In this document: positions 1 through 64,000 of the stretch, piece after piece | Numbering within the stretch: the first letter of the stretch is position 1 | How the letters are laid out: each line of letters opens with the position of its first letter | Position numbers and translations under genes: made by a program | The notes under the pieces: generated by a model | Seen by the model: the letters and a program-made list of their open reading frames with translations, nothing else | Databases searched by the model: none | Told to the model about the DNA's origin: nothing | From: Xylographa opegraphella | Taxonomy: Eukaryota | Assembly: GCA_022813865.1 (NCBI GenBank) | Contig: JALDZX010000034.1 | Span: 124,001-188,000 of the forward strand | Direction: 5' to 3' | Length of the DNA stretch: 64,000 bases

Positions 1-911
1 AAATCGGTGAAGGCAATAGTTATGGTGTGGTCAAGCGAGGGGCGATGGCTTTAAGTGAAGCGGACGCCAGCATGAACGCTCTTGATGTTGAGGCATATCA
101 TGAAGCAATTCAAGCGCGCGACCAACATGCGTGGAGAAATCGACGAGCTGGAAAGAGCAATGCTCCCGCGATTCTGATCGTCATCGATAAGGGTAACGGG
201 GTCGTCGATGCTTTCTGGTTCTACTTCTACAGTTTCAATCTCGGAAACAAGGTACTGAGGATACGCTTTGGTAACCATGTGGGTGATTGGGAGCATTCGA
301 TGGTAAGGTTTCAAAAAGGAGAACCAAAAGCAGTGTTCTTGAGTGAGCACAATTTCGGTGGAGCATATAGTTATGATGCCGTGGAGAAGATAGGCAAGCG
401 GGTAAGATTTCATGTATCAGCAACGTCTCTCGAGTCCCGCTTAACAGTCTTGTAGCCTGTTATATACTCCGCTGTTGGCTCTCATGCCATGTATGCCACA
501 CCTGGCAAGCACACCTACATCCTTCCTTTCGGACTTCTGCACGACACTACAGACCGCGGCCCGCTATGGGATCCAGCGCTCAACGCTCATGCATACACAT
601 ACGACTACAAGACCGATGTACTGCGGTCCTCCACGGCATCTCCATATTCCCCCACATCCTGGTTCTACTTCGCAGGTCACTGGGGTGACAAGTTTTACGA
701 GCTTGGCGACAAGCGGCAGTACCGGTTTGCTGGCCAATACCATTACGTGAACGGGCCTTTGGGACCCAGATTCAAGAATTTGGGTCGGAAGAAAATATGT
801 CAGGGTATGGATTCAGACCCTTGTGTCATTAAGAACTGGTTGGATGGGCCGACCAAGGCAAAGCGGTGGGTTGGTGTTGGAGAGGGAGAGAAGTGGCCCA
901 CAGAGGAGTAG
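1..911 (+). CDS. VPS62: Vacuolar protein sorting-associated protein 62 family (5'-truncated by window edge); intron 402-455
   Basis: Motifs DAFWFYFYSFNLGN, FGNHVGDWEH and (after splicing GTAAGA..TAG) PVIYSAVGSHAMYATPG are typical of Vps62; frame is open from the window start; stop TAG 909-911. Confidence 0.85.
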
Positions 912-2128
912 GTAGGCATCGGGGCCTAGGGGCAGTGAACCGAAAAAGTGGAGTCATTGGGCGCCGTGGCTTAATGTTTATTCTGGACATCGTTCACGCG
1001 TTATGTTAACCACACAGCATAGTGGAGATGTTCGTCTGCATATGAAGGGGCAATCAGTCTGTAAATACGATACCCGAGGCCATGTCCATGGCTAACATAA
1101 GTGTTGTTCACTATCTCTTATTTTGACTTTCTTTTAAGCATTTCAATCGTTGCTCAGTCTCCACGAGTCTAGAGTCAGTAATCGTACCTTCAACCTATAT
1201 ATATAAGACCCTCACCCGCGTTTTCTTGTGCTTCACGAGAAGTTTTACATCATCAAAATCCTTTTAGTGAAAATAAACCAGACCATGGAACGTATCAAAA
1301 GCATTGTGGACACGGTATACCGAGCGCAACCATCGATCGAGACATGAATCCACAAGGTCCCTCAGTCATACATACGATGGCGAGAAAGGGTCGGACACTC
1401 CACCTCCATACTCTGTCTTGCCTCTGACTATCGCCGTGGAAACTAAAGGCCCGGAAGGTAGGAGCGAAGTAGAAATAGCGGACGTCCGTACTAGCAAGAG
1501 AATAATAGACAGGCTACTTCCAATGACGAACGGAAGACAAATTGTAAGACTTAAGCGGTGGCTTCTACCTTGGTGGATGAGCAATTCTGTGATATAAACC
1601 CTGATTGTCCACCAGCCGAAGTTCAGACTACATATACATATATTGATGAATCAACGACTACGCGGTGATAAAATGTACCGTAGCAATAGCATTGATGTAT
1701 GCAATTTAGTTTTGTAAAAGCGTTGATCACAAACTTTGCCCAGATGAGAGAGACCAAAGCCATACTTGAATTGCTATTACCCACGTACCTGATATTCAAT
1801 TAAACGAAGCAAATATTACCATACCCTTCAAGAATATTGTAGAGTCCAGAGTCAAGGAGGCTCCATACGATGACAAGATTGGTAGACTCTCTACTAAATT
1901 GTAAGGAAATGCAATCTCATACACAAGATATACCAGAAGTCGTACAGCCTTTATTGCAGTCTTCGATTCCTCATTCACAAAGTGCGAGAGAGGTTAACCC
2001 TACGATGCGAGCACTAGCTCGTTCGCTTAAAATGCTTATGTCATCCACTTTCTGGGCTCCACACTTCCCACCACGATTCCAACATCACACCAGAAAGCGA
2101 TAATCACAACGACGACCCGCCAGCCAAG

Positions 2129-3152
2129 ATGTAAGTATCGCTCGCTGTCTCTGCTTTCGCGATGCATGGCACTGTATCTCTCAGCTCGGTCACCACGAAT
2201 TCTCCGAGCAAGCTCGTGGAGTTGTCTCTTCCCCTCATTCATGCAGCCAGACCACCCCAGCTCTCCATCAGACATTAAACCCGCTGACAACTATGCATCA
2301 GGGTCAACCTCCGGACTCAAAAGCGCCTCGCCGCCTCTGTCGTCGGCTGCGGCAAGCGCAAGATCTGGCTCGACCCCAACGAAGTGAGCGAAATCGCCAA
2401 CGCCAACTCTCGCCAGACCATCCGCAAACTCGTTTCCGATGGCCTCATCATCCGCAAGCCTGTCACCATGCATTCACGAGCAAGGGCTAGGGAACTGACT
2501 GCTGCGAGACGGATCGGACGACACCGTGGTTTTGGTAAGAGGAAGGGTACGGCGGATGCTAGGATGCCCAGGTAAGAGTCACAGATGATTTTGGGGATTT
2601 TTGGTGGTGTCTACAAGATATTCGAGTCTTGCAGAATGCCAAAAATTCGATCCGAAATGATTTGGCTGACAATGAACTACAGCCAAGTCATGTGGATGCG
2701 TCGCCTGCGTGTCCTTCGCCGTCTTCTCGTCAAGTACCGTGCCTCGGGCAAGATCGATAAGCACCTTTACCACGAGCTCTACCATCTGAGCAAGGGTAAT
2801 ACCTTTAAGCACAAGCGTGCATTGGTCGAGCATGTACGTTTTTCCAACTTCTCCTCAGTGTTTATTAGATTATCTTGCGCTCCAATGCCATCCCCGATAT
2901 ATGAATCTGTACATCGTCCACACACGCGCGATGGTCTTGTCCTTCGAATCTATGGCACGGAATGTTGACATGATCTCCTGGCTCTAGATCCACAAGGCCA
3001 AGGCCGAGAAAGCTCGTGAGAAGATCTTGAAGGACGAGATGGATGCCAAGCGTGCAAAGACCAAGGCCGCTCGGGAAAGGCGACAGGAGCGTATACAGAC
3101 GAAGAGGAACGCCATCACTGGGGAGGAGGAGAAGGTGGAGACCAAGGAATAG
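2129..3152 (+). CDS. RPL19: 60S ribosomal protein L19 (eL19); exons 2129-2130, 2302-2571, 2683-2833, 2988-3152
   Basis: Spliced product [44 protein letters not shown]...[30 protein letters not shown]...HIHKAKAEK; canonical GT-AG introns; start codon split AT|G by intron 1. Confidence 0.97.
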
Positions 3153-3531
3153 AATCGTGCCATGTAGCTACCCCTTCACCATGACCTTAGCAACGATACG
3201 AGGATTCATTTGCATCAGGCTCAGTTATGGGGTCGGGTTTCTTTTGTCTGTTCTACAACACAATCACATAATGATATCTGTGACATGTCATGGGAGAAAT
3301 CAAAATGTAAGCTCAATCCTGGGTTCATCGTAGACCGAATTGGCAACGATGCGTTATGTATGCTATAACCTTTCACGGGTTCACTGTCGCACAAGGGTAA
3401 TTCCATCCATTCCATGTAAGCTATCCACGTAACCCAAGTTCTACAATAGAACGTACAATCGGACATGCTTGTGCTTTCCCCGTCAGCTCCCTCCTCCTCC
3501 TCCGCCATTCCCCGGCCTCCCCTCGGACCCA

Positions 3532-6500
3532 TCAGATCCGGCTCCTCCCCTCCCCGCGCGGCATCTTCCTCCCCTCGTCCGCGAGGTCGGCCTTCTTGTG
3601 GAAATGCGGCGCCACTTCGACCAGCCACTCGGGCTGCACGGGCATGCAGCTGCGCATGAACTCCTTGCTCGTGAGCACGAGCTCGTGGTAGATGACCCAC
3701 TTCGGCGGCGGGTTCGCGGCGAAGAGGGTGCTGCTCGGGTGCACGTATGCCGTGATGCCCGTCTTCGCCGTCTGGTAGCCGCCGCCGTCCTTGCGCAGGC
3801 GGGCCACGTTGGGGAAGTAGCCGGCCGCGATGGCTTTCTGGATGGCCGACATGCTCAGCTCGCCGCTGGTGTCCGCGCCCAGCCCGACGCTGACTTCGAC
3901 GCGCTCGCACAGCTTGGCGAGTTGGTCCCGCACGTCCCGGGCTCGCTTGAGCGAGCGGTGCTGCAAGAAGTTCTCCCGCGCCCAGGCGTAGCTAAAGTCG
4001 GAGTCGACCCATTCATTCCAGATGTTTAGGAGGGACAGGTGGTCGCCGCCGCCTTCCTTGCTGGTGAATCGGGCACGGGCGCTGTCGGCGTGAATGATTT
4101 TGTCTTTGGGGCGGTAGAAGAGTGCGGAGGCTTCTCCGAGCATGGAGACTATCGAGAGGACTTCTTCGACGCAGCCGTACTTGTCTGCGGCAAGGATGGT
4201 CTTCGCAAGCATGGGATCGGTGGGGAACTCGGCCATTTGGCGGCCGATTTTGGTGAGCTCGCCTTTGTCGTTGAGGGCGCCGAGGGCGTAAAGTTGCTCG
4301 AGAGCGCGGATAAGTGTTTCCGCCGGAGGCGGGTCCATGAAGTCGAACTCGATGAGGTCGTTGATGCCAAGCGATTTTAGGAGGAGGACGACACTGTTGA
4401 GATTCGTTCGCTGAATTTCGGGTGTGGTGCTCTCTTCAAGCTCATTGAAGTATGACCACTTTGTATATAGACGGAAGCATTTTCCTGGACCAACACGGCC
4501 TGCACGACCGGCGCGTTGGTTTGCGGATGCCCGAGATATTGGAGTCGTGACTAATGACTCCATTCCCGTTTTCGGATTGTAGACATTTTCTTTGACGAAA
4601 CCTGGGTCAATAACGTACACAATCCCATCAATGGTAAGACTGGTTTCTGCTATGTTTGTCGCTAAAACGACCTTTCTTGCTCCAGGTGGTGTTGGCTCAA
4701 ATATCTTGCTCTGCAGTTCAGAAGGTAAGTTGGCATAAATTGGGCAAATTACTAATTCTGCCATCTTCGACCCTGCTAGTCGCATGATGTCCTGAAGCAT
4801 CTCTTCGACTGCCTCAATCTCTTCCTGTCCAGTCAAGAAGACGAGAATGTCTCCCCTCGGTTGGCTCTGATGTATCTGCATAACCGTGACTCTGACGCCG
4901 TCAAGGTAATTGGCCTCAGGCTGGGGAGCATAGAAGGTATCAACTGCAAATCGACGACCCGGTATCTTGAAAATGGGTGCATCATCAAAAAATTGGGAAA
5001 ATTTCTGTGCGTCGAGGGTTGCTGAAGAAATCAAGAGTTTGAGTTCTGGCCTGAATTTTGCAATGTCCTTGACCAGGCCGAAGAGGATGTCTGTATGTAG
5101 CGTTCTCTCGTGGGCTTCGTCTATCATGAGCGCAGAGTATCCGCCCAAGTCTGGTTCGGTAAGGAACTCACGCAACAGCATACCGTCAGTCATGTACTTC
5201 AAGATCGTCTTGTCGGTTGTGTTGTCTTCAAAGCGAATCGAATATCCCACTTCATTCCCAAGCTTGACACCCATCTCGTCTGCAACACGAGCTGCAACGC
5301 TCATGGCTGCAACCCGGCGGGGCTGTGTACAACCGACCTTGAGACCACCTTTGGTATAACCGGCTTCGTGCAGATATTGTGGAATTTGTGTAGTCTTTCC
5401 ACTCCCTGTTTCCGCTACGACGATGATGACCTGATGATCAGCAATTGCAGCCAGCAGATCCGCCCTGTACTTGGCCAATGGTAGAGACTCTCTTGTTTCC
5501 TTGATCGACTGAGCTTTATGTTCGGCAGCAGTCAACCGTTGATCCAGAGCACGTTGTTCAGCGGTAAGGATGGTACTCCCATCTCTTAGCTGGGCATCCA
5601 TAACGAACTTGATCTTCTGAGATTCATCGAAGACATACTCCCATTCGCCTTCATCGACTCTGTCGGCCCTTGAAACTTGGGCCTTTGCCTTTGTGCTCTG
5701 CTCCCGTTCCCATTCTTCTTGCTCGGTCACAAACTTCTCTTGGCCGTACTCATCTCGTTCCACGTAGCGCTTGTAGAGTGCCTCCTCTTTCTTTTTCCTG
5801 TCAATCTTTCCTTTTTCTGTGATGTAATCTTCTGGCTGAACATAGCCATCAATATGATCATCGACCCGAAGTCGTTCCTCGGCCAGGCGGAGGACCTCTC
5901 TGTTCTTTGCGAACTCCTCCTTTTCTCGTCTTGTGAGATCCGGGTTGGTTCTCTCCTCCTCAGCTTCCTCGAAAACCTGCTTTCTGAACAGTGCAAGTCT
6001 CTCGGCTTCCCGTTTCTTCAAGTATTCTTGCCGTGCTCGTTGCCTTATTTCAGGCATGGCTGCCTCCCTCTTCGCTGCATCTTCGGCCAACGCCCTCCTT
6101 TGTGCCAAGACTTTGCCATCCTTGGTAGAAGAACGATCCTCGACCACCTTCTTCGACTTCTCAGAATCCTTCTTATTGAGACGACTAGCGAACGCATCCC
6201 GCTCCGCTCGATCACGGTCCCTTTCCCTTTCAGCTCGAGCGTCAGGGTCCAGTGAATCATCCATTGGCGAGGCGGATCCATTGTTCAACTTGATCCTCTT
6301 AGAAGGTGATTCGACGAAATCGGCGCTGTTCGCATCCTCCGGGTACTCCTCGTCGCCCCATCGATCCTCGAACCCGTTGCCCTCCTTGTGACGTAGCTTC
6401 TTTGGCTTGTGAAACTCTACAGCCTTTTCTTTACGACTCTCCGAAGGTTTGACAGCTGGAAGAGGAGCCCGCGGTGATTCTAGGTCCCCGTCCTCCATTT

Positions 6501-6789
6501 CCAACAGCTTATACTTCTTTTTCACTTCTCGGGCTTCTTGCACCTTGACCTGCTGGCGGGCACCTCCATCTACTGTCTTGGTCTTAGGTAAGCGACCCAG
6601 AAGGGTACTGGCAAAGGCCTGCAGCTCGCCTTGTGAGCCATAGTCTAAGAAGCCCGCGAGTTTATCTTGCAGGGTGGATGTCGACTTAGCTCCGGAGGCG
6701 ACGGCCAAAACAAAATCTATAATCGTAGCATCACTAGCACCTGTGAGCTTGATGAGATTGTCGGACACCCAAGTGCGTAGTTCTGCCAT
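3532..6789 (-). CDS. PRP2: Pre-mRNA splicing DEAH-box RNA helicase Prp2/Cdc28 (DHX16 orthologue), intronless, 1085 aa
   Basis: Motifs [26 protein letters not shown]-terminal PWI-like region and the EQEEWEREQ / [12 protein letters not shown] segments characteristic of DHX16/Cdc28. Confidence 0.92.
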
Positions 6790-7413
6790 GTTGCATCTTG
6801 CTAATACATTGCAAAGATCCTACGAGTAAAGATTTGGAAAACGACATGCCGAGGGTTACGGCCTGATTGAGCTTAGTGCGTTGGAAGCTTGGACCGTTTG
6901 TGCTTCCGATGACAGCCCTATGCCCTATGTCGGTTCGCACTCGTCAGATGTCAGACTCACAGGATGATTGACACAAGTGTTTCGATAGACCATTGCGATT
7001 GAGGGTTCTATATAGGGCACTGCTAACAACCTCAGCTGTTGCGTCAGGTCATCTCCTGGCGCTTACGCATCACAGATTCGTATTCGAAAGTGTATGCACT
7101 ATATGCTAAATGTTGACACAACAGACTTTTTTGTACATAAGCCAAGTAGGTACTCAAAACTTCATCTAGGAAGTCTCTCATCTAATGCAGTGCCTGAGCC
7201 CTCAAATTCTGCGCAATCAACCCGCCATATACCACGTATCTAACTATGCCAAAACTCCCGGATGTATTTCGTCCAATAAGATGCAAAGCAAAGCTGGATG
7301 CTGCATCTGTCCTGTAACTCCCTTTCTCCATGAGGCCTTACGCTGAACCCATGATGCGTGTGTAGGAGGCAAGATGAAAGCAATAACGTCAAAGCCAAGG
7401 GGTATCACTTGTT

Positions 7414-8586
7414 CTACTCTCGTAAGCCCACCAGGAAATCTCGTGTCATCTCAAAACTGAGCCAACTGCTAGCCATGCTTGGAGCAACCTTCAGGAGGTT
7501 CGGTACAATGCCTTTGTAAAGTCCTCGGAACCCTTCCTGAGATACGATTATAGTCACGGCATCCCAGATCGACTTGTATTGATATCCGATACCGGACATG
7601 GTGTTGATCTGAAATCGTCTTCGTAACACATCGCTTGTAACCTCTCAGTATTATGTCTCCCAGTGAAAAGCAAGAACTAGACTTACAGTGGATATGTACA
7701 TGTCTGTGCCACGGCGCCAGAGACAGCACCAGCTGCTAGCTTTCGCACCGCGGATGGGTTTTTGTCGCCTTCGGGGGTGAAGTACTTCCTAACAGATTCA
7801 TAGGTCATGAAGTTCAAACCGACCTGGGTATGGCAATCAGCTACTATAGATAAAAGAAGCTGCTGGAAGTGCTTACATATGGAGCGACACCAGCAATGGT
7901 TGGTACAAAACCCCGGTATAATGCAAGCAGACCTCCTTCTGTTTTGTACATTGTCACCATAGTAGCCCACATCCCGGGAAGTGCTTTTCGTTGCGCTTCA
8001 CCAAGCACAGCGAACGAGGCCGACTGAATCGAAAGCCGAGTTCGAACAATATCAAGGGGATAGGTAGTGGCGACAGATGTAATGCCAGCTGCGGCTCCGC
8101 AGACCAGTCGCCTTAGAGGAGAAAGATCTGCGCCAGGCGATGATTCCACGAACTAATCACAGACACGATTAGCCCGACATTCGAGATTTGGTTGACATGT
8201 AGAGCCATAGAACTACTTACTCTCTTATAGAAGTTATAACTCCCAAATTGGACTGCAGAATACGGCACTATCCGCAGACAATTTGCGCCATTGCCTCGCA
8301 TGAGACCTCTCCAACCTTCTTCCCTCCACATCTTCGCAAGCCCTTTGCCTACTGACATCTTGTACTCCTCGCGCCCTACGCTTTGCACCTGATACAAAAT
8401 TTTGAGCCGTTCGAGCGGAGAGACCACGGTCCGGGACACAGCACCAGCAACTCCACCGGCCATGAAAGCAGCCATCACTGGTTGAGAAACAGTGTACCGT
8501 ATATGTACGAGGGGCGATATAGGCTCGGCCAACCGCTCCTCTTCCGTGCCGACCATCGTAGCGGATCCTTTGCCGTCCAATTTCAT
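7414..8586 (-). CDS. Mitochondrial carrier (SLC25) protein, YPR011C/SLC25A42-like; exons 8586-8221, 8152-7877, 7823-7687, 7633-7414
   Basis: Three carrier repeats with PX(D/E)XX(K/R) signatures: PLERLK, PLDIVR, PLDVLR; three introns join the partial ORFs, the last using an AAG acceptor. Start could alternatively be ATG 8556. Confidence 0.9.
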
Positions 8587-9405
8587 TCTTGTGTGCCGAG
8601 AGCTATCATGAGAGGCAGCAGTCGCTTGGGTACTGTCGGGATAATACACTAGTCCTGTATCGAAAGTCTGCAGTACTGGCTCGGAGATCTCTGGCAGGAT
8701 GTGGTAATCATCGACAATTGCAAAGAGCGAGCGCGGGTGCAGGCAGATGACGAACAAGACCCGATCGACAGCGATCCTGGGGTTGAACGAAGGATGAAGT
8801 AGATGGTATGGAGTCTCGCTTAGATGATGACAGGTCCATGGAAGTATGTATAATCGAATTTGTGGTGGGTGAAAAGCGCTCGACAATAATGGTGTGAGGC
8901 GCGCCGTACTCAAATTTAAAAGACCAAACTTAGATCATCCAGCCCTACGAGTCTTGGCGCCTCGATTCGTAGCTGGACGCTGCACATATTACTCTACGGA
9001 CTAAGGTACGGTCGTCAGAGCCGGAGGCCCGTGTGGCGACCTCCGAAGCATAACTACACTTGTCCTCTTGTAAGTTGTCACAGCACCAGATCCTCTTCTG
9101 GTATTCGATAGAGTAAACCTACGTTTATCTAGCTGGTGACTTAATTAAGTTCCTCGCCAAAAACGCACAATACGGAGTACATAAAAGGTCACTACCGACT
9201 CAGCTGCGTAAAATGGGCAGGACTGTATTAGTAAGCAAATTTTCCATACATTGATTAGTCAGCTTTTGTTAGCGTCCGGACGTGGCAGAGCTCTTCGACA
9301 TTCGTTCATATTATTGCAGCCTCGCAAATACTTCAAGCCTTCTATTTCATACCGTCCGCTTGGCAACACGACTTCATCTCCACATCTTTCTACTTCGAGC
9401 TCACA

Positions 9406-10429
9406 ATGTCTCGTGGCGGCGGAACGACATTGTATGTGACTGGCTTCGGCCAAGGCACACGCGCTCGCGACCTAGCCTACGAATTCGAACGGTATGTCAG
9501 GCACGAACGATGAATCGATTCATCAAGACCCTCCTTCCGAACCCTTCCTCCCTTCTCGCTGCTGTCGCAGAGCTCCTTCAGCGCTGTTGCTTCGAGCCAC
9601 CTTTCCTTCGCCATCGAGCGTCGCTCATCCTTCCTCCCCCCTACCGTCTCCTCTCCGATGTCGTAAACGTCCAACGTCCGACAACACCGAAACCTCTCCT
9701 TTCATCCTTCGTCCTATCGCTCGCGTCCCACACCTTACCTTACGCTCACATCTAACTTTGTCACGCTAAAGCTATGGACGTCTCGTCCGCTGTGATATTC
9801 CCGCGCCCCGGAGTGCGGCGAGTCGACTGTGAGTGTCTCATTTCGGGCATCCTCGATGTCATTACGACGCAGCCCCCGCTAACACGACAAGTAGGTTTGC
9901 CTTTGTGGAGTATGAGAGCCGTCGAGACGCAGATGACGCCTATCATGAGATGCATAACAAGCGTCTTGGCCGTGATGATCTCCTGAAGATCGAGGTGAGC
10001 TCCCAACCCGCGCCCATGAGTGCGGTGAGGTACTTATGATCAATAGTGGGCTCGTACTCCTCCCTCTGCTTCTTGGCGCTTTGACTCTGGTCGTGACCGC
10101 GGTCCAGGTGGTCGTCGTTCGCCTCGCCGTGGAGGTCGCTCCCCTTCTCCACCCCGCCGCCGCGAATACTCTCCTCGAAAGGATGATCGACGTGACTACG
10201 ATAGGCGGGACCGCGACCGCTCCCGAAGCCCTGATGATAGAGATCGTGAGATGAAGGATGTTCGAGATCGTCGTGATGACGATGATCGGGAGAACGGGAC
10301 GAACGGGGAAGACCGCAAAGGTGATTAATGTTCTATTACAAGTTCGGCAGATTCAGCTTGCTGACCATTTCTGCAGTTCCGATGGATTCACCCATCCCTG
10401 CTCACGATGAGCTCGACACTGCCGAATAG
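9406..10429 (+). CDS. srp1: SR-like splicing factor (single RRM + RS/RD-rich tail), Srp1-like; exons 9406-9491, 9772-9828, 9895-9994, 10047-10320, 10377-10429
   Basis: Spliced product MSRGGGTTLYVTGF...[50 protein letters not shown]...LKIEWARTPP followed by RSPRR/RDRSRSP repeats; RNP2 LYVTGF and RNP1 RLFAFVEY. Confidence 0.9.
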
Positions 10430-10913
10430 AGGAGATTGCTATTGGCGATGATGCATGAGAGAGGAAACTTCGAAAAGTCCAAGTTGTTTATCAAATGGCG
10501 TGCCTGAGATTGGGGGTTTCTTCAGAAAGCCTGCATCTATATCAGGCTAGGATTTGTTGAAAGCATTTGGCAAGCTGTAGTAGTGCACAATAGCATTATC
10601 AAGCTAACTCATTGGTTGCAAACAGTGAGCCAAGCAGCCCTAGTTAAATGCCGGGTGGTGTCGTGAAACCGAGCGCTGGAAGTTTGCTAGTACATTCACA
10701 GTGAGGCGTTTGCTTCCACGAAAGCCATGTTGGGTAGCTCTCCTCTATCCCTAGTTTCGCTGACCAGAAGGTGAAAAGCCGCCTGGTTGCAGTCCGGGCA
10801 CGTAAAGGGTAAAAGCACTTGCACTTCCGCTTTCAGCCTAGTTTGTGAAAACGACGTCATACCACTTTAGGTAGGTGCTGCGTCTGCAATAAACTAAGGT
10901 AATAAACCCACAT

Positions 10914-13161
10914 ATGGCTGAATCTCCATTACCGTTGCTGGTCAAGGAGCAAACGTTGGACGAGTGCCAGAAGGCATCAGTGCTGAGCCGGGATGGTGTT
11001 TTGTACGAAAACCTCCAGATTGACCCTGATACCGGAGCACAAGAAAGCGAAAGTGCTGTCATATCTGCTGAAGCTATCGTCGACTCAGCACTGCCAGCCA
11101 GTGATAGACGCATCTTACAGAGCAATCCGGATGCCTTCATACTCTCAAGTCCTAGCTTAGGCAAGTTGGGTGCTCCTGCCAAATTGCGAGAAACAAATGC
11201 TCTTGGAGAATATATCCTTGGTGCAGATGACCCATTGATCAAGGACATTCTAAGCCGGAACGTGAAACGTGAAGATGAAGCTCAGGGTAAGCAGACGAGG
11301 GTTCCATTCAGTGATCTGATCTTTACGAGACAGTTCACGGCGTTTGACCGCCAGAATCTAGCCAGTGCCTCATCGCCTTTCCATGGCTTCTTTACCGCGT
11401 TCTGGCTCGGCATCTTTCTCCTACTCGTCAAGCTTGCCGCCGACAACTGGAGGGCATATGGCAATATCCTTGGGCCGAGTGAGCTACTGGAGATGATGTT
11501 CGATCGAGAGGTTTTCGTCATGGGTGCGACCGATGTTGTTCTGTGCTCTAGCACGGTATTTTGTCTCGTACTTCAGAAAGCAGTACTTGCTGGATACTTG
11601 AGCTGGGACAAATCAGGATGGATTATACAGAATGTATGTAGACTTTCTAACCCTATCAGAAACACTTCTTCGTAGTCAACTCTACACTTGTGGCAGTGGT
11701 GGTGAAGGCGAGCTCGATCATGAATCAAACCCAAATGATTATTCACCGAACCTCTCTTCAATATGCGCAGTGTATCAGGCTCAATAATAGCTGATAGTGG
11801 CATATAGATATGGCAGACCTCATACATTGCAGCATTTTTTGGCTGGACGGTTTACCGCGGCTGGCCGTGGTCACACAGCTTCTTTATCCTTATCCATTGC
11901 CTCGTCATGCTCATGAAGCAACACAGCTACGCTTTCTATAACGGTCACTGTGAGAGCCCAGCAAACCTTGCGTACGAGCTCTAAATTAGTACCATTGCTA
12001 AAGGGCATGCTTTAGTGTCAGAGCTGTACAAACGAAAGCAAGTGCTCGAACGAAAGCTCAAGGATCTCGAAGAACTGCACCAAGCTTCACCCAATGACCC
12101 CAAAGTCTCTACATCAACAGCAGTTGCTTCCTCCTATTTCGATGACACACAGAAGCATGCGCTTCACCCACGGCCTGGAGCACTTACCTCAGAGAATGTC
12201 CAAGAGGCCGATAGCAGTAGATCTGGAATCGCGAGTCTGGTAGCCGCTGTCAAGTCTGGCACCGGGTTGCAGCCAGAGGACATCATACACCTCCGAGAAA
12301 TTATAGAGTCCGAGATCGATGCTATACAGAAAGAACTGAAGGCGAAGTGTACAGACAGTACCAAACAGTACCCTTGCAATCTTACTCTACGGAATTTTGC
12401 GCAGTATATTCCATTTCCGACGGTGGTGTACGAGCTTGAGTATCCTCGACAGGATCGTATCAACTGGTACTATGTCGCCGAGAAGGGTGCGGCCACCTTC
12501 GGTGTTATGGTGGTTATGAATGTCATCAGCCAGACATATATCTACCCTGTCGTCGTGTCAACGGTCAGGATGGCCGAAGCGGGAATGAGTGTGGGCGAGA
12601 GGCTGCAAGAGCTGCCATGGGTCATAGTCGATTTACTTCTGCCACTCATGATTGAGCATCTGTTGGCTTGGTACGTGGTCTGGGATTGCGTTGTGAGTCC
12701 CCTCTTTCGATACCGATGTCCGTATCCTTCAAAGAATTATGACTAACAGAAATCAGCTTAACCTCCTTGCCGAGCTGACCTACTTCGCCGACCGGGGTTT
12801 CTACTCTTCGTGGTGGAACAGCACGTCCTTTGACCAGTACGCGCGGGATTGGAACCGGCCCGTCCACAACTTTCTCCTGCGGCACGTCTACCACTCGTCC
12901 ATCGCGGCCTTCCACCTCTCGAAGCCGGCCGCCATGCTCGCGACCTTCTTCCTTTCGGCCCTCATCCACGAGTTGGTCATGTGGTGCCTCTTCCGGAAGG
13001 TGCGAGGCTATCTGATGGGCATGCAGATGCTGCAACTGCCGCTGGTGGGCCTGGCGAAGACGAAATGGATGCGCCAGAGGAAGCTGCTGGGGAATGTGAT
13101 CTTCTGGTTCGGGATCATCACAGGTCCGAGCTGTCTGTGTAGTTTGTACTTAATTACGTGA
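10914..13161 (+). CDS. ARE2: Sterol O-acyltransferase (MBOAT, Are1/Are2 family); exons 10914-11633, 11808-11949, 12016-12692, 12757-13161
   Basis: Motifs MKQHSYAFYNG, PTVVYELEYPR, FADRGFYSSWWN, WNRPVHNFLLRHVY, catalytic SALIHE; canonical introns join the ORFs. Confidence 0.92.
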
Positions 13162-13566
13162 TGATGGGTCGATGTTGTACGTAGATTGTACTTGGACATG
13201 TAACGACGGAGAGATATCACTGTGAATTACCCAAAAAATGGGGAACGTAGTTTACGAAGGAAAACCCTTTCATGAGCATGGAAATACCGAATACAAACAA
13301 AAGCCGAGCCCGACACAGGTTCATTCTCCTTGAGCTACACATACCGAATAAATAGAGTATTCAGCATGACAAACTATACTTTACCAGTGCAGTTATGTCA
13401 CAATTACAAAAGTGCATTCATAAGCCAGAACCGATAATGTGGTACCAAGTCCTGCCAAACATAAACTCATGCATACAATGTATGCGCCTAACGCCTCAGT
13501 GCTGGTTCTGCAGCGCCTTCCCTAATATTCACAGCAGCGAAGTAACGACAGATGCACTCCTCTCGT

Positions 13567-14308
13567 TCATGCTGTCGCGGTCTGCTGTGCGGGAGTGTCT
13601 ATCATCTCCACCTCCACCTTAGGCATCGATGAGCCCGTTCCGCCAAGATCCGTCGCTCGTGCCTTGGGGTTCTTGGTGTAGTAGTTTGAAATGGCGGATT
13701 TGATGGCATCTTCGGCCAACATGGAGCAATGCACTAATACCCATTATCAGCATCATTTCTATCACTCCCGTTTCTAACCCCACAGCCATCCACTTCACCC
13801 AAGACCACCGTATTACAGCCGCCAGTAGGACCACTCACATTTCACCGGAGGCAAGCACAGCTCCCTCGCAATCTCCGTATTCCGGATCTTCCCCGCATCC
13901 TCCAAGCTCATTCCCCGAACCAACTCCGTCAGATAGCTACTGCTGGCGATGGCGCTTCCACATCCGAAAGTCTTGAACTTGACATCGCTGATGGTATTCG
14001 AGTTGGGGTCCACCCGGATCTGCAGCTTCATCACGTCGCCACAAGCCGGAGCTCCGACGAGACCGGTGCCAACGTCGGCGTCCGTCTTGGACATGGAGCC
14101 GACATTGCGAGGCTTGCTGTAGTGGTCGAGCAGTACGCGGGATGTTAGCTTCCCATGATGGTGATGGCGGAGAAGGTCTGGACTTATCTTTTTCATGGTA
14201 GCTCCTTCGTATGGAGAGCGAGAGCGGAGAGGCGGTAGGGACGGGTCTGGCCGAGACGGCGAGAACACGAGATGCGGCGCGTGGGACAGTGGTAAGTGAC
14301 TTGTACAT
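13567..14308 (-). CDS. ISU1: Mitochondrial Fe-S cluster scaffold Isu1/IscU; exons 14308-14188, 14132-13839, 13733-13567
   Basis: Arg/Ser-rich presequence, YHEKVLDHYSKPRNVG, GAPACGDVM, FKTFGCGSAIASSS, LPPVK-LHCSMLAEDAIK; first intron (14187-14133) is AT-AC, second is GT-AG. Confidence 0.95.
14133..14187 (-). other. Non-canonical AT-AC intron (55 nt) in ISU1
   Basis: Minus strand: GAA AAA G|ATAAGTCC...GCTAACATCCCGCGTAC|TG CTC GAC CAC; removal restores frame and the conserved K-V-L-D-H-Y sequence. Confidence 0.85.
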
Positions 14309-14419
14309 GATTACGGTTGATTGTTTCTGTGTAGGATTGAAGAGGTTATCGTCGATCAAGGACGCAGTCTAATATTTCACATGACGTTGAGCCCGCTTTG
14401 TGGCGAAACTTTATTACAT

Positions 14420-14429
14420 ATCACGTGAC
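14420..14429. promoter_or_regulatory. E-box / Cbf1-type site ATCACGTGAC upstream of ISU1
   Basis: Matches RTCACGTG on both strands, about 110 bp upstream of the ISU1 ATG; function not tested. Confidence 0.4.
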
Positions 14430-14701
14430 CGGTCTCTTCTCCAGCCTTCTCCGCCCTCGTTCACTTTTGCTTCTGAGTACCTGCCTTATTAAAATGACTG
14501 AATTTATACAAAGCAACTACCAGGGCAATTCTACGCAAGCTTTCCAAAGAGGAATCGCTATTTGATCACGATTAAATGTGCGAACATAAATAACATTTTT
14601 CATACTCCTTCGCTATGCATAAGTGGGACATTTGAGCTTCATATCACAACGTAACACATTCGTGGAGCATATGCAGAACTCTCCCGTGTCATCTCATCTC
14701 A

Positions 14702-17700
14702 TCAATCCTCTGTAAAAGTGCCTCCCAGATCCACCTTCCCCACACTCCACACTTCCCGTTCATCCTCCACCTCATCGCCGCTCAACCCCAGTCCTCCCTG
14801 GCCACCTTCGGCTTCCCGTCTCTCTCTGGCCTGAGCACCTAGTCTCAGGCCTACGCGCTTGAAATAGTCTTGCATGCTTCTCTTCGTTGTAGGATTCAGC
14901 TCAGCGCCTGGTCCTGCTATATACTTGTCAAAAACCGCGCTATCCTGTTCCACCACGGCGAAGAGTGCCAGGAAGGCAGCTTCTGCAGCTAATTTGACAG
15001 GTATGACGGGGTCGCGGACACTGGCGAAGATAGGAGGTGCGAGAAGGGGGAGATGTGGCCGGACGAGGTCGGAATGGCGGCGGCTAAGTGTGCGGATGAC
15101 GACGAGGGCAAGCCGGCGGGTATCCACCGGATTGCCAGGAGACAGAACAGCAGCAAGAGCTTCAAAGAGTGGTTTGCTGGCTTCGAAGGAAGAGGTGTTC
15201 GCTGTGGTGAGGAGGTATTTACCAGCGGCTAGAACGGCGTTGTCGGCAATAAAGGGAAATTTGCTTTGAATACCAAGACTTATGATGCTAGGTGTCTCAT
15301 TCGAGAAGGTGTCGATAAGAGATGAGGGCGATTCGAGAAGTATTGAATTCAGGTTGAGAATTGAGGCATTCGTAAAACGAGTGGCAAGAGCACGGTGCTT
15401 GATTAGGGGATTTGCGTCTGGAGCCGGAAGGTTCTTGATGAGGGCACCAAGGAGACGCGCATTTGTTATGGCCATTGAGTCATCAGAGTCGATGTTATCG
15501 CTGTCAATGAGACTTAGTATGGAAGTACGTGAAGCTTCACTCATGTTAGCACCAGCTTTGCTGACGACCTCGTACAAGGCCTTTAGCATGGCGTTGCGGA
15601 CGCCGACGTCCGGTGTCTTAGTTCCTGTCACCAGTTCTATTGTATTGATTAGAATTTTTGTCGATCTTCACAGCTCATGCAGATGGCTCAAACATACCTG
15701 CTATCAATGGATCTATCCGAGGCTTCAGAGTCAAAAGCGTTCCCAGTGCCTTTGCGGCTCGGCTTCGCAGAACTTCGCTAGTGGGATCAGCAAGAGACTT
15801 GGCGAAAGTGCGCTGCAGTTGCGGCATGAATGGCCTCAAGGACGACGGTATCTTTTCGAGGAGATTGTTCAGAGTTAATAATATAGCCGCTAATTCAAAT
15901 TAGCTTCTTCGGCGCATGAGCTTCTTGTGCCAAACTCACATTTCACATCCACAGAGCGCTCCGAAACAACTCTGATAAGAGGTCCGGTAATGTTTGTCAC
16001 GAAAGGCTTCAGTGCATCGGGACTTGTGCGATCAATGACATCAGAAATGGCAAGCGCGGATTGCGTTCGTTGTTCCCCAGTACCATTCATAAGGCCTTGA
16101 AGGAATATAGGCAGAATTGCATTGACGCCTTTAGGCAAGCAAAATCCGGGCAGATCGGAACCAGCAACTCCGACCTGTTGTAAGACTTGACGAGATGAGA
16201 AGACAAGCGACTCCATCTCCTCCTTTCGTAAATGCTTCATCAGCTCGGAGAGTGCGGTCCACGCGGCTTTTACAACCTCTGAGTCTCGATCATCAAATGA
16301 AAAAAGCAGTACACGAATGAGATCCTGATTGTAGCGGGAGAAGTCCACATCCGTTTCGGCAAAAAACTTGCTCAGACGGATATCTGCACTAGCTCGTCTC
16401 TTGTGATCGTCGTGCTTCATGAGGGTCAGCATAACATTCATGGCAGTGTTTAAGCCATCGAATTCGTCGATGGAAAGCAGAACAGCGTCGAATGAGGCGT
16501 CCAGATCATTCCTTAATTCGTCGTCCAAACACGAAACCATATTGTCCATTAAAGCATTTAGTATCGCTGGTAGTCGTCTCGTCATCGCTGGTCCAGCAAC
16601 TTGGGATAAAGAAGCAATGGCTTTCGCATTGAAGGGTGTAATTGGTGACGCTATTAATGTTGGTACGAGGTTGGGAAGAATAATGTTAGATCTCGTATTG
16701 TCAGTTAGAAGAGTCAGCAAAGCAGAAAGCGCAGTATCGGCTTCGCCTTCGGTTCTCAAAAGGTTCAGAAGGTATGGCAGGACTTGATCAACAGCTCTCT
16801 TTCCAAATATTTGTTGCAAGGAGTCGAATGCCTCTGCAGCTGTGTCGCGAACATCATCGTCAGGATCAACAAGAGCTGATCGAACAACTGAGATCAGGAC
16901 CTTCTCGTAGTCCTCGAGTGTTTCGAGAGCCGCCGAGGATATGATCTCCCTCAATGCGATACAGATGCCTTGCTTACTATCAGTATCCGTTGATTTTTGA
17001 AGGCCTTCTTCCAGTGTTGGCAGGAGAGTTGCGAGGACATTCTCTCCCGCTTTCCTAATCAGTTCACCCAAAGCATTTCCAGCGATAACCCTCTGCTCCA
17101 TGTTCGAACTTGCGAGGCGGCGAATGATGAGCTGCGTGAGAGTAGGTATAAGCTCCTTGAGAGTCCTTGGGGTTGCGACGAGTGCCTTCGACACATTGAT
17201 AGCAGCGGTACGAACGAGGCCGGACGTGTCGCATCGACAAATATACAAAGAAGATAAGATCCTGTTTCTCTTATCTTCACCGAGTACTTCCAGTAGAGAC
17301 TGGCCCGCCTCTGCAGCATTATCCACCTCATCATCTTGATCGGTCTTGACGCTAATGCCTGTGAGATTGAAGAGAAGGTCACCGACCAGTTCGACTGAGC
17401 TGAGACGGATCCTATAACTGCCATCCGCTAGACCACGATCAAGCTCGGGAAGGAGTAGATCGATGGACTTGGTAGCGAAGTTCTTCACGAGCAATCTGCC
17501 AGCCCGAAGTGACGTTTCACGAATGGACTCGACGTCATCTGCTAGACCAGCAAGTATCGGTGGAATGATCTTGCTAAGATATGCTGCAAAACTGTTTCCA
17601 AAGCAGGCGGGAAGAAAGATGAAGAGCGACATGAACCCTTCTCGGACACTTGGTCTACTGCTAGCAACATTCTGCAGGATAGTTGGCAGAGTCTCTTCCA

Positions 17701-20700
17701 AACGCCCCGTGCCGAGACCTGCTAGAACTTCACTCAGTGCCTGTGCAGAGCCCAGCCTATCGCCAGCCCCTGTGTCTGATTTCAAAGTGGACATGAGCTC
17801 AGGGATGAGATCTGGCAGTGCGTCTTCTCCGAGTTTCTCCACCAATGACCCTAAGGCTTTAGAGGACGTTGCCCGAGTCGTAGGTACCGGGTCTACAACG
17901 GCTTGTTTCAAGCCCGCGACCAGAATTGGAAGATGAGAGATGAGATCCTTACGCTCCGTGAGATGGGCCAAACTTCCTATGATCTGTGCTGATTTCCGTT
18001 TGGTCGCTGATCGGTCACCCAGACCACGCTCAAGAATTCGCACCACCAAGGCTAACGACGGCGAGTCAAGATAGTGTATGAATGATACCTTGATGAGTGC
18101 GTCAAGTGCATCATCCGTGTACTTAGTGGGGTCGCTAAGGGCTTTGAGGAGAATGCCAACAAGTCCTTTTACCTCAGGATTGCTAATGACCTCTCCAAAC
18201 CGCTGAAGACTTCGATTCGCTGCTGCTCGTACTTCTTTGTGGCTGTCATTGAGCACATTAGTGAGAGGCGGTATTATATCGGGTAAGCTCGAAGCAAGCT
18301 GCTGAGGATCAAGGTACGCCATGGCTCCCAATAGATCGCATGCACCTTTCTTGCTTCGCCACTGCTGCTCCTCAAGGCCGTCTAGCAAAGTTGGGAGAAT
18401 TAGTTTGACACCATAGGAACTGAGGCTCGCGAAACAGGTCTTCGCCGCGTCCAGACAAGCCTCCCGGACATCGGCGCTTGCATCTCCAAAGCAAGCCAGT
18501 AGCTGCGGTACGATCTGTATAATGTATGGCTCAAACACCCTCCCAAGTATGAGTGAGAGCAACTCATATGCAAACAATGCGCCTTGTCGGTAGTTGGGAT
18601 CTTTCTTATTGTCAATAGCCGACTTCAGCGTAGACAATATCCGAAACTCCCGTAGAGCTGAAACTCCTTTTCCGCTCACAATTCCGGCAAGCCCATATGC
18701 AGCCCCTCTTCTTGCGGCATATTTCTTAGATTGGAAAAGCTGATCCAACACTTGCTGCACAAAGTCCGGTGTATCTCGTATTGAGGTACGAATCAAAGGT
18801 GGTAAGCAGCTCGATACAGCGTACTGAACTGTTTCGGATGGTGTACTCAGGGTTTGCAACAGTCTGCGGACCACATTCGGCACCCTTTCATCTCCAGCTA
18901 CGAGATGACGAGCTAAGGCACCGTACAATATCACGACTGCCTCACTCACCAAATCGGAGATATCCCCATCTTTTCCGGTAGATTCCAACGCATGCTCGAA
19001 CATGGTCATAAGCTCCTCGAGTCGCTTACCACCATGGGCCGAGATCACCGCCGTAGCACTTGCTATCATATCATCTCGAACTGAGGTATTTCGATCACCA
19101 ACAGCACTATCGTATATCATAAATTCGATGAACGAGACGAGCTTTCCTGGCTCCCAGATCACAGCCAGTTCTTTGAACGCCAGAGCTATGCCGCTTCGAC
19201 TCTCCCAAGGGTCACTCATATCTGTCTTCTTAATCATACCATACTCGTCTCTTTCTGGCATACGTGGCTTTGCCTTCTCTCGATACTCGTCCTCAAGGCG
19301 TTCAAGGACGCGCGAGAATACGGAGATATCTTCTGCGACACAGGCTGCGAATGCTCTTGAGGCAGCGCGGCGAAGTTGCCTATCGGTACTCGCAAGGTAC
19401 GGGATCATTTTCATCGCATCTTGACCGTTGACTTCCAACGCATTTTCTTCCCAGATCGCCTGCCCCAAGTCAGCGTTTTCTTGTACATCATCATGAACCG
19501 CAATCCAGATTTCGTCACTGAAATCCAGATGCGTTAAATCAATATGTTCGCGAATAGCTTGCAATACTGCAGTCCGGACAGATATCTGTGGTACTATAAC
19601 GCCTCTCAACAGAGTCTTGATCTCGATTGGAGTGATATTAGGCGCCAAAGCCCTGCAGAGGTCATGCAAACAGTCTTTGATTAACTTGTAATGTAGCGAG
19701 AAATCCTGCATTGAGCGAATAAGGACGGCAATAATCTCTGCACGCGGCAGGCTCTGATGCGAAACTAGAAGAAAATGTTATTCTCCATTGCTCTTCAGTG
19801 TAAAAGTACAGTACTCACATGTATCCGCATGAAATGATAAAGTTTCTAGTGCCAAAGTCACTTGCTCATCACCTTCATCCTCGCCTTTCTGTCCTATTCC
19901 GCGTTGTTGCAGCACTATGCAGACAAGAGGGACCATGTAATTCAACGAGACACTATCAAACGGCCTTTGCTCACTACTGAGCCGTAAGCGGTAGAGTGTT
20001 CTGGTTACAAGATCTGTCGCACGATGAGAACATTTCATTACACTATGCACTGAAAAACATACCTCCGAGCGGTTCCTCGAGAAGTTCCGCCGATAAGTTC
20101 GACGAGCCCAATGCTCGAAGCGTAGCGATCCCGATGAAAGGTCTCAGCGATCCCACTCGCTGCGAAACAAAATTTGCACAGTCGAGGTACACATGGTCAG
20201 CGGTGTCTCCTATGAGAAGTCCAACTCCAGCCTCTATCACGTCAAGCAAGGCCCGCAATGATGGGCCCATCCATATATCGGCTTCAGTTGGCGGTCCAGT
20301 AGCAAGGCCATGTATCATCCCAATACCTCTCCCTATCTTTTGCTCGAGTCTGAGGACATTTTCCCTTATCACCGCTTCCTTAGCAAGTTGTGCATTCACC
20401 TTAGCTTGTTCTTCAGCAGACAGCTTTTTTTGCTGTCCCTTTTTGGCCGCAAGCTGCGCTCTGACGTCTTCCTCCCATTTTAAAGTATCGTAGTCCTTGA
20501 CGCTCTTGTCGACGATGTGTTTCTGGGAATTCGCACTAAGAACGTCCACAAAGGCAGTTCCTTGTGGCGTCCGTGCAATTGCGAAGTCCGTCGGTCCATA
20601 TTGTCGGAGCTCTTCCACTGACAAGTCGCTTGCGATTTGGTCTATCAAAAGTGGTGTGATGACCTTGGGAGCGACGAACGCCAACTCAGCAAAGGTGTGA

Positions 20701-22961
20701 TATGCTGCAGCTTTTGTATTCTGGGAAGGAGACCCAAGGCGAGTATCACTCAAAACACCGTTGACTTGAGCGACGCATTCGGTGCTTCGAGAAGAGACAA
20801 GCGAGCCAGGGTCTTGGCCAATGCTAAGGCAGGTTTCGATCCAGTTGGATCTGGGTAAGACTTCGTTTCTGCAAAGAACAAGCATTTTAATAAGCTGCGA
20901 TTGCAAAACGCTTGGATCAATGGTCCGATCAGGGGCTTCTGCTTCGCTGGGTAAGAGACAGATAGAGCGAAGCACTAAGTGACACTTGCCAACCCCTGAC
21001 CGAGATGCGAGAGCTGCAGTATCTTTTACGGACAATTCTACATGCCGGTACCAGTCCCAAAGTCCTTCAATTATAGATTCGGCTATCTTTGCAGGCCGCT
21101 GCCAGTACTGCTCTGTTAATGACCGGAATGCTTCTTCTCGTACGCTATGAGGTACAGTCGAGGCCATCATAGCATATAAGAGAGATTGCGTCCAGGCACC
21201 GTGAGCGACAGGAGCGACATCATCTGTGTAGATATTGGCCGTGCATTTAAATAGTGCTCTCACAAGCCATGTAAGGTCTTCGGAACTTGTAGCTTTGCTG
21301 TATATTTTGGTATTCAAAAGAAATGAAGGCTTAGATCCATAACTCAAGGCTTTTGACATTATGTCCGTTTTATGTAAAATACTTTTGATTGACGTAGTCT
21401 TGACTACATTATCCAAGAAGCTGTATAGCGCGACCAAAATGTATCCAGAAACCACCGTGCCTGACTGACTTGCAGGAAGTGGATTGGCTGTAACATCGTT
21501 GAAAAGTTCTAGCAGCTTTGGCAAAATCTTCTCAACGAGCTCAGCAAGTTGCACGGTACGCGTTGCATCACGAGACAAATTCCAAAGCAAATCCCCAGAT
21601 CGTAGAGCCCATAGCCTTTGAAATGCAGGCCGCTTGTCAGCCAGACCTTTTTGGAAAGCAATGAAATATTTTTCTGCTGCCGTCGATTCATGTATTATCA
21701 TCAAAGAAAGATGGTGGACCAATGCATTGGCTTCTGCCGCGGCCGCTGCTTCATTGGGTTCTTTAGCAAGAGTATTCAGGAGACCGTCACAAATCACGCT
21801 CGAAACGGACGACTGAAAAGGTAAAGACGATAGCATCCGAGCATGGAGTACACGCTGATCAGCAGAGGCTAACTTCGAGGAAGCCAAGGGCGTCAATATG
21901 TCCTTCGAAATTTTTTCTAACACTGCTTCGCTACGACACCGATTGACAAGCTCGGAGAAAGCCTGTGCAGCCCCGTTCCGAATATCAACGTTCGAGGACT
22001 TAACATTAGCCAGGAGTGGTCTAAGGAGCCTATCTGCGAGTATTTCAGAAAGATCGATATCTATCGGTAATGCTGACACCATTGGCTTAATGAGGTCATG
22101 GAGCACCACTTCAGGGGCTCGTAGCAAAGCTTTCTCGAGGGCTGGGCCTAGCTCAATTGCCAAATCATGAGATTCAGTAAAGCTGGAGAAGAAATCCTTG
22201 AAGGCACAAGCTATGTGATGAGGAACAATATTTCTTGAACCAATAATCTCCCGAACCCAGAAAGAAAAGTATCGAGTTTTCAAGCCCTCAAAAATTGATC
22301 GAGCTTCGGTCAAACGAGCACATACTCCGGCCACAACACCGAGTAATACAGCACTTTTGGATCCGAGCTGATTTTTCTCGGTCAAACTGAAGACTGTGGT
22401 CTTGAGCGCATCTCCTCCAAACTCCACATTTCTGAAAACCTTGCGCAGAGCCCGTCTAGTAACTACGACAGCCGACTTCTGGACACTGAATTTTGAGATC
22501 GAGGATGTACATAGCTCTAGTAAATAGGCATCTGCAGTAATCAGATCCAGGCCATGTTCATCCCACCGTTTCCTGTCTGCTGCGCAGTACTGCAGCACGA
22601 GCGAGCACCATTCAAGAAGGACAAGAGCACTTGAGGGTGCTAGACCTTGCTTTAGACCTTCCGATTTCAAGAACCTGACTACTGTCGCAGAGCATGTGAA
22701 GGAGGTTGGCAGAAGCAGTTCTAAGCAGTCCTGAACAGCCTGGCGCGAGCCCCGGTCATGGTAGGCGGGATAAGTATTAAGAAGTAGGGCAAGGAATCCC
22801 CGTTGTTCATCTTCAGGAAAATCTGCAGGGCACTATCAGCGAACGCGCTTGAATCTACTTTGATCCGAGGGGTTACCGTTTATGCTCTGCTTCGCATTGT
22901 GTAAGGCTGCCCTGCGCACCTTTGTAGAGCTTGATCGGAGGGCGACTGATAGTTCCTCCAT
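14702..22961 (-). CDS. GCN1: Translational activator Gcn1 (HEAT-repeat eIF2-alpha kinase activator); exons 22961-22877, 22822-20063, 20013-19819, 19764-15940, 15889-15698, 15636-14702
   Basis: Very long HEAT-repeat protein with Gcn1 signatures [80 protein letters not shown]; five GT-AG introns join the ORFs. Confidence 0.96.
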
Positions 22962-23251
22962 CTCAGACCGTTGCAGGTTTTCGATATTTGAGCATGTTCT
23001 GGTTCTGCAGTATCGGGTCCGGGGCACAAACACGGCTCTCGCTTGAGCGGAGCCACAAAGGCTTTGAATTGAAAACCTTAAGATTTCGGCGATGGTTTTT
23101 CCGATCACAACAGGGGTTAAAACTCTCCAAGGTACTTGTCGTGCTACCGAGTCATCTTGCATGCCGAGCGGGCGAAACCCTTCTACTTTTCACCCCAGAC
23201 CCAGAACATACCGCCTTACTTTCGATATTACAGGGTTGAGTGCCCCTCATC

Positions 23252-26200
23252 ATGGCGCCGACTCGGAAGAAGAAGAAGCCTCCTGGCAATCCTGCACGGG
23301 GTTTTGCAACCACATCTGTTGTGTCAAAAGCCAAATTGGTCGTGGACTCGGATGTCGATAGTGACACACCTGCTGCTGTAGACAACAGCGGTGAAAATGA
23401 AGTTGTGCAGCCCGAGAAAGCTCACACTGATCATACCTCGCAGAGAGAACTTCATGAACTTACTCCTGATCAGCTGGAAGCTCAATTGGAGGATTCCGAG
23501 CTGCAGCTTCTGGTCGAGAAGCACGGCGAAAGATCCAAAAAGAATGCTTCACGTCAGGTCACCCGGCTCCAGACTGAGCGTCGACTTCTTCGCTCACAGG
23601 CCCTGCCGCTGAACACGTCACGGTGGCTCCCAGAGGAGCTTTTACAGTTGATTGCTAGCCATGTTGAAATTCGAACTAATGGAGGGCTGTCATCTGCGGC
23701 GGATTTCGCAAGTGGCGCCCCTAGGAAAGCCATTTCTACAGATGACTTGAGCTTGCAGATTTGGTCCTTAAGACGCACTTTGATAGACCTAGGGTTCTTG
23801 GCGTACCGAGTAGAACAGATTATCCATGTTCTGTTACGAGACAAGCGAATGCTGGAGCGGGCTAATGCTAGTAGTAACAAGGAAGGGCTTTGGGGCATCG
23901 ATGAATGCCTAGTTCTCCTTGGGTCGGCTTGTATGACAGACGAACTGCCCAATTATGACACACATCGTACAGAAGCCTTGGAGAGACAGATTCGGAAGGC
24001 CACCCAGCTGCTGGACCCGGGAACTTTTGGTAAGGCTCCCAGTGCTTTGATTTTTATGTAACATCTGCTATATACGAACGCTTTCACTAGTTCTTCCTGT
24101 GAACGGCTAACTCACACAATCCAGATGCCCCGATACCGCCATCATCATCCGGAATCACAACACCTACAGAATCCGCCTCTACATCGAGCGCTGCTGTAGA
24201 GACGTCAGCTGAGCATCCTCCAAAGGCGTTGGTGCCAGAGATTGTTGAAGATGCAGATGATGAGCTAGAGCCACATGAAATTCTAAGCAGATATCTGGAT
24301 CTCAAAACGCGAGTATACGATCGACGGCCAGACCTAACGGAACCTACCGTTCGGAGGGGCAAAGGCGCAAAGAACAAGTCTACGCCAAGCCCAGTGGTTG
24401 AGAAAGCGGATCCAGAGACATTGAAGCTTCTGCGAAGGATACGAAAAATAGAATCTGATATTCTATTCGATCTGGAAGAAGCTCGAGAAAAGTGGTCTGA
24501 CTTACGCCGCACCTTGATACAGCGTGATGTAGAGCGCAGAAAGCTAGGTATCTATCACGAGACAAGTCCTACTTCCGAGATTGCAGTTGCATCGGCGACT
24601 CACGATCTGAATTCAACAGAGACTGCAGATGACTTCGATCCGGAAGCCAGTCTGGAACTAGGGGAATTTTTTGCCTCTTTGCCGGAACAAAGGACTGACA
24701 ACGAGACTGGGCAAAACGCAATGACAGTCATGTCGGTAGATGGTGTCTCGGTGACAGTCAGGGATTTTGGGAAATGGTCTGGCGTAGGGCCGCGGCGTGT
24801 ATTGGAAGAAGCATGCAGAGCAAGGTTCGTTGACATTGGAGTCTCATCCTAGAACTCGATCTGATTCGAAGCAGAGACCCTTCTTCGAAAGTCATCTACT
24901 CGCTTCTACACTCTGCGAGTTTCTCATGCCGGCATTCAGTCACGATCCGATGGTCCAGAGCACAGGATGTGTCTGCTGAAACATCGGTTCCAGGTGTCGT
25001 ACTCCGAGCGGACAGCCGAAACACAAAAGTAGAAATGATAGAGATCTCAACTCCGGACTCTGTCCAATCCGAGGCTTATGTATCTGTGGTCTCACTTTTT
25101 ATTATTTTTGCAGGTTCGCCGAAAGAAGAGAAGACTCATCTACGATTACCCTCTGTTTGGAAAGACCTATGGGACGAGTTTGCTGAAGGACGAAAAGAAC
25201 GGCTTGCGGCGGTCGATCGTGCCGAGCTAAAGGAGATTCGTACAATCATCGAGGCTGTGGAAGAAGAGAACAGAGGCTTGGAGCAGTCTGCTTCGAGTCC
25301 TGGTGAACATGAAGTGGTTGCGGTGCAGGGCATCGATGTCACTTTGACACCACAAACAGGATTTAGTCCTGTCAATCCTGAATCATTGACTATGCTTTGG
25401 GCATCTAAAGCTTCTTCTCCGTTGTATGATAGCATGCTAAAGTCAAGAATGACGTTGCCTATATGGAATTTCAAATCAGAATTATTAGAATCAATTGAAA
25501 CCCATCAAGTTGTTATCATCTGCGGAGAAACAGGTTGCGGGAAGAGCACTCAGGTCCCTGCATACATACTTGAGAGCGAATTGTCCGGGGGTCGGCACTG
25601 CAAAATATACTGCACAGAGCCGCGCCGAATTTCTGCAATATCCCTAGCCCGTCGCGTGAGTGAAGAGCTTGGTGAGAGGGAAAACGATGTAGGGACCTCC
25701 AGGTCTCTTGTTGGGTATGCCATTCGCCTTGAAAGCCAGATCACGCCTCAGACGAGACTCGTGTACGCCACGACGGGGATCGTTATGAGAATGCTGGAAA
25801 GCGGTAACGACCTTCACGAAATCACCCACCTAGTTCTCGACGAGGTACATGAGCGGACAATAGACAGTGACTTTCTGCTCATCGTTCTTCGCAAACTTAT
25901 GGTCCGGCGGCCAGGACTCAAAGTCATTCTCATGTCCGCCACTGTCAATGCAGAACAGTTTTGGAGATATCTCAACGGTGCTCCTGTCTTGACTGTGCCT
26001 GGACGGACCTTTCCGGTGGTAACCAAGTATCTTGAAGACGCCATAGAAGTTACCAACTACGGTAACGCGAAGGGGTCCCCTGAAGTTTTCCCGGATGAAG
26101 ATGAGGATGACGACGTTGACGGCCCATCAAATGCAGCTGTGAAGCCCGACTTGAGCGGTTACAGTGTCAAGACACGTAACACTCTCGCACAGTTCAACGA

Positions 26201-28192
26201 GTACCGCATCGACTACGATCTCGTAACAAGACTATTAGAAACTATCGCGAGAAACCAATCTTACGCCGAATACTCCAAGGCCATTCTTGTCTTCCTGCCA
26301 GGCATCGCGGAAATCAGAGCTCTCAACGACATGCTTGCCGGTCACCCAGCTTTCTCCCACAACTGGTATGTCTATCCAATGCACTCAACGATAGCCACAG
26401 AAGAGCAAGAGAGAGCTTTCCTAGTTCCTCCCAAGGGTACCCGGAAAATCGTGCTCGCCACTAACATCGCAGAAACCGGTATCACCATACCCGATGTCAC
26501 GTGTGTCATCGATACAGGCAAACACAAGGAGATGAGGTGCTGTATTTCCTTTTCTTTCACTTGTCATATAGTCGTTAATCAGTCATCTTGCAGATTCGAC
26601 GAGAGACGACAACTATCGAAACTCCTGGAGTCTTTCATATCACGTGCAAACGCAAAACAACGACGTGGACGAGCCGGCCGTGTGCAAAACGGTCTCTGCT
26701 TCCACCTCTTCACCAAATCTCGTCACGACAATCTCGTACGTGATAGTGGGGCCATCGAGCATTCCGTTTCCGAGGCTACTAACATCAAGTGCAGATGGTC
26801 GAGCAGCAAACCCCCGAGATGCTCCGGCTCTCCCTCCAAGACCTTGTCCTCCGCGTCAAGATCTGCAAGCTTGGCAGCATCGAGCAGACATTAGCAGAAG
26901 CTCTCGATCCTCCCTTATCGAAGAACATCAGGCGTGCAATCGATTCCCTTGTAGATGTGAAAGCTCTCACGAGTGGAGAAGACCTCACGCCACTGGGCAG
27001 ACAGCTCGCCAAGTTGCCTCTTGATGTCTTCCTTGGGAAGCTGATATTGCTGGGGAGTCTCTTCAGCTGTTTGGACGCAGCTCTTACCATCGCGGCTATC
27101 CTCTCTTCCAAATCGCCGTTCTCGGTACCAATGGGAGCGCGCGCACAAGCGGACCTGGCACGGTTGGCTTTCAAGAAAGGTATACAAGTCTTAGGAAAAA
27201 TTCCACAACCGTGAACTGACACAACACAGGTGATTCAGACTTGCTCACGGTCTACAACGCATACTGCGCATGGAGACGTGTCTGCAGGAGCACTGGCAAC
27301 TCCGAGTACCAGTTCTGCCGCAAGAACTTCCTAAGCCCACAAACACTTTCGAACATCGAAGATCTCAAGGCGCAGCTCACAACCGCGCTGGTAGATGCTG
27401 GCTTTCTGTCACTGGACGACGAAGGGAAAGCTGCTCTCAACCGGTACTTTGCACACAATATCTCCATGCTATGCTACCGTCTAATGTCCCCCAGTGCTCG
27501 CTTCTACTCCCGACAACGACACTTTGTAGAGATCCCGCCCACGCACGACATCAACGCTTCCAACGAGCTGGTGATCAACTCCATCATCGCATGGAGCTTC
27601 TACCCCAAGCTTCTCGTCCGTGACGGAAAGGGGTGGCGGAACGTCGCGAATAACCAATCCGTGAGCCTGTACCCGACTTCGGTCAACAAGGGAGTCGGCA
27701 ATCCGCCGAAATGGCTGTCTTTCTACCACATCATGCAGTCCAGCAACAAGTAAGTCCGCGAAACTCCTTCGGTAAGGGGGGGGGACAATGTGCGGGTACT
27801 GACACGCTCGTCTCGCCTCAGGTTCTACAATGCCCACGAAACCAGTGCGGTCGAAGACTTCGCTATTGCTTTGGTCTGTGGGGAAGCTGACTTCAAGGTA
27901 CGCCTCCCCTTGCCCTTCGATGTAGTACACTCGTAGTCTGTAGGCCGAACACCGCTCATGTATGTAGATGTACTCGGGCGTCATAGTGATCGATGGCAAC
28001 CGCCTTCGGTTCTCGCTGGATAGTTGGAAGGTCATGCTCGCTCTGAAAACGCTTCGGACTCGTCTTCGGGAGATCATGACACAGGCATTCCGGTCTCCCG
28101 GGCGAGCGCTGTCTCGGGAGCAACAGCTGTGGTTTGATGTCTGGCAACGAATCTTCGCTCAAGAGGTCATAAAGGGGTTGCCCGTAGTATAG
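23252..28192 (+). CDS. DEAH/RHA-family RNA helicase, DHX29/DHX36/DHX57-like; introns 24030-24124, 24825-24874, 26537-26593, 26736-26794, 27180-27229, 27444-27494, 27750-27821, 27898-27967
   Basis: [40 protein letters not shown] motifs, then HA2 (LTPLGRQLAKLPLD) and OB-fold regions; N-terminus MAPTRKKKKPPGNPARGFATTS. Confidence 0.9.
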
Positions 28193-28630
28193 ATTATTGT
28201 ATCATCACTGAATGCCATAGACATAGGAATAAGGCATTTAGACACCTATTTTTGCTAATAACTTAACTCGTTCTCAAATTCCCGCATGAACCGCGATTGC
28301 CGCGCTGGTTAGGGCGCACAATCGTACATTTATTAGAGACCAAACACCCTCACCCTCCTCCTCCTCAACCACATCATCCTTTCATATCAGGACGTTGCCA
28401 CCACGAGCAACTGCTGCATAAGGGTACAGTAGAGCCTGCAACACTCCTAATCAACGCTGACGACGGTCTTCAGGAAATCTTCGCACCTTCAAGCACGCGA
28501 AGATCACTGTCTCTCGGCACACTTCGTGAACTTCTTCATCTTCACCTGTAAGACCTGATAGAGGTCTGCATCAGGCCTCCGATATAGCATCGTGTGAGTT
28601 GACGCTGACCATTCCTGTAGTCTTGAAACG

Positions 28631-29818
28631 ATGATGTTCCGTTTCAAGAAACATAAAAATGCCTCGAAAGCGTCGCTGAGGGGCCAGATCGTGGCCGAAC
28701 CACGCTTTGCTGAGGAGATCGGCAAGTCTCGCCTCGAGCATCTCGTCGTGGTGAGGTTCACGATCGAAGGGGGCCGCCGCAAGGGAGGCTCAAAGGCCGG
28801 GCTCTTGTATGAGCCACGATCCATTCTGCTGGAGATGATAGGATCCGACCTCCCAACTATTCTGGCGCTCCGTCGAACGAGCTCAACGATGGAGCAATTT
28901 GTGGAGTCGAAGATCCAGAAGCACCTTCAGGAGAAGTTTCAGACCCTGGATATCGTATATCCGCTGCAGATACAACAGGGTCCGAGTCTTATGACTTTTG
29001 GACAACGCCTCAACTTGATCGGAGAATATGTAAAGAAACTGAATGTAACGGTGATGCCAAGCCGCATGGAGGCCAATTGTCTTCAAACGGTTAAAGATGT
29101 TGAGTCAAAGAAGAGTTATTGGCACGAGGTCTCAGAGAGGGAGTTCTTCTGTAAAAACATAGCTGCGAGCGATTATGCAGCGAGTTTCGAGACAGTGCTT
29201 CGCTCATTGCCTTCCCTGAAACGTATCGAAGTCATCCTGGCAATCTCTGACCAGAAAGACCTGGTAAATGAATCTGCTGTGTCTGCAGGCGAGACGTGGT
29301 ACTGGTGCCCCTTGTTCGACGAGTGGCCAGCTCCTCAAAATGAAGCGGGCACGCCCGCTGTGACACATCTTTTACCAGTCATGGAAATTCGGTTTGCCCT
29401 GGACCTTTGGCGCCCGGCCAAATTGAAGGTGGTAACGCTCACGAACCTCACTTTTGCAGGTCTACTGGCTGTAAGCCATGACGCTCTTTGGAGAATGAGA
29501 GTGACCAAAGATGCCACTGCAGTAGATCCGCTGGCTAAAGTAAAGCCTTTCTGGGGGTATATGAAGGCCGTCGAGGTCAACATGATCGCGTACTGGGAGC
29601 TGAACAAGCAACCCGGCGAATACCTCGTGAAGAAACATGGCCAGGCCTACAATCTTGGTATGGTCATATTGTCCAGATGGATCGAGAAGATGGATTGTAC
29701 GAAGATGACATGGAGCGATCTTACAATTGCTACAGCGAACGACGTGACGGCCGAGGTGAAACTGACTGGATTTTCTCCTACCAAAGGCCCTGGCCTCTTT
29801 CGTTTATTCTGGTACTGA
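28631..29818 (+). CDS. Hypothetical protein, 395 aa, no recognised domain
   Basis: Long ATG-started ORF with ordinary globular amino-acid composition; possible 5'UTR intron GTAAGA(28548)...GCTGAC..TAG(28620). Confidence 0.6.
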   Translation: MMFRFKKHKNASKASLRGQIVAEPRFAEEIGKSRLEHLVVVRFTIEGGRRKGGSKAGLLYEPRSILLEMIGSDLPTILALRRTSSTMEQFVESKIQKHLQEKFQTLDIVYPLQIQQGPSLMTFGQRLNLIGEYVKKLNVTVMPSRMEANCLQTVKDVESKKSYWHEVSEREFFCKNIAASDYAASFETVLRSLPSLKRIEVILAISDQKDLVNESAVSAGETWYWCPLFDEWPAPQNEAGTPAVTHLLPVMEIRFALDLWRPAKLKVVTLTNLTFAGLLAVSHDALWRMRVTKDATAVDPLAKVKPFWGYMKAVEVNMIAYWELNKQPGEYLVKKHGQAYNLGMVILSRWIEKMDCTKMTWSDLTIATANDVTAEVKLTGFSPTKGPGLFRLFWY

Positions 29819-30695
29819 TGAGGCGATTTCGAGGATCCTGGCAGCTTTGTGCCTTACGGATCTCCAACTGGATTGCTAAGGGTGATATTGGTGGCGTGGA
29901 AGATGGTGGTCCTTGTGAGTGGAATTCGAAAGAATTGAGGTCATAACAACGGGACTGATTATTGTGCGTTCAGGCCTGACGTTGGACTTCATCCGACAAG
30001 CGCAAGCGATTAGCCGCCAAAGACGCCCAGCAGCTTCCATTTACGATTTTTGATTCTTCTTGCTTGCACCACATCTGGATTTCAGGCTTCCTGTACTTTC
30101 GTACAGCGTTTTAATAGAGACACTTTGCTACGGACCCATTGAGGATAGGTGGCTAGTGCTTCGCACACCTCATGGATGGCGATCAATCGCCACCCGTTGC
30201 GTTATCACGAATGCCACCATTCTGGGTTTTGCAGTTATCCCCGCACGATACTGGGCGATACAATCATACAGCATGCTACTACTGCGAGTTATTGGTTTTC
30301 ATAGTCGAAGTCACAATGACAATCGACTTCATTGCAAGTATGTCCAGTGTCTAAAGTGAACATGTGTGAAACTGCTGAGGCACTTGAACGTGGCTGTAGC
30401 TTGAAAAAGTCCATGAAATTTCAACAAGACATGGAATACTCCCAAACACCCAATACCAGCGGCCGTTGTACATTCCAGGGAATTCATCCAAATCACCACC
30501 GAATGCTTGTCCATCTGTCTCCCCCCCAATCCTACCAGCCATGCACCTCCCCTCGACGAAACCATCCCGATGCATACCCCTTCTGCCATTCTATGCCATC
30601 ATCCCAATGCACATGCTATGCCCATGCTTCCTTGCCCTCCCATACAGGTGCCATGCCCAACACCATCCAAACTTCCTTTCCATACTTCATCCCAT

Positions 30696-31870
30696 TCACT
30701 TACATACATCAGTATCCACAATATCCATTGCCTCTTCTTTTCCTTTCTCTTTCTCCTCAGCCATTGCACCGCCTTTCTTGAATATCCCGTACACACTCTT
30801 CACTCCGTGCGGGCCGATCGAAGTGTTCGCAAAGCCAGCCTCTGGAAGGCGTTTGCCGGCTTTGACGCTTTCAAGGACCCTGAGGGTCAGAAGCACACGT
30901 TAGCCACAGTCACAGCGTGAATCAAGGAACTCAGACTCCATGTTTCATCACAAGCAAGACGAAAGGCACAAACTCACCACTCTACACCCACATACTTCAC
31001 CCCTTTGCCCCCAACCCTCCTCACCTCTTTCTCGATTTTCCCCGCCGCCAATCCTCCCCCCGCGCCTCCTCTTCCCGGTCCCGCATTCCCTTTTCCCAGC
31101 ACCACGTGCGTGACCCTCCGCCTGCCCAGCGCGATGGCAACGTTTGCGCCATGCTCGACGAGGAGGTATTTAAGATGGTGGTCCGAGATCAAGGGAGCGG
31201 TGGAGCCGTTGATGTAGATGGTCAAGGAGGCGAAGATGGGCCGCGGGGGAGGATTAGGACTGGCTAAGATTGAGCCTGGCATCGAGGCCGATAGGCCCGT
31301 GGATGTGGACCGAGACGCTGTGGGAAACGCCTGCGAGGCGATCGCGCAGATGGCTTCCTCGGGGATCTCTGCAAGCGGATCCTCCTCCGCCGCCCTTTGG
31401 CGCTTCAGCACCGGCTCGGCCTCTGTCAACGCCCTTGTCTCCGAACCAGTTTCTTCTTCCCTTGCCTGCCTGCTCCCCAGCAGTACCTTCCCCTCCACCC
31501 CGTCCGGCCTCTTTCCGACCTTGACCCCCAACATCTGCCCCACATCTCCCATGCCCTTCACACCCGCCATTCCCCTCGCGCTCCTCACACTGTCATCCCA
31601 GCTCCCATTCTCCTTCCAACCATCCCTGCCGAAACCATTACTCCCGGCTCCGACCGTATCGTAGAGCCTCTTGCCCCCTCCGCCGGCGTGCACGTCCCCC
31701 AACGCGGCGTGTCCACTGCCGAACTGCTCGGACAGCTTGCGCGAGCGGGAGTCGCGCCACGAGACGGTGCCGGCGAGGCGGGAGGGGCAGGTCTGGTGGC
31801 CGGTGGAGGAGGAGTTGTAAGGATCGAAGGTGGGGTGGAGGGGGGTGGCGGCGGGAAGGACTTTGCCCAT
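30696..31870 (-). CDS. Small BRCT-domain protein (Rev1-type BRCT); exons 31870-30978, 30879-30696
   Basis: IFASLTIYINGST...LKYLLVEHGA...VTHVVL...VGVEW|VLESVKAGKRLPE is a BRCT fold pattern; intron GTGAGT..GCTAAC..CAG restores W-V-L-E-S. Confidence 0.85.
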
Positions 31871-31900
31871 GATGGATCAGATCGGGAAGGTTTGGAAGGA

Positions 31901-31970
31901 GAAAGAGAGAGGAAGAGAGAGGAAGAGAGAGGAAGAGAGAGGAAGAGAGAGGAAGAGAGAGGAAGAGAGA
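31901..31970. repeat. 10-bp tandem repeat (GGAAGAGAGA) x7
   Basis: Six perfect plus one variant copy, 30 bp upstream of the BRCT gene ATG. Confidence 0.95.
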
Positions 31971-33410
31971 GCAAGGGAGGAAGGGAGGGAGGGAGAAAGA
32001 GAGAGGGCCGAGAGGAAGTCGAATCAGACGAGAGCAAAGAAAGCATCCATTCGGTGCCCTAGTGGGACAATGTTGTAGGTTACAGTACTATCCTCTTGTC
32101 GTCCCGAAACGCGCTTCCGTGAAGCTTTGTTCAACCACAAGCAGTATTGGCCGAGTGCAGAAGTACGGACACTTTCGTGTAATAACTCTCCGGGGAAGGG
32201 CAAATGCAGAGCAGGAACTGCCTTCGAAGCGCTCGGAGACAAAGTGGCTTCGCTTCGCGAAATGGTTGCCACGCTTGTTCGCTGCTTTGCCACACTGCCA
32301 TGCTCGATGGACCAGTCTACCTACGGATGACCTCCATACCTCGCTCAATTCGCCATAACGCTTGGAGGAGTAGAAGCATCGTCGTGATTGCTGCTGACTG
32401 GAATCGCGGAGTGCCTCGGCTGCTTTTCTCCCTTTGCATTCTTACATACGTCCATCCAAGCCTATTTTCGTCCTTTCAACAACGCAGGGTTGTTCCTGCA
32501 TAAGGTACTGCACGCATTTCATGCTACCACGCATTAGAGCGGCGTAAGGTACGTAGACACATGCCCCTTACTGCATAGGACACTGGCTAGTAGCAGGGCA
32601 CGCATGCAAGGAGTGACTCGAGGCGAGCTCTGGAATACCCACAATCTACCCTCTGTCATGTGCTTTCGAAGCAGTATGAATTGCTACCTCGTTCGCTAGA
32701 TAGCTACGTATAATAGTGGCTAAATATCTGAAGCCTGTGCGGCAACTCCTGATTCGAAATAGAAGAGATGAAAGAAAATATCCCAGCAGATCCGTCGATC
32801 AGTTTCTCGAGCTCTAAAAAGCTCAATGCATCCGACAACGCTTCAACGCTGTCATGTCATTCCGTTCACATCATCCCCGACCTGGTTTCGTCAAAGGTCT
32901 TTTTTTTAGTGCCACAGCAAAGAAGAGGAATAGTAAGGAAATGTAATGTACTGGTGGTGGTTTGACCACCAAGACCGTTTCCATCCGTCGTACAAATCGG
33001 GAACGGGGACCCTTCCCCGATCCAACCCGAGTCATAATCATCACACCCCTCGTGATTTCCAAGAGGCGGAGTCGCTAAGAAGAATCGAAAGTCGTGTCGT
33101 GAAAGTCGTTATGGATGCAGCGTTAGGGATCGAAATCGCGGCAAAGGTCGTAAGCTTTAGAAGATCTTTGAGATTTTAGGGGACAGTGTAGAGATGATGA
33201 TCAATAGTTATCCTGATGCAGCAGTAGCATCCCTGCCTCGGATGTCGTCGAAGTTGACAATGTGGAAAGAGATCAGTGCATAATGACATTATGTAAGCTC
33301 GCTGCGTTAGGGTCGTCAGATGATATCGCGGTTCAAGGACTCGGGACTTCGTCGCAACTTTCATGAACTGGCGCAGAATCGACAAAGACATGTGGAAGGC
33401 GGGGGCTCCA

Positions 33411-35583
33411 TCATCGTGCCCGCTGTACAAGGTTGTTCCGCGGCCTACTCAAAGGTCGTCCGTCGCGGTCAAACGATGTACTGGTCGGAGTACTTATGCT
33501 GCCTTCCCGACCAGTTTTGCGGCGCTTGAGGCTATCCATTCCATCTCCACCGCTGTTGGGACGGGTGTGCTCCTGATCGTCCTCTTCACGCCCACGTTTG
33601 CCTGAACCGTTGAGGGCAGATGGTGCATAGACAGGCTGTAGAGGTGCGGAGGCATACGCATCGCTGGGATTACCATTCGTGGAACTGCGAGCATCGCTCA
33701 TCACATTGTAGAGGTTGCTCGACGGAGGTGCGCGAGGTGGTGTGTTGTAACCAGGCGCCCATTGTGGCTGTGAGACGGACGAGGTTCGTGGCGTGCCTCG
33801 ACCCGAGCCGTTGGCATGGGGAGATCCGTTGACGGTCTCAGGGGAGAGGTGAGGATGCTCTCCGTGCAACGGCCCGAGGCTCGAACCGGTATTGTAAGTG
33901 TATGGACCACGGTTGGCATTGTAAGCAGCAGTACTGTCATGTGCGTACTCGGTGTCGTGCTCATGTTCTGCTTCCTCCTCACCCGTCCCATGGCCCACTT
34001 GCTCGTTTCCCTGGCTGTGTGTGTATGGATCGGATTTGATGTCTCCGTGTTCCCCGTCGGTTCCCGAGCCGGTTGTCCTCGAAGTTGGTGGACCCATTTC
34101 GTTCTTCATGTATGGGTTCGATTGCATCGGCGGTCCGAATCGGGCGAGATTGTGCTGGGCTATGTTCTGCTGAGAAGGGTACTGCGGTTGTGGCTGCGGC
34201 GCAGCGGAATACATTGGCCTCGACGCATCATACGATTGCTGATTCGAATAAGGTTGCATATTGTGTAGGGAATTCCCTGGCGGTGTAGTGGCCGGGGTGG
34301 TGGGCATGGAACGAGTGTTACTCAGGCCGGTGTCGATCGAGAGTGGCTGCGGTGGTTGGACATGTGCATTCATCTGTTGCGATTCCCAACCGTACGAGCT
34401 TGCTTGATTGCCGATGATGCTTGACGCGCTGGTGGGCGGAGTTGGGAACGTATGCGCCCTGTCCAGACCAGGTCGTCCGACACCCGGGTGGGGAGCGATC
34501 GATGGTGCGGTTTGAGGGTTCATCTGGCCGTTCATCGAGTGATGATGGTGCAATGCGGGTGGCTGCGATCCCGCCGGCCCCAGCAGAGCCTGCTGCTGTT
34601 GTAGTTTGTCTTGCATCTTTCGACGCTCTGCCGCTTGCATCACCAGGTTCGTCCGGTTCGAGTTTGTAGGATGATAAAGTAAAGCTCCAATATTGTGTAC
34701 GAATAATGGATACAAGAGTTCAGTAATCTTCTCTCTATTCGCAAAGTCTAGCGCACGTTCAAACGGAATCCTGCTCCACATCAGGATCACGCACGGAAGG
34801 GAGGAACGAGTCTTCATACCAAACGCCTTTCAGATGCATAGGTCCAATTTTGACCACATGGCGCAGCTTTTCGCTTTTCAATATCCCATCACGGCGCCCT
34901 CGAGTCATGCCAGCGACGTTGAGGAGCTTGGTGCCGTTGATCATGTGATTATCTGCCCGACTTTGTCAGTTGTGTACTGGCGATAGTAAGATGGACCCGG
35001 GGCAACGGCGCGAGATCGTGTAGCTGCATAAATGCAGGGTCGGGTTCCTACCTTCTCGTCGTGCGACGCAGACGCCCTTGGCTTCCACTTGAAAGCACAA
35101 ACTACCCTCGTCTTCCCACAAAGTCGCAGTCACTCGAGGTTTCATCCCTGGTGGAGCATTCTGCCCAGTCGTGTCGTACGTTGTTTGCTGTGGATAAGCT
35201 TGAGCGGGATTGCCATGCGCGCCATAGCTGTGCTGTGTGTGATTTGCGACGGGCATCGCTGGGAATATGTTAGCCACCGTGTGCCGATTCCAATAGATGT
35301 CGAGGGACTTTGTACTTGGCAAGGGAAGTAATTGCGTGTTATTCATCTGGGGAGCTGACGCAGGTTGTCCGGTGCTTTGCGGCGATGTCACTCCGGTCGG
35401 ATACCCATACTGGGTGTATGAAGTGGTTGGCGCGTACGACCCGTGCACGGGTTGCAAAGACGGAGCTTGCTGGTATTGTGGAAAATGTGCCATTCCACCA
35501 CTCGTTTGAGATTGCGGCGCATACGAAGGCCCGCCCGACATGTGGGAGTGCTGCGAGTCTAGGTACGGCTGATTCGGATTCAT
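33411..35583 (-). CDS. stuA: APSES transcription factor StuA/Asm-1; exons 35583-35316, 35258-35052, 34952-34820, 34770-33411 (possible N-terminal extension, see findings)
   Basis: APSES domain [100 protein letters not shown] and [12 protein letters not shown] motifs. Confidence 0.97.
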
Positions 35584-37803
35584 GGCGCCGCTATAGCTCT
35601 CCGCCTCCTGTCCGTACGCCTGCGGATGATGTGAATGGCTGGAGTAGTGAGCAGGGGCCGTCGAATCTTCGGCTTGCACGTGCGGGTGCGACGGTGCCAC
35701 CTGCGCCGCCGGAGATGGAGAAGGGGTCTTCAGACCGATTGGGGGGTTCGCGCTACTGGGATATGAAGATGCGCTGGTCAGGGACGGAGGGTACTGGTTG
35801 CTGCTGTAGTTGGAAGACGAATCCAACGACCCAATGCGCGAGGAGGATGCTCCGGACGAGACGCTGGTAGGATATGTTTGTGGTAAGTGCAGATCCGGCA
35901 ATCGATCACTCGCCAACAGCGGGCGCTGAGCAGCGTGATGATTGTACCACGATATGTCGACAGGGCCTCGGGTGGAAACCTGAGAAATCGACGGGAGCTC
36001 CAGCTTTTCGGTATTGTCTATCAATGGCCGTGAATGACCGGGACGGCCTCTTGCGAGGTGGAGTGGTGCAGGGTCGCTCAATGGAGCACTGGGGCACAAC
36101 CGGACACGGCCCACCCAAGGATGATGTTTTCAATCAAGCGTGCAAGTGCACGGTTGGCGGGAGAATTGGCTGACGGGGTGTGATATCAAGGAAAGAGCTG
36201 TTGAGCGGCTTTGGGGGTTGGTGATATCGAGGGGAGGAATGAGCGGCGAAGCAGTCTGGCTGTTGCACAGAGGATCAGAAGCGGGTTCGTGATACGCAAT
36301 GCGACGCTCGGCCGATGCTGCGGAGCTTGACCAGAATCGTGCAGTTGCTGGAGAACCAGAATGGCAAGGGCGTATGGCTCGTTTCAGGTCATTAAAGAGG
36401 ACAACGCCCCGGGCGGTTTGCTTGTTTCGACGCAGAGCGATGGTGGAGAATGAGCGCGGGTGCGGGGACTGCTTTATCGGGCCAGGCGGAGGTGCATGGG
36501 GGATCCCAGACAAGAGGCTTCTTTGTACTGCGCGTCGAGCGGGTGCTGGCGTATGAAGGTGAAGGAGTATCGTTAAAGAATCGTCAGATTGATCGTTGCG
36601 GAATCGTTGATGGTTGGGAACAATTTTGTTTGCGGCGGTGGGAAGCTTGAGGGAGAGGGATCGTTTCCCTGAAGCGACTAAAACGTCAGCCGAGAGCTAA
36701 ATCAGGCCGTGTTTGGGGGGGTTAGGGAGGTGGGGGGGGGAGAATAACGGGGAGAAACTGGGGTCGTAGAGCTATGCTGGGTTGCTTGAAAACAGGATTT
36801 GAAGAGGGCGATGAAAGAGAGAAAGCTGCGTACCGAGCGAGGCCTCACGGGCGAGCAGTAATCACGCACACAGAAAGAGAGACGATGGGTGAACGACGGA
36901 ACGGGCGAGTGCGAGAGGTGAGCCAGAGAGCCCGAGGAGGTTGGGGAGGAGGAGAGAGAGAGGGAGGGGGGGGGGGTGCGTTGGTTGGTCCTAGCGCCAC
37001 AACTCGCCTGGCGCGAAAAAGACGCTCCGGAGTGTGGGCGACAGCGGTGATAGGATGTCGTGCGTCGGACGCAATAATAGTTATCTTAATATCGCTGGTC
37101 GCTGGACGCGGCGACTGGAAGCCCGAGTCGAGATGGACCGCTGAAGCGTTGGTCGAGCGTGGGCAGACGACGGCGATAGAGGCGATCGAGCGAGTTGGCC
37201 CCGAAGTCAGAACATTATTTGGTCCTCGAGCGCCAGGCGTGTGTTGACGGACGAATGTAGGTACCGTCCAAGGGGGCGTTGGAAGCAGCAGATGCTGCTG
37301 CGGAGCCAATTGGCCGACACGCCGCCCCCAAAAGCTGCCAGAGTAGGGCCTCGAGTGCCGCGATGCCTCAGATTCGCGGTGCAGTGTGCAGTGTGCAGTG
37401 CGCGGTGTGCCGGTGTGCGGTGAGAGCAAGTGGGCGTGAGTGGTAGAAGGGCAAGGCTCGAAAAAAAAAGCTGGACGACGGTTGCGCTGCGCAGTGGCGG
37501 AAGAACGGACCCTTTGTACACAGGACGCAGGATGCGGGACGGCGCGCCAGAGGCAGCAGGGTTGGGGAGGGGAGCCAGCCAGACTCTACGATATCGCTTC
37601 AACGTGAGCACGCCCCCGTCGGCTCTGCGAAAGCGTCCAGCGTCCAAGAGAGAGCGACGGGCGTGGTGGAGGGGAGGGCTAATCCTAGCCCATGCAGCTG
37701 CTCCTTAGGTGCATGTCCTTCCAGGCCTGTAAGTGGTGGCTCCGCAATCGATACTCCGGCATGACCGGGGGGAGGGTTGCGGGCAGCTGGGAGGGGGAAG
37801 GGG

Positions 37804-37805
<2 letters not shown>

Positions 37806-37857
<52 letters not shown>
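37806..37857. repeat. (GA)26 microsatellite in the stuA upstream region
   Basis: Perfect dinucleotide run read directly. Confidence 0.97.
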
Positions 37858-37861
<4 letters not shown>

Positions 37862-40800
37862 GGGGGAAGCAGGAGGCAGGATCGACCAGTCAAACGGCCG
37901 GAAGCGCAAAGGAAGGGCAGCAGAATGGTCTGTGTGCCGTTGCAGCGAGCGAGGAAGGGAAAGGGATAGGGAAGGGAGGCAAGAGCTATGCAGGCTACGG
38001 GAGCGCTGATGATTTCGGTCGTCTTACTGTGTACAAGCGTCGACTTGCGTCTGGGCTGCAGCGGAATCAATCCAAAAACAAGCTGCAGGCAAGCGAGGGA
38101 TGATCGTGATGGACAAGCGTGCGACAGGACTGCCATGATCCACATCGACACGATGATGGCTGCTCGAGCTAGAACGCCGCCCGTGATTACTTCGCGACCC
38201 CGACCAGCCCATCCATCCATCCATTCATCCTCTCGCTGCCTACCACAGTCGATCAACCAAACGGTCGAGTTGATAATCTCCAGCACGATGAACAGGGCAC
38301 GCAACCCTTTCGCCAAAGACCCCTCCCTGCCCCCAGTCCATTCTCGAATATTTCCCTACAGTTGGGGAGAGACACTGGCTCCGGGGTCGGCTTCAGAGGA
38401 GAGCCAGTCAGCGAGGATCGCTGATACTGACCGATGCGACTCTGAGACTTAGGTCCCGAAGCAGGGTGGAACCAATCCACGCCGTTGTGCTCCCTCCCCT
38501 CCCACCCCCCCAGCTTTAGAATACACGCACTACGGCTGTTTCTCCCGCGTACGACGAAGTGCAGAACGACGTGAAGCGGCGTGATTGGCTCTGCCGACTG
38601 CACAGCGGTCAACGTGGAAGGCTGTCCTCGAATGCGTTGGAATGTGACAGGACACGGAGCCGGCGGGCGAGCGAGGCCAGCGCCATTTGACACTGCGTCC
38701 GCCAGGCACCCTTTTTTGACGCTGGCCCGGCGAGCCTTGCCGGTCATCGAAGGACCACCCCCACTTGGACCACTCGTAAGGGACAGCTCAAAGCTGGCGA
38801 GAACTGTTTGCTGCTTTCGAGAATCCAGCCAGCCAAGGCTTGGATGGCCTGAAGACTTGAAAGGAGGGCGGCGCCCACAGACAGGGGATAGAGGGCGATT
38901 GAACCGGGACCGGTTTCCAAACTTCCCCCCCGGAGTCCTTCGTTGGTTCTCGTCCACTACTGTTGACCCTCCCAGCGACAGCACAGATGGATTGGGACGT
39001 CTGTAAACGTTTCTCTCAGTCGGGAGTCCCTATCGAGGACGTCAGATTCCAGGGAACATCCGATTTCATCCTCAGATCGACTGCGCATAAAACAAAACAC
39101 GACTTTAATTTTGGATCTTCGCTATCCCTCACGTCCCCAGTCCGGCTAATACCCCGATGATCACGAAAGAGGAGACAGCGACAGCACGAGCTTCATGACT
39201 CAAGGAGGCATCTGTTTCGGTCTGCGGCAATGCACACGGTGTAACTGTTACTGCCATTCACTTGTATCCCACCCCCATCAGCTGTTCCCGAGCTGTCCCA
39301 CTCTCTTGTAACCTTGGACCCCGTTGCGAGAAGAGGAAAGTGTAACGGTCGGAGCATGAGGAAAGGCCGAGATGCGCAGCAAGCACAGCATGATCGTTGG
39401 AGTTGAGCTTTCGGTGCAACTCCGGAAAGGCATCTTGAACGGTGGCGGGCGGACGAGATTGTGGGACGGGATTGTGGCACAGCACGAAAGCGATAGGCAT
39501 GGATGATGGCTGGCCAGACCTAGCTAGAGACACACACCGATAAGACCTTAAAATAGAAGGGCTGTGAGGAGCAGAGGTTCACAAGCAAGCAGGAGCACCC
39601 GCCTCATGAAATGGTATTATTAATAATGAGATTGAGGTGGTGGTGCGTGGTGCGTGGTGCCAGCTGGGAGCCCGGGCGCTGCTGTATTGTGCGGTGGATG
39701 GGAAGATCTCGCTGGTGGTTGGTCGCGGAGGTTGGGGGGTGGAGATGTGTGTGTTGGCAACCCTCAGAAGATGGCAAGCGAGCGAAGGATTTTGGCTGGC
39801 AGGAGGCGCCCCATCCTTCAGGAATGCGACTACTGTACGGAGTCCTAGAGTCGATTGTGGCCCCGTTCACCGGGTGCCAATAATCGGAGTGTATCAGATT
39901 CCTCGTTCATGCTGTTCCGCAGTCGTGAGTGTGGGGACGTCAATGGCCGTCCTGCGTGAACCGATGAAACACACGCAGGCCTCCAAGCAGCTGCGCCGGA
40001 CCCGGTACTCGATGGGGTACTCCGGGAGCTTTTTCAATGCAGCTTCCAATGTCTCACGCCACGAGCGACGATGTGGATTATCCGGCGCAGCGTTGTAGGG
40101 TGGACCCGTCATCAGAACCTCTCTCATACGTCCTTGATCGCCGGAAGGAATCAATTCATGTGTGGCATTCTTACAGGTGAAATTCCCGTCCGTGATGACG
40201 GCCAATAGTTTTTGGCCAGGTACCGTGGGCGCAGACGCGGTTAATTCTATTGTTTCTCTACTTTGATATCCGGTCATACATGACGAGACTGCAAGCCTGG
40301 CTCCTCGAGGCAGAGCCTCAGTATGGATTGAGGATAGCCGTTGGCAACTCAGTCCTCGACTAGAGCGGTGCATGATGCAGGCGCATGGATGAGACGTTCG
40401 CCATCGCTGTCTATCTGCATCGTCAACCAACCTCGCACCGCACCGCGTCATCGAGAATGGAGTGCTAGAATTCCGTGGACCGGACAGCCATCGCCGCCGT
40501 CATATAATACGTCCTCCTCCGGAGGTTGTTTGGTTCCAACGTATGTATCTACAATGACTGGCCACCCTGACGACTCTGGTCTGTTGCCAATTGACCTTCT
40601 CTCTCTGTTCCTCAGAACCTCTCCCGCCCTTTGGCGGGTCGCCGTTTCGTCGTCCGAGGAATGATCGCTACTTTAGCGTCTTCATTCTGGCAGACCGAAT
40701 TTGCAGAGAGGGGTTGGTGGTCGTTAAATTGGTGGTTGATCCTTGGCAAGTGTGGATGTCTGAAAGCTCGGGCTTCTACCGTCGACGCGTCAATAATTTG

Positions 40801-42080
40801 TGTTGCATGTGGATATTCTATAGGAGGGTCCTGTTCGGTTCGATTACAGGAGGCGTTTCATGCCTCCAATGCCGTAATCAAGGCTCGCCGTCCACCATAC
40901 TGTCACCAATGTTGAGCCCTTCCGAGCTCCTTGCGTGACCTGGAAACCTTCAAACTCTGGTATATTGGAGGGGTCAAACCTGTCATGGACATGCAGGGGT
41001 CCGTCCTGCTCCGTCCTGCGGTGTTCCACCTGTCGGCAATCGGATGATTCGGCGGAGGGTCCAGCTCGTGGGACTCTGGAGCCGCATCAGCGTAGCACTG
41101 AGCTCGGAGACAGCCAGAACTGGAGCCGCCAGCAGCACCACCGCCTCCCTTCGATCTCGACGAGCTGGGTTGTGTAGGCAGTAGTAGTAGTAGTAGTAGA
41201 CGACGATGCTGTATCACCCTTTCAGGTGAATGGTGTCGGATATTGCGACCCCCGTCAGCCCTGGGCCGGGTGCAACATGAATGGGGACCGATCAACAAGA
41301 CTGAGGAGGGATCCGGCACTTGGAAGGCACGAAGTTACGGAAGACCAACGTCTGGAATAATGGATGAGAGCGAGACGGTGACTTTGTGGGTTACACTAGC
41401 AAGCATCAGGGCAAGCTTGGCCCGCTAGGCTCAAGGTGGGTGTTGCGGGAAATAGGCGCACCACAGGAGGCATCGACTCATGCAGCAGCCGATGACAAGC
41501 ATAAGCAGCTCCGCCGCTGGGCATTAAGGTAGCCCACCCGCACCCCGGGCGGTCTGGCTGGGGGGCAGGGCTTCGGGGGTAGGGGACTAGGGGCCCCTAT
41601 TGGGGAGGTTCCAGCTGCACGCAGCGAGGAGCCGCGGGTGCATATGCGAGTCCTCCAGCGCTAGAGCTGGCGCCATCCTACCTTAGTGATAGTTACCACT
41701 ACAAGTACATTAGCAAGCTTCTGACAGGCCGCAAGCTGATAGGCAGGATGGCTGAACGCCGACGACAAGGCGCACCGGATCATGGATGGAGCAAAAGCTG
41801 GGGAAAGAGCGAAGCCCCGATAGCTGGCTCTGGGAGTCCAGAGGAAGAATTGTGTCGAGCGCATAAACGGAAGGGGAGAGAGGGAGACGGCAAGTCGGAA
41901 GCCATATCTATTGGTCGCGCCACTTATCTCCAGAGGCGCCGAGGAGGGAGAGAGAGAGCGAGAGAGATAGGCGAACAGACGATCTGCTTCACGGTGGATA
42001 CAGTAACAACACGACGAAGAATGCCATCACGAAAACCGAGACGGAGATTGCGTGGCGCACGTCGTAGCCGAGATCGGGCC

Positions 42081-42190
42081 CAATCAATCCATCATCAATC
42101 CATCAATCAATCCATCCATCAATCAATTAATCGGTGCAGTCAATCAGTCAGTCAGTCAATCAATTCGATCAAATCACTCAAATCGATCAA
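42081..42190. repeat. Degenerate tetranucleotide repeat tract (CAAT/CCAT/CAGT)n
   Basis: caatcaatccatcatcaatccatcaatcaatccatccatcaatcaat...caatcagtcagtcagtcaatcaat. Confidence 0.8.
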
Positions 42191-43830
42191 CGCCGATCGC
42201 GGGATCACGGGTATTGAAAGAGATTGGAGGTGGCCATCAAATCCATCCAATCAACGGCGACCACGTCGGCGGTCACGACGAGGTCCTGGCTCAGCCGTGC
42301 GGAAAGTCATCCAATCCTTCGCTCGTCCTATCGGGCACATCCTGTCCACTCGAAGCAAAGACATTATTCTACACTTGCGAATGGGGCCATCTGGAACGAG
42401 GAGTTGGCTGCTGAAGCCTCTTGTCTTACTACTACTGAGGCTTCATTCGCCAGTTCGCCCTTCTCTCGCCACCCTCCCGTCGGATACGTAGTCCACCGTG
42501 ACTTCTCGAGCCCTTCCCCCATCCCCCCGTTCTACTTGCCTGCCAGAGCTCCCAAGAAGTGGCTCAAGACCAGCTCAATCACCCGTCCCAGTCCGACACA
42601 CATCACTCATCACACATCACACCGCAGGTAGCACGTAGCTCCCCCTGCCGCGGCCGGGCCCTTCACCTCTTCCGTAAAGCCCAACGGTGACGCAGCCCGG
42701 CCCGGCGCAACTGCCCGCGCACCTCCAGCATCGCATCTCACGCTACGCACGCACTGCACAAAGCAACCACGAAATCTGACATACCAACGGCCCTGCAATA
42801 GCCGGTTGCCCCCTCATCCACTCCCACCGAGCCATGCGTATCGCCAGCCACGCCGAGTGTTGAGCGTCCGCTGCGGAACCGACAGCGCGCCTGCATGGAG
42901 AGGGGAGGGGCGCCGGCCGAGCTTGCAGGATCTCCGGTGCATTGCGCGGTTCATCAACCTTCCTATGCATGATTTCTATAAAGACCACTCTCAGTCAGCT
43001 CATCGCTTCCTCGGCGGAGTGGCTCCGGACAGTTCATCGGATAATGCCATGGAAATTGCACCTTCGAAAGGCGAGCTGTCCCTCACCGCTCCTTTCGAAC
43101 CTATCCGAGCCAAGTATATCTGAGCATGCGTGCACTTCACAGAACGGTTGCTCACATCTCGCCCGCTCCTTCCGCAGCCTTGGCAATGTTGTGGACTGAA
43201 GGCATTCGACTGTAAATTGCGGCCATTCTCTTCCTTCTGTACAAACCTTAGCATGTCTACATACATCCCGCTTTTGGAGTGTGGGGGCGGTCAGGCTTAG
43301 ATGAATGCTGGAAGATACACGAACTCGTAATTGGGATAATCTGCACAGTAACTTCAGTGACTGCCTGCCCATCCTTAGGATCCAAGCTTGTCCATTCCTA
43401 TGATCTCATCACCAGTTCTCTTATGTCTATGCAATTGCCAGGGCGACTGTAAGCGCGTCGTGAATCGTCCAGGGATGGCCCTATGGACATTCATTGATAT
43501 ATTGCTACGGGGAACTTCGGAACCGACATTGGCGCATCATCCGACAGATCTAGAGATGAGTCCAGTAGCCGATGCCTGGACTTTGAGATAGGTAGTCTTG
43601 ACGACCTCGTCACTCAATCATCATCCTGAGATGGGATTCAGATCCCAGGTAGTTGATATGGATAGACGCGTTGTGGTTAGCCGCTATAGCCGCCTGTCGT
43701 TGTGCGCGGGGGACCTAGAGGCTAGAGCCTAGAGGTAGCTCGCCCGCACGAATCCACGATTCGGACGTTCGTGAAATATTGCATTACCGCAACAAGCATT
43801 CTGGCCTGACTGGCTCTCACATCTTCTGTG

Positions 43831-45683
43831 ATGAGGATGTCTGTTTCCCGATGTTCGCGAGTAGCTTCTATGCTCTACCGACAAGAATCACCTGCCCTCC
43901 GCTATCATGCAATTCGCCCCACTGCGTGCCACTGGGCATCCGCACGGTGGCGCGCAATATCTTCAGTGAGCGCAGATGGCCAACAGAAGGTGGGGCTCTA
44001 ACTATTGGGCTTTCTTCTGTCTCGCTGACGTGTCCCACCAGATGCTCTCTGCGAATCTCCAAGAGGCTGACCCGGCGGTATTCGAAATAATCCAGCGGGT
44101 ACAGTCGCCTCTGCAAGTATATTCTTTCTACTGCTAATGTGATTTAGGAAAAAAGGAGACAGAAGCACTTCATCAACCTGATTCCATCTGAGAATTTCAC
44201 ATCACAATCAGTCCTTGACGCCTTGGGTAGTGTAATGCAGAGTACGTATGACTCTTTGGAAGCATTGTTAATACATCTGGAGATATGAATGCAGGAGTGG
44301 AACCCCCCTGTGTAGCTTATGGCTGACCATCTGTAACATAGATAAGTACTCCGAAGGCTATCCAGGAGCCAGATATTATGGTGGTAACAAGCACATTGAT
44401 GAGGCTGAACGCCTCTGCCAGCAACGAGCTCTGGAGACTTTCGGATTGAACGAGGAAGAATGGGGCGTGAATGTGCAACGTTGGTCAAATCCTCAATAGC
44501 GGACGAAACGATGTTGACTTCTAGGTGTGCAGCTCTTTCGGGCTCCCCAGCCAATCTTTATGCCTATTCGGCTCTTTTGAATTCCCATGACAGAATTATG
44601 GGACTCGACCTTCCCCATGGCGGTCACCTCAGCCATGGTTATCAGACACCCACGAAGAAGATATCAGCGATATCGAAGTACTTTGAAACTCTTCCTTACC
44701 GTCTAGACGAATCCACAGGGTTGATCGATTACGTGAAGCTGGAGGAGCTGGCCCTGCTTTATCGGCCGAAGATAATAATCGCTGGGACCTCTGCTTATAG
44801 CAGGTTGATCGATTACGAGCGCATGCGAGAGATTGCTGATAAGGTTGGATCCTACCTCCTGAGCGACATGGCCCACATATCAGGACTCGTGGCCGGGAAG
44901 GTTATCCCATCTCCTTTTCCATTTTCGGACGTCGTAACTACGACCACTCATAAGTCTTTGCGGGGACCCAGAGGTGCGATGATCTTCTTCAGGAAGGGTG
45001 TTCGACGAGTGGACAAGAAGGGTGTCAAAGAAATGTATGATTTGGAGGGTCCTATCAATGCTTCTGTATTCCCTGGCCATCAAGGTGGACCGCACAATCA
45101 TACCATCACCGCATTAGCAGTAGCACTCAAGCAGGCTCAAAGTACCGAGTTTAAGGAATACCAAGAGACCGTTCTCCTGAATGCGAAGGCGCTCGCTGAA
45201 CGTCTTGGCAGTCCCAAGGAAAAAGGCGGTCTTGGCTACACGGTTGTTAGTGGGGGAACTGATAACCATCTTGTACTTATTGATCTGAAGGACCACGGTA
45301 TCGACGGTGCACGTGTGGAACGTGTGCTTGAGCTCGTGGGTGTCGCGAGTAACAAAAACACCGTCCCAGGCGACAAGTCAGCTATGAAGCCCGGCGGCCT
45401 GCGAATGGGCTCACCCGCAATGACGACGCGAGGCTTCGTGCCGGAAGACTTCACGAGAGTGGCAGAGGTGGTCGACCGAGCCGTTACCATCTCACAAAGG
45501 CTCGACAAAGCAGCCAGAGAGGACGCTGAGGCGAAAGGCCGCAAGAATCCTGGTAGCGTCAAAGCCTTCCTGGATTACATCGGTGAAGGAGAGGATGTGC
45601 CAGAGATCCTCGAGCTGAGGCGTGAGGTCGAAGAATGGGTTGGGACGTTCAGTCTCCCGTGGATCGAGGAAGGATCGCAGTAG
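43831..45683 (+). CDS. SHM1: Mitochondrial serine hydroxymethyltransferase; exons 43831-43989, 44042-44098, 44148-44241, 44342-44479, 44533-45683
   Basis: Arg-rich presequence [10 protein letters not shown]..., [38 protein letters not shown]-lysine motif [24 protein letters not shown]. Confidence 0.96.
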
Positions 45684-47130
45684 GCAAGTATCAACGGATA
45701 TCAAATGTACAAATGATCTTGGTTATTCCCGGTGGCTGCTAATTGTTGCTGCTTCACAGGAGGTAATGCGATGTGCGTTGGGTCGAGGGAAAGATCGAAA
45801 CTTGCTAATCATCTACGTAGGGCGTTAAAAAAGTGGGTGGATCTCTAGGTAGCCAGGCCACAATTTCATCCTGTTCAGGATCGTGGGCACATAGCACTCA
45901 ACTGTCTATAACCGACTGTAGGCTGACAGAGTACCTCGGGCCAGTTCCATTGCTGTGCGCATAGTATGTATTTGGAACCGTAGGATAGTAATGGGATGGT
46001 AGCCGGGACCATAGCCATGGTTTTCTCATGAAGAGAACAAGTCATTTGAAAATGGTGACTATCACAGGAATGCAGAACGAATGGTAATTCTTGAGCCAAG
46101 AAGTGCTACACACCTAAACGAGTATACCAGCTTTCTGGAGAAACTTGGTCCTAAAGACCAACATATATTACCAAAGCTTTCCCGGTACACTCGATCTGTT
46201 CACAGTAGTCGATCGTGATGACTGCTCAAGCATAAGATACAGGATGCACGGTGAGATGAAGATCCATTGTCAAAGTAAAAGGAGTGCGGAGTGCACCATT
46301 CCTATTCAAGGAAAGCGGATGCCGGCGACATGACGGACCGGTTGTCCCTTTTGAACAAATCAATCATCTGTTGGTCAGGAATTTTTGGCATCTCACACAC
46401 AGAACCTCCATTAAATATATGAGAGCATCCATCGCTTTCGGTTGCCTGAATAGCGTCATTGATATCATGTTTTGATTGCGGGTCTCCTTCGATGGTTTCT
46501 CATGTCCTTGACCGTAGTGGGAGCATAGCGAGATGTGGGAGTCAATCTGTACGTGCTGTGATCGATTTGCCAGACCCCACCAGCATCTTCATAACACAAA
46601 TACACGAGCATTAACGGATATGGCAATACCAATGGCAGAGGCTTTGCTATTCTGGTCGTGCTTGGTGCCGCAATATACGCGGGCCTGCTCGCCCCTTTTC
46701 CATATGGCTAATATGAACAACGCTTTTCGAGCATGCAAAAAGAAGAGTTTATGCACTATTATCTTGTCCTCTATTCCCAGCTCCACTCGAGCTCCTACGG
46801 CTCGACTTTTATCCATTCCAATGAGGCTGATATGCTGTATTCGTCGTAACCCTGGGAGACCTTTTCGCAAGCTTTACCTTGTGAGTCTTCTTACGCAGCT
46901 GACATGAAAGCCTGGGAGAAGTTCACCATCTTCTATCATCGGTCCTGTTGTCCAGTCGTATGAGAGGGCTTGAGAGCAGCAATCTTCCATAGATTTAGCC
47001 TTGACGACAGTCCGTTGATTCAATTTGAGATTTCTTGCTTCACTTTCTTGCGCTAAAGTTCACCAAGCATCAATATGATTCGCCAAATATATGTTCTTAT
47101 TCGTCGCCATGGCTAATTTTATGATATCCA

Positions 47131-48934
47131 GTGCCACTGCCGTTGAATGACAAACCGCGTCAGGTCCCACCCCCAGCAACACCGCTCAAATTCCCTTGTC
47201 ACGAACCAAAGGAACTCTCATGCTACGCCAAGAGTACCGAGATCGACCTCTTGAATCTCTATAGTCCCATCAGAAACCCTGCTTCTTTGCAACCACAGCA
47301 TGTGTCCGCTCTCAATCTCAAGATACAACGACATGTCTCGCTCGACCAGCTCATTCCAGCGCAGTACTTACCCTCTCCAACGTGGGACGAAATCCCTGGT
47401 CTTGGTGACAAAGAGAGCTCATCAGATTCCGCATCAGCAACTAGCAGGCTAAGGAATGGCATTCCAAACCCAGGTCATCAGCAATATCGCTCCCGTCTGA
47501 AGGAGCTTGTCTGTGACAACGAAGATGCGTATCGTGCTATCAACCGCCAAACCCCAAGACCTGGACAATCAGCTGTCAGACCTGCACACCTCAGAAGGTT
47601 CTATATAGCATTGCAAATTGTGGGCGAGTTTTGGGACACCAGCCTTGATGGTCCGAATCCTGCTCCTAACAATATCACCAAGGCCCATTCGTCGCCCGAG
47701 GATGAAGTGGTCTCTGACAAGCTTGCTCTCTCATCGTGGCAGTCAACAGACATCGACAGAGAGCGCCAGCTGATTAGCAAGCATAATAGTACAGATGTTG
47801 CAGTTTCCCAATCGGCGGGATCAAAGGAATCAAGATCAAAGGGGATATCAGAAACATCTTCGGATTCCATCAGTCGGGCCACCGTTCCATCGTCGGTGAC
47901 TCCATTAATATCTCCAAATTCGGCTGTGGCGGCCTCCGGCGTCACTCCGGAGAACTACTCAGGCCGTCGCACTTCCACCGGCACAATGATGCCAGCCCAA
48001 TACCGCCACAACTTGCTCAAAGAATTTCTCGAACCTCTGTTGTGGGCTTTCGGCTGTCGCTACGAGATGCCACGCACACAGCCACATCTCTACGTTCGCA
48101 GTCTAAAAGTCCCTGTGGATCTCTCCGGTGTTGTCTACTGTACTCCGAACGAACGACCAAGCTCGATGGTTGGGAGTCTGGAGGGGCCACTGTTCGGAAT
48201 TCAAGGACGACACGTCACAACGTTCGGGGAAGAGGATGGACACTCAGATCTGGTTGATTTGTTGAGAGAAGTGGGTGCTATGTTGCTTATTGCACAGGAA
48301 AGATCACGTGAAGGCATGGATGAGGTTATACCAAACATGGATAAGTGGTTTATCACCAGGCCTCGATGGGGAGGTGGGACTGGCGTAGCCATGGGAGAGC
48401 CCTTAGGGCTAGCGTGTGAAGAAGAGGTTACCAGTCGACAGAAACAGCACGATGATATGGGTAAGCAAGGCGAAGAACCGCCCATGAAGAAGCGAAGCCA
48501 AGAGAAACGAGCTCGGGTGATGATGAGTAGAGAGGCGGCAAAGAAGGAGAACATACGAAAGAGTACCATGCCGCCGAGTTCAAGATGGGACAGTCGGATC
48601 AAGTACATGCGAGTTGGGAAGGATGTGGAGAGTGTGTTTGACAACGTACGCGGCAAACAGAACACACACCTTCCCTGCTTCGACGTTTCAACTGGCTGAC
48701 ATTGCATAGATATACCTCATATCCAGCGTAAATCACCACCTGTGTATCGTTCGTCTTCTCATTCATCCAGACTATATGAGCTATCTAGCCAATGGTGGAG
48801 ATCCTCTCGGGCAGCCCTGGTTCAAACTACAGATGGAGAGATCAAGGTGGTATGATCTCCTTTCAGCAGAAGATCGAGTCGAAGCCATGAGGGGCATATG
48901 GGGGGTTCTGACTTGGCTGATGCGGGCGCAATGA
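47131..48934 (+). CDS. Hypothetical fungal protein; 5' end unresolved; intron about 48646-48708
   Basis: 522-codon open frame plus spliced terminal exon IYLISSVNHHLCIVRL...RSRWYDLLSAEDRVEAMRGIWGVLTWLMR, stop TGA 48932-48934; no in-frame ATG near the ORF start. Confidence 0.7.
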
Positions 48935-49564
48935 TGTGCATATAGAGTGCCAGGAGTGGCAGTGTAATGGCAAGGTTTGGGAGCACTTCGTACAAGACTT
49001 ATGAGTTAAAACTCTGTGGCCTTGTTCGGATTATAACGCAATATATTCCTCTACAACTCCAGATAGCTGGAAAGCCACCACTTTTGGCTAATTCAAGCAG
49101 TCGATGTTGCAGCACAGGCAGAATCCCTTGATGTCCATTTTACCTTAGTCTAGACTTTGATCAGCACCACAACTACAAATCCAATGTCTCCTCACTTCAT
49201 GCACAACCTAACTACCATTGACTTGACATTCGCATATCTGCCAATCTTTATGAGCCTAGCCAGTGTTAGCAACTTCATTGCTTATTACATACGAGGTCTG
49301 CTTCAACAACCGTTCCGCAATTTCCAGAATTGAACTCATACCGAAACGCGTCAGGGTTCTTATTACCGACTCGAGGCATAAGGCTATACAATCTATCTTT
49401 GAATGTGACGCTTCGGTTGTGAGAAAAAAGAAACAATTGCCTCGGACTCAATCGGCAATTTAAACGCACAGCTCCTTCCGATTGGAATCTGTACCTTGAG
49501 TTACCATTAACGGTTCGTGCAAGTATAATTCTTTGCTCTCACCTGGCTCACTTGAGTCCAGAAA

Positions 49565-50578
49565 ATGTCAAACAGGCCTGACAGTTTCTCGTTCGTGCAC
49601 CTCCCACCAGAGATACGGTACAATATCTACAGGCTGCTCTTTGATCTTCCTAGCAAGGGAGCCAACTATATCGTTTACCCGAACGCTCTCCCGTCGATTT
49701 GCAAGCGGACGAGAGGATGTTCTTCCTACGAATCTGGTCTAGGACTACTCAGAGTCTGTAGATCTGTACATACTGAAGCTACAGCGTTGGTTTACACTCG
49801 CACTCCATTTGCTTTCAGCGATGGACCGGGCAAGTTCTTTACGCCCACCAAACATGATAGGGTCTCTCACTGCAGTATCCACTCCATGTATACATTCTTA
49901 CACATAATCGGTGCACGAAATCGTGGGTTTATTCGGTACATAAGCATAAGGCTTAGTAACCCTCGTTACCTATATTACGACCACGAAGTCGTCCCAGGCT
50001 TCGCTCAGATAGCCAACGAGGGGAACTCCCTCGGGGATGCCTTTGAATTACTTTCCTCCCATCACTCGCTACGGACGATCGTCTTCTTCCTCGAAAAGTC
50101 TACCGTGTATCAGACAGGAGACTTACCGAGTCTCCTTCACCACCTGCTACGTCCAGTGCAGGACTCGAGACTACTGCAGCAGCTGACCAAGATACGGGGA
50201 GGGGTAAAATTGAGTATCCGCGGCCTTTCGAAGACCGAGCTCACGGTACCGGAAGAGCTCCAGATACTGTGCGGGACGCTGAAGTCACTCTTGAGTTCGC
50301 CCAAGGAGAGTAAGTCCGTTCCAGAAGAGCTTCTGCGCGTAGAGGATGGCAAGCATGATATCGTGCAGAAGGTGCTTGGTGCCTCGAAGCGCTACTCGGA
50401 TGTGGTGCAGCGGATTGAGGTCGCGCAGAAACGGATTGGAGAGTGGGAAGCCCTTAAAGGGCAAATCGAGGCTGCCAAGGAGCAGGTCAAGAGCTTGACA
50501 GCAGAGAAGCAAGCTATCGAGAAGGGATTTCAAGATCTTCAGGAGCGTGCCGCAGTACTTCCTGTTCTCCTTGATTAA
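49565..50578 (+). CDS. Hypothetical protein with N-terminal F-box-like motif and C-terminal coiled coil, 337 aa
   Basis: FSFVHLPPEIRYNIYRLLF and LLRVCRSVHTEATALVY match the common fungal LPxEIR / LLxxCRxxxxEA family; heptad-rich C-terminus. Confidence 0.75.
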   Translation: MSNRPDSFSFVHLPPEIRYNIYRLLFDLPSKGANYIVYPNALPSICKRTRGCSSYESGLGLLRVCRSVHTEATALVYTRTPFAFSDGPGKFFTPTKHDRVSHCSIHSMYTFLHIIGARNRGFIRYISIRLSNPRYLYYDHEVVPGFAQIANEGNSLGDAFELLSSHHSLRTIVFFLEKSTVYQTGDLPSLLHHLLRPVQDSRLLQQLTKIRGGVKLSIRGLSKTELTVPEELQILCGTLKSLLSSPKESKSVPEELLRVEDGKHDIVQKVLGASKRYSDVVQRIEVAQKRIGEWEALKGQIEAAKEQVKSLTAEKQAIEKGFQDLQERAAVLPVLLD

Positions 50579-51228
50579 TCATTCGAGTGGAGGGGGGAAT
50601 GCGGTGAGGTGGTGCGTTGTACGTATACTCGCCTTCCGTCACAGGAAAGACTTGGTGCTGTTCGGCTGACTGGAAGCAGGAAGAATTTTTGACAATACTA
50701 GTGTCGTATGAGGCCCCACTGACGAGCGTTACGTGACATAAAAATGAAAGTCACTGCGTATGTATGGAGGAATTAACCTCTACTATGATGATTGATCCCG
50801 CGTTGAAGCGAAAGTTTACACTGCTGGTCATTTTTACATAAAAATCTTGCCTGATCAGAGAAGATTTTCATGTGATCTGTCACTTAGCATAGCGGTGTGT
50901 ATAACGAAGTGACTGATGTGGCATTCGCAATACGGGTGCAATTTCTATCTCTTAATATAGAACTGCCAAATTCTTCACTCCCTATGCGTTTCGCTTCCAT
51001 CCTCCCTCACGATCAAAGATTTAAGCCTTTGCCCGTCATGCCCTCCATTACAAGTGCAGATATCAGCTATTATAACGAATGACAAAAAAATACAGCCCGA
51101 GATACTCCGCATCGGCCTGTCGAATGTTAAACGCCGCAATCAATGGGGCCGAAAATTACCCCCACGATGCACCTAGCCATGCCGTTATGCAGAGCAAGTC
51201 GTCAGAATGAGTGTCGTATCACGGTAGC

Positions 51229-51889
51229 TCACAGGAAGTAAGTAGCTAGTCCCAGGAGGCCCGCGAGACCCAGCCCGGAAGCGGTGACGACCTTGTGGGC
51301 AGCACCCTCAAAAGGGGTTGAAGATGCTGTGGGGGGAAGTCCAACGGATGCAGCAGAGGTGGCTGGTATGGCGGCAGCAGTAGAGCTGTTAGCGTAGGAA
51401 GGTCCGGAGACTGGAGAGCTGACGATCGGAATTGCCGCCGCGCTGGTCGAGACGGCAGAACTGAACAGTGTTAGCTTCAACGAAGGGAAACATGCCAGCG
51501 GGCAGGAATACCAGGTGGTGCAAGGGAGAGTTGTCGGCGAGGGAACTGTCTTGGTCACGGTGCAAGGACAATTCGTGATGGTCAACGTGGTAGCCTGCAG
51601 CGAGAAGAGTTAGCCACATATCATCTTGCAGGAATGCTCGTTGGGGGTGTGTTGAGGCCGGATCTCGACGTGACGAACGGTGAGCAGCCTCTAATCAGCT
51701 TGCTAGCCAAACAAAGGACGTTCATACCTCAGTAGCAGTGTAAGTCTGGTTTCCATGCACGATCGAAGTGGCAGCCGGGCAGTAGGTGGTGTACGCCGTG
51801 ACCACTTCGGTTGTGTAGACCACGGTACCATTCCATTGGGCAGACACGCCAGCCACAAGAAGAGCAGCAACAGCAATGGCGAAACGCAT
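51229..51889 (-). CDS. ccg-6: GPI-anchored cell-wall protein, Ccg-6/Mmc-like; exons 51889-51728, 51594-51512, 51460-51229
   Basis: Signal peptide MRFAIAVAALLVAGVSA, motif YTTEVVTAYTTYCP...TYTATEATTLTITNCPCTVTK, Ser/Ala/Thr-rich stalk, FEGAA omega region and hydrophobic C-terminus. Confidence 0.85.
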
Positions 51890-52701
51890 CTTGATCAAAT
51901 TGTCAGGTAACTGATCGAACGAACGTGTGGTATGATTTTGATCCTGAATTAAGGGTATTGATCGAACGAGCGTGTGTTATGAACTTGGTCCTTGAACGAA
52001 GGTATTGAAGTTGGCAAGGTCGTCAAGTTTTTATTGATCAAAGAACGTGGTTGCAAACGAAAAGTGCCAAAGGAGCGAAACCGGTCACGGCCGGTATAAA
52101 TAGAAATAGCTGGTGAAAGAGCGTGTTGTGGTAGAAGGAACGAAGGGAGGACACGGAGGTATCTACTCGAGCCAAACATCCCTTCTTGTTCACATCCCTT
52201 GCTCCCCCAACGTCCGTACCTGGCACTAGCGGCGGCTGTGAGGCGTAATGTCTGTTTCAAAGGCGCCTCATGAGTTCCTGTGATGACGGTAACGACGAAG
52301 AGCTGGAGCACCTCACCTTGCTGAATCCGACGTGCAGCACGCATTTCTAGTGCATCAAAATCACAAACTCTCGGAGTCCTTGCATGTTCTCGCAATCATT
52401 CTCAGCTCGAGCCCTTTAACCGCATGTAATTTTCCTGGCCGACCGCCTTCTTCATGAAGTTCAGGAGATTGATCTTTGGGTGATACGATACACGTGGGTA
52501 GAAGTGCACAAAGGTCCAGCATCGCAGCCAATAGTTTCTTCATCTGGGATGGTGGTGGAAGCTATCAGCCGTTGCGTATATCATTGACTTTTTGAGCTGG
52601 TCAGCATGCAAAGCAGGGAGAGTTGAGATTCGTAGATAGGCAAACGGAAAGAACGAGATCACGGCATCGTCCTTGATATGTGTTTGGTCGATCAGCGCAA
52701 T

Positions 52702-53633
52702 CTATGAAGGTTTGCCTTGCCACTCTGTCAACCTCCGCGCTACTTCGAGTAAGCCTTTCTCGTCACCATCGCCGTCGTCCAGGCCCACCCAAAGATCCGT
52801 CCAACCCTCGACCCTGGCTTTTTCGACATCCTCTTTGCTCCACGTGTCTTCATTCTCCCGCTCCACATAGATGGTTCTCAGTCCACACTCGCGAGCGGCT
52901 TTCAAATCAGCCAGATGAGCGGCAATCAAAGTACACTCGCCCGGTTCCAAGCCGAGCTCCTTCACCGCACCGTTGTATACTTGCGGAGCTGGCTTGTAGG
53001 CCCCAAACTGCTCCGACGAGAAGATGCGAGACCACGGCAGGTGGGCAAAGGCAGCCATATCAGCGAGGAGGGAATTGTTACCGTTGGACAGTGCACACGT
53101 CGGGATACCCAGCTTTTTGATCCTTTCCAGGCCGGAAGTCGAGTCCGGCCATGCGATCAGGAAATGCCAGATCAGGCTGATCTCCTTGATCTCATCTTCA
53201 GACCAAAGGCCATGCAGCTGATGCTCGTCCAATAAAGATATGAGGGAGTCATGATGGTGCTGGTCTACTGTTTTGAAGGATTGACTATCGTCGCCTGATG
53301 ATGAGGTTGAGGCCGTATAGTTTTGCGTGAATTTCCAGTACGAGTCCCGCCATTTCTGTGCGAAGGCTGACCAATCGACCGTGGAAGCTTGGAGTCGAGT
53401 TGCGGAAGGGAGGGAGAGCGTGGGCGAGGAGAGCGTGCTGGCAGCACGCGACCTGAGACTTTCAGTGACGGTCAGCCTCCAGTTGACAACGGTGCCGAAG
53501 ACCTGCGACACACACCGTTGGTTAGCCGGTTCACAATGCGAGGGGTGGGACGAAGGATCAACAGCCAGCTGGGAGAATAAGCGGCACGAACATCGCAAAG
53601 CACTGCCTTTGGCTGGATAATCCCCGACGCCAT
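52702..53633 (-). CDS. Haloacid dehalogenase type II (HAD superfamily); exons 53633-53592, 53502-52702
   Basis: Spliced N-terminus MASGIIQPKAVLCDVFGTVVNWR (motif I), LSNGN, YKPAPQVY, AAHLADLKAA motifs. Confidence 0.9.
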
Positions 53634-54513
53634 GCTTCAGCACTTTCGGCCCCTTGACGAGCTTTTGAACGGTGGTTTCACAGCACGTTGACCACAAAAA
53701 GCATCATGGACCTTGACTTTTCACACAATGGTAGTATTTGACTTTTGTGGTTACTTCCAGGCCGGGTCCTGGCATTTAACAACTTATTTCGAGTCCATCC
53801 GGCGTGTGCCGGTTATGTGGTCAGACTTATCCCGTACCTGCACTGCTCTCCTCCCAGACGAACCAGCTTCACTCACTAAGAAACTGCCTAAGGTAGAATA
53901 GTGAATCTACCTAGTGACTGCACCCCGACCTTCCTAATGCAGCTCGGCGGCACGTTGCATCGCGACGACGCTTCCATCGCGGCCAACGCATTTGACTTTT
54001 GTTCGGGTGAGATGGGCGAGATTGGCGAGGTTAGCATGTACATACATACATAAGAGACGGTGTGGTCAGGCCAGGCAAGAGACCCAGGAAGGCGAGGGGG
54101 AAGCTCGGAGAAGTCCAGACCGACTGTGGTATTGAAGGAAACAGTTGCACATTATCACCACGGGGACCCAATGGCAGTCGTTCATGTACTGAATCGTGGA
54201 ACTGAGATTGGAATTGGTGCACTTGTCACAAGGGAGGGAGAGGGTACCTCAACGACGACAGGAATGATTGTGATCGGACTTTGCATTTTCCTACATGAAT
54301 AATAATGCGGTGTCACTCTCCGACGGAGATTGTCCGGAATGATTGGAGATCATTGATTGGACTCAATGTGCAGGGAGAGAGCGGCGATAGGACACCAGCT
54401 CTCTCTCAATTCACGGATCAGCTTTGTTTGGCCTGACCTCCGTCGCTCATGGCCGTGGCTCCCCACTCCAAAGCGCACAGTGCTGTAGTTCTCCAATATC
54501 ACTCCCGACATGG

Positions 54514-54555
54514 CTGCCCTCTGCCCTCTGCCCTCTGCCCTCTGCCCGCTGCCCT
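54514..54555. repeat. 7-bp tandem repeat (CTGCCCT) x6
   Basis: ctgccctctgccctctgccctctgccctctgcccgctgccct read directly. Confidence 0.9.
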
Positions 54556-55681
54556 TCAACGTCGTGCGAGAGTCGCACTGACGATAGGACGACGGTGGTG
54601 TGGCTGAAACACCACCAACTGGCTCCTCTCCTTCCGTGCAAAAAGGTCCCAGTAGTTCTCCAGTTAGTGCTACCACGCTCTTCCCGGCTTCCATGGGGCC
54701 AGCTCCCCGACTGGCTTGCGTCGACCGCCCAGGCCCACTGACCGTCGTTCTTCCTGCTCTTTCTGCTCGTCCTGATTCGTCCTGACTCGTCCTCCCTCGC
54801 AGGCCTGTCAGAATACCACAAGTAGTGTCGGACGGACGCCCAGTTGGTGCAGGTGCCAGCTGCTGGTCTGGGTGTCGTGCAATTTCTCCCCGGATCCCTC
54901 CCAACGCCTGCTTCCTCCCTGTCGTGCTAACCTCAACGCTTGTCCAGATCAAGGGAGCTTCCATCCCCCACGGACCGATCAACGATTCAACTACCGGCCT
55001 CTCTACCTGCAGCCTGCCTGTCCAAAATTTGATCCACGGCCCCGTTCGTTCGCAGGGACGCCTCGATGCTTCTGCATGCTTCGCGATGTCCCGACGAGGA
55101 CGGTAGTACCGCTTCGACGATCTAGGGCGCCGGGGCCCGTGGTTGATGGGATATTGCTTAGGTGTGTAACTCTCATGGATTCCATGCCTATCCCACGCTT
55201 CTCTCCTGCAGATAGGCTTTGGGCCGTTGTCAATTAAGTTGAGCGGTCTTGCAGAGTAGTGAACTCTTTCACTAGGGCGAGTGCGCGGGTGGTCCTTCAA
55301 CACACGCGTTCCTGCTTTAGTAGTCCGACACCCATTACATGCTGACCTCTTACAGACTTTTATGCAGTCAGATCTTTCCCGCGTTTTATTACATCTACAT
55401 TCTAAGGATCTGCCGTCCATTCGGCCAGAGCGTTGCTCACAGCATTGCGCCTACACACTTGCAACGGGAAGAGAATAGCAATTGCATATAATACTCAAGC
55501 AAGAAGCTTTGAGACATCGTTTGGTCCGCGCCAACGGCGGCCGAGTCGCCCAGTCCCTGCCCGCTCATATTGAGATATGCACCGAGCGGCTGTTGCAGTT
55601 GCCTTTGCCCTGGACTAATCAGCATATCCGCTTCGTGAGATAGATCAGCATTTCCTCAGCGTGCAGCCTCAGCTGTTTCCG

Positions 55682-58600
55682 ATGGTAGAAACTCTGTCCG
55701 GTGCAATGGCACTGGGAGCCGGATTCCCGACGATGGCGGAGGTGTCACCTACCCAACTGGAAACACCTCATAGAACTCCATCCTTTGGGATGTCTCCCCA
55801 GTCTTCTCGTCACGGCTCGAGCTCGCCAGTGTTGTCATCCTCACCACCATCAATCCCACCGTGGGGTGACCGCTCTATCACCGAGAACCGAGATCAAGAC
55901 ATCAGCAATGACGAGAAAATATCCATTCTGGATCCCAGAAGGTTCACCCCGAGCCTCCATGCCTCTCTCGTCTCCGAGATCCTTTCCCTGCGGCGAGAGG
56001 TCGAAAGCAAGAATGGCCTTGTTCTTGGTTTGGAGGAGAGTCTACACGGTCTCAAGGACGAAAATGACAGACTCAACGATGCTATTGTTGGTAATACCAA
56101 AGAAAATCGATCCATGAAGCGACAAATGGAACTGCTGGAAGGAGGTACACTGTCGGCGCTGGAGGATGTGGCCAAAGAGAGAGACCAAGCACAAGAAGTT
56201 CTTGCCGATACTCGACGGCGTTTAGAGGTGTCTCAAAGGAAGCTCCGAAGCCAAGAAGAGGAGGCTGATCGATCACACATCCTGTGGGAAGGAGACAGGC
56301 AAAAATGGGCCGCAGAGAAAACTGCTTTAGATCGAAAGGTCCACGCTGTTGAGGCCCGTTTGAAGTCGGTTCTTGTGGACGTCGAAGCAGCTCACGCGAA
56401 TCAGCAGCAAAGCCTCTGTACATACGACCAGGCTGAGAATTACGATCACGAAGGTATGCCTGCAACACAGTCACAATCAAGGTCGAGCCACTACAGGCAC
56501 GATAGCACGACGAGCAGCGGCTCTCATCCTGCACAAGAACCACGCAACCACAGATATTCCCAATTCGTTGAATCTCGAGGTTCAACATTTGTGGGTGCGA
56601 CATTGGCTGAAGAACTTGTTTTCGATGAGGACGACGAAGCAGATCACGAAGATAGTGATGTTGACGCTGGCTATATTTCTCCGGAAGCTTTGCCCGAAGA
56701 GGCGATCCACCGACCAAGAGCATTTTCTGCTCAATCCCACCATGAGTCTACAAAGGCCCGAAAGGTGCTGGGTCTCACCATCGAGGATGACAGTATGGCC
56801 CAACGCGAGACGAATGAGAAAACCCAACTGAGCATGATCTCCGAAGTGCCGAATGTGGAACCGCCAAGTATTGCTGCCCACCCATCAAATTATACCAGCA
56901 CTGCGACGCAATTCTCTCCACCAGCCTCGCCCCGAAAGCGACCGCTGGATCGAAGTGCACTTACAGATAGCGCGTTCAAGGTGGCGATGGTTTCTCAAAG
57001 TTGTCAAACGGTTGATTTACCACTCAGCCCTCCCGATACCCCCATAACATCTGAATCCGGAACATTTGCCTCAGACCGCACTTTCCAGATTGCGGAACTG
57101 AAGACAACGTCTACACAGACAGACGATTGGCAGTTCCCTTCGAATGCGGTTGAAACAGCTGCACATGGAAATTCCACAGCCATCAATGATATCCCAATCA
57201 TCGCCATACACCCGCCAATCACGAACACAAGCGTTTCAAGGAGCAGCGTAGTGTTACCTCCGCATACCAAAAATGCTTCCTGTCAGGTTTCGTTGCGGCC
57301 TATGTCGTTGCGGTCGATATCTGTCCAGACCGAAGAGATAAGAATTGACAACCGGCCCGTGAAGTTACCGCACCATCTTTTGCCGTCTTCTATTTCATCC
57401 TGTCCACCGTCACCAGCACCCGAATCGCAAGACTTGAACGATTTTGCTCCAAAGCGAACTTCAACATCGAGAATTGTTGCGATGCCAGACAAGGGTTTAT
57501 CCGTGCAAACAGCGGCTTCCAATGACGCTCTACCTTATGGCGCCACCGAGGATGCGTATCCAGGTAACAACGATAATGGATCTTTAAAGCATGCAATGGG
57601 AGGTGGTCCAAAACGCCCAATCCGATCCGAAAGCCTGTTTGCAGGATTTGACAATGTCGCGGATGCCGAGAACGCTGGTGGATCGGGAATGATGGACGAT
57701 GCAGATTATAGTGACGATAGCTTTGACGAAAAGAAGCCGATTCGCAAAACTCTGTCAAAAGTGCAGAATTCTTGGAAATTGGTCCCACAAACAGGTGAAT
57801 CAGGGGAGAGTCGTCCCGACTCGCGTAGGCAAAATACATCACAGTCAACTCAGCCGGACGGAAACAATGGTCGAATGACCGTGCGAATACCAGCGTCTGA
57901 AAAGGGGCTTGCTGCACTGGAAAGTGTGAAAGAGTATAGAACAGAAAAAGTTCCCAGACCTACACCCGCCACCAGGCAACCCGATATGAGGCGCGCCGCT
58001 ATGATATCCAGTGGTACCATAGCACACGTACAGCGGCCTCGTAGTCCCAGCGCTCCTGATCCTGCTGCTCCGCCTTTCCCGGTGCCTACACGAGCAAGCT
58101 CAAGGAGGATTCCACTAAGTGCAAGTGAAGGCGCCAGCAGCCCAACTCCACAGTCCACAACCTTCTTCAGTGGACAGATGCGAAAAGAGCATGGCAGACC
58201 CCCTATCAAGAGACCGGTACTACGGAAAGTTAGATCAGCCGCTCCTATTGCACAGTCTCCGCACGACGGTTTCAATAGGAACCGAAGTCGCTCACCACCA
58301 CCTCCAACACCAGGTTCGCCTGTTCCACCAAGCCCCCAATTACCTCCTCCGCTTCCCAAGGACGCGATCGTCTCTCCGGCTCGTGAGACATTTTCCCAGG
58401 CAGCGCATCGCAACCAGTCATCGAACGCAACCGCGGCGATTCCACAGCAGACAAGCGTGGTGGATGCAATTGCTCAGACGATGATTGGAGAGTGGATGTG
58501 GAAATACGTTCGGAAGCGGAAGTCGTTCGGTATCACGGAGTCTCCTGCCGTTGAGTTTGAAAGTGGACGTACTGGAAATGACGGTGGGTCGGTCAACGGT

Positions 58601-59727
58601 ATAAGACATAAGCGCTGGGTATGGCTTGCTCCTTATGAGCGTGCCATCATGTGGAGTAGTAAGCAACCAACATCGGGGTCGGCCCTCATGGGTAAAAGTG
58701 GCAGGAAGCGTAAGTGACACTCCTGAAGCGCATACGTAGAGCCCACTAACATCGTCCAGTTGCAATTCAATCCGTACTGGATGTCCGGGATGATACTCCG
58801 ATGCCTAAGAATGCAGATGCGAGTTCAACTTTTGGCCGGTCCATCCTTATCCTCACCCCTCAGCGAGCGCTGAAATTCACTGCCCTGACGAAGGAGCGTC
58901 ACTACGTTTGGCTTGCGGCACTTTCGTTTCTAAGTCATTCGAGCCTTGGCGCTGACGATCTGTCGACACTGCCACCCGTGCCACCAAAGGAGGTCTACCG
59001 CCCCGCCGACCAGAGATCTACGGCGGTGCTCCGCCGTAATCCAATCCGAGACTCGATCCGGCTTGCAAAGGGACAGTCACGTCCGGATATCGGTGCTCGA
59101 CGAGCATATACAACTCCCTCGAATGAACTGCATAGTAAAGTCATCAACGAGTATGCTGGAAGCTTTGTACAACAAGAGCACGAGGAGGCCGCGGAACCTC
59201 CATTGGTCCCGCGCTTTGCTGCTCACACCCGTCATCGAAGTAACACGGGTCCCAAACCGGCACCATCAAACTCCTACCGAGCCTTCCCTACCATTAGCAA
59301 GTCGTCCAATCGAAGCTTCACTGCAGCGTCGTATGACACTTCCGTGTATGCATGGTCAAACTCGGAGCGACCTGGCCTTGGCAGCATGCACAGCAGCGTG
59401 CCTAGGCGAACGCACGGCGATTCGTCCACATTCACCAGCGACGTCGAGACTGCTAATTTCTTCGATGCGATGGGCACTGTTCGGATGGAGGCATTTGTCG
59501 ATCGAACGCGCGGAATGGAGAACGATTATGTGCGGACGCAACGTGCCCGCGACGAGCGTTCCGGGAGCCGACAGCATGAGAGGCCGGAGGAAGAGTGGAA
59601 GAGGCCACCCAGGAATAGTTACAGAACGAGGCAGGGGAGGAAAAAGGACATGAGCTATTGGGGTGCCAACCAGGAGGTCAACAGGGCAGAGGACGGGTTC
59701 TTGAAGGACCCTTTTGAGGGATTCTAG
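55682..59727 (+). CDS. Num1/ApsA/Mcp5-like cortical protein (N-terminal coiled coil, C-terminal PH domain); exons 55682-58709, 58760-59727
   Basis: Coiled coil after ILDPRRFTPSLHASLVSEIL; Mcp5-type PH domain AIAQTMIGEWMWKYVR...RHKRWVWLAPYERAIMWS...SILILTPQRALKFTALTKERHYVWLAALSFL. Exact start ATG uncertain. Confidence 0.85.
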
Positions 59728-62119
59728 GTGGTGCACTGCACAGAGCAAGGTAATCTGATCGAATTGAACTTGTGATACCCCGCTTGGCCATGTTGGATAG
59801 GCTCAGGGCTTCGAGGTGTTTGGGCCAGGGCCAGGCAGGATGACGGTCCTTCGGGAACACGACGGATCGTCGTGAGGGCTCGATTTGGGGCGGACACGTT
59901 GCCCGGGGGGACAGTCCATACTCTGTTGATTGTCCTAATATGTAATCTAGTTCCTTATGAGAACAATATTTTTTGGGTAGAGCGCAAAAGCAGCAGCTCG
60001 TCGGTCAACCTGCTGATTTGGTGCTTTTTTGAGATCGTCCTCCACATTTCCTCCCCACCAACCCCCCGTTATGCATTCCATGTCTGCCCATCGAACCTAG
60101 CGCAACATGCTCCTCCCGGCCAAGCTGGTGCCCGCCACGGAACTCCGCCCCGCTATGCTCCCGGTATCGTCCAGCAGAGCACCCCTCTCGACACGGCTCT
60201 CGCTTCCGCCGGACGCAGGCCTCGATCCCGCAGCGTCGTGGCTGCGGACTTGCCTGATGGCCGGGGCCACCACCGTGGCGGCGGCCAGACAGCCACCCAT
60301 GTGCAGGAGGCGGACTTCCCATGGCCATTCTTTGCTCCTGGAGGCACACTCAGTCAGTCAGTCAGGTCTGGGGTGGGAGCGCGGCGGGGGGGAGGGGAAT
60401 GCGGGTCGGCTATGTGTATTTGACGTGATGGGAACGAGCGGAAAACGTACCGTCTCCGCGCCACCTGGATAGTTTCCCGCAGCGAGTGGCTGTCTCCGCC
60501 TGGCTTCCGGGCCGGCAAGGAAGATGGGGGCCGGCAGGAGGGGAGTGCCACGCCCGGGGCGAGGGGCGAGGACTTCTGCGGCTGCTGCTGCTGCTGCTGC
60601 GCCATCGGACCCTGTCTTGACTTGACTTGGCTTGCGGCACTCGTCAACGATAAAGGCAACGGCGGAGGAAGAAACCGATACGGGTGTGGGAGTGGGCGGG
60701 GCCGCTCATCGGACAGGAAGGGGCGAATGTGTTTTGTCGGTCTATCGGCAGTGATGATCACGCATGACTTCAATATCAGAGACGGACACTTTCCCCCCCG
60801 CCGAGGCCACTAGCACTTTGCAGCTCGGATCTTCTCCGCGTTGGATAAAGTCGGTGTTATTATTGCGCATCATCCACGGTACAAGTCGTGTCCATGTGTC
60901 GTCGTCGGGACATACTCTCCCCGCCGGGTGTCATGCGGATTGATATTGCATTGGCGGAGGCGGCTCCGTGGATTGCGATCTCCCCGTCCTTGGGTCGTCA
61001 ATCAGTACTGTAAGGTAAACTATTTTGCGCATGGCCAATGGCTCAGGGTAGAAGTTTCCCGACTCTTCACAACGATCTAGATGGGGCAGGGAAGCACGCG
61101 CACAGGATCAATGTTGTTCTACAAAACACGCCACTCTCCTCGTCTACATTATCTTGGTGGCGCCGAGTTTTACATAAGAAGCCGGCACAAACATTCAAAC
61201 GATCGTCACGTATCTCATGGCCTTTGGACTCTGGGGCTTGGATAGAGATAATGCACCGTCTATTCTGTTTGAAGTTTGCACATTTGAAAGCTGTGTCAAG
61301 GTGGGCAACATCTGTAGTACTTGGAAAACCTCGGTGGCTCTACGGCACGAATGAGTGTGAAGCTGCCGCAAACCCATCTGGCAGATCATTCTTCAGTCCT
61401 TTTGAAACAGCAGCAAGTCATTGACGTAGAGAAGGCGTTATTGAATCAAGCATAGCCGCAGCCAACGGTTGAGACATGCCAAAATCGGGTCTCTGGAGAC
61501 TAGATACCAGGATGGGTGGAGTCTCTGTCAAGCTACTTGGGAACTTGGCTGGAGGAAGTGCGCACGAAGTCTTCCCACAGATGTCTCAAGTGTTGATAAA
61601 ACAGGCAGAATGTTAATATCAGGGTATTTCGGCGAAATACTTCATACTTCGAAGATCCAGAACGTGATCCGATGGACAAATAACTCCCCGCCCATTGAAG
61701 TCAGTCCATCTGCATCCCGACATGTCCCGTAGATCACATGATGGTCCGAAACGCCTTTACCTCTATTGTGCCATAAACACCCATGCTGTCTGGTACTTTT
61801 AGATCCTTGTTGGGATCATACGAAATTGCAAATTCTTTCCTTGGCAACCGAAATGTAAGAATATAAAGGGGTCCTCCCGATAGCCATGAGTTGTTGTCCA
61901 AGGTTGTGCGGGCAGTATCGCCGGGCGGTCCAGATGGAGAAAGCCAGGTTTGAACCAACTGGCAGGAATGAAGGTATATACAAAACAGATCCTGGGGTAT
62001 GCTTAATCGTCAGAGTCTTTGTGAATTCCGAGGAGAAAGTTTTCGTTTAGACAATCGGACCTCTTTCTCCCAGTATCGTCATGGGTAGGAACGGATGTGA
62101 ACGGTAGTCAAACCAAATT

Positions 62120-62890
62120 TTATAATATGGCACATGGTCTGTGCTCTTTACCTGGCTTCTTGGGACGACCTGGCTTAGGACCTCGTGGTTCCGCATTCAG
62201 CCCACCAACAGCACCGATGTTCGTACCTCTTCGCTCGATCCGTGCTACGTCGTGCCGCTGCTTCCTCAGATTTCTTACCACGTCGTAAAAGGCTTTCTCC
62301 ACATTTATACAGTTCTTGGCCGAAGCTTCCACAAACTCACATCCAAGCTCCTTGGCAAGATAATTACCCTCTTGGGTGGACACTTCTCGTTCCGTGACCC
62401 GATCGCTTTTGTTCCCTACGAGCATGACAGGAGCCGGCCAGATAGACCCGCTAGGCAACGACGGTGACGTTGGTGACATGTAGCCACCAGCAGTTGGCGA
62501 ACCAGCGTTGGACGAATCCTTGACTCGTTGTATCTGGTTGTAGAATCGTTGTATGCGTGCAAACGATGACCTGGAGGTGATACTGTAGACCAGGACGAAC
62601 CCCTCCCCGTCTCGTATCCACTGGTCTCTCAAAGCTGTGTACTCTTCTTGCCCCGCAGTATCCAGAACTTCCAGCATGCATGATTGTGAATCGATGACCA
62701 CTTGCTTTCGGTACGAATCCTCGATTGTCGGATCATAGGTCTCCACGAAATGGTTGAGACATAGCTGCAAAGTTGTTAGCATATTCGAGGCTAAGATAAA
62801 CAAATATCGTACTTGTATTGTGAGGGCCGTCTTCCCGACACCGCCGTCTCCGAGTACCACCAATCTGTACAAAGTCATCTTGCCTGCCAT
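62120..62890 (-). CDS. ras2: Ras-family GTPase Ras2/RasB; intron 62812-62765
   Basis: [47 protein letters not shown]-terminal CaaX CAIL. Confidence 0.96.
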
Positions 62891-64000
62891 GATGAGTGCA
62901 ACCGATCGGTTATGGTTTTGGGTTTGCTTCTGAAGTAAGAATGGCTCGTGCGGATTCTTGTTTTAATGTTGATCGTGAACGAGCACGGCGGGCAATATAA
63001 GATTCTTGACAATATTGATCTCGTAGTGGCAGTAAATTCACCGATAGCGATGTTGGCATGTGAATGGATTATGAAGTATTGTGATCATCCAGTGCTCACA
63101 CAAGAGAGGTGTTGTTCAACTAGGACAAGATAGCGCTACGAATGGTAGGTTAAGCGATCAAGCTGCCGCGTTACTGTTAGCTAGAGGCTCCATGAATGAC
63201 TTGGAGCACAACAATCACCTCGTTTTCTGGACGTCACTCAACAGATGGCTCCACGCATGCGGTTCCTCGTGTATCTCGATCACGAGAGGTGAGATGTTGT
63301 CGGGATGGGTGAACCTGGGCCAGGAGCTTGATTTTGTACAAAGCAATGTGAAGGCCTTTGCTCACACTCGAATGGTCCAGTGACGGTGTCGTGGTCGTTC
63401 AGAGCAGTGCCTCGTAGGAGTGTGGAAAATGTGCCATCGATCGTCAAGGGGCACGTCGCCGTTAGAGCTCCCCTACGAACAGACTGCTTAGGGCGAGGAA
63501 GAACACGTCGCCGAGTCGTGGAACAGCTGGTGCAGGCTATATGCCTGTGTGGAGATTCGCAATTGGTTGCAGATATGGATGGTGGTATCGTGGGGGAGGG
63601 GCTGGTAATGCCTTCGAGTTGGAGGTGTGCACGTAAGGCACAGCGGGAAACAAGCAGAAGAGAATTCCTGTAGGGAGGGATGTCAGCGATTGTGGTATTG
63701 CGTGGTGGTCGTGTCGGAAGCCTGGGTGGAGAGATGCGCGGGGGTGAGTACCCACTACCCTTTCTCACTACGAAGGACCTTGACCACCACTCTCCCCACT
63801 ATTCACTTTCACTGCTACCCACATAATCGTTTTCCTCCGCTGCTAGTTGGGCGCGAACCCACCGGACGGGCATGATCAAGGTCAGGTAAGTGCTCTGGAT
63901 GGATCCGCAAGCGTTACTGCTAAGGAGTGCTAGCCAAAGGCTCAGTCCGGAGCCTAAAGCTCGGGTTCCCCAGCACAGGGGAGAAGCAGTTCGCTGCTCG

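What the first reader, a model, noticed from the sequence alone, without database searches (positions are those of the whole stretch)
14133..14187. ISU1 depends on an AT-AC intron with major-spliceosome (U2-type) signals
Seen: the presequence exon (...RRSYHEK) and the scaffold domain (LDHYSKPRNVG) lie in different frames, separated by 55 nt that begin ATAAGT, carry a perfect GCTAAC branch point and end TAC. Removing exactly AT...AC gives K-GTG(V)-L-D-H-Y, the conserved IscU sequence. No GT-AG pair does this: the next AG after the branch point lies inside the conserved DHYS codons. Established: U12 introns have an ATATCCTT donor and a TCCTTAAC branch, neither present here, and filamentous ascomycetes are generally considered to lack the minor spliceosome; paired G1A / last-G-to-C termini can be tolerated by the major spliceosome. 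Inference: this is a natural U2-type AT-AC intron in an essential Fe-S gene. Two compensating terminal changes are unlikely to be sequencing error, and inefficient splicing could act as a throttle (possibly iron-responsive) on Fe-S assembly. Gene callers would mis-annotate it.
Basis: partly seen in the sequence, partly recalled or inferred. Interest (0 to 1): 0.9.

Follow-up and report, generated by a model that had tools for sequence, protein, structure and literature searches.

The report
Conserved AT-AC intron in fungal ISU1
The gene for the mitochondrial iron-sulfur scaffold protein of this lichen-type fungus has a rare intron that starts with AT and ends with AC but otherwise looks ordinary; its relatives have kept it for a very long time and gene-finding programs routinely get it wrong.

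Summary
On the minus strand, ISU1 exon 1 (ATG 14308, ending ...RRSYHEK plus G at 14188) and exon 2 (TG-CTC-GAC..., from 14132) are separated by 55 nt (14187..14133). This stretch reads ATAAGT...GCTAAC...TAC.

- **RNA evidence.** Contigs from three of four metatranscriptome runs laid on the window join 14132 to 14188 exactly. They come from close relatives, not this strain.
- **DNA evidence.** Three independent metagenomic fungal loci carry an intron at the same phase-1 site. Lengths are 105, 128 and 90 nt. All start AT(A)(A/C)GT, have CTAAC and end AC.
- **Protein evidence.** Of 272 related predicted proteins, 101 read through this site. All 101 carry the footprint of a terminal C, and 25 of 25 carry the footprint of a G|AT donor.

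The splice signals are major-spliceosome (U2) type, not U12 type, and the literature finds no minor introns in Ascomycota. This makes it a new, deeply conserved member of the known "AT-AC type II" class. It is probably trapped, because switching to GT-AG needs two simultaneous changes.

U2 dependence is inferred, not shown. The iron "throttle" idea has no support. 18 of 21 species-named database entries mis-annotate the site.

The parts
14188..14308 (-). ISU1 exon 1 (coding part). It holds the start codon (14308-14306), the mitochondrial presequence and the first residues of the NifU_N domain (YHEK), plus the first base (G) of the Val codon.
   Evidence: Translation. NifU_N profile positions 2-6 correspond to YHEKV in correctly joined relatives. 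RNA contigs cover 14185-14324 in X1-X3.
14133..14187 (-). Intron 1: 55 nt, phase 1, AT-AC termini, U2-type signals.
   Evidence: Sequence. Joint 14132->14188 'skips 55, ends GT..AT' on the + strand in X1, X2 and X3. It is the only excision that gives YHEKVLDHY. The same site and termini occur in L001, L003 and L006.
14182..14187 (-). 5' splice site ATAAGT. This is the fungal GTAAGT consensus with G1 changed to A, preceded by exon AAG.
   Evidence: ATA.GT is invariant in 4 of 4 loci. All 25 of 25 proteins that read through in the exon-1 frame have Asp after YHxK.
14144..14149 (-). Branch-point motif GCTAAC; presumed branch A at 14145, 12 nt from the 3' end.
   Evidence: CTAAC lies 11-21 nt from the 3' end in 4 of 4 loci. 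An xLT/xLN footprint is seen in 62 of 82 read-through proteins.
14133..14135 (-). 3' splice site TAC (terminal AC).
   Evidence: AC is invariant in 4 of 4 loci. All 101 of 101 read-through proteins have Leu (C+Tx) before [LI]DHY, preceded by a residue whose codon can end in A.
13839..14132 (-). ISU1 exon 2: the scaffold domain core (LDHYSKPRNVGS...GAPACGD...FGCGS...LPPVK).
   Evidence: Translation. Pfam NifU_N E=5.5e-39, profile positions 7-104. RNA contig pieces cover 13839/13840-14132.
13734..13838 (-). Intron 2: 105 nt, canonical GTGAGT...TAG, phase 1.
   Evidence: Sequence. Joint 13733->13839 'skips 105, ends CT..AC' on the + strand (GT..AG on the gene strand) in all 4 runs. Intron 2 is also GT-AG in L001 and L003.
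13567..13733 (-). ISU1 exon 3 (coding part): (L)HCSMLAEDAIKSAISNYYTKNPKA... with stop TGA at 13569-13567.
   Evidence: Sequence. It translates without a stop (accepted window:13570-13731). RNA contigs cover 13601-13733.

Best explanation
This is the first intron of the nuclear ISU1 gene, which encodes the mitochondrial Fe-S cluster scaffold (IscU/NifU_N family), in a lichen-type ascomycete of the Lecanoromycetes. It is a constitutively removed intron of the rare U2-type AT-AC class ('AT-AC type II').

Apart from its first and last bases, it has normal fungal major-spliceosome signals:
- AAG|ATAAGT, which can pair with U1 and U6 with one mismatch.
- A CTAAC branch site for U2.
- A short distance from the branch to the 3' end.

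The A at the first position and the C at the last replace the usual G...G non-Watson-Crick contact that the second catalytic step needs. The first accessible AC after the branch point therefore serves as the acceptor. Splicing joins G to TG, making the Val codon of the conserved YHEK-V-LDHY start of the scaffold domain.

The AT-AC state is old. It is shared by Lecanoromycetes, Candelariomycetes, Geoglossomycetes and Dothideomycetes. The most likely reason is that it is trapped. A change to GT-AG needs both ends to mutate together, and either single change would break an important gene. The only escape actually seen is loss of the whole intron, as in Helotiales.

Shown: the exact boundaries, RNA junctions in relatives, conservation, and the type of signals. 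Inferred: major-spliceosome dependence, the A-C terminal contact, and the trapping.
For: **1. Boundaries.** Searches give the sequence. In one search, among 7700 frame-keeping excisions, only AT-AC 14187..14133 restores YHEKVLDHY.

**2. RNA.**
- The joint 14132->14188 skipping 55 nt appears in X1 (1 contig, 28 letters on the shorter side), X2 (1 contig of 565 nt, 125 letters on the shorter side) and X3 (1 contig, 18 letters on the shorter side), with 'both' = 0.
- The X2 contig also covers exons 2 and 3 with 15 other letters in 293.
- X5 has no cover of exon 1.
- Three loose-end contigs in X1 continue from 14132 directly into a relative's ...SYHEK+G sequence.

**3. DNA of relatives.** L001, L003 and L006 have an intron at the same phase-1 site.
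- L001 is 105 nt: ATAAGT...GCTAAC...AC|TG.
- L003 is 128 nt: ATAAGT...CTAAC...AC|TC.
- L006 is 90 nt: ATACGT...GCTAAC...AC|TT.
- The interiors are unalignable while the ends are invariant.
- Intron 2 of the same gene is GT-AG in L001 and L003; the same GT-AG joint is seen on the window.

**4. Protein footprints.**
- Of the 120 hits, 82 read through the 3' end. All 82 have Leu before [LI]DHY; an AG end would give Val.
- The residue before that Leu is A, L, S, V or P, all of which have codons ending in A.
- 16 of 16 that read through the 5' end in frame have Asp; a GT donor would give Gly.
- Over all 272 proteins fetched, the figures are 101 of 101 and 25 of 25.

**5. Domain logic.** NifU_N profile positions 2-6 are YHEKV in joined relatives, and exon 2 starts at position 7.

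**6. Type of intron.**
- U2-type AT-AC introns are defined as a good U2 5' site apart from the termini (passages of PMC1557818).
- No convincing minor introns are found in Ascomycota or Basidiomycota (passages of PMC10639083).

**7. Trapping.**
- No GT-AG version appears among the read-through predictions (0 of 101 have Val).
- Intron-free genomic forms exist: 25 in list 1 and 41 in list 2 are continuous at site 1 while still reading through intron 2. The named ones are Helotiales.
- The 'trapped' model for AT-AC U2-type introns is in print (passage of PMC2831892).
Against: - **Not this strain's RNA.** No RNA or DNA reads from this very organism were available. All six runs hold only 5-9% of the sampled words. 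The joining contigs differ from the window by about 5-8%, so they come from relatives.
- **Possible gap at the joint.** The joint row is marked 'between: not known', so a few extra letters in those contigs cannot be excluded from that row alone. The X1 loose ends argue against it.
- **Spliceosome not tested.** Which spliceosome acts was not tested. No genome is held, so the absence of U11/U12/U4atac/U6atac could not be checked. The Rfam scan covered only the 64-kb window and found no family, which says nothing about the rest of the genome.
- **Branch distance is ambiguous.** A branch-to-3' distance of 12 nt would also suit a U12 intron.
- **Breadth is mostly indirect.** The wide conservation rests mainly on amino-acid footprints. 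DNA was seen for only 4 loci.
- **Gaps in the survey.** Among the 168 'continuous' proteins, a correctly annotated GT-AG intron cannot be told from an AT-AC one or from no intron. Eurotiomycetes and Sordariomycetes were not sampled.
- **Partly spliced RNA.** Some short 'intron-free' contigs could be partly spliced RNA rather than genomic DNA.
Confidence: 0.88

Rival explanations
1. It is a U12-type (minor-spliceosome) AT-AC intron, and this fungus retains a minor spliceosome.
For: The AT-AC termini and the 12-nt branch-to-3' distance are typical of U12 introns. The genome could not be searched for minor snRNAs.
Against: - The 5' site is ATAAGT or ATACGT in 4 of 4 loci, never ATATCC.
- In-frame read-through gives DK, DN, DE, DT or DM after YHxK, never the DI that ATATCC would give (25 of 25 have Asp and none is followed by Ile in the listed N-termini).
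- The branch motif is the fungal U2-type CTAAC, not TCCTTAAC.
- Published surveys find no convincing minor introns, and find loss of the minor snRNAs, in Ascomycota.
Confidence: 0.02
2. There is no intron. The AT and AC are assembly errors or the gene is a pseudogene; or the real protein starts at the ATG at 14196 (MKKISPDLL...) without a presequence.
For: The ATG at 14196 opens a stop-free frame into exon 2. Many database entries are annotated this way.
Against: - RNA contigs skip the 55 nt.
- Three independent assemblies share the termini.
- The internal ATG falls inside the conserved Y-H-E codons, so it is a by-product of them.
- The ATG is in frame with exon 2 only if the intron length is 1 modulo 3. 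That holds for 1 of 4 loci (55 yes; 105, 128 and 90 no), as chance predicts.
- The YHEK residues belong to the NifU_N domain.
- A minor unspliced isoform cannot be excluded.
Confidence: 0.02
3. The AT-AC termini are kept by selection because slow second-step splicing acts as a regulated throttle on ISU1 output, for example in response to iron.
For: - The termini are invariant over several fungal classes while the intron interior is free to change.
- Engineered AT-AC introns do splice in yeast. That they splice less well than GT-AG is recalled from Parker and Siliciano 1993, which was not read here.
Against: - The same invariance follows from the two-mutation barrier without any function.
- Helotiales appear to do without the intron altogether.
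- No conserved element lies inside the intron.
- No expression data under different iron regimes could be examined.
Confidence: 0.1

Closest known systems
U2-type AT-AC introns ('AT-AC type II'), e.g. human SCN4A/SCN5A introns; 24 found among about 610,000 introns of five species (Sheth et al. 2006, PMC1557818, passages read)
   Same: - AT...AC termini combined with an otherwise consensus U2-type 5' site (/ATAAGT) and an ordinary branch site.
- Conserved over long evolutionary times.
- Explained by the first-last nucleotide contact (G1A rescued by last-G-to-C in yeast, as cited).
   Different: - It occurs in a fungus, in the Fe-S scaffold gene.
- It is very short (55-128 nt).
- It is shared by at least four classes of Pezizomycotina, in a phylum where the minor spliceosome is reported absent.
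- U2 dependence was shown experimentally for the SCN introns but not here.
AT-AC introns reported in other ascomycetes. Xylanase genes of filamentous fungi were hypothesised to hold them. Two Fusarium graminearum introns, FGSG_08743 and FGSG_10073, are in a list of non-canonical sites of which seven were confirmed by Sanger sequencing. About 0.03% of introns in SnowyOwl fungal gene models are AT-AC.
   Same: Natural AT-AC introns in filamentous ascomycetes that must be handled by the major spliceosome.
   Different: - None of these reports concerns ISU1 or shows conservation across classes.
- I could not find out what FGSG_10073 encodes (one search found no paper).
- Its listed coding length of 786 nt, and my reading of its primer, do not look like ISU1.
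U12-type AT-AC introns (minor spliceosome)
   Same: The terminal dinucleotides AT-AC and a short branch-to-3' distance.
   Different: The 5' site is not /ATATCCTT and the branch is not TCCTTAAC. The host phylum is reported to lack minor introns and most minor snRNAs.
The nested AT-AC intron in Saccharomyces cerevisiae RPL30 (Gould et al. 2016, PMC5029451, passages read)
   Same: An endogenous AT-AC splice event in an ascomycete without a minor spliceosome.
   Different: The RPL30 event is a 1-2% side product whose 5' site does not resemble /ATAAGT. The ISU1 intron is the only productive junction of the gene and matches the consensus.

Membership tests
U2-type AT-AC (AT-AC type II) introns | Intron begins AT and ends AC. 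| tested here: met
   Window 14187-14186 AT and 14134-14133 AC. The same holds in L001, L003 and L006.
U2-type AT-AC (AT-AC type II) introns | The 5' site matches the U2-type consensus apart from position +1 (/ATAAGT). | tested here: met
   AAG|ATAAGT in the window, L001 and L003; AAG|ATACGT in L006. The consensus is quoted.
U2-type AT-AC (AT-AC type II) introns | U2-type branch site upstream of the 3' end. | tested here: met
   CTAAC lies 11-21 nt from the 3' end in 4 of 4 loci. The branch nucleotide itself was not mapped.
U2-type AT-AC (AT-AC type II) introns | The intron is actually removed at these boundaries. | tested here: met
   Joint 14132->14188 in RNA contigs of 3 of 4 runs. These come from close relatives, not this strain.
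U2-type AT-AC (AT-AC type II) introns | Splicing depends on U1/U2/U4/U6, not on U11/U12/U4atac/U6atac. | not testable with these tools
   Inferred from the signals and from surveys reporting no minor introns in Ascomycota. No genome is held.
U12-type AT-AC introns | 5' site /ATATCCTT. | tested here: not met
   ATAAGTCC in the window. None of the 4 loci has ATATCC.
U12-type AT-AC introns | Branch site TCCTTAAC 10-15 nt from the 3' end. | tested here: not met
   AAGCTAAC in the window: only the last four letters match and the distance is 12 nt. The motif is CTAAC in all 4 loci.
U12-type AT-AC introns | The genome encodes minor snRNAs. | not testable with these tools
   No genome is held. The window alone gave 0 Rfam matches, which is uninformative.
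IscU/ISU1 Fe-S scaffold (Pfam NifU_N, PF01592) | NifU_N domain with the three cluster-binding Cys and the LPPVK motif. | tested here: met
   Exon 2 scores E=5.5e-39 over profile positions 7-104 of 127. APACGD, FGCGS and LPPVK lie in exon 2 and HCS in exon 3. The roles of these motifs are recalled.
IscU/ISU1 Fe-S scaffold (Pfam NifU_N, PF01592) | N-terminal mitochondrial presequence in eukaryotic members. | tested here: inconclusive
   Exon 1 is Arg/Ser/Ala/Pro-rich and lacks acidic residues before YHEK. No targeting predictor was run.

The most novel reading that the evidence does not exclude
The intron is a living fossil of a U12-type AT-AC intron. On this reading it predates the loss of the minor spliceosome in the ancestor of Dikarya and was rescued by changes at +4 to +6 of the 5' site (ATATCC to ATAAGT). 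This is the rare 'AT-AC U12 to AT-AC U2' path proposed for the sodium-channel introns. It has been locked in since then, across most of Pezizomycotina.

The site, just before the Val of ...K-V-[LIV]-[DE]-H-Y, appears to coincide with the exon 1/2 junction of human ISCU, where the mitochondrial and cytosolic isoforms diverge. That point is recalled, not tested. It would make the position older than the split between animals and fungi.

A weak hint of great age within fungi comes from L006, which has the AT-AC intron. Its C-terminal exon is most like P0256 (unnamed; 69% over 35 aa, 54.7 bits) and next P0111, the Pezizomycete Ascodesmis nigricans (72% over 32 aa).
Probability: 0.2. Interest if true: 0.75.

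Novelty: new member of a known kind. Interest (0 to 1): 0.55.

Why it matters
- **Rarity.** Natural U2-type AT-AC introns are extremely rare: 24 among about 610,000 introns in the survey read. This one sits in a central housekeeping gene and is shared by several classes of filamentous ascomycetes. It offers a natural, genetically accessible case for studying the first-last nucleotide contact of the second splicing step. It also allows a test of the 'trapped intron' idea, and of whether such introns are relics of the lost minor spliceosome.
- **Annotation.** Public annotation of ISU1 is systematically wrong at this site. 18 of 21 species-named entries keep the intron as coding sequence, start inside it or invent other introns. 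Predicted proteins therefore lack the presequence or carry junk insertions. Annotation pipelines that allow AT-AC only with U12 motifs will keep making this error.
- **Prior reports.** My full-text searches found no paper linking AT-AC with ISU1/IscU in fungi. Subscription-only papers and supplementary tables are outside those searches.

Tried and rejected
- **Whole genome.** Asking for the window's genome failed because none is held. The minor-snRNA search could not be done. The Rfam scan of the window alone gave 0 matches and is uninformative.
- **This organism's own reads.** No run holds the organism itself. The six RNA runs hold 5-9% of the sampled words, so strain-level reads, splicing efficiency and intron retention could not be assessed. 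The zero depth over 14150-14184 says nothing about retention, because relatives' introns would not align and contigs drop rare forms.
- **Metagenome scan.** One search returned 80 loci, but only L001-L006 are fungal by identity and upstream sequence. L007-L080 (61-72% identity) were presumed bacterial from identity and the unbroken match, were not checked, and were not used. L002, L004 and L005 are fully joined, mRNA-like contigs. They show the junction codon (GTC/GTT) but not an intron.
- **Third protein search.** One search was meant to name a much-sampled group with an ATACGT-type donor (P0109 and relatives). It found no named close relative.
- **Fusarium AT-AC introns.** I tried to learn whether the validated F. 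graminearum AT-AC intron FGSG_10073 is ISU1. The supplements give no product name and no paper mentions it. Its listed coding length (786 nt) and its primer read unlike ISU1, so I dropped it.
- **GT-AG or GC-AG alternatives in the window.** These were rejected. All of them delete the conserved RRSYHEK or LDHYS, or insert junk, and no such joint was among the rows shown (21 rows were not shown).
- **Earlier findings of this scan.** Nothing relevant was found.
Full report
**What is in the sequence.** The gene lies on the minus strand. From the ATG at 14308-14306, the first exon reads MYKSLTTVPRAASRVLAVSARPVPTASPLSLSIRRSYHEK and is followed by a G at 14188. The next 55 nt (14187..14133) read ATAAGTCCAG...GGAAGCTAACATCCCGCGTAC. 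The sequence then continues TG CTC GAC CAC TAC..., that is (V)LDHYSKPRNVGS..., through LPPVK. This second exon is a NifU_N domain, with E=5.5e-39 over profile positions 7-104 of 127.

A second intron, 13838..13734, is canonical (GTGAGT...TAG). The third exon runs to the stop at 13569-13567. This includes the next AG (14118-14117) lying inside the Y-S codons, and the in-frame ATG at 14196.

**Is AT...AC the only solution?** I enumerated every excision of 30 nt or more that keeps the exon-1 frame joined to the scaffold frame without a stop. There are 7700, among them 22 GT-AG, 32 GC-AG and 22 AT-AC pairs. Only AT-AC 14187..14133 yields ...RRSYHEKVLDHYSKPRNVGS. Every GT-AG or GC-AG option deletes RRSYHEK or LDHYS, or inserts unrelated residues.

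Those residues matter. In correctly joined relatives the NifU_N profile starts one residue before YHEKV, with Y-H-E-K-V at positions 2-6 and L at position 7 (P0088 residues 44-168 match profile 1-124). In the Xylographa entry that keeps the intron as coding sequence (P0005), the domain match starts only at profile position 5.

**RNA evidence.** No run holds this organism itself. Six metatranscriptome runs hold 5-9% of the sampled words. I laid four of them (X1, X2, X3, X5; soil, wood decay, leaf litter) at 80% likeness.

- A joint from 14132 to 14188 that skips 55 nt is present in X1, X2 and X3. Its ends read GT..AT on the plus strand, which is AT..AC on the gene strand.
- In X1 one contig shows it, with 28 letters on the shorter side.
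- In X2 one contig of 565 nt shows it, with 125 letters on the shorter side. The same contig covers 13840-14132 with 15 other letters in 293, and also 13601-13733.
- In X3 one contig shows it, with 18 letters on the shorter side.
- No letters fit both sides. X5 has no cover of exon 1.
- Three further X1 contigs run from 14132 straight into a diverged ...SYHEK+G sequence (loose ends).
- The canonical second intron is skipped in all four runs (13733->13839, 105 nt).

These contigs differ from the window by some 5-8%, so they are mRNAs of close relatives. They show that the mature message has exactly the junction that removal of 14187..14133 would give. The joint row carries the remark 'between: not known'. 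The loose-end sequences argue that nothing lies between.

**DNA of relatives.** One scan of metagenome contigs with the exon-2 protein gave 80 loci. Six are fungal. L007-L080 are 61-72% identical, were presumed bacterial without being checked, and were not used.

L002, L004 and L005 are about 1 kb, fully joined and mRNA-like, with ...GAG AAG GTC CTC......GAG AAG GTT CTC... and ...GAG AAA GTT CTC... at the junction. L001, L003 and L006 are genomic, and each has an intron at the same phase-1 position.

| Locus | Intron length | Signals |
|---|---|---|
| Window | 55 nt | ATAAGT...GCTAAC...AC\|TG |
| L001 | 105 nt | ATAAGT...GCTAAC...AC\|TG |
| L003 | 128 nt | ATAAGT...CTAAC...AC\|TC |
| L006 | 90 nt | ATACGT...GCTAAC...AC\|TT |

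In the four-way alignment (A1), the exon flanks, ATA.GT and the terminal AC are invariant, while the interiors do not align. In L006 an AG lies 6 nt upstream of the AC and would even keep the frame. Even so, the conserved Val codon requires the AC.

In the window, L001 and L006, the AC used is the first one after the branch motif. In L003 an earlier AC lies only 7 nt from the branch A and would break the frame. Intron 2 is GT-AG in L001 and L003 as well. Two matched terminal changes in four independent assemblies cannot be sequencing errors.

**Footprints in predicted proteins.** Many database proteins come from callers that read straight through this intron, which allows an indirect census.

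If the last intron base is C, the read-through codon before [LI]DHY is C+Tx, which is Leu. A G would give Val. If the first two bases are AT, the exon-1 frame reads G+AT, which is Asp. GT would give Gly.

*First search: the 120 best hits.*

| Group | Count | Source |
|---|---|---|
| Read through the 3' end | 82 | |
| ...with Leu before [LI]DHY | 82 of 82 | |
| ...residue before the Leu | A 42, L 20, S 12, V 5, P 3 | |
| Read through the 5' end in frame | 16, all with Asp | |
| Start at the accidental ATG inside the Y-H-E codons (M[KR]K[IM]...) | 23 | |
| Continuous (YHxKV) | 36 | |
| Bacterial-like | 2 | |

Each of A, L, S, V and P has a codon ending in A, as the terminal AC requires.

*All 272 proteins fetched in the three searches.*

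| Group | Count | Source |
|---|---|---|
| Read through | 101 | |
| ...with Leu before [LI]DHY | 101 of 101 | |
| ...with Asp after YHxK, where read in frame | 25 of 25 | |
| Continuous | 168 | |
| Bacterial-like | 3 | |

*Named species with the footprint.*
- Xylographa carneopallida, the closest named relative of the window at 95% identity, in Lecanoromycetes.
- Trichoglossum hirsutum, in Geoglossomycetes.
- Candelina mexicana, in Candelariomycetes.
- Alternaria alternata, in Dothideomycetes.
- Further lichen-forming and pleosporalean genera, whose classes I give from memory.

**Intron loss and gaps in the survey.** The second search, seeded with a 'continuous' protein, returned Helotiales (Hyaloscypha, Mollisia, Botrytis and others). 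All 102 new proteins are continuous at site 1. Of these, 41 still read through intron 2, plus 25 in the first list. That marks them as unspliced genomic DNA without intron 1. A few short contigs could instead be partly spliced RNA, and two of the 25 are annotated entries with an odd intron-2 treatment.

In this sample the site is therefore either AT-AC or intron-free. No read-through prediction shows a G-ending intron. For the spliced or annotated 'continuous' entries, the intron type cannot be told. Eurotiomycetes and Sordariomycetes did not appear in the lists.

**Which spliceosome?** The 5' site is the fungal GTAAGT consensus with only G1 changed, preceded by AAG. The branch motif is the fungal CTAAC.

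- Passages of Gould et al. [quoted passage not shown] U12-type AT-AC introns have /ATATCCTT.
- Passages of Sheth et al. 2006 (PMC1557818) define the class the same way and count 24 such introns in five species.
- The same passages recall that G1A is rescued by a last-G-to-C change in yeast, and that xylanase genes of filamentous fungi had been hypothesised to hold AT-AC II introns.
- Passages of Larue and Roy 2023 (PMC10639083) report no convincing minor introns in Ascomycota or Basidiomycota, and loss of most minor snRNAs.

I could not test the last point for this organism, because no genome is held. The Rfam scan of the window alone found nothing. Major-spliceosome dependence is thus a strong inference, not a demonstration.

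Nothing here speaks for it.
- There is no conserved element inside the intron.
- The unspliced ATG-14196 frame is open into exon 2 in only 1 of 4 loci, as chance predicts.
- Helotiales seem to manage without the intron.

The simpler account is in print for the animal cases. An AT-AC U2-type intron is 'trapped', because switching termini needs simultaneous changes at both ends (Lin et al. 2010, PMC2831892, passage read). For a gene that is central to Fe-S assembly, either intermediate should be strongly deleterious. (Its essentiality in yeast is recalled, not tested.) That leaves intron loss as the only easy exit, which matches the AT-AC-or-absent pattern. The same passage proposes that such introns arise from U12-type AT-AC introns. 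That idea underlies my most novel reading below.

**Comparison with what is known, and novelty.** The intron meets every sequence-level criterion of the AT-AC type II class and fails those of U12 introns (see the membership table). Fungal AT-AC introns have been counted in bulk or validated singly:
- 0.03% of introns in SnowyOwl fungal models (PMC4084796).
- Two in Fusarium graminearum, from a list of non-canonical sites of which seven were confirmed by Sanger sequencing (PMC3577648).
- AT-AC termed a minor non-canonical combination in fungi (PMC7072748).

Eight full-text searches found no paper that links AT-AC with ISU1/IscU or describes a class-spanning conserved U2-type AT-AC intron in fungi. 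Subscription journals and supplementary tables are outside those searches. I therefore rate it a new member of a known kind, notable for its depth of conservation.

It is also notable for the annotation damage it causes. Of the 21 hits that carry a species name, 18 have a wrong N-terminus at this site. Only Diploschistes diacapsis, Massariosphaeria phaeospora and Ascodesmis nigricans read YH.KVLDHY.

**Most novel reading not excluded.** The intron may be a relic of a U12-type AT-AC intron from before Dikarya lost the minor spliceosome.

Two hints point that way, and both are weak. First, L006, which has the AT-AC intron plus an extra intron in the APAC|GD codon, has a C-terminal exon most like P0256 (unnamed, 69% over 35 aa) and next the Pezizomycete Ascodesmis nigricans (72% over 32 aa). 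That would push the AT-AC state to the base of Pezizomycotina. Second, from memory, the junction coincides with the exon 1/2 boundary of human ISCU. I put this reading at about 0.2.

**Verdict.** The regulatory speculation remains untested, and trapping is the more economical explanation.

Noticed in passing
Database proteins P0005, P0026, P0030, P0032, P0046, P0051, P0052, P0058, P0066, P0067, P0071, P0074, P0076, P0082, P0086, P0095, P0096, P0104: 18 of 21 species-named ISU1 entries are mis-annotated at this intron. They translate the intron, start inside it, or use invented splice sites. In some Pleosporales the intron is short, in frame and stop-free, so it is simply kept as coding sequence (e.g. 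...YHEKDKCPILFLTSAALLDHY...).
   Followed up: partly
Proteins (Helotiales) and 25 proteins: Many relatives have an ORF that runs uninterrupted across site 1 while still reading through intron 2. This indicates genomic copies that have lost intron 1. One such form (P0115) has a Pleosporales-like presequence, which hints at a separate loss within Dothideomycetes.
   Followed up: partly
L006:1501-2200: This relative has an extra GT-AG intron inside the scaffold domain, between ...GAPAC and GDVMK..., that the window, L001 and L003 lack. It also has a yeast-like C-terminal tail (IKDYRSKSRN...). It may come from an early-branching lineage of Pezizomycotina.
   Followed up: partly
window 14705-15667 (-): The next ORF upstream on the same strand (321 aa, open at its upstream end) is the C-terminal HEAT-repeat region of GCN1. 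It matches Pfam HEAT_GCN1_C_2 (E=4e-14) and HEAT_GCN1_C (E=4e-10). Its stop lies about 390 nt upstream of the ISU1 start codon.
   Followed up: partly
window 14194-14196 (-): The ATG that prokaryote-style callers use (MKKIS...) is created by the conserved Tyr-His-Glu codons (TAC CAT GAA). This explains why 23 of 82 read-through predictions begin M[KR]K[IM]. It is a by-product, not a conserved start.
   Followed up: yes
PMC3577648 supplementary file 4: Fusarium graminearum has two listed AT-AC introns: FGSG_08743 (347 nt) and FGSG_10073 (52 nt, phase 1 by my arithmetic). Their gene products are not named in the files I saw. They would be worth comparing with the ISU1 intron.
   Followed up: partly

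Follow-up and report, generated by a model that had tools for sequence, protein, structure and literature searches.

A conserved AUG-less N-terminal extension of the fungal regulator StuA with a candidate CUG start codon

The regulator StuA has a central role in the asexual and sexual development of fungi and, in many of them, in secondary metabolism and virulence as well. The stuA gene of Xylographa opegraphella, which is located on the minus strand of the 64-kb stretch of DNA analysed here (referred to as the window), raises the question of where this protein really begins. The reading frame of the canonical protein continues far upstream of its first AUG, and an earlier note on the window had proposed that a longer StuA is produced from a CUG codon in that upstream part.

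The positions of all features discussed are collected in table 1. The gene is identified as stuA through a 660-aa NCBI protein (P0082) carrying the Pfam family PF04383 (KilA-N/APSES): the translation of exon 4, used as a query of 452 aa, is matched by P0082 with 100% identity and 100% coverage, and the N-terminal part of P0082 matches the translation of the window. The KilA-N domain is also detected by hmmscan in homologs bearing the extension (P0016, E 5e-9; P0039, E 8e-9), and the names given to homologs in their sources are 'cell pattern formation-associated protein stuA' or 'apses transcription factor StuA'. All three introns have GT..AG borders; after splicing the predicted long form would have 795 aa without an internal stop and the predicted short form 655 aa. 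The cDNA-like ORF of a related contig (L035, 776 aa) is joined to the long form of the window by one BLASTP alignment, which covers residues 1-765 of 795 with 52.6% identity. By these source names and this alignment, the window gene is assigned as a StuA ortholog rather than another APSES protein.

Table 1. Positions of the stuA gene, its putative N-terminal extension and the elements upstream of it in the window
Feature	Position	Strand	Remark
stuA gene body	33411..35583	-	4 exons; TGA stop at 33413-33411
stuA exons	35583..35316, 35258..35052, 34952..34820, 34770..33411	-	
stuA introns	35315..35259, 35051..34953, 34819..34771	-	57, 99 and 49 nt
Canonical ATG (MNPNQPY...), predicted start of the short isoform	35581..35583	-	Met invariant in alignments A1 and A2
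Putative N-terminal extension	35584..36003	-	140 codons, without Met; no ATG in any frame
Second conserved motif, GLKTPSPSP	35710..35736	-	Ser/Thr-Pro cluster
Most conserved module, codons 0-41 (LELPSISQV...WYN...RLP.L.LP)	35878..36003	-	
Proposed near-cognate start CTG (CUG) of the long isoform	36001..36003	-	CTG in 49/49 sequences
Conserved initiation context, ACCGAAAAG-CTG-GAGCT	35996..36012	-	Positions -9 to +8; 35 unique loci
Clade-specific conserved element GGTCAYTCRAGGCC, GHSRP in frame	36026..36039	-	23-36 nt upstream of CTG
Nearest in-frame upstream stop, TGA	36130..36132	-	42 sense codons before CTG
Mini-uORF, ATG ACC TGA	36384..36392	-	389 nt upstream of CTG
7-codon uORF (MHLRLAR)	36474..36497	-	
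Mini-uORF, ATG TTC TGA	37207..37215	-	Putative part of the leader

The stop-to-stop ORF in the stuA frame extends from 36129 to 34966 on the minus strand and leaves 546 nt open upstream of the ATG (35583-35581). That the frame is open had been seen correctly in the earlier note; its length was given there as 177 codons, whereas 182 were counted here. At the composition of the window, a frame of 182 codons would stay open by chance in about one frame out of 100, as estimated from base counts. The same note had claimed that, on the sense strand, all three frames are free of ATG between 35584 and 36389, and the recount found none up to 36391; the next ATGs are at 36392, 36497 and 37215. This gap of 809 nt is the longest ATG-free one in the whole window on either strand, and the next-longest gaps of the same strand (718 and 478 nt) are located directly upstream of it. 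Dinucleotide content predicts 10.3 ATGs between 35584 and 36389, where none is observed, whereas CAT is found 21 times with 20.4 expected, and the shortage of ATG is therefore strand-specific.

Sequences related to the upstream translation are found widely. In a phmmer search against 1.84 billion representatives, made without a motif filter, the 182-aa translation had 37 matches at E<=1e-3, including 21 at E<=1e-10, and in 22 of the 37 the LELPSISQ block was found by regular expression. Among the matches listed (20 and 29), full-length StuA models with the block belong to Eurotiomycetes, Lecanoromycetes, Dothideomycetes and Sordariomycetes. The statement of the earlier note that the block occurs upstream of other stuA genes is correct: it precedes the canonical Met in many Pezizomycotina.

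For the nucleotide comparison, 48 related loci were retrieved with the peptide pattern [EGA]KLELPSIS and joined to the window, giving 49 sequences, of which 35 are unique and which represent 17 lineages (sequences differing by more than 22%). The sample therefore consists of stuA loci that bear the block, and the invariance of those nine residues across loci follows from the retrieval pattern, which demands them. Codon choices, positions outside the pattern, the rest of the extension and the phmmer set are unaffected by it. Lineages are non-independent samples, and counts of them exceed the number of independent events.

The extension behaves as a protein-coding sequence. In codons 0-41 the median pairwise dN/dS is 0.145 (199 pairs, with synonymous sites largely saturated), compared with 0.156 for the first 59 canonical codons. 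In the GLKTPSPSP motif P136 is invariant and K134 and T135 nearly so (alignment A1). Between the window and other loci pN is 0.25-0.47 and pS, which is saturated, about 0.66-0.90; because synonymous sites are saturated over all pairs (pS about 0.75), closer pairs were relied on. In these, pN/pS of the StuA frame is 0.07-0.33 in 18 of 18 moderately close pairs, and in the shifted frames it exceeds 1 in every pair that is less than 98% identical. The dN/dS test suggested by the earlier note therefore gives a coding signal in the StuA frame and in no other, and the absence of codon-level conservation, which would have spoken against its proposal, is excluded by pN/pS together with the bias towards third positions. 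That bias is seen in nine close pairs, where the differences between +7 and the ATG are distributed over the three codon positions as 59/43/177 and nine of nine indels are multiples of 3. In the same pairs, the differences between -120 and -13 are even across codon positions (67/68/72), and the indels (11, 11, 3, 3, 3, 1, 1, 1, 10, 10, 2, 1 and 1 nt) break the frame. The coding signal starts at the CTG and is absent upstream of -12. Judging by these substitution patterns, the 420 nt before the annotated start of stuA are conserved in frame and under purifying selection.

It could be argued that the stretch is untranslated and owes its conservation to an element that acts at the RNA or DNA level in a long 5' leader. 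The region is indeed leader-like, poor in ATG and preceded by uORFs, and searches of the extension for a known protein family, a solved structure or a confident fold were all negative: Pfam gave no family and a PDB sequence search no match for the 140 aa at E<=1, and the best ESM Atlas score, 0.76 to an ascomycete cluster, is uninformative. AlphaFold2, applied to the 776-aa long form of L035 with a 35-row alignment, produced no confident fold (mean pLDDT 39.4), and as this model is poor even over the APSES domain it says nothing on the extension. An untranslated element would nevertheless have to account for variation dominated by third positions, for indels that all keep the frame, for pN/pS that is low in one frame only, and for a frame that is open in all 32 unique loci reaching the main ATG; no conserved RNA structure was found in positions +1 to +84 either. 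This explanation is hardly conceivable.

If the extension is translated, which codon could start it? The earlier note had placed the start at a CTG in the context AAG-CTG-G, 140 codons before the ATG, and exactly this is found at 36003-36001 (GAA AAG CTG GAG), where -3 is A and +4 is G. The codon is CTG in 17 of 17 lineages, whereas other conserved Leu columns use three to six different codons, and four of them have CTG in only 7/17, 1/17, 4/17 and 2/15 lineages. The surroundings of the codon are also fixed: in all 35 unique loci A at -9, C at -7, G at -6, A at -4, A at -3 and the positions from +1 to +8 are invariant, and variation is found at -5 (A 22, G 10, C 3) and at -1 (G 25, A 9, C 1). 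Positions -4 and -7, which would be wobble positions in this frame, are fixed, yet -5, a second position, varies, which is a nucleotide-level pattern and not a coding one. In 60 proteins bearing the block, the residue after its Leu is Glu in 50, Asp in five and Ala in five, and by the genetic code all of these have codons beginning with G. The CTG chosen in the earlier note is therefore invariant, as are the A at -3 and the G at +4, and it lies exactly at the onset of coding. Natural variants exist in which a Met stands at or near this place; the NCBI model of Venturia nashicola (P0065) has its initial Met exactly at the Leu position, and in the models of Pyrenophora (P0064) and Squamulea (P0040) a Met is located one and five codons upstream of it, respectively, all three being examined at the protein level.

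Upstream of the CTG, none of the 35 unique loci has an in-frame ATG before the nearest stop is reached (three meet the end of the contig first), and the closest in-frame stops are six (L018/19), 11 (L044/45) and 16 codons (L013-15 and L035) away. Structure-assisted non-AUG initiation was considered and rejected, as no conserved stable RNA structure was found just downstream of the CUG: RNAalifold on positions +1 to +84 of 35 loci gave -1.5 kcal/mol, without a conserved hairpin by which a CUG start could be boosted, and single-sequence folds of this region had a mean z-score of -0.06 relative to shuffles. Taken together, the codon, its context and the onset of the coding signal argue that the extension is very probably translated from the CUG at 36003-36001.

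Initiation could also take place at one or several other near-cognate codons further upstream, instead of the CTG or besides it, and in the clade of the window GHSRP would then be part of the protein. In the window the frame is open over the whole distance from the nearest stop to the CTG and contains GTG, TTG and ATA codons. The element GGTCAYTCRAGGCC is conserved in the window and in nine of 12 related loci aligned, and within this clade it changes mostly at in-frame third positions (His as CAT 4, CAC 7; Ser as TCA 12, TCG 2, TCT 2; Pro as CCA 5, CCC 5, CCG 8), so that some initiation further upstream could occur there. Across the sample, however, 29 of 35 unique loci have no further near-cognate codon upstream in frame that combines a purine at -3 with G at +4, and none of those found in the other loci is conserved in position. 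In L018 and L019 an insertion of 1 nt sets GGTCAYTCRAGGCC out of frame with the CTG, in addition to the in-frame stop six codons before it, and the even distribution of differences and the frame-breaking indels upstream of the CTG also speak against such a start, which we regard as very unlikely.

The long form could also be real and yet begin with an AUG, if an upstream exon were spliced in frame just before the block. Gene predictors commonly build such models, and five Penicillium models begin with MRLLHHPSLHLS, which matches the start of a uORF 608 nt before the CTG in L028. Alternative promoters and leader introns are features of stuA in A. nidulans and would favour an exon of this kind. 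In the window, the TAG that the earlier note had pointed out as an acceptor is present at 36020-36018, and its AG (36019-36018) could serve. Among the relatives, however, this AG is not conserved, with A 16, T 8, C 8 and G 3 at -16 and T 12, C 11, G 6 and A 6 at -15; nor is AG/CTG a conserved acceptor, because -1 differs from G in 10 of 35 loci. Splice acceptors at 36020-36018 and at AAG/CTG were accordingly rejected as conserved features, their bases being variable in 35 loci. The N-termini that the models place before the block disagree even inside one genus, and four of 20 full-length models bearing the block are flagged as partial. The coding signal does not continue upstream of -12, and the three upstream ATGs of the window open uORFs of only two, seven and two codons.

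The structure of the leader itself can be read from three contigs in which the ORF from the CTG is uninterrupted (L033, 770 aa; L035, 776 aa; L025, at least 531 aa). In genomic loci this ORF is interrupted after 200-345 aa, which marks the intronless contigs as spliced; they are presumably RNA-derived, as deduced from the missing introns. Their leaders are colinear over 845-1322 nt, in-frame stops included, and in the spliced contigs L025/26, L034 and L035 in-frame stops are located 16-85 codons upstream with no in-frame ATG afterwards. An upstream AUG exon joined at the TAG, which the earlier note had held up against its own proposal, thus finds no support in the relatives, where the AG is unconserved and the leaders are colinear, and we consider it very improbable.

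Translation from the CUG leaves the role of the canonical AUG to be explained, and the distribution of ATGs is informative in this respect. The extension of the window contains no ATG in 420 nt, with 4.3 expected, and over 32 loci only 12 are observed against 97.7 expected, a depletion of about 8-fold, with none at all in 20 of the 32. An equally long stretch after the main ATG has 286 ATGs in these loci against 199.6 expected. In three lineages the extension contains a single ATG that is out of frame. Depletion in all three frames fits leaky scanning towards the conserved main AUG, which is preceded by a purine at -3 in all 32 loci.

On the one hand, the AUG at 35583 might be an internal Met of a protein that matters only in its CUG-initiated long form, and the short StuA would then be an annotation artefact. 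By the dN/dS values given above, constraint is as strong in the extension as in the canonical N-terminus, and the Met may be conserved for protein reasons. On the other hand, ATGs are depleted in the extension and not downstream of it, which speaks against this explanation because elongating ribosomes need no AUG-free path and scanning ones do. The purine at -3 of the main AUG points in the same direction, and CUG starts are usually inefficient. A long form alone is therefore unlikely, and long and short StuA are probably both made from one mRNA.

The reading that we prefer, in which the extension is coding from the CUG and leaky scanning yields the AUG-initiated short form as well, is given a probability of roughly 80%. 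According to it, ribosomes would scan a long leader with a few very short uORFs, and a fraction of them would start at the CUG, with its A at -3 and G at +4, to produce a StuA of 795 aa with the N-terminal extension of 140 residues. The other ribosomes would leak past the CUG, cross 420 AUG-free nt and start at the AUG at 35583, which would yield the short StuA of 655 aa. The extension would presumably serve the transcription factor as a module for regulation or interaction and would, as the earlier note had suggested, add short motifs of the LxLPxI type. The context TCTTTA-ATGA of the mini-uORF at 36392 is common to the window, L001 and L002, and in L013, L016 and L028 AUG uORFs in another frame overlap the CUG, which would reduce access to it.

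The leader of stuA in Aspergillus nidulans is said to be long, to contain mini-ORFs and to exert translational control, and it has reportedly been treated as untranslated, with StuA produced from the first AUG. That gene resembles the present one in gene family, long leader, short uORFs and an expression said to be translationally controlled. Our literature search, which comprised PMC less about 1.7 million articles and reached few subscription journals, found no description of a non-AUG extension of StuA, and in the available part of one paper (PMC8396895) StuA occurs in a reference only.

The system most similar to the proposed one is cpc-1 of Neurospora crassa and its homologs in Pezizomycotina, for which non-AUG N-terminal extensions have been described (Ivanov et al. 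2017, PMC5487733). As far as the available part of that paper goes, both genes encode transcription factors behind a long uORF-bearing leader, both have an AUG-less in-frame extension of similar length (about 180 aa in cpc-1, 140 aa in StuA) that is conserved across Pezizomycotina under purifying selection (dN/dS 0.348 for cpc-1), and in both the near-cognate codons are conserved and flanked by A at -3 and G at +4 (PMC5487733). There are also differences: cpc-1 is a bZIP factor and StuA an APSES factor; the cpc-1 extension overlaps uORF2, and that of StuA has a sharp coding onset at the CUG; and cpc-1 has three conserved near-cognate codons (of 100 species, 98 have the ACG, 74 the AUU-type and 77 the CUG-type codon), in contrast to the single CUG of StuA, which is invariant in the sampled loci (PMC5487733). 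The cpc-1 case is backed by toeprinting, reporters and ribosome profiling, whereas that of StuA comes from sequence comparison; StuA, asm-1 and APSES are not mentioned in the part of the paper available (PMC5487733). The same part mentions the bZIP factor IDI-4 of Podospora anserina, proposed to initiate at CUG (PMC5487733). Like StuA, IDI-4 regulates transcription in a filamentous fungus, and its CUG is conserved too; there the CUG is described as replacing the AUG, whereas the CUG of StuA would be used alongside a conserved AUG further downstream (PMC5487733). A cryptic N-terminal extension with a non-AUG start inside an annotated 5' UTR is also described for fungal 6-phosphogluconate dehydrogenase, whose peroxisomal isoforms arise in this manner, judging by the portion of the report at hand; that extension is a targeting signal on a metabolic enzyme, whereas the 140 aa of StuA are apparently regulatory (PMC7214817).

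The existing gene models of StuA are inconsistent: the window's own record begins from a later Met, others have invented upstream exons and some are partial. The module of about 42 residues is missing from short models beginning at the AUG or later, including those in the window's own genus. The short coding sequences used in functional studies of StuA are not known to include this module.

What does the extension mean for the function of StuA? The stuA extension is most likely a conserved non-AUG N-terminal extension of the cpc-1 type. If about 140 conserved residues are missing from the accepted StuA, expression constructs started at the AUG would test one isoform only, and tags and deletions placed at the 'N-terminus' would sit inside the protein. 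Next to cpc-1, StuA would be a second deeply conserved case of a filamentous-fungal transcription factor with near-cognate initiation, and because its single invariant CUG gives an unusually clear signal, it would be a good test case for start-codon stringency in development. More tentatively, and at somewhat short of even odds, one stuA mRNA may give rise to two isoforms across Pezizomycotina, in a ratio set by start-codon stringency and uORF-dependent scanning; this ratio could then underlie both the translational control of stuA and its dose-dependent part in developmental choice, and the module of about 42 residues may be a previously unrecognised regulatory domain.

The stuA frame stays open upstream of its first ATG, as the earlier note had claimed, but the distance from the in-frame TGA to this ATG (35583) is 182 codons and not 177. 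The CTG proposed there as the start of a longer isoform is located at 36003-36001 in GAA AAG CTG GAG, exactly 140 codons before the ATG, and by script the sense strand contains no ATG in any frame from 35584 up to 36391 (36389 in the earlier note). This 809-nt gap is the longest ATG-free gap on either strand of the 64-kb window; the second and third longest of the minus strand are directly upstream of it. Given the dinucleotide content, 10.3 ATGs are expected over 35584-36389 and none is observed, whereas CAT occurs at the expected number (21 against 20.4), and therefore the avoidance of ATG is strand-specific. When three introns, all GT..AG, are modelled, the reading frame has no internal stop and encodes 795 aa if counted from the CTG or 655 aa if counted from the ATG; the 795-aa product forms a single continuous alignment with the 776-aa intronless ORF of a relative.

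Xylographa opegraphella is a lichen-forming Lecanoromycete. Its database protein P0082 (660 aa), recorded at NCBI as hypothetical and containing Pfam KilA-N, matches the 452-aa exon-4 query with 100% identity and coverage. In this model translation begins at ATG 35541, the second Met in frame, and continues through intron 1; in P0083, the model from a sister species, intron 1 is spliced out and the protein opens with the canonical MNPNQQ. Therefore, the public annotation of the 5' end looks wrong, even leaving aside the extension, which is absent from both models.

Features of the stuA locus and its putative leader in the window
Feature	Position	Strand	Remark
Stop-to-stop ORF	36129 -> 34966	minus	ORF scan
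In-frame TGA upstream of extension	36132-36130	minus	
First in-frame ATG of this ORF	35583	minus	
Intron 1, 57 nt, in-frame	35315-35259	minus	gene model
Upstream ATGs	36392, 36497, 37215	minus	uORFs of 2, 7 and 2 codons
14-nt element GGTCAYTCRAGGCC, GHSRP in frame	36026-36039	minus	23-36 nt upstream of CTG; conserved in the window's clade only

The 182 upstream residues, searched by phmmer in a set of 1.84 billion representative proteins, gave 37 matches at E<=1e-3, including 21 at E<=1e-10. The LELPSIS block, with which the extension begins, is present in 22 of the 37 (regex); several further matches start within the extension, and a few are low-complexity matches in many stretches. The majority are short raw ORF calls that stop in intron 1, and they are thus unbiased witnesses that no stop interrupts the frame between the block and the canonical Met. 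In two word-indexed searches, full-length models with both the block and KilA-N turned up: 20 from Aspergillus, Penicillium and lichen MAGs (four flagged partial), and 29 more, many of them from Dothideomycetes, others from additional Lecanoromycetes and from the Sordariomycetes Diplogelasinospora and Colletotrichum. The occurrence of the block upstream of other stuA genes, raised in the earlier note, is thereby borne out in Eurotiomycetes, Lecanoromycetes, Dothideomycetes and Sordariomycetes.

When 42 block-bearing proteins are aligned, similarity sets in abruptly at T-E-K-L-E-L-P-S-I-S, and the sequences upstream are all different, even inside one genus. Five Penicillium models (P0047, P0051, P0054, P0055, P0057) have in common the N-terminus MRLLHHPSLHLS, which matches the start of a leader uORF 608 nt upstream of the CTG in the Penicillium-like metagenome locus L028, joined to the extension through a predicted intron. 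Evidently, gene predictors take any ATG they can find for these N-termini. Locus tags suggest a shared annotation pipeline behind the five models, which may have propagated the uORF N-terminus.

The DNA of relatives came from one metagenome scan with a protein alignment of the extension and the peptide pattern [EGA]KLELPSIS, which gave 48 loci (L001-L048); the invariance of those nine residues is by construction, as only block-bearing loci were sampled, and codon choice, flanks and the other ~130 codons are outside the reach of the filter. Together with the window they comprise 35 unique extension sequences, 31 of them codon-alignable and representing 17 lineages more than 22% different. The start position is CTG in 49/49 sequences and 17/17 lineages, while at four other conserved Leu columns the codon varies, with three to six different ones in use (CTG in 7/17, 1/17, 4/17 and 2/15). 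Positions +1 to +8, -9, -7, -6, -4 and -3 relative to the CTG are invariant in all 35 loci, and every third base is variable from +9 onward. On the upstream side, -4 and -7, which are wobble positions in frame, are fixed and the second-position -5 varies (A 22, G 10, C 3), a pattern opposite to that of coding sequence and in keeping with an initiation context. In 60 block-bearing proteins from all searches, Leu is followed by E (50), D (5) or A (5); all have G-initial codons, so that G at +4 is retained even when the residue changes. At the level of protein sequences, Met stands exactly at the Leu position in two proteins, one being the NCBI Venturia nashicola model, and one to six codons upstream of it in others. 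A conserved hairpin downstream of the CTG was looked for and not found.

The dN/dS test proposed in the earlier note points to coding in the StuA frame only: pN/pS is 0.07-0.33 in 18/18 moderately close pairs, and it exceeds 1 in both shifted frames in every pair less than 98% identical. In more distant pairs synonymous sites are saturated (pS ~0.66-0.90, pN 0.25-0.47). From +7 to the main ATG, nine close pairs differ 59/43/177 times at codon positions 1/2/3 and 9/9 indels are multiples of three, whereas from -120 to -13 the same pairs differ 67/68/72 times and their indels include 1, 2, 10 and 11 nt. Therefore, the coding signal begins at the CTG or a few bases before it.

Going upstream from the CTG, none of the 35 unique loci shows an in-frame ATG before the first in-frame stop, and 29 of them have no other near-cognate codon there for which -3 is a purine and +4 is G. 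The nearest stop is only 6 codons before the CTG in L018/19, 11 in L044/45 and 16 in L013-15 and L035. Since the ORF from the CTG is uninterrupted in L033 (770 aa), L035 (776 aa) and L025 (at least 531 aa) where genomic loci break after 200-345 aa, we infer that these three contigs are spliced and RNA-derived. The leaders of intronless contigs are colinear over 845-1322 nt and include both uORFs and in-frame stops. As a conserved splice acceptor, the AG at 36019-36018 raised in the earlier note was rejected, since it is not kept among the 35 loci. L034 and L035, two intronless contigs whose fungi are related and whose extensions are 92% identical, have leaders that differ by indels of ~66 and ~15 nt and by a 20-codon stretch immediately before the block; either normal divergence or alternative processing of the leader could account for this.

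The mini-uORF at 36384-36392 (TCTTTA followed by ATGA) is common to the window's two nearest metagenome relatives, L001 (-513) and L002 (-538), and at comparable distances other lineages have one-codon uORFs (an ATG directly followed by a stop) and a uORF beginning 'MR...', which suggests that leader uORFs are conserved. AUG uORFs running across the CUG in another frame, in L013 (-142), L016 (-244 to -193) and L028 (-311), are not conserved; they would compete with CUG initiation. The 14-nt element is found at -36 to -23 in L001, L002, L011, L013, L016, L018, L020 and L048, varying mostly at in-frame third positions, so that its substitutions look synonymous; in L018/19 a stop and a 1-nt insertion lie between it and the CTG, and the insertion shifts it to another frame. 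The element may act in cis, or it may mark initiation that occasionally takes place further upstream. The region farther upstream has C-rich tracts at ~36720-36750 and ~36960-36990, in the putative leader or promoter, and a long CT/GA dinucleotide repeat at ~37760-37900, ~1.8 kb upstream of the CUG, which shows up in translated ORFs as LSLSLS... and RERERE....

Across 32 loci, the extension contains 12 ATGs in all frames against 97.7 expected (none in 20/32; a few lineages have an out-of-frame one), whereas an equal length after the main ATG contains 286 against 199.6. Internal ATGs matter to a scanning and not to an elongating ribosome, so this depletion fits leaky scanning, in which ribosomes would leak past the weak CUG and then start at the main AUG, giving two StuA isoforms. 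The main Met is invariant in the alignments, and its ATG has a purine at -3 in 32/32 loci. Taken together, the invariant CTG and its context, the onset of coding there and the lack of an in-frame AUG support, at the sequence level, a longer StuA isoform made by near-cognate initiation. The extension has no match in Pfam, PDB or Atlas and its AlphaFold model is uninformative; we would guess that it is disordered and regulatory, with a docking or stability motif at its N-terminus and a Ser/Thr-Pro phosphorylation cluster.

Among known systems, the nearest parallel is cpc-1, described in Neurospora and in other Pezizomycotina (PMC5487733): its leader is long and bears uORFs, its in-frame extension lacks AUG and has a dN/dS of 0.348, and its near-cognate codons are conserved, in a context of A at -3 and G at +4. 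StuA, APSES and asm-1 are absent from that paper. In contrast to cpc-1, StuA is an APSES factor with a single, fully invariant CUG and a sharp coding onset, and its long form is a prediction from sequence. No paper combining 'StuA' with 'non-AUG' was found in the literature searched, the classic A. nidulans stuA papers lying outside it. The proposed CUG-initiated extension of StuA is of clear interest for fungal developmental biology and for translational control.
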